Shown here: one piece after another, positions 1 to 64,000 of the stretch
Numbering within the stretch: the first letter of the stretch is position 1
Layout: every line of letters begins with the position of its first letter
From: Octopus vulgaris
Lineage: Eukaryota
DNA length: 64,000 nucleotides
Direction of reading: 5' to 3'
Assembly (NCBI GenBank): GCA_951406725.2
Contig: OX597819.1
Coordinates: 87,916,001-87,980,000 of the forward strand
Notes under the pieces: generated by a model
What the model was told of the DNA's origin: nothing
The model's input: the letters and a program-made list of their open reading frames with translations, nothing else
Database searches by the model: none
Program-made: the position numbers and the translations under genes

Positions 1-2019
1 CCGGATGTTCAGTTACAGGTAGTTACCGAATGGCGTGTAGCGGGATGGTATAGCAAATGATGTCGTTGGGGTAGCAGATGAAATAGGCATGTGGACGACA
101 TCAAAGCAAAACAATGGGAAAGCATCGGATTGTGGTTTAAATAATTTATTTAATTGACACTTGCGGTATACACCAGAGAATTCGCTACATGACATTACCA
201 ACTTGCTTCGAGCTGGTGAAGTAGAAAATAAACAGGGATAATACTGTGTCGATGTGATGAGGTAGAACCGGGCATGTTTTGTGTCTGTGTTAGTCATAAG
301 GTTGTGTCTTAATGTTCTGCGACTGCTACTGTGTTGGGTCGTTCATGCTGAATATGTGGTTCTGTTGGCTGCTTGACTGGCGCAAGCTAACTGCTGGCTG
401 TCTGCTTGTCTCTTGACTGTTCGCCTAGTGATAGCTATCTGTCTCCTGTCGTATGTCTAACTATATTTATAATGGTCATGACAGCTAGAAGGACGTACAT
501 ACCACTGGAATAATTTCTACTTTTGTAGGTCGCCTCCTGTCCACTTGAACCTTAAATGACACAGCTCAGGCCGTAGGTCGAAGGGAAATCTATCCATCAC
601 TTTTTGACAGGATAAAAAAGATTTCTTTCGCGCTTGTTTGGCCAGTGGTGGATCAAACAAGCGAGAATCCTTAGATTCGGTTTCTAATATCAGCTCGGAA
701 AAAGGAAGTGATCATCCACATGGTTTCCGGATCAGTCTTACTGCGTGACACCTTGGGTGTATTTCCGGAGCCCTACGGCTACTGCAACTGAAAGAATATA
801 TATATCACATGGAGCACTGGTAGTTATTATATTGCTCGGGGAAAAAAGAAAAAAAACACACCAAATCCCTTCTATTTCTTTTACTTGTAACTATATTAAT
901 CCATGTACTAGCTTCTTTAAATCCAGTCTCACTAGTCCGTTGGAGTTGTAGGTTTTGGTTAGGTGAGAGCTGGATAGTTGCTCAGGCTCAAAATGAACCA
1001 CAATATTTAATTTTAATGAATCATATTTATTTCCACTTTGACGTTACAAAGCTTACTAACCGGAGGCTGTACTACTGAATACTAATAGCTAGTGTATGAT
1101 AATGTATGTCAGTCAAGAGGTATATCGTTATATGTTAGTGCTGACGAGAGGCAAGAGTTGAGAATATCCTGTGTTCGTGAAAGGCGAGGTGATTCTTTTT
1201 AACCCGAGGTTGAGCGGCATGGTTGACCAAGAATCCTCGACGAAACTTTTGCATCCTCTCGGAACCTCTGTCTTCTCTCGAACGTCTGCACTGCTTGTCC
1301 TGCACGTCTCCATTTATGATTATGTTTATGCGGGAAACTGCGTCGAAATTTCCATACGAATGTACCTGAAATACGATTGACTGAAATAAGGGTTTAAATC
1401 ACCAGATATGTCGTAGCCATCGTTTGTTACTAGGCTGACAGGATTTCGAATGCTCGATACCACTACAGAACCATATATTTCAGTAATGCTTTTAACCACA
1501 TTTCTATCTTCCATTTACTGAAATATAGGTGGGGAAAAAAGAATGAAATTAATGTCATTGATTCTGAGGTGCCGATTTCCAGGTGCCGCCTTTTTGAATT
1601 AAAGTTACGAAGCTAAAGACCTTAAACAAATCATGACTGTAAAGCTATCTCATATATTTTCCCATTAAATCTGGTGCATGATCCGAGTTTAAAGAAAGGA
1701 AAATAATTGGGTTTTTTTTTTTTTTGCCAGTTTCAGAATACTGATACAATGATTCCTCTTCATTTATGCCTTTGAATCGATTTAAGTTTACATTGCAACG
1801 TCAGTTGACATTTGGTGAGCAATGCTTTCACATGAAACCTATTTATCAGCCTAAAACATGTAACCTTGTTTATCACTGATTCACTCACCACTCCTCCAGA
1901 TAATACGGTACAGTAAATTGTGAACCATGTTATGTTTATCATGGATTGATCTGTGATAACAGTTCGACGATTAGTCGAAGAAACTGCTTGTATTGCAAAA
2001 AACGCGCCCCAGCGACCAT

Positions 2020-2145
2020 CTACATGGTTCCCGGATCAGTCCTACTGCGTGACACCTTGGGTAAAGTGTCTTCTACTATAACCTCGAGCTGACCAGGGCC
2101 TTGTAAGTGGATTTGGTAGACGGAAACTGAAAGAATTCCGCCGTG
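2020..2145 (+). mobile_element. SINE family A, 5' fragment
   Basis: CATGGTTCCCGGATCAGTCCTACTGCGTGACACCTTGGG...GGATTTGGTAGACGGAAACTGAAAGAA. A shorter fragment lies at ~718-765. Confidence 0.7.
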
Positions 2146-2193
2146 TATGTGTGTGTACGTGTTTGTATGTGCGCGCGTGTATGCTTGCGTTTA

Positions 2194-2227
<34 letters not shown>

Positions 2228-3088
2228 CGTGTGCGTGCGTCCGTGTGTGTTTGTAGGAGATGTAATTGTTCATCTGCGTATTTTTACATATATATGTAAT
2301 GCATATATATCTTCACATTCTTAGCTGGAAATATATTGTAAGAATGGCAGCTACTCACATAGACACACGAGCTTCATATTCTTTGGCACATATTAGTTGT
2401 TATTCTTACATAAATAAAAAAAATTACACTTCACTATACATACAAACACACCGATATCTTGCGTTCTTCATTCCACTTCCCACTTTCATTCTCAATCGTT
2501 CTCTTCTTTTACTACTTTCCCCTTCCTTTCTCTCGTTAGCTCTTTCTCTCTTCCCACTTTCTTTCTTTCTTGCATGCTCTCCTTCGCTCTCCCTCAAACT
2601 TACTCTCGCTGTCACACACATTGTTTCCACTTCTAGTTCTACCATTCCATTCCCAAACTACCTTTTTATACTGGGCCTGCCAAGTAAACAAACTTCATAG
2701 ACTCTTTGCCGTTTCATTTTCTTTTATTTCTCTTATTTCGGTTCTTTCTCTTTGATAAAGGATTTAATTCGAAAAAGCTTTGAATCTCTACTGTTTATTT
2801 TCTTGGCGTGTTTATCTTCATTGCACAAATTCTTTCATAGTTGTTTCACTCTTTCAACCACGCCTTCTGTTTGTTTGACCTTCATGCATTATTTGTTTAC
2901 TTCGTCGTTGCCTCATATTATTGCACACACACACACACACAACAAAATTACGAACAAAAAGCAGCTCTAGTAATGTAAACATTCTCGGTCGCACATACAT
3001 AGAACATGTGCTTTGTTTATACTCCATATTTGCTGCGTGATAGTGTCCAGAGAAAATTAATTTCCTTTCACATGTGCTATGCCGATAA

Positions 3089-3120
<32 letters not shown>

Positions 3121-3279
3121 CATATACATAATATACATATATATATGATGATGGATGTCCACTCGTAGTCGAGAAAGACCATTACTAATCATTGCTCAAA
3201 CCTAGCCAGGCTCATGGGCCCGGTTTCTATGGCGTATGTGTTCCCCCCAGCTGGATGGGCCGCTAGTCCATCGCAGCAT

Positions 3280-3549
3280 GTAAAACGTCAGAAATACCTG
3301 TGTGTGAGGTTAAGGCACCTGCAATCGATTCACTCGGGCTCGCACCCGCGGCTTCAGTGCTTACTGTAACGCTCTCTTATACAAATGGGCATCGAAAAGT
3401 CGCTTCGTCGGCGAACATTCAGCCTAAAATTTTAGTTCCAGTAAATTTTGCATAACACCTCACAGACCAACTCCACCCTATTTACATGATTAATTGATTA
3501 ATCCATCCATGCATACATCCGAATGTACATGATAGATAAATAGATAGAC

Positions 3550-3636
<87 letters not shown>

Positions 3637-4391
3637 AACAGACTATGTACAAATTCTTTCTTCACAACTCCTGAAGCTGTTTTCAGATATGATCCATCCC
3701 ATTCTTATAAAAATAATAAATGTCTAAATTGGTGTGCTAAACACAAATTGTCTTTTCTGTAGAGCTTCAAAATTTTCAAATGAAACAAATGGTATGTGCT
3801 GCTCATGCGTTCAGGTAACATTGCCAGCACTACCAGCTCCTTCTCAACCTCTTATGGATCTTCTAGAAGGCATTTCCATCCAGTCAAAGGATTTCCTGAA
3901 CAATATCAGACACTACTACTCTGCAAATGACATCGTTTGGTGCATCTAAGAAGATAGACATGAATTTACGACGACGTCAAAGTTCAAGGGCAAGTCTATC
4001 ACCTCATTGGTTCCCTGTTACCCATAAATGAACAACCACAGTTCCTTCAAATTTACTTTATGAGTGATGTAGGACAACAAACCCGAATGAGGTGTCAACA
4101 ATTCAGATGATGGCGCGTGTTAAACACAGCGCCGGCTCCTGCAAAAGAGAGTTTATCCACTGACAGCTTTTCGGTGCGTTCAAAAATCACATAACCCCCA
4201 TAGGTTAGGGCCTGAAATACTTCTAACGGACGCATAGCATGTTGCTTAGTCGAATTAGCCCATCATTTACTCCACAAATGTTTTGTTGTCAACACTGCAC
4301 TTTCCCATATCACCTGTTCCAACATAACTATAATATATTATATACAAACTATGCCATTTTAATCCCGAGCAACGCCGGGGGTCTCTGCTAG
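3280..4391 (+). mobile_element. Degenerate, internally deleted Helitron
   Basis: 3720-4090 gives frameshifted Rep-Hel N-terminal motifs (CLFCRASKFSNETNGMCCS, FLNNIRHY, KVQGQVYHLIGSLLP, PQFLQIYF). The 3' end has the hairpin CCCGAGCAACGCCGGG followed by CTAG (4364-4391), next to (TA)n. The 5' boundary is approximate. Confidence 0.75.
3530..3635. repeat. (GATA)n microsatellite
   Basis: Read directly from the sequence. Confidence 0.95.
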
Positions 4392-4395
4392 TATG

Positions 4396-4466
<71 letters not shown>

Positions 4467-4669
4467 GAGAGCCCAGCTGTTTTGGGAGAGCGCTCACTGT
4501 CAACTCGTACAATGTGAGCCCTCTCTTCCTGATGATCTCCCAAAACAGCTTGACCCTCGTACCTCAGAGAAGACGTGGATGGAAAGCACTCAGCATGCCG
4601 GAAGCTTGAAGAAGTGTATATTTAGAAAGGAAGTAAATATATATTAATATTTTTATTTATTTATTTATG

Positions 4670-4937
4670 CGCCCTTTTCAAGCCTAGCCAGGCTCATGGG
4701 CCCGGTTTCCTGGTTTCTATGGCGTATGTGTTCCCCCCAGCTGGACGGGACGTCAGTCCATCGCAGCGTTACTCAAGAAACAGGAAGAAAGAGTGAGAGA
4801 AAGTTGGGGCGAAAGAGTACAACAGGGGTCACCATCACTCCCTGCCAGAGCCTTGTGGAGCTTTTAGGTGTTTTCGCACAATAAACACACACAACGCCCG
4901 GTCTGGGAATCGAAACCACTGGGCCATTGCGCCTCCA
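4670..4937 (-). mobile_element. tRNA-derived SINE, family B
   Basis: Minus-strand head GGAGGCGCAATGGCCCAGTGG...TTCGATTCC has A/B-box-like motifs. A homologous copy lies at 26445-26728 and a fragment at 3195-3278. Confidence 0.75.
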
Positions 4938-6236
4938 CATATATTAATAAACTCTGGATAATAGTTAGGATGTATATAGATAGATAATATATAGTAATTT
5001 ACTATGGGGTAAATATATTTAGAATTTGTTATTATAGAGGTAGAAGTACACATTTACTTAAATTTATTGGTGTGCAAATCTATAAATAAAAAATTTAAAA
5101 GTATAGAATTATAGATATATGCATATAAGTGGATGTGTACATATAAATATAAATACGTTAGAACACTTGTCTATAGACAGATACAATTATCTCAACTTAC
5201 ATATGTGCTTATGCATATTCACACGCATATATATAATAAATATATGTAAATATCTATGCAGTAATTACACGCGGAAAAAAAGTATATAAATATGTAATTG
5301 TATAATTAATATATTAATATCTATATTCACGCACTAATGTACCTATGTTCAAATAGAGTTCGATAAAACACGATAATAGATAATTGTGGATTATTTAAAA
5401 ATGTGTTTATTATACGTTCTTATTTTGGTAAGAAAACTGACATCCCTAACTATATTTTGTATTGATGAAGTAAGTCAAAAGTAAGTCATTTGTTTTCAAA
5501 ATAAATAACGTTTCTATCCATTTGGAAAATCCGGTAATAATGAAATAAATAAATAAATGAAGCTAATATATTATGTATACAATAAGAGAACTGGGAGATG
5601 ATCTCTTATAAAGAAAATTAATAATATTTTTTTATTTAGGGGATAAAACGCTTGCTTACGAAAAAAGAACTAGTGGTCAACGGGAGGTAATTGTGGATAG
5701 TTTTTTTTTTGTTAGCTTAGATATATAAAGAAAAAATATATAAAAAATGATTATAGATAATGTATTTTTTTAAAATATATTTTTTAAAAGGTTTGGAAAA
5801 ATAAATTTATATATATTAAGTTAATAAATAAAAATAGTTAGGTAAAAACTAGTGAGGTAATGTAATAAGCTGGTATAAAGAACGATAGAACGATTTATTT
5901 ATTTAAATCAGTGGTTCTCAACTGGGGTCCACATAAGATTTTGTTAAAATTTATCTGCAATAAATTGGTTAAACTTCTACAATACACGAAATATTTTAAC
6001 AATCTTTTAAAATATTTTAAATCAATAAACATATTTATATGTTCATTGATTTAAGTAATATCTGCTTATGTAATATAAATATATATTTACTGGGTTCTAA
6101 ATTTTCGTTCATGCACATTGTATTAGGAATTGTGCCCTTGTGCACAGTAGGATCACCGGCACATCTGCAATCACTTCGATTATTCACTCAAAGTTAGCGC
6201 ACGCGCATTGCATTAAATATTTCGCAATTTTGGCGT

Positions 6237-6870
6237 AGCTTTGGACAAACACCCATGTAAGTTTAAATCTTTTCTTTTTCTTTTCTTCTTCTCCCCCCAC
6301 CCTCACCCCGAAAATTTCTACTGATTTTTACATTTTAAACCACGAAGATTACAATTCTGTAAATAAAATGTTTTTTCAAGTTTCAAATTTTTTATCTATA
6401 TTTTCTCACCCTGTGATATCGAAGTACGTACCCGCCCTCATTTCCTCGTTTCCAAACTTTGGAAGAAATGTATACTTTAAACACAGGATATCACGATTCT
6501 GCAAAAAGAAGGTGGGTTAGAGTTAGAGCTAGAAGTTAAAGTTAAGGTTAAGGCTTAGGATTAGAATTGGAGTTAAAGCTTTAGGGACAGGCTTAGGGTT
6601 GAGGTTAAGATTAGGGTTTAGAAATAGGATTTAGGATTAGTGTTCGCTGTAATGGTTAGCACCTGAGATTATGGTTTCAGGTTACTGTTAAGCTTAGGTT
6701 TATATGGTAGGTTGGATACTGGAAAGAGTTGAAATTCAGTTAAAAAATAAAAAAGGTTTGGCGAATGGGAATCGTCTGTGTTTCGAAAAAAAAAAAATAA
6801 AAAGGTTAAAACCAAAAACAAAAAAGATTTACGTGGTGTAACTACTCTGCCGAATGTTTGTCCAAAAGCT
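6237..6870. mobile_element. MITE-like element with internal degenerate TTAGGG repeats
   Basis: Terminal inverted repeats AGCTTTGGACAAACA and TGTTTGTCCAAAAGCT, with subterminal TAAATCTTTT / AAAAGATTTA. About 200 bp of TTAGGG-like hexamers at 6514-6720. Confidence 0.5.
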
Positions 6871-7087
6871 TTACTATAAGTTAAATAAATTACTTTACGA
6901 TGTTATTCTTAACTTCCAGACTTTTTAAAACTCGGTTTCCAGGCATTTCAGCAAATATCTTCTACTTGAGTTATATTTGGAGAAGTTACATAATTTCAGA
7001 AGTGTGAATCCATCCCATACGCAACCTATTCATTTCTCTTCCTATGTCTCTGTCATCCACTTCTCCATCCCTCTCTCTCCCTCTCCC

Positions 7088-7123
<36 letters not shown>

Positions 7124-7642
7124 CTCTCTCACACACACACTGCGATTAAGAAACAAAGATATGTGCACGAGTATCCCTTTCATGATCACTATTTAATCGA
7201 TTCAATGTTAAAAGGAAAGCATTTGACATCGAAATGAAGTATTAAGAGAAAAATACTCAATACTTTACAAGGTGATTACCCCCCTTAGAACCATTAAGTG
7301 TAGAATTACCCTAACCCTAACAGCATTAACAAAAAGAGAAAACAAAGGGAAATAATCACATATAAAGCGTTTCACAGATTTATCTTCCTTGTTTTAAGAG
7401 TTGCCTCCCATGAATCTTTCTCCCGTCACAGTTATTGTATAAAGTTTTCATTTTTTTTTTTTTACTTTACTATCAGTAGGTAGAAATGGTAATATATCAG
7501 GCTAGATATCAGATAATATTTAGTTTCTTCTCTATATATTTTGAGTTCAAATCATATCTGAATTAACTTTCATTCTTCTGGGATTGGAAAAATAAGGGCC
7601 AAACATGAAGTGAAGTCGATACCTTCAGGAAATTTGTGTGGG

Positions 7643-7868
7643 TTTACTCTTTTACTTGTTTCAGTCATTTGACTGCGGCCATGCTGGAGCACCGCCTTTA
7701 GTCGAGCAACTCGACCCCGGGACTTCTTCTTTTTGTAATCCCAGTACTTATTCTATCGGTCTCTTTTTTTTTTCGCCGGACCGCTAAGTGACGGGGACGT
7801 AAACACACCAGCATCGATTGTCAAGCAATGCTAGGGGGACAAACACAGGCACACAAACACACACACAT

Positions 7869-7930
<62 letters not shown>

Positions 7931-8093
7931 GACAGGCTTCTTTCAGTTTCCGTCTACCAAATCCACTCACAAGGCATTGGTCGGCCCGGGGCTATAGCAG
8001 AAGACACTTGCCCAAGATGTCACGCAGTGGGACTGAACCCGGAACCATGTGGTTGGTTAGCAAACTACTTACCACACAGCCACTCCTGCGCCC
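7643..8093 (-). mobile_element. tRNA-derived SINE, family A (CORE-like)
   Basis: Head GGCGCAGGAGTGGCTGTGTGGTAAG...GGTTCAGTCCC, CORE-like TTGGGCAAGTGTCTT, internal (TA)/(TG) microsatellite and a (GTAAAAGA)n tail. At least 7 near-full copies in the window. Confidence 0.88.
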
Positions 8094-8539
8094 TGTGTAA
8101 ATATTAGAAATTTCTTGTTCCAAACGGGAACTCATACACCCTTAACTTACTTCAATTTTCATAACATCAAACAGACGAAGTTCTTGAGTTCAAATCTCCA
8201 CACGATCAATTTATCATTTCTACCTTTCGATGTCCATATCTTTTACTTGTTTGAATTATTGGATTGCAGCCATGTTGGGGCACCAACTTGAAGGGTTTAG
8301 TGGAACAAACCAATCACAGTACATATTTTTTTAAGACGGGGGTACTTTTTCAATCTAATGTCTTTGGTCGAACTACTAGTTACAGGAACGTAAACTAACC
8401 AGCACTGGTTGTCAAGTGGGCGAGGACAAGCACAAACACAAAGCCACAAAGACACACTCACGCACATGCACACACACACACACACACATACATACATACA
8501 TACATACATACATACATACATACATACATACATACTTGC

Positions 8540-11500
8540 TTACATACTGGAGGAGAGAGTATTCTCTACCAAAGTAAGTAAAAAAAACCATCAGATACAG
8601 AATTAAAATTAGTGATGAGTATTTGCAGCAGTGTAATGGACCCACATTCTGGCAGATTAACGCCAGTCTATATTCTCTGGCTACTACTGCAAAGCAGTAC
8701 ATGAATGACATTCAAAAAGTGAAAAAGACCGAAAGAACAAAGAAAATACCATCATGGGTTTTTAAGACAGAGAAATAGATAACTGATTTACAGAAGATCA
8801 TCAGTCATGTGATGATGCTTATTGCATGCAAAACAAGCAAATCACTATACGTGCCACCAACAGAAAGTAAAGAAGGAGGTAGAAATAATGTTTGGAGACA
8901 GCAGAAAGAGGACACTCACTTGCAGACTGACTACCCTTAAGCAGGTGCTTGAGGGTAATCAGTGTTGTCGGTGAGAAACTCCAGCATCAGAAGAAAATAA
9001 CTGAGAGAAAAACAATGAACAAAAAAATTTAACTAGAGCAGGCAGTAGTATACAGAGACATTATACAGGTATAGGAGTGGCTGTGTGGTAAGTAGCTTGC
9101 TTACCAACCACATGGTTCCAGGTTCAGTCCCACTGCATGGCCTCAGGCCAACCAAAGCCTTGTGAGTGGATTTGGTAGACAGAAACTGAAAGAAGCCTGT
9201 CGTATATATGTATATATATGTATGTGTGTGTGTATATGTTTGCATGTCTGTGTTTGTCCCCTTAACATTGCTTGACAACCGATGCTGGTGTGTTTACGTC
9301 CCCGTAACTTAGTGGTTCGGCAAAAGAGACCCATAGAATAAGTACTAGGCTTACAAAGTATAAGTCCTGGGGTCGATTTGCTCGACTAAAGGTGGTGCTT
9401 CAGCATGGCCACATCAAATGACTAAATCAAGTAAAAGAGTAAAAGAGTAAAGAGAGACATGAGAAGAGGAGCAGTGAACATCACAGAAGCTCCTTCACAA
9501 GAAGACATAAAAACCTTCTGGAGGAAAATCTGGAGTGAAGAGTAGTTTAACTAAGATGCTTTGTAGCTGGAAGAAATTCGGAGAAGTAATTGTCTCTGCA
9601 TTACACTCAAGACATACAGCATTGATGGTGATACTCTTACAACTGTGATCCAGAAACTCCAGGATAGAATAACACTTGGAAGAGACTTGATGTTTGGATT
9701 TTAGTACAAGAAGCTGACCATATCTTATCAATTTGTACCAGCAAGCTTTCAATGAGAACAGTAGCATACCACATTGGTTAGCTCTGGCAGAGACAAAATT
9801 GATCCCAAAATGCAGAACCACTCACATGGCAAAAAGCTACAGGCCAATTGCATACCAGAACTTAACGTGTAAAATATATACAGCATGCTTAAACCTCTTC
9901 CTTCAGGACCATTGTGAAGCCAATAACATCAGCACAACAGAACAAGCACCTGAGAAGAAGAGAGTCTGGGGATGTGCTGAGCAATTGTTGATCAACAAAA
10001 CTGTTATGCCAGAGGTGCGAGAGAATAGGAGGAACCTAGTTTCAATGTGGCTAGATTACAAGAAAGCCTTCGACTCTGTTCCCCACTCAAGGATTCTAGA
10101 AGCCCTTCAACTTGTTAAAGTTCCAGTGAGAATAGTCAAAGCCATAGCTGACCTGACTTCACCATGGGCCAACATCTTGAAATAAAAAAAAGAGTGACTG
10201 TATTATCACTGATAGAACACAGTATCACAAAGTCATGTTCCAAGGAGACAGCCTCTCTGTGATGTTGTTTATACTTTCTGTAAACCCCTTGTCATTCATG
10301 TTAAGGAAGTCTGAAGGATATCTCACTGGTTCACAAGGAAACAGAAATACTAAAATTACATACTGTTTCTTTTAAACTTTATGCAAAGAATATGCCTGAA
10401 ATAAAAAAGAGCTTGGCCTAATTACAACATTCTCAAAGGATGAAGGGTTGGAGTTTGGTCAGGAAAAATGTTATTTGGTTGTGAAAAGTGGGGAAACTGT
10501 AAACCAAACTAGCTGCATCTCCATCAATGACTTGACTGTTTTCCCTATATCTGATGAGGAATGTTACAGGTATCTAGAGGTGGATGAAAACATATCTTAC
10601 AATGGCACTTGTAACAAAATATGTGTCACTAAAGAATATTATAACCGAATAAAGGAAATTTGGACCTAGGAACTCTCTGCATTCAATAAAACAGTGGCCC
10701 ACAATGTGTTTTCGGTGCCAGTACTCATACCAACATTTGAGCTGCTTGATTGGACACTTGATGAGATCCAAGCGATTGATGTGAAAACCCGAAAAATACC
10801 AACAAGAACATATAATTTCCACATAAACAGTGACGTAGACTGCCTCTACCCAAAATGAAAACAAGGTGGCAGAGGCTTAACATCAATCCAAAATGCTTTC
10901 AAATGTCATATCAAATCCCTTTGACAACATCTTTTAACCACCAAGCGTCGAAGTGCATCCCTTGATCAAGTTTGCATACATGAGGCTGATAACATAAGAC
11001 TTGGAAGGCAGCTCCTTGAACAACATACCTTGTCTGATAACCTTATATACCTGCCCAAAGAAGTCACACGACTCTACCATAACGTATCATCAGATGAAAG
11101 GATGAGCATATATAAGAAGACTATGTATGGATATGTTAGTAGACAGCTCCGAGATGATAGTAACATTGATCATCAAAGCAGTCTATCATAGACCAATAGC
11201 CGGATTACTACCTCTCACTTTGAAGGGTAAGCATTTGCAATCCAGGAACAGAAAATATCAATAAAATACCTGATGTACAAAAGGAATGGAGATGCAGGAA
11301 AACCAGTAAAATGTGGCAATTGATGCAGACTTTGTGGAGTTAACACTGAAGATATCACCAGTGAGACATGATGTTGTAGCTAGGACATTATATAATGAAA
11401 TCTGTTGGAAGAATAACCCTGTAGACAAAGAAATAAGAACCCACAATATAGTAGAAGCCATAGTCACTCAAAACAAAAAAGAGTACTGGTGGAATACCCC

Positions 11501-11950
11501 AGTGAAACCTTCAATAAAATGTAAGCACAATAGACCTGATATAATGATTTGGGATAGAGAAGAAAATCTGTGTACAGTTGTGGAAATTAACTGCCCATTA
11601 GATGTTAACATAAAGCTGAAGATCAGAGAAAAAGACAACACCTATGCTGAACTATTGAGAAATCTGCTGTTACTCTATCCAGATTACAAGTTCAGGTTTA
11701 TACCTGTAGTTATTGGGACTCTGGGGTATGTAACACACTGTCTAAATGCCAATCTTGAGAAATTAGGTTTCTCAAAACTAGAAAGAAGAAAGCTGATTCA
11801 AAGACTATAGATCCAATCCATCACTGGAACTATGAAAGTCTGTCACACTCTCCAGAAGTTTATCATTTAAAATGTATATGAGCATGTCTAGACAAGCAAC
11901 TATATGCATGAGAATACATACATAAAACAAAACATACAAATCTGCACACA
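8540..11950 (+). mobile_element. Degenerate non-LTR retrotransposon with RT and restriction-like endonuclease (R4/Dong-like)
   Basis: RT motifs YRPIA, WLDYKKAFDSVPH, FQGDSLS and YRYL; zinc-knuckle remnant CRLCG at ~11325; RHD and RPDIMIWD...VVEINCP endonuclease motifs (ORFs 9733-10185, 11313-11810). Many stops and frameshifts. Confidence 0.88.
9065..9452 (+). mobile_element. SINE family A inserted in an R4/Dong-like LINE
   Basis: Matches family A. Possible target-site duplication AGAGACAT on both sides. Confidence 0.88.
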
Positions 11951-12002
11951 TACATACATACGTACATACATACATACATACATACAGGCATACATAAATA
12001 AA

Positions 12003-12406
12003 TACTCTTTTACTTGTTTCAGTCCTTTGACTGCGGCCATGCTGGAGCACCGCCTTTAGTCGAGCAAATCGACCCCAGGACTTATTCTTTGTAAGCCCAG
12101 TACTTATTCTATCGGTATCTTTTGCCGAACTGCTAAGTGACGGCGACGTAAACACACCAGCATCGGTTGTCAAGCAATGCTAGGGGGACACACACACACA
12201 CACACATGTACACACATATATATATATATATACATATATACGACTGGCTTCTTTCAGTTTCCGTCAACCAGATCCACTCACAAGGCATTGGTCGGCCCGA
12301 GGCTATAGTAGAAGACACTTACCCAAGATGCCACGCAGTGGGACTGAACCCGGAACCATGTGCCTGGTAAGCAAGCTACTTACCACACAGCCACTCCTGC
12401 GCCTAT
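12003..12406 (-). mobile_element. SINE family A
   Basis: Full-length match to the other copies, embedded in (TACA)n. Confidence 0.88.
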
Positions 12407-12439
12407 GTACGTACAAACATACATACATACATACATACA

Positions 12440-13400
12440 TATCTACTGCTATTGAGAGACTTATAAAGACCCTCATAACAATTCTTACACTTAGAACTAA
12501 GAACAGAACAATCATCTCCAATATTATAAATATTTCGGAAGGAATATTTAAAGTAGATAGTTTTGGTAGTCTTTCAGTAATTCTTCTCATTTTGGCATTA
12601 AACCCATTATCATTCTTGCTACAAAAATCAAATGGCTCCATGCTAGGGTCTGCAACTGCCAGAAGTGTTAATGTAATTAATAATTTCTTTGTGGATGATC
12701 TCAAGATTTATGCTAAAAATGTTAACAATGCCAAAAAACATCTGGAATTATTAACAACATTTTCAGCTGACATAGAAATGAAATTTGCCCTATACAAAGG
12801 TGATTGTTGAATGGGGAAAAATCAGCACCCCCAAATCCAAAACGGGTACATCAAAGGCCTCACTATCTCTCCTATGCCACACAAAGAATGCTACAAGCAC
12901 CTAGGCATTGAGGAAATACACATCATGCGAAGGTACTGTAAATGAAGATAGAGTGACACAAGAATATTATGTCAAACTTGGAAAAATATAGCAGTCGGAA
13001 CTCCCCTCTTACAACAAGACAATGTCCCACAATACGTTTGCAATACCAGTACTGATTCCAACATTTGGGATACTTGACTGGTCTATGGAAGAAATCCACT
13101 CCACAGGCGATAAAACATGCAAGATACTAATATCAGCTGGAAATTCACATTTATGCCAATAATAATTGGTGCATTAGGTTTTGTGAGTAAATGCCTAACT
13201 GACATTCTGGATAAACTAGGGCTTCCAGAAAAAGAAACCAACCAGTTAATTCGCACATGACAAATAAAATTTGTATGTGGAACAGTAAAAGTATGCATGA
13301 CTTTCCTTAAGTTTAAAATCTGACATTGATTTTAAAACTATTATTTTTTTTTTTGTCATGGCATACAGCAGTGACTCTAACAGGAAAATCTAAAAATACA
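12440..13400 (+). mobile_element. Second, internally deleted R4/Dong-like LINE fragment
   Basis: ORF 12328-12810 contains GIFKVDSFGSLSVILLILALNPLSF and FFVDDLKIYAK. Downstream sequence parallels 10560-10800 and 11690-11870. Confidence 0.8.
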
Positions 13401-14029
13401 ATAACTGACTGGTTCAATATGTGCCACGAGGTGTGTGAAGCCATAGTTTATCATGTATAATGGAACTGAAGGTTTAGATACCTGTGGAATACCTCCTTCT
13501 CCCATTATAATTGTTTTGTAGTTTCAAGGAGCTGGAAAGGGTCGCCGATTTGTGATGTTGGTGCAAAGTGAGGTGATGAAAATGGCTTCTTTGTACATCA
13601 CTTGGTCGATACAATAAATATAAATAGAACAATGCATATATGTGCCAGAGGAAAATAAGAGACTCAACTGGGTAGAGACACAACCGGGTAGAATGTTTCA
13701 GAGAAGATTTATTGATATATTAACATGTGTGATTGTGTGTGCGTCATATATACAGAGTAATAGACAGGCCGTCGTAAGAATAAGATGTATGCGTATGTAT
13801 GTAAGCATAGACGTATGCTTATTAAGAACATATAATGATGGCGATGGAGAAGAGACAGTGAAAGAGTCTATAGCCATCGAAGTGAGGAGTAAGTTCATAG
13901 ACACAAGAATGATAAACACCAGTTCGTAGTCAATTGTACACGATAGTTGAAATACTTTATCAAGAAGTTGTGGTGATGATGCAGAGCCGGTTGCAGTACA
14001 TGTCGTACATGAAGTTGTGGCTGCCTGGG

Positions 14030-14279
14030 TCACTTGGTACAGGAGTTCTTGCAGATTGTATATTCGCTGTTGATTCATGGTGAAGTAGTTCCCGAACAGT
14101 GTTGTAACCTGGGCGAGTATGTAGAGAGATGTTGACGTTAGGATGAATGGTGCCGACAGAGATGGAGGTCGCTGAATGCTCTTGGATGAAGTTGACGAGT
14201 GTCCATGTAGTTGCTGTTGTGTTGTCGCTGGAACTGGCGGTGTCTTGTGTGGTCAGTGGCTAGACCTTAAAAGGTCTTT
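14030..14279. repeat. Dispersed repeat, homologous to 19520-19768
   Basis: About 250 bp is clearly shared (GTATATTCGCTGTTGAT...ACAGAGATGGAGGTCGCTGAATGC...AGACCTTAAAAGGTCT). Probably part of an unclassified transposon. Confidence 0.75.
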
Positions 14280-14289
14280 GGTTTCAGAC

Positions 14290-15624
14290 CTGCCATTGCG
14301 CAGGATCAGCCAGCTCTGGAAACATTGGATCTAACTTCCACCAAGCTGTCCTGTTGCAAGTTTGCCTATCTTCCACTTCCGTCTGCAGAGGGCACAATCC
14401 TTTGTGACACAGCTACTGGTTCTCCTAGTCCATTTGTACCTGCGAACCACCAGCATTCTGTTTTCTATGCTTTGCATTCACTATCACATCCTGGCATCGC
14501 TACCTCGATGAAGCTTATTACGGCTCGGGTTCTTCTGGCCTAATATGCACCGTATGATCACCGCTTGGGCACGCTCTTGTGTGAAATGTCAGCGTTCTAA
14601 TGTCCACAGGTACATCCGTGCTCCTCTTGGACAGTTTTTCCCTCCGGAGACTCGCTTTCGCCATGTCCTCATTGATCTGGTTGGACCATAGCCTGTCAGT
14701 CGCGGTTTCTCTTACATACTGACATGTGTCGATTGTTTCTCTTGTTGGCCTGAAGCCATTCCAATAGTGGACATTTCCGCTGAGTGAGTTGCTCGAGCTT
14801 TCGTTTCTCACTGGATTGCTCGCTTTGGTATCCCAGCTAAAATAACCACTGATCGTGTACGCCAGTTCGAAGCTTCTTTATTTCGTGAATTGTTACGAAT
14901 CCGAGGCATTCATCACATTTGTACGACCAGCTACCATCCAGCTTCCAACGGGATGGCCGAACGTTTTCACGGGCAACTGAAGGCCGCTCTACGTACCACT
15001 CCTGACCCACAGTCTTGGACAGAATTCCTGCCAATTGTTCTTTTTGGTTGTCGCACTGCTGTTAAAGCAGACTAAGGTTTTTTCTCTGCTGAACTCCTGT
15101 ACGGTACTGTCCTGGCACTCACTGGTACAATGCTGGTGCCAGACAGTTCATCGCATCCTGATCCAAAGTCATATGTCACCAGACTTCGCTCGTATTTCTC
15201 AAGTCTTCAACTCATGCATCCGCGTGACCAGTCTATTCCCTCTCACGTCCCACCGGACATTGACAAATGGACTCATGTTTTTGTTCGGGATGATTCTGTC
15301 AAAGGACCTCTCGTTTCTCCTTATAAAGGACCATTTAGTGTGCTATCACGCACACCCAAAAGTCTCGACATCAATGGTCGGGCAGAGACTGTGTCGGTCG
15401 ACAAACTTAAAAGGGCACATTGTGAGGTGTCCTCATCCTTTGATGATACCCCAACCACGCCCACCTTTGATCTTTTACAACCACCTACACATGTACCTTT
15501 GACCACACCATCAACTACACCTCCACCTTCGTTGCCACAACCTAACACGAGCAAACCCTATGTCACTAGGACATTCCGCACTGTGCATTGGCCCCCAAAA
15601 CGCACCAGAACTATTTACATCTAA
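14290..15624 (+). mobile_element. Gypsy LTR-retrotransposon integrase fragment (pseudogenised)
   Basis: HHCC region HSLSHPG...WPNM...WARSCVKCQ; core IDLVGP, WPEAIP and TTSYHPASNGMAERFHGQLK; C-terminal PYKGPF..VSVDKLK. Contains stops and frameshifts. Confidence 0.9.
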
Positions 15625-16329
15625 CCATTTTTTTTCCTGAGACAGACAATTGTTTTCTCACAATTCCAATGCCTTGCCATTGAACTTTGTCAAAAATTTC
15701 GTGCATGTCTCTTTTATATCACTTGTAATTATTTTTTTCTCAACTAATCACATTTTGTGCCACATCTTGTTTGCGATCGATGGCCATCTTTGTTTTCTTG
15801 TGCCTGCTCCAGTCATTCTAATTTCACACTAGCGTTCTCAGTGGGGAACCTTTGTAGCGTGGCACAAGTAGCCAGCACCATTTTGTACGAGATCTCGCTG
15901 GCAGCCATTATCTTGTCCGAGACAAGAGTGAGATCTCGCGTACAACCGTTTGCCATGCGCGACACCGCAACGAGACTCTGCTCGACAACGGCTACTTAAG
16001 CAGGTGCGAAAGACATTCAACCTCTTAGTCTTCTCCAGCTCCCATACGCTGAGGGACACTACGAAGCAGGCAGCTACAGCGGACTCTAACCCGCTCTAAC
16101 CACATCTGTTATTCTCCAGAGGTAATGTACCTCACATGAATGGAAATATCACAAGTCATGCGCTGCCATGAAGTTGGACACCGGGAACGGGACACAAGAT
16201 CGGGAATCCCAATAAACGATTATTGAATTGCATCCGCTCGTGAGTTTCTTCTTTCGCATTCCAGATCCTTAAGACAGAAAATAATTATAATGGGAGAAGA
16301 TGATACTCTACCCGTATCATGAACCTCCC

Positions 16330-16912
16330 CTTCCATTATACATAAATGATGAGGGAAGATGGATGGAACAAACGATAGCCCCATTCGGATTGATGAAGCA
16401 AGATTTGCTGGTCGACGGAAATACAATCGAGAAAGAATTCTGAATGCCGACAATGCTCCTTTCTTCGAAGACAGTAATGCAGAACAACGAAACAACAGAA
16501 ACCCTGGTAGTAAAATTGGTGGGTCGTGGGTTTTTGTTTTCAAACAAGGCTCAGACTGTCGATACGGCGTGACGGGAACAGTTTGATCCCAATTATTGAG
16601 AGAGAATGTGGAAAAGGTTCAGTAGTTCATTCAGATGAGTGGCCCGCTTATAATAATTTAAATGCCAAAGGTTATCACCCTCTGACAGTGAACCATCAAC
16701 GACATTATGTGGATCCAGTGACCGGAGCACACGCTCAGGCCATTGAGCGATCATGGTTAGATGCTAAAACTATGATTCTGAGAAAAATGAGAGGCGTTGG
16801 TACTGAACTTTTCCAGTCACATCTTGATCATTTCTACTGGAAGACGACGAGGAAAAATTCAGATGATTTATTTCTATTGTTCCTTAATGACATAATAAGT
16901 GTTTACCGTTAA
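16330..16912 (+). mobile_element. Merlin / IS1595 (ISXO2-like) DDE transposase fragment
   Basis: IDEARFAGRRKYNR..GGSWVF, then a frameshift, then VHSDEWPAYNNL..GYHPLTVNHQRHYVDPVTGAHAQAIERSW. Confidence 0.85.
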
Positions 16913-17699
16913 AATAGATTGTCTTGATTTATTTGTGTAATTTCTTTATCATATAAAATAATATAAGATTCAATATTTCTTATTTGTGTAATTCCTTTAC
17001 AATGTACGAAGTGTTTTATCTCTGAAATATCTGAAGATATTTAATCTCTGAAATATCTGAAAGATAAGGTAGATAGCCCTGACTATACTCTTTGACACCG
17101 TGGTAGACTGCATACTATCCTAGCACCGGCAGGTCCAAGGGCTCAGTGTTAATCTATATAGTATGCCATGGTTGTGTACACAAAACTCCATGCATCACTT
17201 TCGCTGAGGGTCTATAATATTGCTAAGACTGTCTTCAGTATAGTATTCGTACTATTGATCTCGATTGTGTGGCAAAATCGAAGTCAACTTAGACGCAATT
17301 TTGAGTTACAGACAACCTCACGAGCCAACGATGGGACCTATACACCGTCACTCCATTTACTAAAAATAGCAGCAAAAATTCACTCTAACAACAGCTTACC
17401 ATCTTAAAGAAAAAATGAGGAGCGCAGGACAATATAGTTTCAGATATGCAAAAAGGCAAGAGGGATACAGCAGAAACGCCCCTAAACATACAGCTCAGTT
17501 TTGGCTAAATAGAAACAACGGCAACTTTATTGATAGACATGAACCAATTAGGGAGTTTTCAAGAAAAAAGTGAGGGTACATTAGATAATATATTCCAAGA
17601 TATGAAAGCCCTATGGGAAGAGCAGGGTGATCGTGGGTGGAACGTCTTTGATTTTAGATCTACAAAGAACTGAACTGATGCTAAACTATAATTCTACTG

Positions 17700-17742
<43 letters not shown>

Positions 17743-18021
17743 ATATAATTAATTAATAAGGGTGAGAGAATTAGATACTAATTTAATAGTATATTTATTC
17801 AACACCAAGTGGCCTAGTGCTCCGAGAAACCTGGATTATTATAATATTTTATAACATATTATAATATTTTTACAAAATAAATATAAGAGAGTGGTCACTA
17901 TATTGCTCACTCTAGCACCAGTTAATCCAAAAGGTTTCAACCACGAAAATACATGTTTCCCATGAAAGTCAGTACGATTGTTAGCTCACACGGACAGGGC
18001 AAATAAAAAATAACAAAAATA

Positions 18022-18118
18022 CAGATTATTTTGGGACAATTGTTTCGCTATTAATGAATTAAATGTAATTTTACTTACAAAAAAAATCCATTTGTAGCTC
18101 GTCAGCCAAAACTATCTG
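18022..18118 (-). ncRNA. Type I hammerhead ribozyme, copy 1
   Basis: Minus strand reads CAGAUAGUUUUGG-CUGACGA-GCUA...UAGC-GAAA-CAAUU-GUC^CCAAAAUAAUCUG. The catalytic core is complete, stems I and II pair, and stem III is the palindrome ACAAUUGU. Predicted cleavage between 18035 and 18034. Confidence 0.9.
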
Positions 18119-18557
18119 GATGAAATCCACTCAATCACACGCCAGATTTTACCATAACGATAAATACGCGTGTGGTTCAATTGATTACATCCGACGTTAT
18201 AATTCAAATGCCCCAACCAACAGCGCGCCAAACTTTCACGGAAAACAAATACAGCATTTAGAAATAAATGCAGCATAATTATAATTAATTAATAAGGGTG
18301 AGAGAATTAGATACTAATTTAATAGTATATTTATTCAACACCAAGTGGCCTAGTGCTCCGAGAAACCTGGATTATTATAATATTTTATAACATATTATAA
18401 TATTTTTACAAAATAAATATAAGAGAGTGGTCACTATATTGCTCACTCTAGCACCAGTTAATCCAAAAGGTTTCAACCACGAAAATACATGTTTCCCATG
18501 AAAGTCAGTACGATTGTTAGCTCACACGGACAGGGCAAATAAAAAATAACAAAAATA

Positions 18558-18654
18558 CAGATTATTTTGGGACAATTGTTTCGCTATTAATGAATTAAAT
18601 GTAATTTTACTTACAAAAAAAATCCATTTGTAGCTCGTCAGCCAAAACTATCTG
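18558..18654 (-). ncRNA. Type I hammerhead ribozyme, copy 2
   Basis: Same sequence as copy 1, offset by 536 bp. Predicted cleavage at 18571/18570. Confidence 0.9.
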
Positions 18655-19093
18655 GATGAAATCCACTCAATCACACGCCAGATTTTACCATAACGATAAA
18701 TACGCGTGTGGTTCAATTGATTACATCCGACGTTATAATTCAAATGCCCCAACCAACAGCGCGCCAAACTTTCACGGAAAACAAATACAGCATTTAGAAA
18801 TAAATGCAGCATAATTATAATTAATTAATAAGGGTGAGAGAATTAGATACTAATTTAATAGTATATTTATTCAACACCAAGTGGCCTAGTGCTCCGAGAA
18901 ACCTGGATTATTATAATATTTTATAACATATTATAATATTTTTACAAAATAAATATAAGAGAGTGGTCACTATATTGCTCACTCTAGCACCAGTTAATCC
19001 AAAAGGTTTCAACCACGAAAATACATGTTTCCCATGAAAGTCAGTACGATTGTTAGCTCACACGGACAGGGCAAATAAAAAATAACAAAAATA

Positions 19094-19190
19094 CAGATTA
19101 TTTTGGGACAATTGTTTCGCTATTAATGAATTAAATGTAATTTTACTTACAAAAAAAACCCATTTGTAGCTCGTCAGCCAAAACTATCTG
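19094..19190 (-). ncRNA. Type I hammerhead ribozyme, copy 3
   Basis: As copy 1, offset by 1072 bp. One change at 19159 turns an A-U pair into G-U in the extended stem II. Predicted cleavage at 19107/19106. Confidence 0.9.
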
Positions 19191-19451
19191 GATGAAATCC
19201 ACTCAATCACACGCCAGATTTTACCATAACGATAAATACGCGTGTGGTTCAATTGATTACATCCGACGTTATAATTCAAATGCCCCAACCAATAGCGCGC
19301 CAAACTTTCACGGAAAACAAATACAGCATTTAGAAATAAATGCAGCATAATTATAATTAATTAATAAGGGTGAGAGAATTAGATACTAATTTAATAGTAT
19401 ATTTATTCAACACCAAGTGGCCTAGTGCTCCGAGAAACCTGGATTATTATA

Positions 19452-19494
<43 letters not shown>

Positions 19495-19519
19495 GTTTAT
19501 TGTTTGGTATGATATCTGG

Positions 19520-19768
19520 TACTAGCAAGTTCTTGCAGGTTGTATATTCGCTGTTGATCCATGGTGAAGTAATTCACGAACAGCGCAGTGCTATAACGTG
19601 GGCGAGTACGTAGAGAGATGTTGACGTTAGGACAAATGGTGGCGACAGAGATGGAGGTCGCTGAATGCTGTTGGACGAAGTTGACGAGTCTCCATGTGGC
19701 TGCTGTTGTGTTGTCGCTTGGACTGGCGGTGTCTTGTGTGGTCAGTGGTTAGACCTTAAAAGGTCTGA
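19520..19768. repeat. Dispersed repeat, homologous to 14030-14279
   Basis: Same blocks in the same orientation as 14030-14279. Confidence 0.75.
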
Positions 19769-20732
19769 AACCAAATACATCGAGACGAGGAAAAGTTATG
19801 TTTTTTTTTATAAGGAGTTATAGGCTCAGTTGAGGTAGAAAAGCACGCTGTCACACGTGACCTTATTTGAAGGCTGCGATTGGTTGGGTTGCATATTGGC
19901 GCGCGATAGAGCCAAAGACAAATTGCGCCAATACGAACCAGTCAGAGTAGTGGACACAACAGGGTCCAAGATGTGTCCAAAGGCTAGCTGTTATCTACTA
20001 CGTTCGTATGTATGTATAATGGAGAGGAGAGGAATTTCACTCAAGTGTACGTTCAGTATCAACAGGCCAAAATATAAGTAACGTAGTGGGTGGAGATTCT
20101 GCTTTGTACATAGATATTTGGGAAGTATGGTGCTATGATGGTTCACTTCACAATATTGTAGTGAAAGTCTGTGTTCCAACCTTCGGCTGTAAGTTTGGGT
20201 CGAACCAAGCGTTGCGAATATGCAACTGTATACATCTATAATTCAACGAGTCAGTTGTTTTGTCGCTTGAACAAGTGGAATATTCACTGGAGTTAACGAT
20301 GGCGGTTGCATTTATTTACTTTTTGCTTAAAAGTATGACTGGAAAAAATATCCAGATTTATCTGCTCCATGGAAAATTAAGTCAAACGGGTGCTTCAATC
20401 AGTAGAGAAACTGATATATCTCCAGCTATTTTGAGATAAGCGGTGACGATTATATTAATAAAATCCAGTAATGTAAAAAATATGTCGTTGAATTAACACC
20501 ATTCAATAAAAAGAAAAAATCAGATTCACCTCCTCCACCGAAATCTATTTTTAATTAATTTTTAATTAATTTACATCTCAGGCACTAGCGTACCTAGAGT
20601 GTGTGCTGCCCGCGGCGGCCCTTCCGTTTTCCGCCCCCGGACCCCACAAAAAACACATTGTCTATGTCAGACCCAAAAGTGGTGCCCCTTTAAAAGTACC
20701 CCCCCCATACCTATCTACACTAGTGATCCTCA

Positions 20733-21519
20733 GAGGATCTTTTCTGTTTGGTTGCCAGCGTCAATTTTTCGTTCAAATTGATTTCATATTCAGTGTAATA
20801 ATATACTTTTATCGGCTAATTAATGACATGAAAGTAATTTTCTCTATAAATCAGTAAGTTAAGAGTTACCAGTAATTAAAGTTTGAAAATTTTGGTAATT
20901 TTAGCCATCTTAAGCCACAGACACATTCATGGCTGTTTCAATAGTAAGAAGCGGAACATAAGAACTCTTTTGCTTGTTGCCGTAGTAACAGTCTTTGAAA
21001 CGTCATTTATCTGCAATGAAGTATGTGTTGGCAGCAGTCTTTGAAAAATCTTTTATCTTCGAGGAAGTACGTGTTGACAAATTTGACGCTGTGTTCTGTG
21101 TGATTATAGCAGCAAACTCCTGTAACTTCGTTTTTATTATGGTTTCTTTCTTTCATTGAGCATTGAGGTGGTTGTGAAGTGTGCTAAAAATAACTGCTAA
21201 ATAAGATTTCTTGGATAAATCTTTTAAATTAACACAAACATTTATTTACATGAAAGAAAATTACATGCTATTTTCAGATTGTTGACGACAAAATGTGCTG
21301 TCACGCACAAATTGACAGCTTCCAAACCCTATTTCTTGACTGGATGAAAAATGATCAAACTTTAAACCTCTGTAACTATTTTAAAATATTTTCCAGAAAA
21401 AAAAATGAAATTACTCCAGCAATTTAGTTTGGACAAGTGTATTATTGTGTCGAATTTAAAAATTTTCGGTAAGCTTTAATTTTTGGAGCCGCTAGCAACC
21501 AAACTGAAAAAATCCATCC
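20733..21519. mobile_element. Non-autonomous TIR DNA transposon (MITE)
   Basis: About 26-bp imperfect inverted termini: GGATCTTTTCTGTTTGGTTGCCAGCG (20735) and CGCTAGCAACCAAACTGAAAAAATCC (ending 21515). A similar end sequence occurs at ~22058. Confidence 0.65.
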
Positions 21520-23575
21520 CAGGTCTGTTTCCGCTGCTTTTTTTTTTTTTGTATGATTTTAATAAAATTTTTGCGGTTCACTAAATCAAGTATGTTAGAG
21601 CCCACTGATACTCAGTTCCTTGTGAACAGAGTAGGAATTAAATAAACCGGAATCTCGGTTGAGCCATTTCAGTGCACCATTCTACACGTTTTCCAAAGAT
21701 AGTCTATACCATTATCTACACACCGTCAGACGGACATTGTTTTCAGGCACTGATAACAGAAGTTTTGATCATCGCCCAACTATCTATTTAGAGTACAAGG
21801 ATTTTAATTTCTGAACATGTTAAGCATAAAAAAGCAGATTTTTAGAAGAGTATCATTTATCTTTTACTTGTTTTTTAATAATTAGACTGTGGCCGTGCTG
21901 GGGCTCCACCTTGTATAATTTTTAATCGAATGCATTGGTCTGACGTGATTTGAGGGAAAGTTGTCTCCTATTTCCACCAGGTCAAGCAATCACCAACAGG
22001 CTTCTTTCTGTGGCTCATAGGAAGAATACATTGAATAATGGTATCATATATCTAGAAAGGGATCTGTTCAGTTTCGCTCACAGATTTTTTTATTGAAACT
22101 TCGTATGCTGGTGTAATTTCTCATGCTGAACACGGTTTACTTTCAACATTTTTGACAAAATTTCGTATTTTAGAAGTTATTTCGTGTTAAAGTTGTCGTA
22201 TTTGGGTAATTTTTACCAATCAACGACTTGTATTCACTTGAAGAAAGCTACTACTGTTTGCGATAGTAATCGAAGAGCAACAACTTCTAGGTCATCTCAA
22301 CTAAATGTTACCACTCTGTTCAATTTTATTTTTGTTTACTACCTGTATTACATATTACGAGCTTGTAAAAACCAGCGGTTCATATAATGTTACTACTCAG
22401 TTCAATTTTTCATGAACTTGTTCATCTATCGTCAGGGGAAAATACAAATTGGGCATAGTAAAATCGATAAATGTTTCGTTAGTGCTGGGTCGCTACGTTG
22501 ACTTACGCTATATGTGCTCATCCGTCCGTCGAATAACACATAGCCAACATAGTTTTAAGAGAATTAAACCTTTTTTTTTTAACAATGAAAACTCATTGGA
22601 TTAATGATTATTTCCATACTTAGGTAAAGGTTCCCGATACTTGAAGCTGATATCCAACAACCATTTTCCGAGTGACATTCCTCGAAGTTCTTTATACACT
22701 CTTCCTTGCTCTTATCGAGACCTCAAATTGATTGAATTATTTCCTATACACACAGTAACGAATTTCATTGGATTTTGGATTTTATTAAATCTTCCATAAA
22801 TTTTTTTAATTCGGTGAATCATTTATAATTCATTTTGTACGAAACAAGACGCTATGTAACTTTTAAACAGAATCTAGTGACACACGACTTCTAAACTGGA
22901 GAAAATAAAAGCTGTCGTTAATATCGATAGAATAAGTACTCTTAATATACTCTGCTAGAAACAACAATCCTAATCTCCTTGAAATTATATCTACCATCTT
23001 TAAAAAGAGGGAACTGCATTTTGTTGTCCAAGGTACACTAGCTGTTTGTAACGAAAGAATACCAAAGAGTTTTTTTTCTTCTATGGAAAACTGATAGGCG
23101 TAACGAAAACGTTAACAGTGTTTAATTGAATTGCTATAATCGGAATGCTGTCATTTTATAGTGTTGTGGAATTCGGATGACTGTATTGACGTGTGAATAT
23201 AGACTCGCTCATATTTCTTATCACTATAAGTTTTTTTATTGCTTATTTCTAATTTAGAAAAAAACATTAAATTAATTTTCGTATTTATTTTTTAAAATTA
23301 AGTATTAAGTAAAAATAATGCGTAATACAAACTATATATCGAGAAATACGAAACGAAGGTTTTCAGATCAATGTTGAAAAAGAAAATGGGAAAGCGATCG
23401 TCTGGTAAGATGTGAAAATAGGAGAAATATGTTCTTGGCCAAAAAAAGAAAAAAACAACTCAAAATGAAGGTATGCAGGGATAAACTTTGATGTATTGTG
23501 TATTAAATGTTTAAAACTGATGTTTCTTGTTGCCACTGGAAATGATTCAGCCAAATAAAACAACTAAACAAACAT

Positions 23576-23965
23576 TCTCTTTTACTTGTTTCAGTCATTT
23601 GACTGTGGCCATGCTGGAGCACAGCCTTTAGTCGAGCAAATCATCGACCCCAGGACTTATTCTTTGTAAGCCTAGTACTTATTCTATCGGTCTCTTTTGC
23701 CGAACCGCTAAGTTACGGGGACGTAAACACACCAGCATCGGTTGTCAAGCGATGTTGGGGGGACAAACACAGACACACAAACGAATACACACAAACATAC
23801 ATATATACGAAGGCTTCTTTCAGTTTCCGTCTACCAAATCCACTCACAAGGCTTTGGTCAGCCCGAAGCTATAGTAGAAGACACTTGCTCAAGGTGCCAT
23901 GCAGTGGGACTGAACCTGGAACCATGTGGTTCATAAGCAAGCTACTTACCACACAGCCACTCCTA
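23576..23965 (-). mobile_element. SINE family A
   Basis: Near full-length match to the other copies. Confidence 0.88.
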
Positions 23966-24493
23966 CTTTTTCCTTTATAATTTTTATGTTGTTAGTATTG
24001 ATATCAAGAGAACTGTGTTGGAAATGTTGCTGTGTGTCTGTGTGTGTTTGAAACTTAAACTTGAAACAAAGTGACAAGCTGGATGCCCAAACGTGCATGT
24101 TCAATGTTCTGAGTGAGATTAACTTTGATCTCGCAGCTTCTCTTCTGTTATATTTTCCATTTTCATCTAGGGATGCATTGCAGGAATTTAAATCAATCGT
24201 AATAATTGAAAGGTACTTTATTTATTTGACTTTGAAAGGATGAATAGTATAGTCGATCTTGGTGGAATTTGAACTCATTATGCATAGGATTGTAGACTGA
24301 AATTAAATACTGCTAGCCAGTTAAGAAATTGTAAGTAGAGAGGTTAATGCAATCAACCATATGCTTTCCCTACAAAAATTGATGGCCTTATGCAAGAAAT
24401 TATTATGTATGATGATTAACATATGCAATTATTAGACTATAAACTTATTAACATTGAGTCTTTGTCACATCTTTGATAATAACATTGATAGGT

Positions 24494-24900
24494 ATAGGCA
24501 CAGGAGTGGCTGTGTGCTAAGTAGCTTGCTTACCAACCACATGGTTCTGGGTTTAGTCCTACTGCGTGGCACCTTAGGCAAGTGTCTTCTACTATAGCCT
24601 CGGGCCGACCAAAGTCTTGTGAGTGGATTTGGTAGACGGAAACAAAAGAAGCTGGTCATATATAATATATATATATATATGTATGTATATGTTTGTGTGT
24701 CTGTGTTGTCCCCCCAACATCGCTTGACAACCGATGCTGGTGTGTTTACGTCCCCATCACTTAACGGTTCAGCAGGAGAGACTGAGAGAATAAGGACTAG
24801 GCTTACAAAGAATAAGTCCTGGGGTCGATTTGCTCAACTAAAGGTGATGATCCACCATGGTCGCAGTCAAATGACTGAAACAAATAAAAGAATAAAAGAA
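24494..24900 (+). mobile_element. SINE family A
   Basis: Near full-length match, inverted relative to 23576-23965. Confidence 0.88.
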
Positions 24901-26444
24901 AGGTTCTCTCTAAATCTTCCTTAAACATTTTGTTACCATATTTTGTTGAAATATACTACTTTTGTTTCAATTAATTTTGAAAGTTATGAAGAATTTAGTA
25001 AAATGGCAGTCATAATTGTGCTGGAACATTGTTTGGAACATGAATTAACTTGAAAATTTGAAACTTTTAATTTAGATCACTTTAAAACAGAGAGTTGGTA
25101 CCAGAGAATGAGAGGTGGTCCCGAGTTAGTATCAAGAGTTAAACTATGATTAAATTTTGTATGAGTTGCATAGTTTTCCACTAGACTATAAGGAAGGCAT
25201 TGAGAGTTGGATCATTTGTTGTAATACCATTTGTATTTAAGATACCCCATACAAATAAGCTAGTTTTCAGTGTGCAACTTGTGCCCACAACTCATTTCAA
25301 CTCCCTTATTACTTGGCTTCTGTGGATAGCTTCACATTCCATCATCAACAAAGGACTTAGTCTTTGGAAAGAGAAGGGTTTTAGTTACATGTCTTAACCA
25401 CTTGATCAGTGTTTCTAATAACGTGTTAATAGGTGTTTCCACACAAATCAATACCTTTAATCAACTCAACCTCTGGTCTTAATATTATTTTAAAATGTAT
25501 GACAAAAGCCAATTCAGTTTCTGCTGACAGGTTCTAGTAAAAATTCACAGTTGAAGCTAAGTAGAAGCTAAAATCATCAATCTAACACATTTTCTCACTA
25601 TATTTGTAGATTTCATCAAAATCATTGCCTGCTTCAGTGTTCTAGTTCTTACCATTCCAGATTCATTGTCTATTACACAGTGTGGTTCGATGTTGTTTTC
25701 TGTACATGTATTCTGAATATTCCAACTTATTGGAAGTGCAAAGTAGATATTGCTTGATGTGAAAGACTGGTAACCTTTAGTATATTAGCATGTTCTTCTT
25801 TCACCATTCTGAAAGAATTTTCATTTTTTTTTCCCTGGTTTGTATGAATAGGCAAAATTGAAGAATACCTAATTCTTGTGAGAAAAGTTATCAAAACTTT
25901 AAGGAAGGTGTGAAAAGCTTCTGTTGATTTCATTCTCATGAGTAGGTCAAGCTTGCTTGGAGTTTTTCATGACCCTAATACCCACTCACTTTCTTTCAAG
26001 GTATTTGATAATTCCTCTCATGATACTGAGTATCATCAAGCTTAAATTGATTGGTGTCTTTGTAGGACAACCATTTCAAAGTATTCTCAGTAGGATGTCA
26101 CTAACCAACACCTTTTTAGTTCTCTAATACTCAGCAAAGCAAATTCTTCTTTCTCTAATAGTGTCTGATACTTTAAGGAGCTTGTTGTATCTTCCTTGGA
26201 AGGATGTTTTTCCAGGAAAGAACACCTGTAGATATACACTATTTGTTCTTCCCTATCCATGAATATTTCCCATTGATCAGGAATATTTATAACACTATTC
26301 CACAGCCATGTTATTATAAATATTCCTCTTCAATAGGAAATAAAGTTATAGCTCATGTTTGGTCATGTTACATTCATACAGAACCAATGAATGAAAATTA
26401 TCCTCTAAATGCATCTGAAACTTATAAACTCTTGTTTATTTCTT

Positions 26445-26728
26445 CTCAAGCCATGCCTGGTTCATAAGGGCTGGTTTCATTGGCGGATAGGTTCCCCACC
26501 TGGACGGGACGCAGGTCTGTCGCAGGTGGGCTGCTAGATGCAGGAGGAAAGAGTGAGAGAAAGTTGTGGTGAAAGACTCAGCAGAAGTTCACCATTACCT
26601 TCTGCTGGAGCCATGTGGAGCTTAGGTGTTTTGCTCATAAACACACACATTACTTGGTCTGAGATTCGAACTTGTGATCCCTCAACCGCGAGTCCATTGC
26701 TCTAACCACTAGGCCATGTGCCTCCACT
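26445..26728 (-). mobile_element. tRNA-derived SINE, family B (diverged copy)
   Basis: Shares CTGGACGGGACG, GAAAGAGTGAGAGAAAGTTG and ATAAACACACACA blocks and the tRNA-like head with 4670-4937. Confidence 0.7.
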
Positions 26729-27112
26729 ATAAACTCTTAATGGTGATGATTACTGACAAAAAAGAAAAAGAAAATAGAAATAATTATACAATGTCTAAAC
26801 AGACAACAGTTTACACAGTGCTAAAAAGAGGACAATAGTTGAGTAAATAAAAGCCAACACTGAATAAATCCAATGCTATCTAATTGTAGTTTCATCTTTT
26901 GATCTTTTTAGAAATAATATTCTTGAATTGCTATATCCAAGAATTTAAAAGATGTATGGTATTTTTGAATTTATTCAGTATTATCTTTTATTTACCCCCC
27001 CCAAAATTAGTTTAAAAAATTGGGTTAACAAATTTGACATCAGATTACACATTGCTTGCTGGTACAGGTTGACTGTATGTATGCACACATGAAGTGTTGA
27101 CAACACTAATGG

Positions 27113-27148
<36 letters not shown>

Positions 27149-27165
27149 ATATATATATATGCAAA

Positions 27166-27732
27166 TGAGACCATAACCTTGTGGCCTTTGCCAGGGGTGT
27201 AATCAGTCTACTTGTGTGCCTTTCCTTCATTGGACACTAAACACTGCTTACAAAGACCTATTGAGGCAAGTGAAATCAAAATCAAATTCGATGACTGGCA
27301 TCCATGCTAGTGGAGAACTAAGAGTACCATGCAAGTGAGATCGTTGCCAGAGCAACAAGCTGGCCTCTGTGCCGATGGCACATTAAAAACACCATTCGAG
27401 CGTGATCGTTACCTGCGTTACCTTACAAGTACTTGTACTGGTGGCATGTGAAAAAACATTCGAGTGAGGCCAGTGCCGCTGGACTGGCTCCTGTGCAGGT
27501 GGCACATAAAAAGCACAATTTGAGCATGACCGTTGCCAGTACTGCCTGACTGGCCCTCGTGCTGGTGGCACATATAAGCACCCACTACACTCTCGGTTGG
27601 TGTTAGGAAGGGCATCCAGCTGTAGAAACTCGGCCAGATTAGATTGGAGTCTGGTGCAGCCATCTGGTTCACCAGACCCCAGTCAAATTGTCCAACCCAT
27701 GCTAGCATGGAAAGCAGACGTTAAATGATGAT
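27166..27732 (+). mobile_element. RTE-LINE 3' UTR or RTE-derived SINE fragment
   Basis: Ends GTTAGGAAGGGCATCCAGC...CCAACCCATGCTAGCATGGAAAGCAGACGTTAAATGATGAT, the same 3' end as the RTE at 27743-29030. Confidence 0.75.
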
Positions 27733-27742
27733 ATGTGTGTGT

Positions 27743-29030
27743 ATCATCATCATCATCATCATCATCATTTAGCGTCCGCTTTCCATGCTAGCATGGGTTG
27801 GACGGGTCAACTGGGGTCTGTGAAGCTGGAAGGCTTCGTCAGGCCCAGTCAAATCTGGCAGTGTTTCTACGGCTGGATGCCCTTCCTAACGCCAACCACT
27901 CCGCGAGTGTAGTGGGTGTTTTTTACGTGCCACCTGCACAGGTGCCAGACAGAGCTGGCGAACGGCCACGAACGGATGGTGCTTTTACGTGTCACCGGCA
28001 CGGGGCCAGGCGATGCTGGCAACGGACACGAACGGATGGTGCTTTTACATGCCACCGACACGGGGCCAGACAGAGCTGGCAAACGGCCATGAACGGACGG
28101 TGCTTTTACGTGTCACCGGCACGGGGGCCAGCCGAGGCTGACAACGAACACGAACGGATGGTGCTTTTACGTGCCCAGACAGAGCTGGCAAACGGCCACG
28201 AACGGACGGTGCTTTTACGTGTCACCGGCACGGGGGCCAGCCGAGGCTGGCAACGGACACAAACGGATGGTGCTTTTACGTGCCACCGACACGGAGGCCA
28301 GGCAGAGCTGGCAAACGGCCACGAGTGAATGGTGCTTTTACGTATCACCGGCACGGGTGCCAGACGAGGCTGACAGCGGACACGAACGGATGGGTCACTT
28401 AACCCCTGCTTTCTGATATATGATTTGATTTTGATTGTTCTCACTGGTCTTGCCGGGTCTTCTCACACACAGCATACTTCCATAGGTCTCGGTCTCTGGT
28501 CATTTCCTTGGTGAGACCTAGAGTTCGAAGGTCGTGCTTCATCACCTCGACCCAGGTTTTCCTGGGTCTACCTCTTCCACAGGTCCCCTCAACTGCCAGG
28601 GTGTGGCACTTTTTCACACACCTATCTTCATCCATTCTCACCACATGACCATACCAGCGCAGTCGTCTCTCTTACACACATCTGATGCCTCTTAGGTCCA
28701 ACTTTTCTCTCAAGGTACTTACACTCTGTCGACTATGAACACTGACATTACACATCCAACGGAGCATACTAGCTTCATTTCTCGCGAGCTTACGCATGTC
28801 CTCAGTAGTCACGGCCCATGTTTCACTGCCATGTAGCATGGCTGTTCGTACACATGCATCATACAGTCTGCCTTTTACTCTGAGCGAGAGGCCTTTAGTC
28901 ACCAACAGAGGTAAGAGCTCCCTAAACTTTGCCCAGGCTATTCTTACTCTAGCCGTTACACTTTCAGCACACCCACCCCCACTACTGACTTGGTCACCAA
29001 GATAACGGAAGCTATCAACTACTTCTAGAG
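27743..29030 (-). mobile_element. 5'-truncated RTE-clade LINE (ORF C-terminus, minisatellite-bearing 3' UTR, (GAT)n tail)
   Basis: Reads FRYLGDQ..ARVRIAWAKF..RLYDACVRTAMLHGSETW..MLRWMC..RRLRWYGHVVRM..RGRPRKTW. The tail appears as (CAT)n on the plus strand at 27743-27768. Confidence 0.9.
27920..28395. repeat. ~60-bp GC-rich minisatellite (~8 copies) in the RTE 3' UTR
   Basis: GTGCTTTTACGTGTCACCGGCACGGGG...GCTGGCAA(A)CGG(C/A)CACGAACGGATG recurs at ~60-bp spacing, e.g. 27979 and 28039. Confidence 0.85.
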
Positions 29031-32000
29031 AAATAAACATAGAATGTATGATCCCTTAATCATGCTGTGTGTGTACATACAACTCAACTGATTTAACCTG
29101 AAAACTTTTAAAACAGAATTTTTAAACTTCCCTTTAGCTACTTATCAGCATTCGGACAGTTTAACATACTCTGCATTTGAATTGTTTATCCATTGGTTTT
29201 GCATGAATTTAACTTCCCAAAATCAAACTATGGTGATAAGGTCTACAAAAAATCCAAAATATTTATTGTATTTTAATGGTGCCTAGCAACTGAAATGGTT
29301 TTTATAGTCACCTCTCAATCTTTTACATTTACTTTGCAAATTGCATCGCAACAAAACAACAAGTGTATTATCTTATCATAATCATTGTGGGCAGAGAACA
29401 TCTGACTACATGTACAGGCTATCTAGCTTGTAATTTAATGACTTTATCTGTTCTTAACCACTGAGACAGAGATGGAAAAACCAAAAGCTAATTAACTTGT
29501 ATTTTCAAGTCTGTACATATTACATGCCATACTCTTAATCCAATACTGTGTAAGGTTTCTTTTGTTTAGCTGTCGATATTATCCTTGTGTAATCAAACTA
29601 TTCAGATATCTTGGCTACAGAAAACTTCTTCATACACTTATTTGATACAGTCCAGTTTTACCATATCTGTTCAATTAAAAGTTAAACTAGAATGTCTTAT
29701 CTAAATAATCTTTTGTTTGTCATAATAACAAGGTTTTCTCTTCAATAGAAATTTGTACTTCAGAATAAAACAGCATAGGCACTTGTTATATTTAACTCTA
29801 GATTAGTTTCTTCCTTTCAACATTGAGCTTTACGTTTTTTTTAACAATATTTTTTAAAGAATGTGAAAGTAATTAATTTATCAGCCATATTACCTGCATG
29901 CTTGGTAAAATGAATATCTTTAATGTTACTTTTATAAAACCAATAAGATCAATTTTTTTAGCCTTTAGCATGCTACAGCCATCATATTATTAGTTATCAC
30001 TCTAAGATGCTGATGAGTCTTCATGTAGCCAATATTTGTTGCAATTAAATCTAAGTATTCATTGCAACATTAGATTACATTTGAAAACAATATGGCATCA
30101 ATGCCTAAGCCATTCATTGGCTAAAAAAAAGAACATGTTCAAACAATACAACTGAAAAACATTAGTCCCTTGTATCCCAGGTTCAGATCCTATCAGTTCC
30201 AGCATGGCAAAGGTCTTCAAACAGACCTATGTCTTTATTCAGCAACAATGTCTGGGCTACTTTCCAAGTAATATTGTGAACCAGAGCTCTTAATGACTTG
30301 GCTCTTCCAGTTGTCAGTCCCTATAAAATATTGGCCATCTGAAGGGGTATATTTGTAGAGTAATAATAGAAACAATATTACAGTTTTCTATAGGATTGAG
30401 CTGGTTAAGTGTGCTTGGGATATTTAACAAGGAGAACACTTCTAATATAAACGGGTAAGAAATTCTTCATAGGACAATTCTCATAGGACAAAATCTCATA
30501 AAAATGCACTCTTTTTATTCTAACACAGTTCACTTTAAAAATTTCTTGAAAATTTAGAAGTTGATGGAAATTTAGAAGTTGATGAAAATTTAGAAGTTGA
30601 TGGAAATTTAAAATAGTATACCATAATGAAAAAAACTCAACTTTCTGGATATGTGATTGTTGAAAGTACAATGATAATTGGCATCACTGATTTAGTGATT
30701 GGGAAAAAGAGTCAATGTCTGAATCAGCTAAAGAGGTTTACATTCATATACTTTCATATTTCATTGAACATGCCCTGACCAAATATTTAGAATCACAGCT
30801 GATAAGAGAAAATAATTCATTGAACCTAATGGGAAATGAACACATTACTCGGTAGTTAATAGTGCCAAGATTGAATCATTTCACAATAGATTAAATGGAA
30901 AGATAATAAAGTATATCAACATTAATGCCCAAGTCAATATGATAGTAAAGGGAAAACCCTAAAAGTACAAGACATTAACTAAATCCCTCTAAGGCACAAT
31001 TAAATATTTCTAGTTTGCTTCCAATTTATGCTCAATCAATATAATCATACTAGGTATGCATTCAAAATGTTTGAACATGGTTACACTATATTTCACATTT
31101 TCTGCATAATATACTTAACATAACATATTGTTCCTAAATAGAAGAGATAACTCTCTTCAATTGAAGAAATACTGTTCAAATATTCAGGTCCCCCTACAGC
31201 AATAGTCAATATTCATGTCTCTCTATGGCATAGAAATTTATGTGAACTTTATTAAATGATTCTTGCCAATGTAGCTCACAGCTAGTTTCCTCTGACTGGT
31301 TTTTATTTCCTGCATTAAAATGCTTATCATTATTTTGATATCCAAAGTGCTACTACATACCCTTACATTTCACTATTGGCTCTAATTCATTGACATTTTT
31401 TTCAACACCAATTCATTCTTCATATACATAGTATTACTTTTGGACTGTATATCTCACTTGGTCTCTTTGGTAGAGTTGTTACAGTCATCAGGATGAGGAG
31501 TAAATGAACAGTGCTTTATAGTAAATAAGCAAATTCAACAAACATACTAAAATTAATCTCCACAACAGCTGTTTCAATCCTCAGTTAAAACTGCTTTACT
31601 TTCTTAGCAATGTACTTAAGGAAAAAAATAGGCCCTAAACATACAGGCATATATTAAGAAGTCTGCATGTAACCATGTAGTTTTGAATCTCATCTTACTG
31701 TATGGCACCTGTTGTAAATGTCTTCTACTGTAAGTCCAGGTTGGCTAATATATTGGAAGTATAATTTGGAAAACAGAATCTGTGTGTGTATGTGTTGACA
31801 TCTTTCCATATCAAAAGTATTTCATTCTGGTATTTATTTTATCAAACAGCTAAATACTGGAGGTAAAGCTGATTGACTAAAACCATTGAGAGTAGTTCCT
31901 TGACCCAGTCACAATCCAGAAGAAAGAAAGCATCAAAATTTCACCAATTTCTATAAAATTTTAAAGTTCCAAACAGTGGGAGCCAGTCCCAGTGTATCAT

Positions 32001-35000
32001 TTACTGAGACGAATAATCATATGTAGTAACACTTCTTGCTTTGGTTAAGTGGATCTCAGTTTAGGCAATTTGAAATGAGCATAAACAGTCTCTAGGTAGA
32101 ATAAGTATAGATCAGTAATATTGAAAATGACATGGCTTTAGCTTTTTGTTCTCATGATATAATGATACTGTTTCAGAGGACATACCAAAAGTTTGTCTAA
32201 TACCAAGTTTAAGGCCTACTTTCTCGGTGTTGCTTTTGTCCCTTTCTTGGGTATCTTAATAGTTTCTATTAATCATTTCACAAATTGTCTAGAGATTCTG
32301 AATTCTTATTTCATACAAATAAAATGGCCACACCTATGAAATTTCACTGAGAGAATTTTATTTTCAATGCTTGTAGGTCAAGCACTGTCAAAGACTTTAT
32401 TGGGAATATGGTATTGTAAATATATTTATCTGACTGACTGCAAATGTGTTTGTATCCTAGACACAGGATAGCTTCTGGAATTTCAGAATGCAGATTTCAC
32501 AATGGTTTGGGATAACTGAAAAATATACCAAATGCTTAGCAAGATCTTAGGATTCTAGCTGCTTATAACTTATTCAGACTGTCTGGTCAAACAATGATTA
32601 AAAAGAATTCCTTTTGTAGTCTGTATTTAGCTGTGTCCAACCACTCATGCATGTATAAAGATAGCACACAACCGGTGAATGCTGAGAAGTATCAAGTTCT
32701 TGGACTAGCTTAAAAACAATCATTCTCTAAACAGTACTTATTTCCAATTTATGCTACAAACCAAAACTAATCAGAATAACTAAGAAAAATCTCATCTGTA
32801 TACTAGCACAATCAACCTTTCTTGTCTTCTTCCACCAACCTTTCTTGACAATGCACTAATACTTACCATACATATGCTCATATTTCTCTTCCTGAGAAAG
32901 GTGTAAATGCAACATTTTATTACCATCTAAAATAGAGAGCCTTTGTTTTTCTGTAAGTGAAAAGAAAGTTTTCTTTTCTTTCTGTTTCTATTTTTTCTTC
33001 ATTCAATTAATGTAACAGAGAACAATTCTGTTGATGAAAAGCTAGCAAGAGGTCTAAAAAATTTTTAATAAATAAAAAAATACATAGCCTGTGTACAACT
33101 CTAATTTTGTTTTGCATTCAAATCAATTGTTATTTAAACAAATGACAACTATAAAAATTTTTTTGTAGTTTTTTTTTTGTTATATATAATTTGAGGCACA
33201 CATCTAAAAAAGGGATACATTCACTTTTTCTTTTTCTTTCAGAAAGGGGAAGAGTAAGCCCATAGCCTTGAAGTTCAAAGTTTGTCATTGTGCAACATTA
33301 AAAAACAAAAAACTGAGAGGAGGAGAAGGAGTGAATAAGAGAAACATTGAAAGGTAAGGAAGTTTGAAAAAAGAGCACCACACCCCACAAAACTATCAAT
33401 AAATGCAAGGCAAGGAACTATCAAAGCTGTTTACAAAACAACATTTGATAACTGCTATATTAGACATTAATAGAAAAATGGGCAGCTTGTGTGATTTAAT
33501 CAATTGTAGACTAGTGAATCTTTCAAGTCGGTTTACCTTGTCCATTATAGTAAAACGGAACAAGGGGTAAAAAAAAAAAGAAGAGAGAGAGAAGAGGGAA
33601 GGAGTGTATGTAGCTATTAAATATTTGCTTACATTGAAAAAAAGTAATGCATATTTTATCCAAATATTTCATTTCACTCCTATTTTAAAAGTCCAACACG
33701 CAAAGAATAGCATAGGGTAGAAAGAGGAGTGATGTGAAAGAAAGGAGGGGGTAAGAAGCAGAACAGGGCAAAGAGAAATAAAATGAGGCTGTAGGGTACT
33801 GTTGATTTAAATTTCAACTTTCATAATTTGAGAGTTACATGATTGTCACTTGAGCTGCAAATCTTTGGGGTAGAAAATTAAAAAATAAAAAAATAATGAT
33901 AATACCTTCATAGTTATAAATGGTCTTAGACAGCTGTTGACAAAAAAATATCCTTAAATTGTAGAGTGGAAAGAAATGAAAAGAAAGAAAAAAATGGGGT
34001 TTTGACCACTAAAATGTTGACGGAACAGGTAATATAACAGTCACATGAAATTAGTGACCAAAATTTCCACTTGTAATAATAATAATAATGATAATAATAA
34101 TAATGTAGTTACAGAGAGAGGAAAAAAATTTAATGATTTGAATTCACAAGATATCATTTACGTGTGTTGTGTGCATAAATGATCACTAATTGGCACACAA
34201 TATAATATAAATAAAACAAAAAGTTCAGAATTATAAAAGAAGAAAAAGTTTGCAAGTGGCACACATAATTGCAATATGCAATACCAGAAGTTCTTTTAGT
34301 TTCACTCTGTACAAGACAGAAGCTTCTTTTTTGATAATTTTTTTTTGTTTTCTTTTAATTTTAAATGTTGCGCAGTTCCCCTTACTATTTTGGACCTAGT
34401 TGTTTGGAGTAATTATAAAGAAAGAAAAAAAATTCATCTTTGGAATGTATTTATATATGTTAAGTGTATGCTTGTGAGTGTGTGTGTTTATAAATAGGGA
34501 AAGAGAAGAGGAAGCTCTGTGTATATGTATGTACTAACACTTACTTTAAAATAAAATTGTGTGGTTGCATAAGGGAATTTATGGGGGGGGGCAGAAACTT
34601 TAAACAAGGCAGTATGCATACATTTGAGTTGTGTTTACATTGCAAGTTGAAAGAAAAAAATTTGGCAAATTCTTAAAAAGGAGTGGGTGTAAAGAATTAT
34701 AATAAGTCAGATAAATTACATCATGTGCCAATTCCAACTTAATTAAACAAATTATGTAGATAAAGAAAGTAACATGGCAGTTACAGCTCAGTTAAGGAAT
34801 GAAAAGCTCACAAATAAGTTGTTAAATTTAATATTTTCTTAGAAGGAATGACAAGGAAAATATGAACAAATTTAAATATTTTATTTTCAGTACCAGATTC
34901 AACACTACCAACTGTTAACAACTTTAGTAATTTGTGCAATCTTCTGTTTACTATGGTTTGTAATTGTTAAAATGATGTCAATGTCACCAGGTAGTTTGGA

Positions 35001-35725
35001 CTGGCTTTTAAATAGTCAAGTTGGAGGCAAATTGTCAAATTCTAAACCTAGCAGAGGATTCAACTTGTATAACATTCCTAACCAGTCATTAATATTTAGG
35101 CTCTCATTAATTATTAAACTTAGTGTGGTATTAAGAGATAGCAGAGCAAATAGGCTCAGGTTTACTCGTGTTACTAAATATTTATGAAAATACAAGAGCT
35201 GATGTTACAATAATTTACGAGTAAAATATACACACACAAATAGATAAATTCGTATTCTTGCATTTTACTCCAGCAAGCTTTCAGCAACAAAATACATTAA
35301 GTTGATAGAATTGACGAGCAAATGGCTAGTAAAAATTTAAGTACTTTGTATGTGAAATAAAACCAGTATAGACTATAAATTTATCTTGCTCTATGATTAC
35401 TGTAGATTCTTGTTGTTAACACTAAACTAAACTATTTAAAATTTTAGTCAGTTTTCTCCCTGAAGAAATTCATGCAATATTATATGTATGTATCTTTGTA
35501 CCTCCTCATCTTGACATGTGATAGTTTGTTAACAAGTGTCACTATCAAGTAAGTGGCGTCATTCATTTTCAGTCTTCCATGGAAACATGTCCAGTCATTG
35601 GGAAATATTACCTTGTTTGAAAACAAGAGTTAGCAACAGGAAGGGCATCTGATTGTAAAAAACTTTACCTCAACAAATCCCATCTGACCCATGCAAGCAT
35701 GTTAAACTGGACATTAAATCAATGA

Positions 35726-35729
35726 TATT

Positions 35730-35762
<33 letters not shown>

Positions 35763-36233
35763 CATACATATATACATACATATATAATATATATATATAC
35801 ATACATACATATATACATACATATATATATATATATATACATACATACATATATACATACATATATATATATATATACATACATACATATACATACATAT
35901 ATATATATATATACATACATACATATACATACATATATATATATATATACATACATACATATACATACATATACATATACATACATACATATACATACAT
36001 ACATACATACACATACATATACATACATACATACATATACATACATATATATACATACATATACATACATACATATATATATACATACATACATATATAT
36101 ATACATACATACATACATATACATACATACATATACATACATACATATATATACATACATACATATACACATACATACATATATACACATACATACATAT
36201 ATACACATACATACATATATACACATACATACA

Positions 36234-36269
<36 letters not shown>

Positions 36270-36317
36270 TACATACATATACATATATACATATATATAT
36301 ATACATACATATATACA

Positions 36318-36351
<34 letters not shown>

Positions 36352-36481
36352 CATACATATATACATACATACATATATATATACATACATACATATATAC
36401 ATACATACATACATATATACATACATACATACATACATACATACATACATACATACATACATACATACATACATACATACA

Positions 36482-36517
<36 letters not shown>

Positions 36518-36791
36518 TATACATACATATATATATATACATATATATATACATACATATATATATACATACATACATACATATATATATACATACATAT
36601 ATATATACATACATACATATATACATACATACATATATACATACATACATATATACATACATACATATATACATACATACATATATATATATATACATAC
36701 ATATATATATACATACATATATATATACATACATATATATATACATACATATATATATACATACATACATATATATATATATACACATACA

Positions 36792-36823
<32 letters not shown>

Positions 36824-36885
36824 CATACATATATATATACATATATATATATGTTGTATGTGTGGAGGTATGTATGTATGTATGT
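35726..36885. repeat. ~1.15-kb compound (TACA)n/(TA)n microsatellite
   Basis: Read directly from the sequence. It produces the spurious Y/M/V/C/I ORFs in all three minus frames. Confidence 0.97.
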
Positions 36886-37486
36886 TCAAATGCTAAAGTT
36901 TGTCACTGAAGGAGTGTAGAGTGTATAGTATATTTAAACTGAATTCTTTTAATTGCAACTTTATTTTCACACCAGCACAATCTTATGATGAACAGTTTTA
37001 CAATATTTTTAAGTTGGTTTTATATTTATTGATAAACATTCATTATTTTGAATTTCTAAGTCCTAGCCAGCTTCTAAATATTCTTTTTTTAAGGTTGTGT
37101 TTATGAGTGTAGTTGCTTTTCCTTTTGCTCCAATTTGCTGGTTACAGTAATGAAATTGGCAGGTAGGGAATAAGACAACCACCGAATTGGACAATGAAAA
37201 CTGACAATATGACAATGATTAAAAAGTAAAAGTTCATATAGACCAATAAAATGGTGAATTTGACCAATGGCAATGGAACAACCAATGAATTGGCAAACGA
37301 AAAGTGACAACAATTATAAACACCACTTGGACAAAATAATATTTAGAAAGTGACCAAAAAATGAACCAACTTCAATGGATATAAAATCAGCTAGGAATAT
37401 TGTAAAAGTTAATTCACATTAAGATCATAGTAGTGTGAAATATGAATTGTGTAAAGAATTCACTATATATAAGCACACACACGCAC

Positions 37487-37540
<54 letters not shown>

Positions 37541-40500
37541 TATACATACACACATACTCATATGCACTTATTTCTTTACTTATAATGTAGAACTTAAATA
37601 TAGAATAAAGCAAATTTATCAGAAACCTCAAAAACTAGTTAGCCTAAGTTGTTTATAAATCGTGGTATATTCTATCCACTTGGAAATATGGATAGAAGAG
37701 GCAGGAATTAATGTAATGTTCAGCAGATGATGAGACTGAACATGAGATGTCTCCATACAAAATATATACTCCTGATTTGTTTGACACCTTTGTGACAGTG
37801 ATTAAGAGAGAATAGCTAGTGGCAGAAAACAGGATGGTGTAATTATACTAAACAAATCACAATACTGTCACAGATATTCTTGTAGTCCAGACTTTTCACA
37901 GAATACACCAGTGTTGAAAGTATGAGAAAAAAAGCAAAAAGGAAAGCATAATAATTATGTTAATAACAATATTAATAATAGCATAAAGAGCTTCCTATAG
38001 TAATGTACATATGGTCAATGCAGAGTATAACTGAACCACAAGTACTTCATACCTACCAGAGTAGGTTTAATCCAAGATAATGTCAAGGGTTAATGTGCAT
38101 GAATTACACTGTTTCCAGACAAAGGATATTCATACTAAATTCTGTTTACACTACATAGCAGTCAATAATGAAAACTATTGAATTCATGCAGCCACGTCTT
38201 TTTCTTTCATAATGAAGCAAACCAAAGTATCATCACAGCAATACTCTGATAGCAGTGAAGACACCAAAATTGTTATCCCAACAAAAAGAGAGGATACCAA
38301 AACTGCCAATAGGTCACCAATTTCTGTTAGAAGAAATGCAAACATCTAAAACAGCACAATTACATCAAAGTCCCCTTGTAGTAAAGTAACAAAGCTCACC
38401 AATGTTACATTCCATTACAATGAAGACATTATTGATACCAACTAACACCTCCACTATAATGAAGATAGCAAATATTAAAAACAAGGAAAATACTATTAAT
38501 GTAATTCTATCACAAACAACCAACTATAATTTCCACAAGAATAATTTGTGTTGGTCAAACTACTAAAATGTAAATAATATACCAAAGTGTTAATTAGCTG
38601 CTTTGTTTATCATTGTATTTTATACTAAATTGTATTGAGGAGAAATAGAATGGAAAATTGACAAATCTACTTACAAAGGCCTACTCCCAGGAGAAAAGAA
38701 AAAAAAAACTCACCTATTCCTAGTGATATTAAAGTAACACACACATGCATATATACATACACACACACATACAAGTAGAGCTTAGTGAAAATGTGATTTA
38801 GCAGCCTCTCAGTTACAGATGCAAGATAATGTGCTGATTCAGCAAAACAATTACATCAATTAGTGTGTTCATACTTCACCATCAAAATAACTAAATTTTG
38901 TAGGAAAGTGTTCTATATCAGCCTACTTGTTAAACAATCAATAAAACTTGATATGTGATAAAGAAATTTAAAAAAAAAATACTGTGTGTGTTGTTTTTGT
39001 TGTATATATTGATGGAAATATATATACCAAATTTATGGCAGAGGCCAGCATACCAAATGTATACAGTAACAGTCAGGAAAATTCTGGCAGTTACACCAAA
39101 TATGATGCAGAAAGACTTTTATATTTATGACAAAGAAAAAATGTTTTAAAAGCTCCCAAAATAAAAAAAAAAACACCCCGACAATTTTATAACTCTTACT
39201 AACAGAGAAAAATAGAAGCCCCCCATTAAAAGACTGTTAAATATAGCCATCCCCATACAAATAGTACAAATAAGCAAAAGTTCAATAAGAGTTATTGGAA
39301 TGAATTTATTGTAGAAAGTCAAGTAAGAATTTGTGTGTAGGTGTGTGTAAGATTTTTTTGTCATTTTAAAACTCTTCCTACATATTAATCATCTACAATT
39401 GCTAAGAATGCATATTTCAAGAATATCACAATTATACCTCTATAAACCTTTAGAGTTTGTTCACATGATGATTATAAGAATAACAATATTACAGCAGCAC
39501 CAACATTTACAAAATGCTAATTGAGATTTGGTTTGTGTTAAATTTTCATTTGTTTAAAAAAAAAACCAAAAAAAGGAACAACTATCAATTAAGATATATT
39601 GAATAGAAGTGCTAATTATTAAAAATATTTAATTGGATTCAATTAAACCCTATATACATAAGTTGCCTACCCTACAGCATATTAAATATATCACCAGACT
39701 ATATAAAACATTGAAGTAATCAGTTAAAAGAAAGAAAAAAAATAAACAAAAACACATCACAAAATATTTGTAATAAGAATGTATTAAAGAAAAATTTTCT
39801 TTCATATTTTTTGTTTGATTATTGTTTTTCCAAAGGGGTGGGAACAGAAGGGCATGAGGAAACAGAGAACAAGACAGCTGGTGAGATATAGTGAAAATGA
39901 AAAGTGAATAAAGATAGATAACAGAAGATACATCAATGGTAGAAAATACTGAGAGAGAGGGAGGGAGAGAGAGAAGAAACATTTTATATGAAGAATGATG
40001 AAGAGAAAGAGGGTGATAAGTTAGAGAAATTTTCTTAGTTAAAGACAATGGGAAAAAAATAGTAAAACAGAAGCTGTAGTTGAGAGAGGAATGAAATTGA
40101 CATAAGTTTGTAAAAATTCCAAATATTTCTAAATTAAGAATCAGTTATAAGTTGTTTTTTTTTAATCCAGAATATACAAAGACTTTATGGGGAAAATGGT
40201 GTATATTTAATTAAAGAAAATTAAACCGAGGCATTTATTTATTTCTTTAAATTTAATTGTGTTGAGCATTGCAAACTGACGATACTACACAAATATGTTC
40301 ATGCAAGATATCTCTTGCTAGCAAATGACTGCCAATGATATCAGAATGTAACAAATGACATTTATAAGCACACCTTATCAAGAATGCATGCACACACGTG
40401 CATGCATACACACATACACACACATACATAACAAACCACTTATAATAGCAATCCTTCATGAATAGTCGGAAACAAAAAGATAATGGAGAAGATAGTGAGG

Positions 40501-41151
40501 TTTAAAGCATAAGGGGGCGGGGAAAGCAAATGAATGTGAGAAAAGATAATGAATATTTTTCTCAAAAAGGGGGTCAATAGGAGCAGGTGATAAGAGGGCA
40601 ACCTTAGATTAAAAATATTAGTATTAAAAATTAGAAGAAAAGTTGTATTAAAATTCTATGTAAACTGGTTATGGTACCCAATTCTAAAGAAACATTTATA
40701 CAAGATCTAATGTGTTCTAAAAAGATTTTTCTCCCAATTTAAACAGCTTAAATTTAAAAGGATGAAAAAGACAAAAAAAAAAGGTTCCTTTCCTTACTAA
40801 GCTATCAGCGTACCTAAAAGACACTATGAAGCAACAAGTGCAAGATAGGAATAATAATAATAATAAGATTAGAAGTAAACAAAAAAATAAAGTTAAAAAT
40901 AGCAAAGTTAATTTTCAAACAATAATACTTATGATAATGATAAAAGCATTGTTAACAAAAATATACATGCATTTAAATTTTCAACACAAACTATAAAAAT
41001 ACTAATAAAGAAAAAGAAAATATATAAAAAGGAAAATGTAGACCAGAAAAAAAGAAGGTAAACACTTTCACCCACTTCTTTTCATAGTCTTTTCCCCACT
41101 AAAATCTGTTCCATTTATACAGTTTGGTATTTGTCAACTTTACCATGATAG

Positions 41152-41173
41152 GAGAGAAAGAGAGAGAGAGAGT

Positions 41174-41227
<54 letters not shown>

Positions 41228-41232
41228 AAGAG
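41152..41232. repeat. (CT)n tract (minus strand) in the proximal PARP 3' UTR
   Basis: Seen as (GA)n on the plus strand, about 40 nt after the stop codon. Confidence 0.9.
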
Positions 41233-41273
41233 ATATGCTATCAAGAGTGTTTCATATAAAAATCAGTCTATCA

Positions 41274-43243
41274 CTATACAACATATTCTATTAAATAATC
41301 GGGGTAAGCTTGGGCACTATCAAATATAACAAAAATCTTTGGGTCCCATATGTTGTCTACACAAGAGTCATAGCATTTTCCAAATGGTTCGGCACATGGA
41401 TATAAAGGTGGGGCTTTCTTCAGGCTGCTGTTACCACCTGTGTACTTGCCCACGAGAACTTTGGCAATGAACATTTTCCGCGTGCAGTTTGTAGGTATTG
41501 AGGTCCGTGTCGTATGGGGTTCTCCATTTTGGCAGTAGAGTTGGAGTGTGTTTGCTGTCTGTTGAGCCTGGATTGCTTGTGGGGTAGGGGGCTGAGGCTG
41601 GGTCTGTGGGACCAGCTGTTGTTGTTGGGATGGTGCTGGTGGTGCTGGTGGTACTTTCACTATTAGTTTGGATTGTGAATGGCCAACAGTGCTGACTTTA
41701 GGACCAGAAGTTCCTGGTGGAATGGGCACAACAAAACCTTTCCGCAGGAATATTTGTTGGGGTTGCTGCTGTGGTTGCACTGGGGCTTGGTGATGGTGGT
41801 GGTGATGGTGGTGATGGTGATAGTGATGTAAATGATGTGGTGTTTGTTGTGCAGCTTGTATATGCTGGGGTGGGGCTTGGGGTTGGTTCTGTGGAGGTAC
41901 ACCAGCTTGCTGGGCCATTACTTGTTGCTGAGGCTGCTGTTGCTGAGATTGTTGTTGAGATGGCACTCTTCCAAAAACAAGTTTCGGCTGGGTGTGAGAC
42001 ACCATGTTAACTTTAGCTGCCGAAGCTCCTGTTTGAAAAGGGGACAAAAATTCTCCAAGTGTTATCAGCTGAGGTGCTGAAGTTGATGTGACCTGTTGCA
42101 GTGTTGGCCCAACTTGCTGTGGTTGCTGATGATGTTGCGGTTGGGCTAACTGTGGAACTTGTGCAGCAGTCTGTAATTGCGGTGATGGTTGTAGTTGTTG
42201 CACAGCCTGCAATTGCAATAATGGCTGTTGAGCTTGTGAGAGTTGCTGTGACTGCAGCGCCTGCGATGGTATCGCTGGTTGCTGGAGTCGTTGTGTTGCT
42301 TGTGCCTGCAGTCGTTGTGTGGGTTGTGTTTGAAGTCGTTGTGTGATGCGCTGCAGAAGGTATTTTTGCTGCTGCTGCTGCTGTTGTTGTTGTTGCTGTT
42401 GTTGCATTTGCTGTTGTGGTTGTGACAATCCTCCAAAGATTAATTTAGAGTGTGAGTGTGAAGCCAAATGGCTTTTGGGATTAACAGCAGTTCCTGCCTG
42501 GAAGGGTACAACCAGAGGGATATGTTGAGGTGTGCTAGTCACTGGCACTGTCTGCAGTTGTTGGTGTACTAGCTGTTTAGGGGCTGTTGACAGCACAAGC
42601 GGAGACTGCATAACTGTATTGTTAGCAGTTACAGTAGGGCCAACATTACCACTGGAAGGAAAGGATACAGTCAAATTTTGTAATGAATATGAAGATGATG
42701 ATGAGGGTGTTGAAGATGAAGAAGATGATGGGACATTAGGAGCAATGCCAACTGATGAAGTGTCTTGCATATTAGGCATATTCTGAACAGTTTGGTTCTT
42801 GTCTGCATCTGTCATTGGCATCATGACAATGTTTATGCGATTAGACGGTACTCTGTTTACAGCAGTGTTTGGATTGTTAGTAGCTTTGATAGTCGGACAA
42901 CATATATTTGATCCAGCTCCAGGAGGTGCAGCTCCTAATAAAGCTTGACTAACAAATGGGTTGTTACTAGAACTGGCCATTATGCTTCCTTGAGCAGTAT
43001 AGGTGGTCACTGAACTTGTATAGCCTGTTAATTGCAGTGGTGCAGCTGGGTTCATACTTGGAATATTAATACTTGGACTCAACTTGAGGAAAGCATTTTT
43101 ATTGTAAGGATTGCAGAAGACTTTAGTGGTCATTGCAATGTTGTTAGAACTGACACGACCAGCTGGAATTGGACGCTGCCGCTTAATACGAATGTCATCA
43201 GTAAATTGATGAGAGTATGAAGCCTCGCCCGCAAAGTAGGAGC
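41274..43243 (-). CDS. PARP-family mono-ART gene, terminal coding exon (C-terminal part of the catalytic domain, interrupted by a 574-aa low-complexity segment)
   Basis: Acceptor tttcattgtAG at 43245-43244, phase 1. Reads (G)SYFAGEASYSHQFT, then an open 574-codon insert, then KMFIAKVLVGKYTGGNSSLKKAPP...YDSCVDNIWDPKIFVIFDSAQAYPDYLIEYVV*. These motifs match the TIPARP/PARP11/PARP12 catalytic C-terminus. Includes ORF 41274..43133. Confidence 0.93.
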
Positions 43244-43433
43244 CTACAATGAAAAAGAAAAAAAATGAAAAGAGGATACAATTAAAAGTGAAAAATAGAA
43301 ATGTAGTAAATCTAAGTGAATTTTACATTATCTCAATACACTTTATTGCTTTTTGCAATATTTTCCCTAAGATTATAGTGGCACAGAAGTATAAGCTGTC
43401 TATGTATGTGCAAATCATATTGTTTTGTCGTTT

Positions 43434-43539
43434 TTATATTCTATCTAGGGGTTTGTAATGCTTTGAGTAGAGTCAGTAAGATAATGTTATATTCTATCTA
43501 GGGGTTTGTAATGCTTTGAGTAGAGTCAGTAAGATAATG
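43434..43539. repeat. 53-bp tandem duplication in the last PARP intron
   Basis: CTATCTAGGGGTTTGTAATGCTTTGAGTAGAGTCAGTAAGATAATG occurs at 43441 and 43494. Confidence 0.9.
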
Positions 43540-44534
43540 CCAATTTAAATTATGGCCTAAGTTTACTTAAGTAAATTGTAGTAGTGATTGATAAGGTATG
43601 GTAAAAATAATTATTACATTATTAAATAGTATGATAGTTACATTATTTCACTTGATATAGGAACCTGAACACACTCTTTTTGTAAGCTAATTATAATTTT
43701 TACAGCAGTTCAGTTGGCTAAAGCAACACTACAAATTCTTTAGTACATGTAGTGTACATAACTTGATAAGTCTGATCTCTTGGGACATTTGCATAACATA
43801 GATATGATCATTACATCTGCTATACTAATTAAGTAATAAGGTTTAACAAAATCTAATATGTTGATTTAAAACCTGGAGGCAGTTAAAAATTTAGTCAGGG
43901 ATATACTATAGTACATTTTCATTCAATCAAACAATGCTGATATTAGGGTAGTTCTCTTCTTCGTGGAGTTATCTTGTACTATCTAATATTTATAATGCGT
44001 CTGTTAGGAATTGGTGTTTGCATTTATAATAAACTCTTTTTGGACACTCTTCCTGAACTATAATATAAATTCTTTCACTTACACTCTGAGGCATATTTTG
44101 TATAGTGTTGAAATATTTAAATGGACTTGTAGCTATTAGGATTTGATATAACATGATCCACTTTTTAAAAGCAATATGTATTTGGTATTATTCTCTTTTG
44201 AGGTCACCCACTTCATAATTATTATGTAACACAGTATAGTTTGTTAAGTGGTTGGTAGCTAAAACAATCCCAACAAATATACTGGGTGAGGAGAGTGTAT
44301 GGGATCTGGCATGGACTAAAGCTAAAATCTATCAAAATGTAAAAGAGCTTCCCACTGAGAAACTAATGGCCAGCTGAAGTGGGAGAGGAGACAAGCACCA
44401 TAAGATTATTGGTTTCTTAGAACAGCATGATGACAGCAGAATTAGGTTGTGCACCTATGATCTCCCAAGGTTATTGATTTTGGTTGATTAAATGAAAATG
44501 TTTTTGCATTTTGAAAATACTCTTTTAATATGCT

Positions 44535-44570
<36 letters not shown>

Positions 44571-46756
44571 TGTGTGTGTGTGAGTGTACATATATATATA
44601 TATATATGAAATTTTGAATTTAGTTCACAGAACCCCCAGTGCTACCTTTGTGGACCCCAGTTTGGGAACCACTGTTTTATAGTAAGGAATATTATCTCAG
44701 TTGTTACTTAACCATTAGTCATCTCTGATTAAGCAAATTTATGATTACATGCATTCTAGAACTTGCCATCTAGTTATATTTCTAAATTTATAACTGCTTG
44801 ACCCAACATGTCTTTTCTTTGTTCAGATAAGGTATTATTTGAAGGTGATTTGGGTGTTATATCTAGCAACTGAAACGACTGTGTAGAGCAAGAGTGGGGA
44901 AGTATATAAATAATTGGAGTGAAATGAAATACATAAGAACCTATAGGGATGCATCTATGTTGAGAACAATAATGCAGGTTAATTTTTAAAAATTCATAGA
45001 TAACGTAAATTAAATAACATTAGGCCTTAAGGCTTCAATCACTGTTTTCATAGTGAATTTTGAAGACTTTGTGGGCAGTTTCAAATAATAATAGAGATGG
45101 TCCACCTGTGGGAGGGGGGTTTTACTTCTTTTGGCACTAAAAGCTTTCTAATTCGGTGAGTCCAATATGGAAGATAGATACCCAGCATTTTGAAGATATT
45201 TCAATAATTTTGAAATCTACCATAAAAGGAATTTTTCAATTCATGGTTTATGAATGTAGAATTGTGGAAAATTAGATTAAGCACTGTTGCTATTAATGTG
45301 GGGTGATGAAAAATGACCAGAATTGAAAATACTGTATTTTCATTATTATAAAAGAGCTGTCACTGGAGAATGTTAAAGTATACAAGGGAGACAAATCTCA
45401 GAGTTTTCAATTTAAAGTAACATGTTTTAATGTCTGTTAAGGTGAGAGAATGATCTCATAAGAGGGATAGTTATATTTTGAGGAAGCCACAGCAGAGCAG
45501 GTAGTATTGTAGTGCCAGCAACACAATCTCTAGCACCAGAATGTTTTAATGACCAATTATTATATATTATAAAATGCATTTTCATAGTAAGTTTCTGAAG
45601 AGATAAACACCAACAATAAACATTTTATGGTATTCTATCTTCCAGTTCAAATCCTACACAAATCAAATTAGCTTTTCATTCTATTTAGGGGTGTGATAAA
45701 AATGACACGAAGGATATAAGTAAATTCTAAAAGGATACAGTTTTCTTGGCAACTATATGTGCATCTTTTGCAAGTGTTTTCTAACATAGACTTTGGGGGA
45801 CCAATAATCGTCGTCATTTAATGTTTGTTCTCTATGCTGGGTTGGATGATTTAACTAGAGCTGGCAAGCTGGAGGACTGTGCCAAGCTCTGTTGTCTGTT
45901 TTGGCATGGTTTCTAAAGTTGGATACCCTTCTAATCAATGCCTTGTAAATAAAATTTGGTTGAAAGAAACAGTGTAACAACCCACTGTACATGTGTGTGC
46001 ATCTATGATTGTCATCATCATTGTTTAACATCTGTTTTTCATGCTGCCATAGGTTGCACGGTTTGACTGGGAACTGGCAAGCCAGGAGGCTGCACCAGGC
46101 TCAAACCTCATCAGGTAATTGTATCCCAATTTTTAGAATAGATACTATTCTACAACTGAATACCCGTCTCAATGCTAATCACCTTACTGAATATGCACAA
46201 CATTCCAGCATGTTGTAAGGGGTGACTAATAGAGTTGTAATCCTCAAAAAGTCCTACCAGCATGGAAGGGTAGACATAAAATCAATGATGATGATGATCA
46301 TTATCATCATTGTCAATCAATGCCTACTCTCCATAATGGCATGGGTTGGATGGATCAACAAGTTGGAGGATTACATCATACTGCTATGTCTGCTTTGGCA
46401 TGGTTTCTACATGGTTTCTACCTTTCCCAATACTAACCACTTTTCAGAATATGCTTAGTAATTTCTCATGACATTGTGTGTGTGTGTGTCTTTTGTAGAA
46501 ATTTTTAGATGAGAAAATCAATGGACCAATATTTTTAAACAAAAATATTTCATTTTTTTTTTCAATCAAATTGTACTGGACAAACACGATGCCTTCAATT
46601 GAGTAGATTAAATAAAAGGGTTTAAACAATGTTCAAACCATTCTTTGGGTATAAAAAATTAATTTTTCTGAATCCTTTTTGACATATTTCATGTCTCCTA
46701 CTTTTTATGTTATTTAGATAAAAGTTATAATGCAGCACACAATAAAAGCTACTTAC

Positions 46757-46908
46757 CATGTCCATAAACAGTACCATGTTTTCCACAGAGCCTCCAGTCA
46801 AATCCCTTACGACATATAGGTTCAACCACTTTGCTTTTTGTACCATGGAATAGTTGTCTTTCTTCAACATTAAGACCATCGTTCTCTTGTACCATCTCAC
46901 GTTTTTTT
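46757..46908 (-). CDS. PARP gene exon carrying the catalytic His (LFHGT) and D-loop
   Basis: 152 nt, bounded by tttacAG and GTAAGT. Encodes KKREMVQENDGLNVEERQLFHGTKSKVVEPICRKGFDWRLCGKHGTVYGH(G). Phases 2 and 1 match both neighbouring exons. Confidence 0.95.
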
Positions 46909-48140
46909 CTGTAAAATGAAAAAGAAAAAGTTTTTTTTTTTGTTTTTTGCAAATAGTAGAGAAAATAATTATCATTATCATCATTTAATGTCCGTTTTCC
47001 ACGCTGGCATGAGTTGGATGGTTTAACAGAAGCTGGTCAGCTGATGAGCTACCTAGGTTTCATGTTTGTTTTGGCATGATTTGTTTGGCTGAATGTCCTC
47101 AACACCAACCACTTTACAAAGTTTACTGGGTGTTTTTATGCAGCGCCAGCAACCATATTGAATAAAATAATAAAAGGAACAATATTTGAATCTTTCAGGT
47201 TAAACTTGATTGGCATAAAAACGTTAAGGGACATGCCATAAAATCTAACCTTATTCTCAGTGTTAATCAAGCCATAGTAAACATCTTTCATTTCTTTGCA
47301 ACAGTCAAGGTAACTCACTTTAGTTTTGCTACTAACTGATTGGTGTCAAAAAGACTAACAATAAATCATCTGTTCAAACAATTGCAAATATTCACACTTG
47401 TTAAACCAATCCCAAACATGTTCAAATGAGAAATAGAAGAAACAGAAGTACCAGAATCACTATTGTAAGAAAAAAAAATTAAAAATAATGTTTATTCCTA
47501 CTCAATACCTACATTCTCCTCTAAATATTACAGAAGAGAGAAAAAACATCTTTGTTTTCTTCAGAGTATATACTTAAAACCATTTCTTAACCAGTTCATC
47601 AGTAAATATCTGTCAATTAATCATACACCTTTCTTTATTCTTTTGAATGAGATTTAAGAACTTTGTATATAGTATCAGTGCCATCCAAAATACATGAGCC
47701 TCACTCAAGCTTTTGAGAGAATCAGTAGATTAACCAGAGCTGAACAATACTCTGGTTACAAAAAGCAGCAGCAGCTTTGTCTTTAGGATCTAGTTTTAGG
47801 AATGTATCCACATCATAGAGTGAAATTTCTAGATGAGTGTTTGATCTGCTAAATGTAACAACCAAATTTGGTTTGATTAACTATCTAGTAACTTTAAAAT
47901 ATGAACACAGTAGAAAGTCACAAATTTTAAAACAGAACTCCTGCAACAACTATCCCATCGTTATTGGTCAGATAGCTAAGGAAAAAGCGATTCTTCGATC
48001 AGCTCATTGAAATCAGCGTTGAAACCAACATACACACACAGTGAGAGAGTGTGGCGTCTACTGACATGAACATTAAGGTTCTTCTTCACACAGGCAATTT
48101 GTACTTTATTTTATAACCAGTTTACAAAAATAATACTTAC

Positions 48141-48286
48141 AAGCAGTAATATTTCCATAAAATAGGATTTTGGATTCGAGAGATTCGTACTATTTCAGTG
48201 GCTGGATAATGCATTGAAGACAAAAACATTCTAGACACATTGACATATTCTTGAGAATCAGAATCCAGAACGAATAGCTGATTACT
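48141..48286 (-). CDS. PARP gene exon, N-terminal part of the catalytic domain
   Basis: 146 nt, bounded by ttttttcAG and GTAAGT. Encodes SNQLFVLDSDSQEYVNVSRMFLSSMHYPATEIVRISRIQNPILWKYYC(L), with the SxEY and RIQNxxLW motifs of PARP7-15. This reading frame is not in the ORF track. Confidence 0.93.
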
Positions 48287-48705
48287 CTGAAAAAAACAAA
48301 AGGAACAGTTATTTCTTTAAAGAAATATATAACTAAGAGACCATCTGCATGAAAAACAATAGTTAAGTTAGTGTTAACATAAAGCAAATTAAAAATAATT
48401 ATGCAGTGAGGAAAGACAATATTAGCTCAATGACTAATTGCACCAGTCACTGAGCTAATGTTTTTTTCCCCCTTTATCCTTACTGCATGATTATTTTTAA
48501 TTATTACTGCCATGTATTATGATTTACAAAAATCAACACAATTTTAAAAAGCTGCTCAAAGTTTGTAGGGAATCAGCTTCTGTTGAGGACAACAATTTAA
48601 CCTTAGTGTCATTTTTATACATGCAACATAAAACAAACTTTGATTCTCTAAGAAGTAGTCATACAGTAGAATCCAAGACAAGTAAATCATGGCTGAAGAG
48701 ATTTG

Positions 48706-49080
48706 TTACTCTTTACTCTTTTACTTGTTTCAGTCATTTGACTGTGGCTGTGCTGGAGCACCACCTTTAGTCGAGCAAATCGACCCTAGGACTTATTCTT
48801 TGTAAGCCTAACCGCAAAGTTACGGGGATGTAAACACACCAGCATCGGTTGCCAAGTAATGTTGGGGGAACAAACACAGACACATACACACTCATACATA
48901 TATATATACATATATACGACGGGCTTCTTTCAGTTTCTGACTACCAAATCCACTCACAAGGCTTTGGTTGGCCCGAGGCTATAGTAGAAGACACTTGCCC
49001 AAGGTGCCACACAGTGGGACTGAACCCAGAACCATATGGTTCGTAAGCAAGGTACTTACCACACAGCCACTCCTACGTCT
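48706..49080 (-). mobile_element. SINE family A (intronic)
   Basis: Matches family A with a small internal deletion. Lies in a PARP gene intron. Confidence 0.87.
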
Positions 49081-49315
49081 GTTGTGAACACTTATATATA
49101 AAAATGGTTACTTAATTCATGCTATATTTCATAAATTTACATAACCAATTTATTTGATAAAAGATGAAAATTAAGTGGTACTGGGTGGCTATAAATAACT
49201 GAATGTGCTTTAAATATTTCAAATGAAGAACAAGTTTTAAGAAAGGATTGGTTAAAGTTTTCAACTATTGATTGTCAGAAAAATATTTTTGCGTTTTATT
49301 TCTTGAAATACTTAC

Positions 49316-49548
49316 AAATTTTGATTCCATTTCAACCCAGTTTTCGGGTAAGCTATCATAACTGATTGCTAACCGCTTTCGAGGACGTTCAAGTTCTCCT
49401 ACAGTCATTTCATTATCAGGCCCCACAGAGGTATCACTTGGAGAATAGGATTTCATTAGCATATTTGTTATGAAATCAACATAATATTGTTCAAGAACTT
49501 CTTCAAGAATATCCACTATCATTGCAGGCAAACAACGCCTCAGTTCAT
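49316..49548 (-). CDS. PARP gene exon: helical linker plus the LPENW motif preceding the ART domain
   Basis: 233 nt, bounded by tattttccAG and GTAAGT. Encodes (H)ELRRCLPAMIVDILEEVLEQYYVDFITNML...SYDSLPENWVEMESKF and joins the next exon in phase 0. Confidence 0.88.
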
Positions 49549-50955
49549 CTGGAAAATAGAATGGAAAGGAAAAATAATAAATCAGAGAAAGGAGAGATTG
49601 TGTGGTTGCATATTACTTCCACCCCAGCTCACTCAATAGAATAACTGCTTTCCCTCTCATCTGTTCTATGTCTCACTTCCCAGACCCTACACTAACCACC
49701 ATGACTAAATCCTTCCTTCCCAAATATTAAATGTCTGCTATCTCCTTCATAGCACATATTTTCTTTGCTGTTGTAAACTTATAGCTGATCAAGCTTACCA
49801 TCATTTGTGCCAATCTCACTAGTCTTAGAGGGCCTGTGAAAGTTGTAAGCATATTCCCTTCTTTGTGACTAAAATCATATAAAAATAAAATACAGTGTAG
49901 TGTTTTGTACAGTTACTATTTGAAATAAAATTTGTATCCACATGTGACCAGTTCTAAAACTACCAGTCACAAAATTCTCTGTTACATTTAATAAATTGAA
50001 ATATATATTTTGTTTTCTTGATATGGATTTGAGTGGATCTACAATGGCATAAGCATCTTTTACAGTTTTGAATCCAATATTTTGATTTTTCTTTCTTTGT
50101 TCTTATCTAGCACTTTCTCAATTTACATACATTTTTATATATCCATACCAACATAAACTCCTTTGTTTACATAGTTCAATTTATTTGCTTAACCACCTTG
50201 CATACAATTTCTTTTTTATTGACCAAATTTTATTGAAATATACAAAGCGAAGAGCTTTATCTATTTTGGATAATGAGCTTAATACATACTATTGAAAATT
50301 TAATAATTAAGCATAGAATAATGCAGTTATTGTGAACAACTAAACTTTAAATTACATATATTTCTGTTCCATGGCAGCTTTTCTATAGGAAGAGGTTACT
50401 TAGCCCCTTACTCAGCTCATCCATTTCTAAAGAAAGGGATGGTGTAAGAAGTTTTCCATGACCCTTTTCATGGTATAGTGTAGTCAATTCAGAGAGAGAT
50501 GAGGAATTGACCCCAGTATTTAGTACTTTATTTTATAACCCCAGAAAGATAAAATACTAAATTGACCATGGCAGGATTTGAAGTCGAAGTGCAGAGGGCC
50601 AAAATAAATACCACAAGGTTTTCTAGCAGACATTCGAATGACTGCCAATTTGTTGCTCTAGGTAAACAACACTAGAACATCTCTATTTGTGCACTCATAA
50701 TAATTTCCTTAATGGAATGGGTGAAGATGAGCAAGTAAACTCAATATTCCTAAATTCTTGCTAAGAATACTGCTTCTGGAAATGATTGTTAACTACATGT
50801 TATCTTGGACCCTTTGGGGCTTCCTATCATTATAAATTTCAATAATCATATAAAAAAAAGTAATGCTTCATAAAAAAAAGAAAAAGAAAATTATGTTAAA
50901 ACAAATAAACTGCTGCAAGGAAAGAGAAAGAGAGAGGGAGAGAGAATATACATAC

Positions 50956-51004
50956 GTTTTGAATAGAAATTGTTACAGCCTGCTTCTAGGCACTTTACAG
51001 ATGT
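50956..51004 (-). CDS. Short PARP gene exon, C-terminal part of a RING-like Cys motif
   Basis: 49 nt, with a strong T-tract cAG acceptor and GTATGT donor. Encodes TSVKCLEAGCNNFYSK(H). Its phase-1 end joins exon 49316-49548 in frame. Confidence 0.75.
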
Positions 51005-52594
51005 CTGAAAAAAAAGTATGAATATATAAATAAACAGATTTATTCATGTGTACATTGATGAAAGTATGAGAATCCTATATCTTAAAGTCTAATTTAAGTA
51101 TATATAAATAAATATATTTATATATATATTGGAAACCTAGCATTCCAATTATAACCTATAATATTACACACACACAACTAAAGAATCCTTCAAAAATAAT
51201 TTCCTCTGGGGTATTAACTCACACACACACATGTGCAAACACACAGTAAATATATTCCTTACTGCAATTTGATTTTTAAAATTAGTATATTAAAGTTTAA
51301 AATGTTAAGAAATAACATTATTATTACTTTATTAAAATAAAACATAAATAGAGGACAGCTCCATAAAAAAAAATATGGAAAAATATCAATAATGAAAAAT
51401 GTTATTTTTATATCAACTAACATGTTAGCCAGAAGCCTTAAAGTGAAAATTTTGCAATATATTTTTTTTCACTTGTGAAAGAAATTCCTTCACTACTTCA
51501 AAATATTATAACCACTTTCAATTTAAAACATAGAAATTGAAGAAGAAATAACATTAGCATGCTAAGTTTAACACTTTCTCCTCCATCCCACTTGGTATAT
51601 TGTATGTGCATACACATGTACATTCATGTAGTCTAAAGAAGATGGTCTTTTATTCAAACAAGTTGCATTCATGGCAGAAATATGCATTTTATTGATTGAT
51701 CATTTGCCTTCTCTAGTGTTTTTCCCCACTGCTAAGTGATCTAAGAATGATAGTTACATAAAAATATAAAAGTAACAGCTGTGCGTTCTGGTGAAAATAT
51801 TCCCCCCACTTTTTTTTTTTTTTACATTATCATCATCACCACCACTACCACTAACATTATTATTAAGCTGTTTTGCATGGTTGTCAATCATCATCAGTAC
51901 ATCCAACTGCTTCAATGATGAACTATGAATGAAGGATCAGAATGCATGTATCAATCTGCATTTAAAACAGTGGTAGCATAACAGCTGACAGATTATAACA
52001 GAAATAACTTTAGACATGAAAAGGTCAATCAAAGTTCAAGAGTTTAAAAACAGAATCACTATCATCACACTTCTTAGGTTAGTGTCCATTTAACCATGTT
52101 GTCACGGATGAAGTAGATTTTTGCTTAATTTATAGCAGCTTAATATCTGCAGCTGTTTTTATCTTACCTGCTGTGCCTTATATTCGAATTTTTGTGAACA
52201 CTCCCCAATCACTACCACTGCATTGAACTAATAAATGAATTGTTATATAGTTGTGTCACTTTCACAATGTAGCAGCTAAAATTATTTTTCACAAATTTTT
52301 AACCATCTTCAAAATGAGACCAGAAATTCTACATCTTATGATATGATAGCATATCTAACAATAAAGAGTGATGCAAACCAACGAGAGGAAGCTTCTACAC
52401 GATCACTCAAACTGCTAGTAGTAGTAGTCAAGTTACATTCAAGTCATCCTATTGTCTTCAAAACTGGGCACAGTGAATAATGTAGTTCTAAATGCACTAT
52501 AAGAAGGAGAATGGCCATGGCTGGAATATCTGATTAGGAGCCAATTTGATCTCAGAACTGACACGGGTTAAACAACAGCAATAAAGAATGATAA

Positions 52595-52741
<147 letters not shown>

Positions 52742-54929
52742 ATTTGAATGGCTTATTTAATCAGATACTGCTATGCTAGAGGTCTTTCCAAGCAAAGCGA
52801 ACCAAGTTCACTGGACTACAATAATTACTGGCTGCTTACAATTATAGTGGATTTGCTTAAACTCAGTCTAACATCAGCAAATAATATCTTTTCATCTAAC
52901 ATACATATTTCATTTCCATTCAACAATGATTACCTTTTATATACAATGATTACTAACTTTTGGTGCACAACAACACAATGAACACGAGATCAGACCCTCA
53001 AAGTAATGCTAAACATACAACATATAGTTAGTTCATTCCACCATCTATTCATTTATGCCATTCTCTTGCAGTTGAGAACCATCCACTTCTAACACTAACA
53101 CACACACACACACTATCATTATTGTCATTGTTTATTGCCAACTTTCTATGATGATAGCGGTTGGATGGCTTACTCTGATCAGAATAAGTACATATTCAGT
53201 ATGTATTCAAGTGAACTGCTTACCTAGATGAATTGGAGAACCACATCTTACTAATGCATTTCATTTTTGATTCAGTTTCAATGGTTGGATGCCTTTCCAA
53301 ACACAAACCACTTTACAGAATGTATTGCACTACTTTTCTTGGCACCAACACTAAAATTGAGTCATGTCCTTGACAAGGTAACTATGCACTTTTATGAGTA
53401 TACTGAGAGATATCCATGTCCACAACATGCCTGACAGGAGCTCAGAACTGCACAACCTCTTTAAAGAGTCAGCAACCTCTTTAAAAAGTCAGAGGTGTGG
53501 CTGATAGAGGCATAAATGATGGTGTTAAAAGGGATGCATGATATAGGGATTGGGTGATAAAGGCACTTCGTATTCTAAGACAGGTACATTCTGAGACAGC
53601 ATAGCTAAGTAGATAGAGAATAATATAAGGCAATGTGTTCCAGGAGATAAGAGCAATATTAGAGATACAGATGTGAAGAAGAAAAGGAGCAAAAGTATGA
53701 TAGCAAAAGGAGCCAAGCAGAGTGATGACAGGCAGAATAAGAAGGGTGATTGAAAGTAGAGCATACTGGCAGATTCAGTTCAGTGTAGGATTTTGTATAT
53801 AGATTTCAAAATGGGTTGTAGTCAGTTTATTGAGATGTACATGTGTAATCAAGGCAACTTGGCTAGGCAGGTAAGGAAATGACAAAAGGCAAAAAGATGA
53901 CAGAGATCTGGGATGTGAGGAAGATAAGGAGCAAGAGTATGATGGCAGAAAGAGAGTGGCAACAGAGCCAAGAAAGGATAATAGAAGGCATATGTGTTCC
54001 TGGAGATAGGAGCAACGACAGGGATCTGAATGCGTTGAAGTAAAAGTGCAAAAGAATGATAGCAAACAGATGACAGGCAGTACAGAAGGGGAAGAAGAGG
54101 TAGAATGTATTGAGTGTATGTGGTCCAATGTAGTCTCCTATAAAACAGACTTTGAGATGGGCCAGCTTGAGTGATAGAGGCCAAGTGAAGAGAGGGATGA
54201 TACAGGCTGAGTGAAGAGAGGGATGATGGAGGAACAGAGTGTAGGAAGGGTGATAGGAAAGTGAGTGATGAAGAAATTAGAGGGTGACAAAGTGTGAGCA
54301 GCAACAGTAGACTTAATGGTGCATATATCTAAATTTACAGAACTACCACTTTTTGTGACTTTTGAATCACCGTTCTTGCTTTGTTGGTCACATCACAAAT
54401 TACCAATTAAAACAGGCCATGATCATCTCTCCATGAGATGCAACCTCTTGAGATCAGTTTTCACTAATTTGTCCCAGGTCTTTCACAGGTATCATTCATT
54501 TTGAGAATGTAGCACTTCTTTATGTGGTGATCGTATCACATGGTCATGCTATTGCAGTCTTCTCTCTTGCACATTACATTCAATTCCTCTTACATCCAGT
54601 TTTTCTCTCAGCTCTTTAATACTGTCATGCACACTAATATTATATATCCAGTGAAGCATGCTTACTTCATTTTTTTTTCTAGTTTCCACACATCCTCAGT
54701 GTTTAAGGACTATGTCCCACTACACACTCACTTGTATGTATGTAAGTGTGTGTATGTATGTGTGTGTGTGTGTGTATATATCTTAAAATTTGAAGATTTC
54801 AATACACTATCAGTTTCATATTTGCCATCGCCGTGGGTTAGGAAATCTAGACAAGTGTGTGTATGTACATGTAAGAGGTTTTGTTGTAGAATGTGTGAAC
54901 ATGTGGGTTTTTTTTGTAATATTACAAAG

Positions 54930-55680
54930 AATCTACTATAATAATATTCTTGTGTCTCTCCACCACAACATATGAATGAGAAAGGAAGGGGTGAAAAATA
55001 AAATCAAACAGTGTTTCAACTCTGTGTGAGTATATGCATGCGTGTATGTAAAAAATGAGGTGTGTGTGTGTGTGTGCGCATGCAATGGAAGTGGGATGGT
55101 GATTTATAATAGACACTTGTACTCTTGTATTTTTCTCAGTCACAACATGAATGAGAAAGGAAGGGATGATAGATGAATAAGGAAGGGGTGATGGCAAAAT
55201 GTGAATGTTTGTATGTGTGAGTGAACATTCAACTGTGAAAGGAAAAATCAAATAGCATTTCAACTCTGAGCATATGAGTGTGCGCGTACAAGCGAAGTAT
55301 GTGAATGTTTGTGGGATTATTATATACCTTATCTATAAAAATAATACTCTTGTGTCTTTCTCTGTCACAACATGTGAATGAGAAAGGAAGGGGTGACAGA
55401 TGAATAAGGAAGGAAGGGGTGATGGCAATCTTGGTAGTAGGATGATGGAAGTTCTATTGCGAAAAAAAGAAATCAAACAGCGTTTCAACTCTGCATGAGT
55501 ATATGTTTGTGTATGTAAAAGGGAGTCATGTGAATGTTTGTGTATGCAATGGAAGAGGGATGGTGAACATTCAACACTGAAAATAAAAGTCAAACAGTGT
55601 TTCAATTCTGTGTGAGTATATGTGTATATGTGTGTGCAAGGGATGTGAATGTTTGTTTGATTACTATGTACCTTATTTTT
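54930..55680. repeat. Diverged ~200-bp tandem repeat
   Basis: CACAACAT..GAATGAGAAAGGAAGGG recurs at ~54964, 55141 and 55366. AAATCAAACAG.GTTTCAACTCTG recurs four times. Confidence 0.7.
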
Positions 55681-56444
55681 TACTTTATTTACATATAAAA
55701 TACTACAATTAGCTGTCATTTTTGAAGGCATGGGGCCAGCTAGTTGGTAATAATTTAGTTGTGTTTAAACTAAAAAAGCTATCAAAACCAAACACAAACT
55801 CATTAGCGTATTAGTATCTATTCTTATAATTTCAATACACAGCGACTGCTCGATGTTCAACTTGCACTGAAGTTTGGGCATTGTTTAGCTGAAGCCACCC
55901 CTGATTATGTAGAGCTCTGAGCAAATAAGTTCCAAACTGAAGGAAATTCAGTGTGATTTGAGATTTTCTTCTAGCATGTTTGATTACTAGATGTAAAAAA
56001 AAAAAAAAATTTAATAATTGATTAGTTTGCTTTCCAACAATATGGTTCTGGGTTCAGTCACACTGTCTTCTACTATAGCTCTGGGCCAACAAAAGCCTTG
56101 AGTAGATTTGGTATGTAGAAACTGAAAGAAGCCCATTTTGTGTGTGTGTCACTGTCGTCTCACCTTAACATTATGTGATCATAGTAAACAAGTGTTACTA
56201 CCATCATGCAAGTAATGTCCTTCATGACCAATCTTCTGAAAAACATACCTGATTATGGAGAAATATTACATTATTTGGAAAGAGCTGATGATTGGCAACA
56301 GGAAGGGATGTAAAAAAATCTGCCTGAAATTCCATCAAACCCTTGTGAACATGGAAAAGTGAACGTTAAAACGATGATAATGATGATTAAATGGTATGTG
56401 TGGGTGTGAAACAGAAGTCTGCAGTTTTCAGGTCATGTTACTAT

Positions 56445-56654
56445 ACTCTTTACTCTTTTTACTTGTTTCAGTCATTTGACTGCGGCCATGCTGGAGCACC
56501 ACCTTTAGTCGAGCAAATCAACACCAGGACTTATTCTTTGTAAGCCTAGTACTTATTCTATCGATCTCTTTTGCTGAACTGCTAAGTTATGGGGATGTAA
56601 ACACACCAGCATCGGTTGTCAAGCGATGTTGGGGGGACAAACACAGACACATAA

Positions 56655-56707
<53 letters not shown>

Positions 56708-56875
56708 TACGATGGGCTTCTTTCAGTTTCCGTCTACCAAATCCATTCACAAGGCTTTGGTTGGCCTGAGGCTATAATAGAAGACACTTCCCCAAAGTGC
56801 CATGCACTGGGACTGAACCCAGAACCATGTGGTTGGTAAGCAAGCTACTGACCACACAGCCACTCCTGCACCTAT
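56445..56875 (-). mobile_element. SINE family A
   Basis: Full-length match to family A. Confidence 0.87.
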
Positions 56876-57721
56876 AACTATTTAGTTAACACATGCAGTT
56901 CAACCCTCTCATATTCATATTTTGTTTATGAAATATTCTGTATGTGAATTTCAATTAATCTTGAAAATAATCAAGAATTTGGTGGAATTTGATAAAATAA
57001 CTATTTACCTAAGTTGATATTTGGAATGTAAGTAAAAGAAAAGTTTTTATGCAAAATAAAGTTTTGATTTAATACGAACATTTTAAATCAAGTAATGTTT
57101 TGTATTATATACCCTGGGGCAGTGTCAACTAGGTTGGCATCAATTGGGTTAAAATGAAAAATAAAGAGCTTCAAAAAGAAAAAAAAAAGTGCTAATATTA
57201 CAAGTAACCTTTCACAACTATATTTTTATCTATTCACTATCTTTGAAACATTTCAGAGCTAAGTGACACAAGAAAGTCTCCTCCTTACCCCATGTAACAT
57301 TTGACAGTAAGAGAAACATTGAATAGTAAAGTTACAAGAGCAAGAATTGTTGTTCATTGCTATGGTCTATAGTTGAGCTTATAGCAGACAGCTGGCACCA
57401 GTGTTGTGTTTCACAATACAGTCATTTATTTTATGCTAAGTCACAGCACCTGACTATCTTTACTGTGATACTGAGTTATTGTAAAATCATTGAATTACAA
57501 AATACACTGTAAAAATCATTGAATTACAAAAAAGAAACCTTGAAGTCACATGGGTGTGCAAACAAATACAATTTAGTTGATCTAGTTGTAACTGGTAATA
57601 TTAATGGTTTCAGGCCTCTTACCATCACTTCAATGCCTCAATACAAAAGTAAAAATAAACCCTGGTCAGAAAGCAGATTTGTAAAAGTAAAATTGATACT
57701 ATGTTTGGGACCATCATATTA

Positions 57722-57878
57722 TTTCTTTACTGCCCACAAGGGGCTACACACAGAGGGGACAAACAAGGACAGGCAAATGGATTAAGTCGATTATATTGAC
57801 CCCAGTGCGTAACTGGTACTAATTTAATCAACCCTGAAAGGATGAAAGGCAAAGTCGACCTCGGTGGAATTTGAACTC
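57722..57878 (-). mobile_element. SINE fragment (third family)
   Basis: GACCCCAGT..ACTGGTACT...GAAAGGATGAAAGGCAAAGTCGACCTCGGTGGAATTTGAACTC, whose reverse complement carries the B-box GAGTTCAAATTCC. Degenerate relatives at ~24215, 50510 and 63760. Confidence 0.65.
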
Positions 57879-60189
57879 CCACCATCATATTATTGGCTAT
57901 TCATTTTCATCCTATGCAGTTGAATATTATCCTGATCCTTAAAAAATCACCCCCAAAACTATCAAGTAATAATGTTTAGGTGGCAAGCTAGCCAGTTCAA
58001 GATTACCATGATCTAAGATAAAGTCTTTTGAATCCTTATACCTCATGACTAATAGTTCTGGTAAGAAAATTTAAGCAAAAATAGTTCTCATTAAAACTGG
58101 AAGCCAATGTTAATAATTACTGGTATACTTGATCTTGTGAACAACTTTGGACTATGTCATCTAAATGTGCTAGAATTGACATTACAATGTTAAGACAACA
58201 TTTCAGTAAATTATGAATGTTGCTACTAGTCTATAGTTCATACAATTTTAAAAAAATAATGGTGAAGTTTGGATTTAATAAGAAAATGTAAGATAATTAC
58301 AGGGCATGTCCATGAACTCACTTCTATAATCATACATACACATAAACAAATTACTGAATGTTAGCAATATTTCCTCTGCTTTTTCAGTTAGCATTAGTTG
58401 GAATGGTTGACACAGCTGCATATTTCTGTTTAACTCTAATTTGAATCATCTTGTCAATGAAACAAGATATCAACAACCACATCTTATAGTCTATAATTAA
58501 GAAAAATCTTCAATAACTCTTAATGCTTTCAACTATACTCAAGTCGCTTGTCAAATAGAATTGAATTTAAATAAATCAATGTTATATTTTTACAACCCAA
58601 AATGGTTGTAATCAAGGAAATGTGAACCAGCTGTTTGTATTTCCCAAACCTAGAAATATTCTGATATTTATTTTAATATTTAACAATATAAAAAATTATA
58701 GCACTCAGCTTCTTGCCATTTGTATTTCCTCAGTCCATCATTTAATTGACCTTAGCTTCACAATTTGCTAATTGTTTCCTTATTTCTACATCCTAAGATC
58801 AATAGCCATAACTGTGCCTTGCCTACCACTTACAAAAACTCTTTAAGAAATTTCTGAACAATTTCAATAACAATCAACTAAAAAAACTCATTAATCTAAC
58901 ACTTCCATATTCCTTTCTTCTTCAAGTTAATCTTATCAAATGTGGGTCACAGCAGCTTTTAATCAAACACTGATAAAAGATATATTTATATATAGAGAAT
59001 ATTAGATATGAAGTGTTTAGGCTCACAAAGGCTCACTAAATGCAATCAGCTGTCTCCCTACAAATCCTATTGAATATCATCTGAAAGCCCAGTTATAATC
59101 TTTTCATTCCATTTGTATCCCATTGGAAATTTCATCCCGTATAAATTTTTTCTTCAAATACTGATCTAACATAATACAAATTGGAAATTTACTGTATTAC
59201 CAGAAACCAGTATAAGAAGGTGTACAAAAGCTACAAGCACATTTTCTCCTATTTAAACACACACAAACACACAATTCAGAATATTGTTAATGAAAGACGA
59301 GAAACAAAAAAGGAGAAAATATTTCACATATGAAATAGTTCAAATGAGATGATTCTTTCTGGTATAAACAACTATAAATACTGAGGAAATAACTAAAAAG
59401 AAAAAAATTAGGAGAGCTATGAGTGCTTCACATTTACTTGAAGAAAAAAGATCTTAAAAAATATTTGAGAAGTGTTGAGTTAGCTACATATCCTACAAAT
59501 CAGACAGCAAAGAGCAAGTCATACTTGACACTGGGGTGCTAGTTATCTAACATCACAGTGCCACATTCAACTGTCTGCAAAAGGAAATAGAGAAAACACA
59601 ACCAACTCAACTGGAGGCAGTGTGTGATGAAACCAGCATGGACAGCATACAATATAGGGTTGATCTGAAAGGTGAATATATTTTAGGAAATTCACTCTCA
59701 GGAGAAAAACTTTGCTGAAGTGACTGTTAGTTATGCTTTCATGTTTGTTGAGGAAGGTCTTTAGTAGGACTTGTGTACTGTAAAGACTATTCTCCCCACT
59801 GCTTTTCTTTTGTGTGTGTGTGTGTATATATATATATATGTATGTATGAATATGTATATAATGTATCTACTTCCAGATGCTGTCATATTGTACTAAGTAA
59901 GCTTCATTGAAGTGGTTCCCCAGTGTCCTCTCTAATTAGCCATGAAGCCTAAGATTGATGAAAATGGTAAATGGAAGACGTTTTCCCAACAACTTGCACA
60001 TGCAAGTGCTACTAGCCGAAAGCTCTGCATACTGAAAGCCAGCAAGTGTATGGGAGCATCAGGAGAGAATGCCTGCCATTTTGGGGCCTACTGCTCATCA
60101 AGATTATTGCACACTGCCTCACCCCACTCACTAACATGAGGCCCCGCTTGCTAGATCAACTGGTTATCAGACATAGTTCAATATTCTTC

Positions 60190-61950
60190 TAGCCATCACT
60201 CATTGTCTTAACCAAATCCAGTGGCTAGCCTTTTCCACTGTAGTTTGGATATTGCCCATGGTGGTATTTGCTTTACGATGAGATAGGTCTAATGATAATA
60301 ACAGTTGCCTCACACTGTGTCCAACAAATCCTCTACATTCGACTTCGATTGGAAAATGCTCCACTTTCCAGCCTGTCTTCACATACCTCAAGGAGGTTTA
60401 TATAATGGTCAATCTTTCAATCCTGAGCAGCATCCATGTTATCTTCATGAGGAGCAGTTAACTCAACTAGATTTACCACTTTCTTTCTTTTACACCACAT
60501 TATAATATCCATTTTTTTCGCAACTGGGATGGGAAAGAATCCTTGGCACCCTGGTCAATTTGCAGCCACCTCCCAATAGCCGTTCCACTTTTCATTGCTC
60601 AAAGGAAGTTTCTTCTTGAAATGGATCTGCCGTCCTGGGTGCATGAAAGTAATGAAATCTCTGCTTGGTACTTTCAATGGTTTTTTTTTTTTCACTGTTG
60701 ATGAGAGCAATTTGGTTCTTTATAGCATTGAAGATAATCTTAAGGACCAGATTGTGTTTCCATGTATATCTGTTCAATGCCAGTGAACAGTTGGAAAGAA
60801 TATGTTTCAGTGTTCTGACTTTGCCGCATTTGTATATATCATTTTCTGAGATGTTCCATCTTACTAGATTTGTAGGCAATGACAAGACATCATGAGATGA
60901 ATGAATCAGAAAACTTAGCCATGATATTGTCCACCTCCAGATCTCATTCAAACTTATTTTTCTCTCAACATGTTCTTCCTATTTCATCATCTGTCCTTGT
61001 TAAGCATATTGGATCAAATGAAGCACTCCTCTCTCTGTTCCCCTTGTTTTGACACTGTTGCTAACAACAGATCTGCGTTCACTCTGCATCATACTTGCAA
61101 ACTGTCTGAACTGATCTGCATCAAATCCAAGTCCCTTCCAATGAATTTGCATTGCACCCACCATATCTTGGTGTGTAAGTGAAGACAGAATGACATCAGT
61201 CTTTGCTTTCCACTCCCTGGCTGTTTTTACATCTAGTGGATTATGCCTGATTTCTATATCCTTTGATTCTCTTAGTATCATCACCGTCCATACCTTGCCT
61301 AGTTTATAAATTTTGACTACTGATGCCAGTGGTAACTGCAATGAGCCTGTTTTATGATAGAGAGCTGAACTGTTCAATATACGAGGCAGGCCTAACTGCC
61401 TTCTAATGAACAAATTAAACTTTTGTTCAATAACTTGAACTCGTGATAATGCCACCTCATTTATTAAAAGTGGACACGAAAGAGCAGATACAAGCCAAAC
61501 TGTAAGCATCGTATTTTATATTTATCTGGTAGCTTTGAGTTATCGATTGCTGTTAATCCTTCCTTGGCTTGTTTTACAATTTGCATCTTATGACTCTTAT
61601 CTGACAATGTTCAAGTGTATACACGTCCCATGCTCTTGACGGGTTCTTCCTTGATTGTTGGAATGTTTTCTTCAGCTATTTTAAACTTAACTTCTTTTTG
61701 AACTCCCTTAATAAATCTTAGACTATGTAACTTTTTGCTCTCAATCGCATCCTTGACCACTTCACAAACTCATCTAGCCTCAAGAGGGCACTCTGCAGGA
61801 TTTGCTTCTCTGTCAATAGAAGTGTCACATCACCCATAAAGGCCTGTCCTCTACTTACAATCTTCAAGCCCCTCTCAGTTGCAAAGGTCCTACAGTACAG
61901 CTTGCATCCAAAGTTGTTTGCACTTCGTTCACTGTTCAAAAGAATAGCTG
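60190..61950 (-). mobile_element. Degenerate RLE-type non-LTR retrotransposon (Hero/R2-superfamily-like)
   Basis: RT remnant AFMGDVTLL; zinc knuckle and RHN-like motif CGKVRTLKHILSNC..RYTWKHN; C-terminal GWKVEHFPIEVECRGF. Multiple stops. Confidence 0.8.
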
Positions 61951-64000
61951 TAGTCATGACTAAGGAAGTGTTTGAATGAAGCAAATGTCCTTAATTGTGA
62001 CAAGCCATGGACTTGGTTTACTGTCAGTTTATCTCTCCTACTACTATACTCACTGTATTGTCTGCCAAATGATTATGAAGTTAGATGTGGTAGAATGTTA
62101 TTTAGTAGATTAAAGTCTACTAATAATGGTGTTAGAAGTGGAGTTGTGTCTGTGATTCAATTTTGATTTCTGGTTGTTGCAACTTTACTTCATATATGTT
62201 ATCAAGAGCCTTGAGAAAGACACACAGTTACACAACCAACCACATTTTCTTTGTATTGAGTACCAGTAAAATATTAGAGTTGATACAAAGAGGTTATATA
62301 CCATTCACTTATAGATAAAGGAAATGCAATCAAATAAAAAAAAAAAACTACTAGATAATGAAAAGTGTCTAATAAACACCCCACTTCTGAGTCATCATGA
62401 TTATATTAAAAGTATTAAAAGCTTAAGTGAAACAAAATGATCTTGATTGTGAATCAAAGAGCAACCATACATTCAACTTAAGAGGTTATCTGTAACTGTT
62501 ACTCTTCAATACTTGTGAGTCAAATGAAATAGTAACATGTTCAATGAAAGCTTTGAAATGTTTATCAAAAGCTATTTATGGATGCTATAAAAAAATAAAC
62601 AAACTATTTTTTAAAATGTCTACTTCAACAATTTATGTAAAATTCTAGTAACCATCAATCCATACAGATATAAAAACCAATATAACTTGTTTCTCTTAGA
62701 GAAAGGGCTAATTTTACAACTTAACAAGTTATGTAGCCTACCAGTTTGGTACTAATTATTAGAGTATCATAACAGTGTGTGTTCATATATAAATATATGG
62801 AATCATGTTCATGAAATTAGACTCACAGTGTGACTAAATATTTATTTATTAAAACTGATACTTATTATTTTAGCTACAAAAGACAAAGATGATATTGACT
62901 CAGAAACACAAGCTAGATGATGAAAATTGTCTAGCTATATATCATCTCTTCTGAGTTAACTCTTCTAGCCCTTAAAACACCCGAGCCTGTCAATTTTGGT
63001 AACAGTTGCCTTAGTGAAAACAGTACAAGGCAATTTTTTTTAGTCATAAGGCAAAAATGAGAAAGATAATAAGAGATTAATTGGAAAGAATTTTGAAGCA
63101 TTTTTAATAGAGCAAACTCTAACCTGTAATTTTTGGATGTCAAATCTTAACAGTTTCCTCATCTATATTTATTCATTTACTTAATCTCAAAATGTCTGTG
63201 CCTAAAATGGAGTTCAAGTCATATGACCACATACTTAGAAACAGGATCAGCAATACTAAATAAAGAAGATACATTAATGAAAAAAGTTATTACATATTTA
63301 CTGTCTAAATAATTTATGCTCTTAACAACCAAACTGGAACTGGTTAAGTTAACACTAAATTTGTTAGTAGGTGAGCAAATGTATGTGTGTGCATGAGAGA
63401 GAGAAAGAGTGAAGAAACTACTACAGCTTTTATAAATTTCAAGATAGTGATGAGTTCCTACAACAGCAACAATGATGATTTATTTAATTGCTACAAGGTC
63501 ACCAAAAATATATTTCCAACATTACAGGACATTTCAATATATATAGAAATAAAAAAAATAAATAAGAAATCAGAAGTAAGAGTTATTAGTAAAATAGACA
63601 TTCATTTTCTTTTGCAAACAAACAGGCACAATGACTATAAATAGGAATAATAAATGAATAATAAAAATGGTAGTAATGATAAAGGATGGGAATTTTTTTT
63701 GATTAGAGACAATGCTAATTTTTGCTGGAGAGGGGTGTAATTGACTGATTTGATGCCAGTATATTTATTACTCATACTTATTTTAATGTCGCCAATAGGT
63801 TGAAAGGCAAAGATAATCTTGGCAGAATTTGAACTCATAATGTTGAGAGGCAAGACTTAATAGGTAATGAACTTTCTGCCAACAAATAATAATGCATACA
63901 TTTAGGGAAGAGTTGTGAAGTATAGTTGTTCTCTTGGATGAAATAGAGAAAATCCAATAAACTTGTGCAAAAGAAACATAATAGAAGCTATTACATTACA

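Follow-up and report, generated by a model that had tools for sequence, protein, structure and literature searches.

Animal non-LTR retrozymes, the closest described counterparts of the element reported here, are tandem, non-coding units of low GC content (<50%), each with one type I hammerhead and occurring as dimers to multimers; their monomers are strongly self-paired, and Penelope-like elements co-occur in their genomes (PMC7229834; bioRxiv 10.64898/2026.07.22.740005). For published animal retrozymes RNA, cleavage and circles have been shown, and the joining of monomers by a host ligase has been shown in vitro for other retrozymes. The hypothesis that Penelope machinery moves them is likewise in print, where it draws on co-occurrence and on homology to Penelope pLTRs (PMC7229834; bioRxiv 10.64898/2026.07.22.740005). 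Endonuclease-bearing Penelope-like elements, in turn, use (TA)n targets, leave no readable target duplication and carry a hammerhead upstream of their 3′ ends, and those of the Neptune/Nematis linker type show head-on inverted and tandem insertions along with two internal start sites giving the so-called tail (PMC8557442, PMC3846280, PMC11167929). Their reverse transcription begins at the two internal sites that define this tail, on both cut strands (PMC11167929); the presence of the tail at one end only has been noted qualitatively (PMC8557442, PMC3846280), and the formation of both the tail and the inverted repeats is described as unresolved in PMC8557442. A third point of comparison is offered by the newt and axolotl satellite hammerhead repeats, whose short stem III with its palindromic loop is suited to cleavage as a double hammerhead (PMC7229834; dimer model PMC4209133). 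Among cephalopods, 235 Rfam hammerhead loci have been recorded in the giant squid (PMC6962438), and a term search of the available text of PMC7229834 returns neither “octopus” nor “cephalopod”. Our literature search, outside of which lay most subscription papers and Repbase/Dfam, found no paper on a cephalopod retrozyme, and none that counts a strict two-end rule or analyzes the insertion ends of a retrozyme.

The element described here lies in a 64,000-nucleotide stretch of the Octopus vulgaris genome (henceforth the window) and combines features of all three systems. Like the animal retrozymes, it is a tandem, low-GC, non-coding array of strongly self-paired units with one type I hammerhead each, in a genome with Penelope-like elements; unlike them, it has a 536-bp unit and a stem II extension of ~46 nt, is missed by Rfam, and is known from its sequence alone. 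With the Penelope-like elements it shares the (TA)n targets, the hammerhead upstream of the 3′ ends, the two internal start sites and the inverted and tandem insertions, and no target duplication is readable; it differs from them in lacking a reverse transcriptase or endonuclease and in a tail of ~130 nt rather than 30–40. From the newt and axolotl satellites, with which it shares the short, palindromic stem III, it is set apart by the longer unit, the long stem II extension and the dispersed short arrays with defined ends. The kind of element is already known, and the new part is the strict coupling of its two insertion ends detailed below.

The array repeats with a period of 536: 1201 of 1264 positions match at this lag, as against 343–414 at neighboring lags, and the only substitutions between units are at 18623/19159 and 18757/19293. 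Its GC content is 32%, its longest stop-free frame is 69 aa, and it is flanked by (CT)n(TA)3 on the left and (TA)16 on the right (Table 1). These figures bear out the claims of an earlier sequence-only reading of the window, which had seen ~3.2 near-identical head-to-tail units devoid of a protein ORF and inserted in an AT microsatellite. The absence of any reverse transcriptase or GIY-YIG endonuclease ORF further sets the array apart from an autonomous Penelope element. Tandem Repeats Finder does not report the array because its period limit of 500 is below the unit period. The variable right-hand end, at unit position 109, meets the (TA)16 at a TA-rich stretch, as it does in the independent insertion L063. 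Access to an empty target site was sought through a host repeat; the left-flanking DNA is single-copy. An assembly artifact is unlikely: arrays with private shared variants occur on many contigs, and the unit junction is present in four public studies.

Table 1. Coordinates of the retrozyme insertion, its flanks and its functional or predicted parts, numbered within the window
Feature	Positions	Strand	Remark
Single-orientation insertion, 3.21 tandem 536-bp units	17744..19461	-	Sense RNA from minus strand
Start site A: constant boundary to (TA)n, inferred cDNA start	17744..17760	+	800 exact junctions (0 in control)
Start site B (unit position ~130)	18410..18425	+	411 exact junctions (0 in control)
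Left part of target, (CT)n(TA)n microsatellite	17704..17743	.	DNA further left single-copy
Right part of target, (TA)16	19458..19489	.	Adjoins variable end of array
Type I hammerhead, copy 1	18022..18118	-	Predicted cut 18035/18034
Type I hammerhead, copy 2	18558..18654	-	Predicted cut 18571/18570
Type I hammerhead, copy 3	19094..19190	-	Predicted cut 19107/19106
Predicted cut-to-cut 536-nt monomer	18035..18570	-	Fold prediction
Segment immediately 3′ of the cut, 11 A-to-G places	18437..18568	-	Runs guessed RNA; rare or absent in genomic copies

Each full unit carries one type I hammerhead on the minus strand, with stem I (including one A-A mismatch), the CUGACGA core, the 4-bp stem II, the GAAA and the GUC cleavage triplet all where the sequence-only reading had placed them, and the three cut positions that it predicted check out on the sequence. 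Two further elements, absent from that description, are the ~46-nt extension of stem II and a stem III of 2 bp inside an 8-nt palindrome. The Rfam covariance models, which had been proposed as a check, give no hammerhead match in the array at the gathering score or at E<=10, likely, as we infer, because of the long stem II extension; three U4 matches (E 6.2) are attributable to chance. Genome-wide, a pattern of the core yields 2267 matches (control 0), the tolerated core position being C, A or G among the 100 listed. Standard Rfam annotation passes over >2000 hammerhead cores in the O. vulgaris genome. Among 24 aligned copies from three families, six of the seven stem I pairs change on both sides, and 93.9% of cells are paired, compared with 81.4% in shuffles (0/500 of which reach the covariation score) and 33–46% in slid controls, although the kinship of the copies means that these cell counts overstate the independent events. 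This covariation shows selection on the ribozyme fold, and the minus-strand RNA is predicted to self-cleave. Because stem III is a short palindrome, retained in 22 of the 24 copies, cleavage as a double hammerhead is probable: in a dimer transcript stem I is predicted to pair across units with a probability of 0.88, and the double form is favored at -182.4 versus -173.7 kcal/mol, though in this model the palindromic stem III itself is not predicted in register. The monomer has a fold z of -6.6 as a linear and -7.3 as a circular molecule (40 shuffles; -4.7 and -5.8 for the plus strand), with a predicted 17-bp helix between 18490-18506 and 18231-18247; the fold is predicted to bring both ends together and to re-form stems I and II across the junction. 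Other, unrelated hammerhead-like motifs with a long stem II were also encountered at the loci L087, L105/L224 and L151, the last with a different palindromic stem III, and the genome probably has further families of ribozyme repeats.

In the 2.8-Gb assembly the unit has 1062 candidate places, 40 of which were scored and gave 207 matches; the 150 listed are 96–100% identical, and the family is young. We parsed 99 loci, comprising the window, 38 taken for their top scores (a choice that favors long arrays), 20 that are extensions or clusters of ribozymes, and 40 first-listed junction matches, one end of which is fixed by choice. Read opposite to the RNA strand, the insertions start either at site A (unit position 0–3) or at site B (~130), ~130 nt apart; of 160 such ends, 156 border directly on (TA)n. 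The sequence-only reading had placed the array ends away from the cleavage site; the starts are not random but two fixed, Penelope-type sites that supply the two alternative 3′ ends of a tail and match the two internal start sites reported in PMC11167929. In the window array, which starts at A, copies of A recur internally at 18280, 18816 and 19352, and B, the second fixed start of the family, is internal, with further copies at 17874 and 18946. The other arm ends are spread evenly over the unit: one of 162 lies at the cut site, and the 20-nt bin around it holds 7 against a mean of 6. The arms reach up to 18 units, on many contigs, and columns 284–296 around the cut site are free of gaps in 311–316 laps. 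We therefore reject linear monomers joined by template jumps, as there is neither a pile-up of arm ends nor any indel at the cut site. Laps free of scars call for an unbroken template, which could be a circle or a multimer left uncleaved. By the same token the non-integer copy number, earlier held to fit reverse transcription around a circle, is compatible with one, but alone is no proof, as an uncleaved multimer gives the same. In a few arms (L031, L039, L093, L220) there are internal jumps between unit positions that resemble template switching.

The parsed copies also speak to the earlier concern that the unit might adjoin Penelope ORFs: Penelope protein fragments were found in only 3 of the 99 parsed loci, always outside the arrays, and no ORF is attached to the unit; nor do 38 flanks beyond the variable ends share a common continuation, save for one pair that we take to be a host repeat. 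The family is dispersed, tandem and non-coding, its hammerhead covaries and its unit is free of an attached ORF, all of which supports the reading of the array as a candidate retrozyme. The accompanying claim that its unit is longer than those of most animal retrozymes holds against the 170–400 nt of PMC7229834, where the mussel examples measure 350–390 bp, and fails against the 51–972 bp of bioRxiv 10.64898/2026.07.22.740005. We hold it to be very probable that the retrozyme is moved by Penelope machinery, a case that earlier papers on animal retrozymes made from co-occurrence and pLTR homology and that is here read from the insertion ends, no pLTR homolog having been found among 44 GIY-YIG loci. 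The fuller statement, that in this array a young, non-coding retrozyme family has inserted once and is likely mobilized by Penelope from circular RNA, is our best explanation and is held to be probable, if less certain than the Penelope mobilization itself.

When the parsed insertions are grouped by orientation, 61 of 100 groups are inverted and 39 single-orientation, i.e., the mixture of inverted and tandem insertions in microsatellites typical of Penelope. All 61 inverted insertions have one arm starting from A and one from B (binomial p ~2e-19). Those of single orientation begin at A (21 groups), at B (17) or at neither (one, a family 3 fragment). Eleven further loci gave five A-plus-B insertions, two ambiguous cases and four in single orientation. 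The Penelope literature places the tail “often” at one end only; here this is so in every young insertion that could be resolved. The arms of inverted insertions are similar in length (medians 810 and 726 nt) and overlap on the template, each can exceed one unit, pairs as uneven as 0.2 plus 18 units occur, and they mostly meet via an overlap of 0–4 nt, with a few long overlaps of 17 and 31 nt. Both arms share their diagnostic sites in 45 of 48 insertions and differ at one site in the remaining 3; random pairs agree in 288 of 2245 cases (12.8%). Together, the A-plus-B rule and the common haplotype point to coupled priming on one template, and they yield a testable rule, namely that the start site differs between the two DNA ends whereas the haplotype of the template does not. 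That both arms were copied from one and the same molecule has, in our estimate, slightly under an even chance.

As for the form of the template, 24 haplotypes occur among 70 fully covered insertions, each near-uniform over its laps (17 mixed cells in 1894), which favors repeated passage through a monomer and re-expansion, i.e., a circle. Private variants are fixed in all laps of both arms in several insertions (e.g., 8/8 in L220 and 6/6 in L215). Among 120 private substitutions covered at least twice, 24 are present in every lap, 78 are confined to a single lap and 18 recur in part of the laps; one circle offers no simple explanation of the last class, which counts against it. These partial patterns (L068, L216, L047, L057) and an alternation in L219 leave room for multimers; we nonetheless consider it probable that the circle was the main template. 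In L219 (G000:C3:179746500-179756000) a ten-unit arm has variants that partly alternate with a 1070-bp period, reflecting either a dimeric template or an assembly effect.

Two older and more diverged sister retrozyme families are present in the genome (sampled at L255-L257, L259-L284 and L298-L307), with 2314 and 3779 candidate places. They have the same circularly arranged unit, which in all three families runs round into itself, and the same A and B ends. Seventeen of 24 family 2 loci, read by eye, are inverted A-plus-B insertions and seven are ambiguous; its triplet is GUC, yet its arms are mostly short. Among 14 sampled copies of family 3, the cleavage triplet is GUU in 11 and GUA in 3, and in all 14 stem II has a U-U at its base, a feature shared with HHR_Amex2 among the newt and axolotl repeats. 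The old family 3 thus spread with what was probably a weak ribozyme. One family 3 locus, L278, is of the A/A type, with diverged arms.

A search for GIY-YIG endonucleases uncovered 6136 candidates in the genome, among them many copies of an intact 781-aa reverse transcriptase-endonuclease frame with a CxxxxCxxC linker, a feature assigned to the Neptune and Nematis clades (PMC8557442); the label Neptune-type is used here on the basis of this linker motif rather than of a tree. These elements end in (TA)n at two points ~35 nt apart, and their inverted pairs are of the short-plus-long kind in 6 of 6 cases among the first 100 of 674 matches (p ~0.001). The retrozyme helper is probably such a Neptune-type enzyme, but as a candidate only, since no sequence common to the retrozyme unit and an autonomous element was found among 44 GIY-YIG loci of the 6136. 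The 781-aa protein has 505 relatives, the best at 58% identity, and those that are named come only from bivalve-symbiont assemblies. We also note that the young Neptune-type family with many intact frames (L191-L197, L203, L204) appears by eye to carry in its pLTR a hammerhead with the U3-A8 core variant, a variant described in PMC4209133, that other related families lie within L161-L202, and that L259:2266-2865 (minus strand) appears to encode a Penelope/Poseidon-like endonuclease fragment; more than one Penelope clade may be present.

Four public runs, from four studies and under two organism labels, cover the whole unit; they are kept as contigs and are guessed to be RNA, none being so recorded. 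They contain the end-to-start joint, which tandem DNA also gives. Of the 31 listed differences in these runs, 13 are at <=1% in ~300–370 genomic laps, and 11 of these 13 read T>C along the plus strand and A>G in the ribozyme sense; all 11 lie in the stretch just 3′ of the cut, 8 of them in two or three runs. ADAR disfavors a G on the 5′ side of its target; none of the 11 places has one, in keeping with this preference. Hence, if the runs are RNA as guessed, A-to-I editing of the ribozyme-strand RNA is likely. This signal bears on the suggestion that the heterogeneity of retrozyme RNA may come from editing (PMC7229834). Two of the A>G alleles, checked genome-wide, gave 13 matches each; these fall in 4 and 7 insertions, respectively, and for either allele a single subfamily background is involved. 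One such background could contribute to the signal at 18517, and 3 of the 11 places match the family 2 letters. A general bias from editing fixed into the genome is not supported, as the derived changes relative to family 2 amount to 7 A>G, 8 G>A and 8 U>C; nor is independent fixation of edited alleles, given the single background of each tested allele.

To account for these observations we tentatively propose, at a confidence that stays below even, that an asymmetric Penelope dimer on one circular ribozyme RNA primes both (TA)n strands at two fixed sites, so that a pair of reverse transcriptases travels around a single circle and the resulting cDNAs converge head-on, the same RNA being A-to-I edited beside the cut site. 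If true, this one mechanism would cover the Penelope tail, inverted pLTRs and retrozyme arrays alike. The broader cycle, which we regard as probable, starts with tandem minus-strand transcripts; these would be cut at GUC, probably as double hammerheads, and a host ligase would join the monomers into a 536-nt circle. The Penelope-like enzyme, probably Neptune-type, would cut both (TA)n strands, with one DNA end priming at A and the other at B on the same template, and each polymerase would run a variable distance, up to 18 laps. The two cDNAs would then join via their 0–4 nt overlap into an inverted insertion or, where one arm fails, the partner would join the TA tract to give a single orientation, as in the window array. 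The hundreds of young insertions record each priming event, and candidate helper genes are intact in the same genome. Against this cycle counts the observation that only 1 of 9 Xenopus retrozyme dimers was cleaved in vitro (bioRxiv 10.64898/2026.07.22.740005), as do the missing Rfam match, the stem III predicted out of register, the mostly GUU triplets of family 3 and its A/A locus L278.

In an alternative account Penelope-type machinery copies an uncleaved linear multimer of an existing array, with hammerhead and circle unneeded for insertion. In the one reconstituted Penelope system the hammerhead is dispensable, insertion in vitro being unimpaired by ribozyme mutations; unprocessed RNA is the main template, and start sites are alike on both strands (PMC11167929), the last unlike our A-plus-B rule. 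Scar-free passage of the cut site fits the linear multimer equally well, the partial and alternating variants suggest mixed-unit templates, and family 3 spread with mostly GUU triplets. Linear copying alone would, however, keep mosaics in place of 24 near-uniform haplotypes, and the stem I covariation speaks for selection on the ribozyme fold; we regard the account as unlikely, though it is the strongest competitor.

Far less probable is a derivation of the arrays from the 5′-truncated pLTR ends of some as yet undiscovered autonomous Penelope-like element, lengthened by tandem duplication at the DNA level. It could appeal to the relationship of Xenopus retrozymes to pLTRs (bioRxiv 10.64898/2026.07.22.740005) and to the small part of the 6136 GIY-YIG candidates covered, but it is hard to reconcile with a unit that closes on itself in all three families, with 38 flanks that share no continuation apart from one pair, with Penelope fragments in only 3 of 99 loci and outside the arrays, and with inverted insertions whose arms are often both multi-unit with free inner ends. 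We give the least credence to an origin of the inverted insertions in a first cDNA that folds back or primes itself, or in twin priming of the L1 type. Self-priming has been proposed for Penelope inversions (PMC3846280), and the few junctions with overlaps of 17 and 31 nt could be so explained; fold-back, however, predicts A/A or B/B pairs (0 of 61 seen) and a second arm that at most equals the first in length, contrary to pairs such as 0.2 plus 18 units. In L1-type twin priming one arm is expected to stop where the other starts, whereas the inner ends spread over all positions.

Beyond the retrozyme, the window has several other features of note. At 41274-43322 (minus strand), a 682-aa glutamine-rich frame ends in a weak match to the PARP catalytic domain (E 1.8e-5, below the cut-off) and is probably an exon of a host PARP-family gene. 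About 0.8 kb to the left of the array, at 16514-16912 (plus strand), lies an ISXO2-like transposase fragment (PF12762, E 1.8e-11), and a decayed reverse transcriptase fragment (RVT_1, E 2.4e-9) occupies 9718-10185 (plus strand). Retroelement-like fragments that return no Pfam match occur at 11310-11810, 15076-15624, 28672-29055 and 60592-60978. Finally, a GC-rich tandem array of 7.9 copies of a ~61-bp unit is seen at 27921-28393.

Follow-up and report, generated by a model that had tools for sequence, protein, structure and literature searches.

A high-copy 536-nt tandem repeat of Octopus vulgaris carrying a type I hammerhead motif with a 40-nt hairpin in loop 2

Introduction

The closest kin of the repeat described here are the metazoan non-LTR retrozymes, as characterized in the accessible parts of two reports (Cervera and de la Pena 2020, PMC7229834; Li et al. 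2026, preprint 10.64898/2026.07.22.740005). Metazoan type I hammerhead motifs usually have a helix III of 1 to 2 bp with a small palindromic loop, and tandem copies fold as an active dimer, which is thought to permit the cutting of multimers but not of monomer circles (PMC4209133). A one-pair helix III needs the dimer, whereas two pairs with a tetraloop are more stable and "similar to invertebrate HHRs" (PMC7229834), a pair count that, on our own reading of the text, includes A15.1-U16.1. The retrozymes of coral and mussel are active as monomers, with rates of about 0.8 and 0.1 per min, and axolotl HHR_Amex2, which has two pairs but a weak helix II, reaches 22% in 1 h as a monomer (PMC7229834). 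Eight of nine predicted retrozyme dimers failed to cleave in vitro (10.64898/2026.07.22.740005). With respect to mobilization, an anole Penelope element studied in vitro uses an internal start of reverse transcription and AT-rich targets (PMC11167929), and a bias toward (TA)n targets has been reported for several Penelope-like clades (PMC8557442).

Results and discussion

A type I hammerhead on the minus strand

The window, i.e., the whole 64,000-nt stretch of Octopus vulgaris DNA that was analysed, is AT-rich DNA of animal type in which microsatellites and decayed retroelements occur. The hammerhead called by the initial annotation is borne out: positions 18118-18022, read on the minus strand, are a type I hammerhead by core consensus and Rfam alignment, with the following parts.

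18022..18118, minus strand: type I hammerhead, copy 1 (core, fold prediction, Rfam alignment)
18106..18118, minus strand: stem I, 5' arm, folding with 6-7 bp beside the core, a small internal loop and 5 bp beyond
18099..18105, minus strand: core C3-A9, CUGACGA, with N7 at 18101, polymorphic in the family
18047..18098, minus strand: stem II, 52 nt (fold prediction, Rfam alignment)
18043..18046, minus strand: core G12-A15.1, GAAA (consensus match)
18036..18043, minus strand: stem III ACAAUUGU, a self-complementary 8-mer, 2 bp plus AAUU tetraloop
18035, minus strand: C17 of the GUC triplet (consensus)
18034..18035, minus strand: predicted cleavage site after C17 (from the Rfam alignment and hammerhead consensus)
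18022..18034, minus strand: stem I, 3' arm (fold prediction)

The core (C3-U4-G5-A6-N7-G8-A9, G12-A13-A14, A15.1-U16.1 and H17) matched the consensus at 13/13 positions checked, and it is surrounded by three helices, of which helix I is open-ended and helix III is weak in the energy model. All 45 positions of the Rfam model RF00163 (Hammerhead_1) were aligned, with 30.1 bits and an E value of 4.1e-6 in a 121-nt search. This score lies below the gathering cut-off of 34 because of a 40-nt insert in loop 2; a search of the whole window at gathering score gave 0 Rfam matches, and an E-value scan of 701 nt gave 3 weak unrelated matches, from which the hammerhead was absent. Internal loops, candidates for the tertiary contact of loop 1 with loop 2, are found at the canonical spacing from the core (PMC4209133), after 6-7 bp in stem I and 4 bp in stem II, with loop 2 interrupted by the insert. 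For the window's own sequence the energy model favours an inactive pairing of G5-A6-C7 with G16.2-U16.1-C17.

In a metagenome scan, a pattern made of core, gap and stem III was found at 66 loci, none of which (0/66) could form three or more pairs in each of stems I and II; with this pairing failing in all, these loci were rejected as chance matches. A scan of a phage collection gave no match.

A 536-nt tandem unit with one hammerhead per copy

The hammerhead belongs to a tandem array, which is laid out as follows.

17744..19461, minus strand: tandem array, 536-nt unit, about 3.2 copies (blastn of the unit against the window: 100%, 100%, 98.4% and 100%)
19106-18571 and 18570-18035, minus strand: complete cleavage-to-cleavage units (tandem structure)
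18558..18654, minus strand: type I hammerhead, copy 2, identical to copy 1 (sequence comparison)
19094..19190, minus strand: type I hammerhead, copy 3, with one change, at 19159 (sequence comparison)
17704..17748, no strand assigned: (TC)n/(TA)n flank adjoining the 3' end of the element (the junction 18280 = 17744 + 536 recurs in other copies)
19458..19489, no strand assigned: (TA)16 flank, the truncated 5' end (repeat scan)

Two positions set copy 3 apart from the other two copies: 19159, which lies in stem II, and 19293, which is not part of the ribozyme. The 12-mer of stem III occurs 3 times in the window against 0.01 expected.

The unit shares with the metazoan non-LTR retrozymes the head-to-tail repeats and one type I hammerhead per unit (complete in 3/3 full units), as well as a low G+C content (0.32), strong self-pairing and the lack of an LTR or ORF, the longest ATG ORF in the array being of 54 aa. 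The cleavage-to-cleavage unit folds at −154 kcal/mol (z −7.4), with 0/100 shuffles as good, and the circular fold reaches −150.8 kcal/mol on the hammerhead strand versus −108.2 kcal/mol on the other. A helix III of 2 bp with a tetraloop is also that of invertebrate retrozymes (PMC7229834). At 536 nt the unit is longer than the 170-400 nt of tested animal retrozymes, within a predicted range of 51-972 bp (10.64898/2026.07.22.740005). What sets it apart from the metazoan retrozymes described in the accessible texts is the 40-nt hairpin in loop 2 and a cluster of A-to-G differences.

No long inverted copy was found within 15500-21500. Each unit contains a 30-nt near-perfect AT palindrome (17837-17866, and at +536 and +1072), and the 5' truncation of the array falls inside this palindrome, adjoining (TA)16.

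Copies in sequencing runs and the pattern of ends

The unit is present in 20/24 listed runs, from 9 studies and under 3 organism labels; one of these runs may be the window's source. Contigs were placed on the unit for 4 of the 20 runs, namely X1, X3 and X5, which are DNA-like, and X11, which is guessed to be RNA, no run on record as RNA being among those listed with the unit. With 4527, 1262 and 766 matching contigs in the three DNA-like runs, and with varied flanks, the unit is dispersed and multi-copy. Among the 24 loose ends listed of 186, a (TA)n junction at 18280-18281 was seen in 6, 8 and 2 contigs of X3, X5 and X11, which is the same place as the left end of the array in the window. 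The (TA)n joins of the other side are, among the same 24 of 186, scattered (17968, 18216, 18277 and the window's right end), and one left-side join at 17880 is an exception to the fixed end. A fixed (TA)n end together with scattered other ends fits the trace expected of target-primed reverse transcription from a fixed start.

We consider it reasonably probable that the array represents a single insertion of a metazoan non-LTR retrozyme that is present in many copies and bears a type I hammerhead of the canonical invertebrate form; the element would be a non-coding retroelement, probably mobilized by a Penelope-like element. Its sequence, fold predictions, tandem structure, high copy number and end pattern were observed or computed, and from these we infer cleavage, circles, a helper element and the rate in each form. 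A multimeric minus-strand transcript would be cut at each hammerhead to give 536-nt units, which a host ligase could circularize. With a nicked (TA)n target as primer, a reverse transcriptase of the Penelope type would start at a fixed internal site about 290 nt past the cut and run for more than one round, and such copying would leave copies joined head to tail, constant at their 3' end but variable at their 5' end. For the ribozyme a helix I of 6-7 bp, a helix II of 4 bp and a helix III of 2 bp with a palindromic tetraloop are predicted, the 40-nt insert presumably making of loop 2 a 2x2 internal loop that keeps the usual spacing from the core. Its cleavage would probably be slow to moderate when alone and quicker when tandem transcripts form a double hammerhead. 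No Penelope-type ORF was found among the 8 window ORFs scanned in Pfam.

The unit could instead be the pseudo-LTR (pLTR) end of an autonomous Penelope-like element, arranged in tandem through template jumps, with a weak or protein-assisted ribozyme and no need for a circle. Retrozymes are indeed related to pLTRs (10.64898/2026.07.22.740005), and the hammerhead of the anole element is protein-dependent and not required for insertion in vitro (PMC11167929); the fixed 3' end and the (TA)n target are compatible with either model, and loose ends reveal relatives with parts of the unit beside other flanks. However, the whole unit is strongly self-paired in a strand-biased manner, the head-to-tail joint was seen in 4/4 runs, the share of placed contigs continuing into unlike sequence is only 0 to 0.03, and the helices are canonical, unlike those of the minimal pLTR hammerhead. 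We therefore regard the pseudo-LTR origin as improbable, and a retrozyme insertion remains the preferred reading. The minimal hammerheads of Penelope pseudo-LTRs do share with the unit the type I topology, palindromic 15.2-16.2 and loop 3, and the Penelope link (PMC4209133; PMC6765202). In those motifs helix III is slight or missing, helices I and II measure 4-5 and 7-8 bp, and stem II carries an additional base at its 5' end (PMC4209133), whereas the unit has canonical helices without an extra base before stem II. Identity with a minimal PLE hammerhead was rejected, since the lengths of helices III and I and the start of stem II disagree.

The frequent DNA variants of the ribozyme, among those listed, are N7, one A-U to G-U change, a shorter U run and a wobble in stem I. 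Within the 13-nt core the sole frequent DNA variant listed is N7, with 18-43% G in the three DNA-like runs. N7 is a free position of the hammerhead core. Core variation confined to N7 agrees with function as weak evidence, because about 14-16 variant places per 536 would give only ~0.3 expected in 12 positions. In X11 the N7 variant (18101) has 0 of a depth of 126.6, versus the 18-43% of the DNA-like runs.

Other joints were also observed. One loose end, before 18129 in 2 contigs of X5, has a reverse complement that shows a stem I-like arm and then, at its end, the beginning of a hammerhead core; judged from the sequence, it is probably a sister family with a different ribozyme. Other loose ends at 17995 and 18129 likewise suggest relatives that have parts of the unit in common with it. 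A joint of 18033 to 18101 in X3 represents a rare copy without 67 nt of the ribozyme, and an opposite-strand joint of 18008 to 18320 in X11 is an inverted junction such as has been described in Penelope-like insertions.

A 40-nt hairpin inserted in loop 2

In the predicted fold of stem II a 4-bp stem leads through a 2x2 loop to a helix of 8 bp, which an internal loop separates from a further 5 bp closed by a 6-nt loop.

18098-18095 with 18050-18047, minus strand: proximal stem II, 4 bp (fold prediction, Rfam alignment)
18094-18093 and 18052-18051, minus strand: 2x2 internal loop of stem II (fold prediction, Rfam alignment)
18053..18092, minus strand: hairpin of 40 nt within loop 2, with helices of 8 and 5 bp on either side of an internal loop and a 6-nt loop at its tip (fold prediction, Rfam alignment)

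The unusually long stem II of the initial annotation, with its 52 nt and its distal helices, holds, except that the first distal helix is predicted to have 8 bp and not 7. The Hammerhead_1 alignment places the 40-nt distal stem II as an insert inside loop 2, the loop 2 consensus of RF00163 flanking it on both sides, and the proximal stem II has a pair probability of 0.999. On the ribozyme strand the distal 40-mer folds at −7.0 kcal/mol, versus −1.7 kcal/mol on the opposite strand. As good a fold was obtained for 3/200 shuffles and, in a larger run, for 63/5000, as well as for 13/1378 overlapping window 40-mers of like G+C from which those in the array or bearing microsatellites had been dropped, these odds being modest given that the hairpin was chosen post hoc. 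When the window 40-mers of like G+C were left unfiltered, 48/316 folded as well.

It had been stated that 19159 is the only substitution in the three ribozymes and changes A-U to G-U with the pairing kept, which is correct; as evidence for stem II it does not serve. Of the 26 possible transitions in the distal stem, 14 preserve pairing, and covariation at 19159 was rejected on that ground. No compensatory changes were seen in stem II among the copies and variants examined. A second A-U to G-U change, at 18091, makes up 25-45% of the depth in the three DNA-like runs. In DNA-like runs the U run of the stem II internal loop is also shorter in 12-23%. The position equivalent to 19159 in copy 1 (18087) is absent among the 40 variants listed of 51. 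A-to-G changes that preserve stem II pairs may be favoured by editing.

The distal stem II might thus be a neutral, recently acquired AT-rich hairpin, or one that traps the ribozyme in an inactive form, with the element spreading regardless. This is what the lack of compensatory changes would suggest, together with a wobble-keeping outcome that is expected for 14/26 transitions (in the whole unit 7/11 paired variants keep pairing, versus 55% expected) and with the about 1% of like-composition 40-mers that are equally stable. A neutral hairpin sits less well with an insert that is placed exactly within loop 2 without disturbing the proximal stem, and none of the frequent DNA variants listed disrupts it. 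Neutrality or trapping is accordingly a minority view for us, although one to be taken seriously.

In the literature searched, which left some relevant material outside reach, no folded 40-nt insert in loop 2 of a retrozyme was found; an "extended" stem or helix II refers elsewhere to 6-8 bp, in the accessible text of PMC13725137. The loop 2 hairpin is what is new in this retrozyme hammerhead. The insert puts a high-copy hammerhead under the Rfam cut-off and outside the 7-17 nt spacer of the descriptor used in the search of PMC8557442, and censuses of animal retrozymes may overlook families with such inserts.

The initial annotation suggested that the long stem II may be a family-specific module; a related arrangement may exist in the HHR_half_core of Naiad elements, where the core halves lie 35-50 nt apart in 8 families, several of them with (TA)n targets (Craig et al. 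2021, PMC8557442). In two Naiad consensus passages of that report we recognized a hammerhead core and a 5-bp proximal stem II, with spacers of about 46 and 50 nt, which suggests from sequence that some Naiad "half cores" are complete hammerheads with a long stem II. They differ from the unit in sitting in autonomous elements, and the accessible text does not describe them as folded ribozymes (PMC8557442). When six motifs or names specific to the unit were compared with the accessible Naiad set (PMC8557442), only the generic core matched, and a direct link to the cephalopod Naiad marked half_core was rejected because the 3' end of that one element is unlike the unit by eye.

The stem III palindrome and the double hammerhead

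A 2-nt loop cannot sterically close three base pairs, and the earlier drawing of stem III as ~3 bp around such a loop fails: in the monomer, stem III consists of A15.1-U16.1 and C15.2-G16.2 closed by AAUU. This two-pair stem itself dictates 4/8 of the palindromic bases, and from the composition of the unit a self-complementary 4-nt loop has a chance probability of about 0.08. Between copies, the palindromic stem III can form an 8-bp duplex of −6.4 kcal/mol. With structures forced, in energy models that omit the tertiary contacts holding the monomer and that were uncalibrated by any monomer-active control, the double hammerhead reached −180.4 kcal/mol, which is 8.8 better than two single active folds (−171.6), versus −182.8 kcal/mol for two inactive folds in which G5-A6-C7 is paired to the GUC triplet. 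In the same models the natural N7 variant is predicted to remove the inactive pairing and to favour the double hammerhead, the inter-copy palindrome pairing at 0.91 versus 0.004 for the intra-copy stem III. For the window sequence, with its own N7, the modelled probability of the active stem III is 0.0001 alone, and that of the inter-copy helix is 0.002, compared with 0.0006 within a copy, a dimer gain of only about 4-fold.

The proposal that tandem copies can pair as a double hammerhead is thus upheld by the forced-structure energies and by the pairing probabilities of the N7 variant, and on these models dimer formation likely helps cleavage. The further claim that cleavage needs the multimer found no support, the two-pair helix III with tetraloop being of the invertebrate type, in which monomers cleave (PMC7229834). 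The unit resembles newt satellite 2 and axolotl HHR_Amex1 in a palindromic loop 3 that can form an inter-copy helix, and differs from them in having two pairs and a tetraloop, as in HHR_Amex2 and invertebrates, where newt satellite 2 and HHR_Amex1 have one (PMC7229834); the obligate newt/Amex1 type has a single pair or none. The general idea of a palindrome, a dimer and the cleavage of multimers but not of monomer circles was already published (PMC4209133), and the dimer mechanism adds nothing beyond what is in print.

A ribozyme that works only as a double hammerhead, with the multimer required and the monomer circle safe, is nevertheless conceivable, and the insert could enforce the dimer by abolishing the contact of loop 1 with loop 2. 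The 8.8 kcal/mol advantage over two single active forms and the pairing of 0.91 against 0.004 with the N7 variant point in that direction, as does HHR_Amex2, which with 2 bp and a tetraloop is far better as a dimer than as a monomer, palindromic loops and dimers being general among such motifs. However, invertebrate motifs with such a helix III reportedly cleave efficiently as monomers, and newt motifs too can do so given an extended stem I (PMC6155905). Moreover, the tertiary contacts that hold the monomer are missing from the energy models, and the window's N7 gives the dimer only its about 4-fold advantage. We thus hold an obligate dimer to be rather unlikely and prefer a ribozyme that the dimer assists.

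A-to-G differences and possible editing

In X11, a single run presumed to be RNA, with three contigs at the core and compared without DNA of the same animal, 28 T>C places were found versus 3 A>G, i.e., A-to-G on the hammerhead strand (binomial p 4e-8, overstated since the places were treated as independent). Of the 26 T>C places listed from these 28, 21 stay below 1% in each of the DNA-like runs, and for many the count there is zero at summed depths of 1e4-1e6. The changes are clustered, a pattern that resembles A-to-I hyper-editing.

17899..18045, minus strand: clustered A-to-G stretch in X11, 21/40 A positions

Outside this stretch 0/115 A positions are changed, the bounds being chosen from the data and the count covering the 40 variants listed of 51. 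X11 reads G at A13 (2 contigs), A14 (1 contig), A15.1 (3 contigs) and the second A of loop 3 (3 contigs), with G at A15.1 in 26.6 of a depth of 60.6. Three X11 contigs (records 12, 13 and 14) cross the predicted cut, which fits uncut RNA, re-ligated RNA or DNA. With G as a proxy, the inter-copy duplex loses stability through the loop change, from −6.4 to −3.4 kcal/mol. Hammerhead cleavage is abolished by G at A13 or at A15.1. The same holds for A14G (PMC4889925).

No clear neighbour preference of the ADAR kind emerged: a 5' G precedes 2/21 edited versus 5/16 unedited A (p 0.11), and a 3' G follows 2 edited versus 3 unedited A. Pairing in the predicted circle is no higher for the edited A than for the unedited (0.46 vs 0.48), which argues for a duplex other than the predicted fold. 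Given the opposite-strand joint in X11, the edited duplex may be an inverted copy in a host transcript, in which case editing would be a by-product.

On balance, RNA of the ribozyme strand likely undergoes A-to-I editing. That host editing at GAAA and in the palindromic loop switches off both single and double cleavage, with the loop 2 hairpin as a functional module of this subtype, is a speculative extension that we think has a small chance of being right, and a regulatory role of editing on retrozyme circles seems to us equally improbable. If true, core editing would offer a host/element mechanism for why metazoan retrozyme circles escape re-cutting in vivo, and the loop 2 hairpin subtype would escape short-stem descriptors. 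The hammerheads of metazoan circles are probably blocked in vivo by something besides self-pairing, and in the accessible text editing is only named as one possible cause of circRNA heterogeneity (PMC7229834). In the literature searched, which covered few subscription journals, no paper on the editing of retrozyme hammerheads was found.

In DNA, the frequent variants of X1, X3 and X5 within 17790-18325 comprise 4, 5 and 4 T>C and 0 A>G, in runs that share polymorphisms and are not independent. This strand bias could reflect edited RNA fixed by retrotransposition.

Surroundings of the array

No tRNA was found in a search of the window. A fragment of an ISXO2-like (IS1595/Merlin-type) transposase lies 0.8 kb from the array at 16514-16912 on the plus strand (PF12762, E 1.8e-11), and decayed pieces of a non-LTR retrotransposon occupy 9718-12810 of the same strand, with an RVT_1 match at 9718-10185 (E 2.4e-9). 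A 682-aa open frame on the minus strand (41274-43322), rich in glutamine and histidine, ends in a weak match to the PARP catalytic domain (PF00644, E 1.8e-5, below cut-off). At 27921-28393 there is a G+C-richer tandem repeat with a period of 61 (or 109), about 8 copies and 76% matches.

What the first reader, a model, noticed from the sequence alone, without database searches (positions are those of the whole stretch)
41478..43199. PARP catalytic domain split by a 574-aa intrinsically disordered, glutamine-rich insert
Seen: between YFAGEASYSHQFT and KMFIAKVLVG there are 574 uninterrupted in-frame codons rich in Q, P, S, T and H (polyQ, polyS, polyH), all in one exon. Known: in TIPARP/PARP12 this loop is about 10 residues and in PARP11 a few tens. 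Catalytic residues on both sides are intact (HGT, GSYF, and KIFVIF giving the H-Y-I mono-ART triad). Inferred: an active mono-ART whose fold must close around a very large disordered loop, possibly a condensate-forming or transactivation-like module inside the enzyme. An alternative is an exitron that is sometimes spliced out. 1.7 kb without a stop in this AT-rich genome argues that it is translated.
Basis: partly seen in the sequence, partly recalled or inferred. Interest (0 to 1): 0.82.

Follow-up and report, generated by a model that had tools for sequence, protein, structure and literature searches.

The report
Giant disordered loop inside mollusc PARP
An octopus gene for an ADP-ribose-transferring enzyme carries a 574-residue glutamine-rich stretch in the middle of its catalytic domain; the stretch is kept in spliced transcripts and its mollusc and leech relatives have a long stretch at the same spot, so it is likely an ancient floppy docking arm of an apparently undescribed enzyme family predicted to link SUMO, ubiquitin and ADP-ribose signalling.

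Summary
Observation confirmed: 574 stop-free codons (43199-41478, minus strand) split the catalytic domain of a PARP with an intact H-Y-I triad; the same loop is 7 residues in human PARP12. Spliced RNA contigs from 4 of 4 runs read from the upstream exon into the insert, none skips it, and 5 of 5 listed substitutions are synonymous, so an exitron is not supported. The insert is not an octopus oddity. Ten named species (chiton, bivalves, gastropods, leech) carry 153-397 residues at the same site, and these proteins form one well-supported branch (100/96). Position and acid-poor Q/S/P/T composition are conserved; sequence is not. Octopus has the longest insert measured. An oyster orthologue is predicted to close a normal PARP fold around the disordered loop. 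Best reading (inferred, untested): a nuclear, SUMO-targeted mono-ADP-ribosyltransferase whose loop, leaving next to the acceptor site, captures partners or drives condensates, with RING1 coupling to ubiquitin. A tolerated neutral spacer is the main rival. Nothing describing this subfamily turned up in the literature searches. New variant of a known kind.

The parts
41478..43199 (-). 574-aa Q/P/S/T-rich, acid-poor insert in the ART loop that follows the nicotinamide-stacking aromatic residue; holds polyS, polyQ, polyH and three degenerate ~40-aa units (F..G....K....H(S/T)..KL.(F/V)), each followed by a Q-rich run
   Evidence: covered by RNA contigs except the polyQ repeat; low pLDDT with one helix on the polyQ
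43200..43243 (-). Start of the last exon: (G)SYFAGEASYSHQFT with the triad Tyr
   Evidence: splice joint to the upstream exon seen in 4 of 4 runs
41274..41477 (-). C-terminal half of the ART domain (KMFIAKVLVG...DSCVD...PKIFVIF...YPDYLIEY) and stop; third triad residue Ile
   Evidence: Pfam PARP E 2e-5; PARP12 E 7e-13
46757..46908 (-). Exon with LFHGT (triad His) and the donor loop
   Evidence: Pfam PARP E 2e-7; RNA joint; splice sites
48141..48286 (-). Exon encoding the N-terminal part of the ART domain (ISRIQNPILW)
   Evidence: tblastn with the oyster orthologue E 2e-8; AG/GT ends; junction not seen directly in RNA
49316..49548 (-). Exon encoding the conserved helix after RING1 (ELRRCLPAMIVDILEE) and a linker with a basic patch (RPRKR)
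   Evidence: tblastn E 1e-6; splice sites
50956..51004 (-). 49-nt exon carrying the last two cysteines of the RING1-like finger (CLEAGC). The next exon upstream lies beyond the window's end (L003:4709-3547; G000:C6:87994709-87993547; 1163 nt) and encodes SIM-like motifs (DSDEVVII, DVIFV), an acidic disordered region and the first six ligands of the finger
   Evidence: weak tblastn match to the oyster RING; keeps the frame in the gene model; outside exon; summed upstream exon length (1599 nt) matches the 1600 nt left over in two RNA contigs

Best explanation
The insert is a transcribed, in-frame loop inside the catalytic domain of a mollusc/annelid PARP subfamily, and it likely works as a disordered partner-capture or condensate arm of a nuclear, SUMO-targeted mono-ADP-ribosyltransferase. 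Shown: one open 574-codon loop in spliced RNA, an intact H-Y-I triad, and orthologues with 80-397 residues at the same site. Predicted: the ART fold closes normally around the loop, and the N-terminal zinc finger has an RBR RING1 fold. Inferred steps: (1) tandem SIM-like motifs dock on SUMOylated nuclear proteins; (2) the low-charge Q/S/P/T loop leaves the fold where tankyrase has its G-loop and zinc loop, next to the acceptor site, and concentrates the enzyme with disordered partners such as transcription regulators; its lack of Asp/Glu would spare it from self-modification; (3) the enzyme adds single ADP-ribose units; (4) RING1 and its following helix bind an E2 or ubiquitin, coupling the mark to ubiquitylation as PARP7 does through separate E3s. 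The octopus loop probably grew by polyQ slippage and triplication of a ~40-aa unit.
For: RNA: GT-AG joint 43242/46756 with contigs running on to 42427 in X1, X2 and X20 (to 42712 plus an overlapping contig in X17); a single contig 42357-41235 in X1 and X2; intron depth near zero; no joint skipping the insert. 5 of 5 listed substitutions are synonymous, P about 0.005 under random transitions. 14 of 15 RING-bearing relatives have inserts of 80-397 aa. 15 long-insert rows lie on one side of a branch, 100/96, in a 41-row tree built without the insert; 22-row branch with SH-aLRT 98 in the 78-row tree. Insert D/E is below that of the same protein's N-terminal disordered region in 15 of 15 (median 2.4% vs 9.6%). 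Oyster model: ART pLDDT about 90, insert <50; TM 0.92 and rmsd 2.2 A to PARP12; Z 27 with 190 of 192 residues aligned to PARP15. The only non-PARP sequence hit is RNF216 (E 6e-5); top RING fold hits are RBR RING1s (Z 6-6.8). Two or more SIM-like motifs in 16 of 18 proteins. Analogy: TiPARP condensates recruit HUWE1 (PMC7306777, passages); PARP7 MARylation plus DTX2 marks proteins for degradation (PMC12759070, abstract).
Against: No activity, localisation, SUMO or E2 binding, or condensate data exist. Insert sequence is not conserved: octopus versus 20 others gave z of at most 3.4, and only 5 of 190 other pairs reached z>6. Length varies from 15 to 574; 4 of 22 rows in the branch have only 15-33 aa (Lottia, a partial Lymnaea model, Dreissena, one unnamed), so a long loop may be dispensable. 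No IBR or RING2 follows RING1, and RBR RING1s do not induce the closed E2-Ub state (PMC9834252, passages), so ligase activity in cis is doubtful. The RING fold Z-scores are middling. The SIM pattern was written after seeing the sequences. The fold was predicted for the oyster protein, not the octopus one; the octopus last exon alone gave a poor model (mean pLDDT 44). No contig spans the polyQ repeat.
Confidence: 0.5

Rival explanations
1. Tolerated neutral spacer: the loop is a permissive surface site that took up low-complexity sequence once in the ancestor and has drifted in length since, with only the reading frame under selection.
For: No alignable sequence between classes; length 15-574; short-loop members exist; the same loop carries a lineage-specific zinc motif in tankyrase (PMC8941426, passages; position mapped).
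Against: Long inserts persist in 18 of 22 branch members across chiton, bivalves, gastropods, a cephalopod and a leech, while 55 of 99 anchored proteins keep loops of 10 aa or fewer; acid depletion in 15 of 15; 5 of 5 substitutions synonymous.
Confidence: 0.25
2. Autoregulatory gate: the loop, and the basic helix predicted at its start, occlude or tune the acceptor site until phosphorylation, cleavage or partner binding releases it.
For: The exit point lies just after the stacking aromatic, at the tankyrase G-loop position that shapes the acceptor site (PMC8941426); basic residues in the first 15 aa of all 15 inserts; helix 726-739 in the oyster model; many Ser/Thr.
Against: No conserved motif across classes; the model shows no confident loop-domain structure (pLDDT <50).
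Confidence: 0.13
3. Catalytically dead scaffold: the split ART only binds NAD or partners, and the protein acts as a SUMO/ubiquitin adaptor.
For: A 574-aa insert may slow folding; the octopus has Phe where 14 of 14 orthologues have Tyr at the stacking position.
Against: H, Y and I/V/L are retained across the branch, and Phe occurs at that position in TIPARP-like rows; 70% identity to the oyster protein in the C-terminal half; normal predicted fold.
Confidence: 0.07
4. Exitron: the segment is sometimes or usually spliced out, giving a normal short-loop PARP.
For: Length is a multiple of three; two annotated gene models (Lottia, Lymnaea) have 15-aa loops whose starts resemble those of long-insert relatives; contigs drop rare variants.
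Against: No skipping joint in 4 of 4 runs, and unbranched contigs cross both insert borders in X1 and X2; no strong donor in the exon and no polypyrimidine-AG near the insert's end; three full-length ORFs on short Logan contigs contain their inserts.
Confidence: 0.05

Closest known systems
Clade-3E mono-ARTs PARP12, PARP7/TIPARP, PARP11 (ARTD family)
   Same: Closest catalytic domain (PARP12 E 2.5e-71; TM 0.92); H-Y-I triad as described for clade 3E (PMC2964712, passages).
   Different: No WWE or CCCH domain in 17 of 17 near-full-length orthologues; loop mostly 80-574 aa instead of 7-8; SIM-like motifs and RING1 at the N-terminus.
RNF216/TRIAD3 and other RBR E3 ligases
   Same: RING1-like finger plus following helix (E 6e-5; RBR RING1 folds Z 6-6.8); RNF216 also has SIMs (PMC9834252 figure legend). 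The gene may be a chimera of an RNF216-like N-terminus and a PARP (inference).
   Different: No IBR and no RING2 catalytic cysteine; an ART domain follows about 60 residues after the helix.
SUMO-targeted ubiquitin ligases (RNF4, RNF111; recalled)
   Same: Tandem acidic SIM-like motifs, a disordered linker and a RING.
   Different: The RING is RBR-type and is followed by an ADP-ribosyltransferase; ligase activity is untested.
Tankyrase zinc-binding loop
   Same: A lineage-specific addition in the same ART loop region (PMC8941426; N-half alignment ends at about TNKS2 1071-1072).
   Different: 12 folded residues in a poly-ART versus hundreds of disordered residues in a mono-ART.
Split RWD (PARP6/8) and split KH (PARP9/10/14) domains
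   Same: PARP-family domains interrupted by long, often disordered insertions (PMC10450202, passages).
   Different: Those are accessory domains; here the catalytic domain itself is split.

Membership tests
ARTD mono-ADP-ribosyltransferase | H-Y-(I/L/V) triad | tested here: met
   LFHGT, GSYF, PKIFVIF
ARTD mono-ADP-ribosyltransferase | PARP catalytic fold | tested here: met
   Predicted for the oyster orthologue: TM 0.92 to PARP12, Z 27 to PARP15; Pfam PARP on both octopus halves
ARTD mono-ADP-ribosyltransferase | NAD-dependent MARylation activity | not testable with these tools
   needs an assay
PARP7/11/12/13 (clade 3E) | WWE domain(s), with or without CCCH fingers, before the ART | tested here: not met
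   Pfam finds no WWE or CCCH in 17 of 17 orthologues or in the octopus upstream exon, while it finds WWE in 3 of 3 controls
RBR E3 ligase | RING1 domain | tested here: met
   RNF216 RING1 E 6e-5; RBR RING1 folds top the non-ART list, Z 6-6.8, middling
RBR E3 ligase | IBR and RING2 with catalytic cysteine | tested here: not met
   No IBR hit; only about 60 low-confidence residues lie between the RING1 helix and the ART
SUMO-targeted ubiquitin ligase | Tandem SIMs | tested here: inconclusive
   Pattern match in 16 of 18, at most 5 of 300 shuffles as high; pattern written post hoc from a recalled consensus; binding untested
SUMO-targeted ubiquitin ligase | RING-dependent ubiquitin transfer | not testable with these tools
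   needs an assay; no complex prediction was obtained
Exitron | Internal GT-AG segment skipped in part of the transcripts | tested here: not met
   No skipping joint in 4 of 4 runs; contigs can miss rare isoforms

The most novel reading that the evidence does not exclude
A lophotrochozoan chimera of an RNF216-like SIM-RING1 module and a mono-ART is a single-chain SUMO-targeted ADP-ribosyltransferase that hands its product to ubiquitin, and a >500-million-year-old disordered loop grafted beside the acceptor site serves as its built-in substrate-selection and condensate module, tuned in length per lineage and longest in octopus.
Probability: 0.25. Interest if true: 0.88.

Novelty: new variant of a known kind. 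Interest (0 to 1): 0.7.

Why it matters
It points to a PARP subfamily with an architecture (SIM-like motifs, RBR-type RING1, split ART) that none of the papers seen describes. Annotation labels most of its members 'uncharacterized' or 'hypothetical', and the insert breaks the Pfam match in two. It suggests an ART domain can carry up to 574 disordered residues next to its acceptor site, with the position conserved across two phyla. A natural length series (15-574 aa) makes it directly testable whether a disordered loop inside an enzyme sets substrate choice or condensate entry. It would also be a one-chain model for SUMO, ADP-ribose and ubiquitin crosstalk, which in mammals needs separate proteins (PARP7 with DTX2 or HUWE1).

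Tried and rejected
(second protein), 15 and 16 used the His-exon in a wrong but open reading frame; their blanks mean nothing, and one of three protein searches was lost (correct frame). The gene model had the same one-base shift and was redone. No listed run is on record as RNA; RNA status rests on the spliced joint and the empty intron. Only the last splice junction could be examined on reads; upstream junctions rest on homology, splice consensus and contig length. X20 has almost no cover below 41836, which is no evidence either way; a depth-4 backwards joint in X20 (42200 to 41631) is not an exitron pattern. The first coding exon was not found in about 85 kb upstream (3 unconvincing candidates). 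No octopus RNF216 exon was found with the RING exon (one chance hit). The Atlas gave only a weak TASOR lead (0.84). No named cephalopod orthologue came back or 48 (23 proteins were looked up by name), so the octopus expansion could not be dated. Rows dropped before counts: of 157 proteins, 47 lacked the N anchor and 11 the C anchor; P0110's 197-aa 'insert' is a duplicated ART half. Long-loop rows outside the main branch: P0107, P0115, P0133, P0110; P0116 and P0146 (41 of 43 together, support 91). The 41-row tree was hand-picked and left these out. The sample is ranked by likeness to the octopus C-half, so it over-represents the subfamily, and absence outside molluscs/annelids is not shown. No RING1-E2 complex prediction was obtained; the only intronless E2 found is Rad6, a non-cognate stand-in. 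Literature searches aimed at the subfamily found no description; supplements were not seen, and those of PMC2964712 and PMC8102003 (which includes octopus and oyster sequences) could hold members.

Full report
Observation. The minus strand holds a 682-codon open frame at 41274-43322. Between SHQFT and KMFIAKVLVG are exactly 574 codons (43199-41478): Q 19%, P 12%, S 10%, T 8%, H 4%, with 7 acidic and 30 basic residues. The other five frames have 22-35 stops; 1000 dinucleotide shuffles gave at least 7 stops and never more than 266 open codons. In human PARP12 the same loop is 7 residues. Of the 17 other PARP loci found in this genome, the 15 that align across the loop have loops of about 10 residues.

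Gene. Six exons with AG/GT ends give 1236 codons and one terminal stop: one outside the window (L003:4709-3547), then 51004-50956, 49548-49316, 48286-48141, 46908-46757 and 43243-41274. The start exon was not found.

Is it in the mRNA? Twenty of 24 listed runs hold 89-100% of the exon's words, none on record as RNA. Four were laid on 41235-46900. All four show a joint that removes the 3513-nt GT-AG intron, with the intron otherwise nearly uncovered except at repeats, so these are spliced contigs. In X1, X2 and X20 that contig continues to 42427; X17 does so in two overlapping pieces. In X1 and X2 one contig runs from 42357 through the C-terminal half into the 3' UTR. The break is at the polyQ repeat, which the tool skips, so no single contig spans the exon. 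No joint skips the insert. Two contigs leave 1600 nt upstream of 46900, against 1599 nt for the modelled exons. The five listed substitutions in organisms B and C are all synonymous; 34% of possible transitions would be, giving P about 0.005. One further X20 difference was not listed, and the sample is small.

It is a subfamily trait. A search of 1.84 billion representatives and two word searches gave 157 proteins including the query. Ninety-nine could be anchored on both sides of the loop: 55 have 10 aa or fewer, 5 have 11-49, and 39 have 50 or more (one of these is an artefact). Named members (lengths): Pinctada 397, Bulinus 273 and 99, Helobdella 246, Liolophura 240, Potamilus 234, Bradybaena 233, Haliotis 207, Mizuhopecten 176, Patella 166, Nucella 153; short ones are Dreissena 31, Lottia 15 and a partial Lymnaea model 15. 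Three unnamed full-length ORFs on 3-5 kb Logan contigs, presumably transcripts, carry 114, 80 and 315. Trees built without the insert put octopus, all 15 RING-bearing relatives and the leech on one branch of 22 rows (SH-aLRT 98, 78 rows), 18 of them with 80 aa or more. A hand-picked 41-row careful tree gives 100/96; a 96-row FastTree keeps 41 of 43 long-loop rows together (support 91). A single origin before molluscs and annelids split, in or before the Cambrian (dating from general knowledge), is the simplest reading; a few long-branch rows may be independent expansions. Sequence is not conserved (octopus versus 20 others, z at most 3.4; 5 of 190 other pairs above 6), but composition is: 57-70% Q/S/P/T/N/G/A/H in the RING-bearing proteins, and fewer D/E than the same protein's N-terminal disordered region in 15 of 15. 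Octopus has the longest anchored insert. Three degenerate units in it score 98, 71 and 78 against shuffle maxima of 67, 62 and 66 (Q runs inflate this), suggesting internal triplication plus slippage.

The N-terminus has acidic SIM-like motifs (two or more in 16 of 18 proteins; consensus recalled, pattern post hoc) and a C-x2-C...C-x3-H-x2-C-x2-C...C-x4-C finger followed by a conserved helix. Its best sequence match among solved structures is RNF216 RING1 (E 0.001 single; 6e-5 profile and the only non-PARP hit). In the fold search the best rows over this part are RBR RING1 domains (Z 6-6.8). There is no IBR, RING2, WWE or CCCH hit. A PLDLS motif (CtBP-binding type, recalled) lies near the N-terminus in 6 of 18, not in octopus. 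The leech model is short and shows no RING, so the RING is not shown by name in annelids.

Structure. AlphaFold2 on the oyster orthologue gives pLDDT about 90 for both ART halves and the RING, and under 50 for the insert. The two halves superpose as one domain on PARP12 (TM 0.92, rmsd 2.2 A) and PARP15 (Z 27, 190 of 192 residues). The octopus last exon alone, lacking the N-half, gives low confidence throughout, with one helix on the polyQ. The profile's N-half ends at about TNKS2 residue 1071-1072 (offset good to 1-2 residues), just before the G-loop (Ile1075) and zinc motif (Cys1081) that border the acceptor site (PMC8941426, passages). So the insert leaves the fold beside the acceptor site (inference).

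Mechanism. I commit to a nuclear SUMO-targeted mono-ART whose loop captures partners or drives condensate entry, with RING1 linking to ubiquitin (0.5). Every functional step is inferred from anatomy and from analogy with TiPARP condensates that recruit HUWE1 (PMC7306777, passages) and PARP7-DTX2 degradation (PMC12759070, abstract). RBR RING1s bind E2 but do not activate it as canonical RINGs do (PMC9834252, passages), so the RING may be an adaptor. Rivals: neutral spacer 0.25, autoregulatory gate 0.13, dead scaffold 0.07, exitron 0.05.

Novelty. Searches found no account of this subfamily. Passages of two family surveys (PMC2964712; PMC4245714), a ZAP phylogeny (PMC8102003) and an Aplysia inventory (PMC9334734) do not mention it; supplements were not seen, and subscription journals are largely outside the library. 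Split accessory domains are known in PARP6/8/9/10/14 (PMC10450202, passages); a split catalytic domain was not among the passages seen. Verdict: real, transcribed, ancient, new variant of a known enzyme kind; interest 0.7.

Noticed in passing
G000:C1, loci L013-L029: At least 17 other PARP catalytic exons clustered on contig C1, with short (~10 aa) loops where they align: an expanded paralogue family.
   Followed up: partly
P0005-P0008 (Mytilus proteins): PARP12-like proteins carrying FMRP-type Tudor, KH0 and KH domains ahead of CCCH-WWE-PARP (Pfam run on P0005; precomputed domains): an apparent FMR1-like/PARP fusion in mussels.
   Followed up: no
P0085, P0107, P0115 (unnamed): Divergent PARPs with acid-rich (18-22% D/E) 55-107 aa inserts at the same loop and an altered following strand; long branch, possibly degenerate members.
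   Followed up: partly
P0012, P0158, P0013, P0017, P0020, P0026, residues 57-120: PLDLS motif (CtBP-binding type, recalled) near the N-terminus in 6 of 18 proteins; absent from the octopus model.
   Followed up: partly
inserts of P0017, P0018, P0022, P0039, P0054, P0061: A short shared motif (PKP.(A/S/T/Q)(I/V)(R/K)..SG, often after IL) near the end of the insert in one subgroup that branches with bivalves, the only shared insert motif seen.
   Followed up: no
window 9718-12810 (+), 16514-16912 (+), 28672-29055 (-), 60592-61515 (-): Transposon remnants: reverse transcriptase pieces (Pfam RVT_1 at 9718), an IS1595-like DDE transposase piece at 16514, and further LINE-like fragments (label from recall) without a Pfam hit.
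   Followed up: partly
window 35670-36919: About 1.2 kb AT-rich microsatellite that is open in several frames.
   Followed up: no
L033 (G000:C4:138320500-138321400) and G000:C3:117301610-117304102: An intronless Rad6/UBE2A-type E2 gene (label from recall) and an 11-unit ubiquitin-like tandem array in a 902-aa frame.
   Followed up: no
P0110 (unnamed): Protein with tandemly duplicated ART halves that mimics a long insert.
   Followed up: partly
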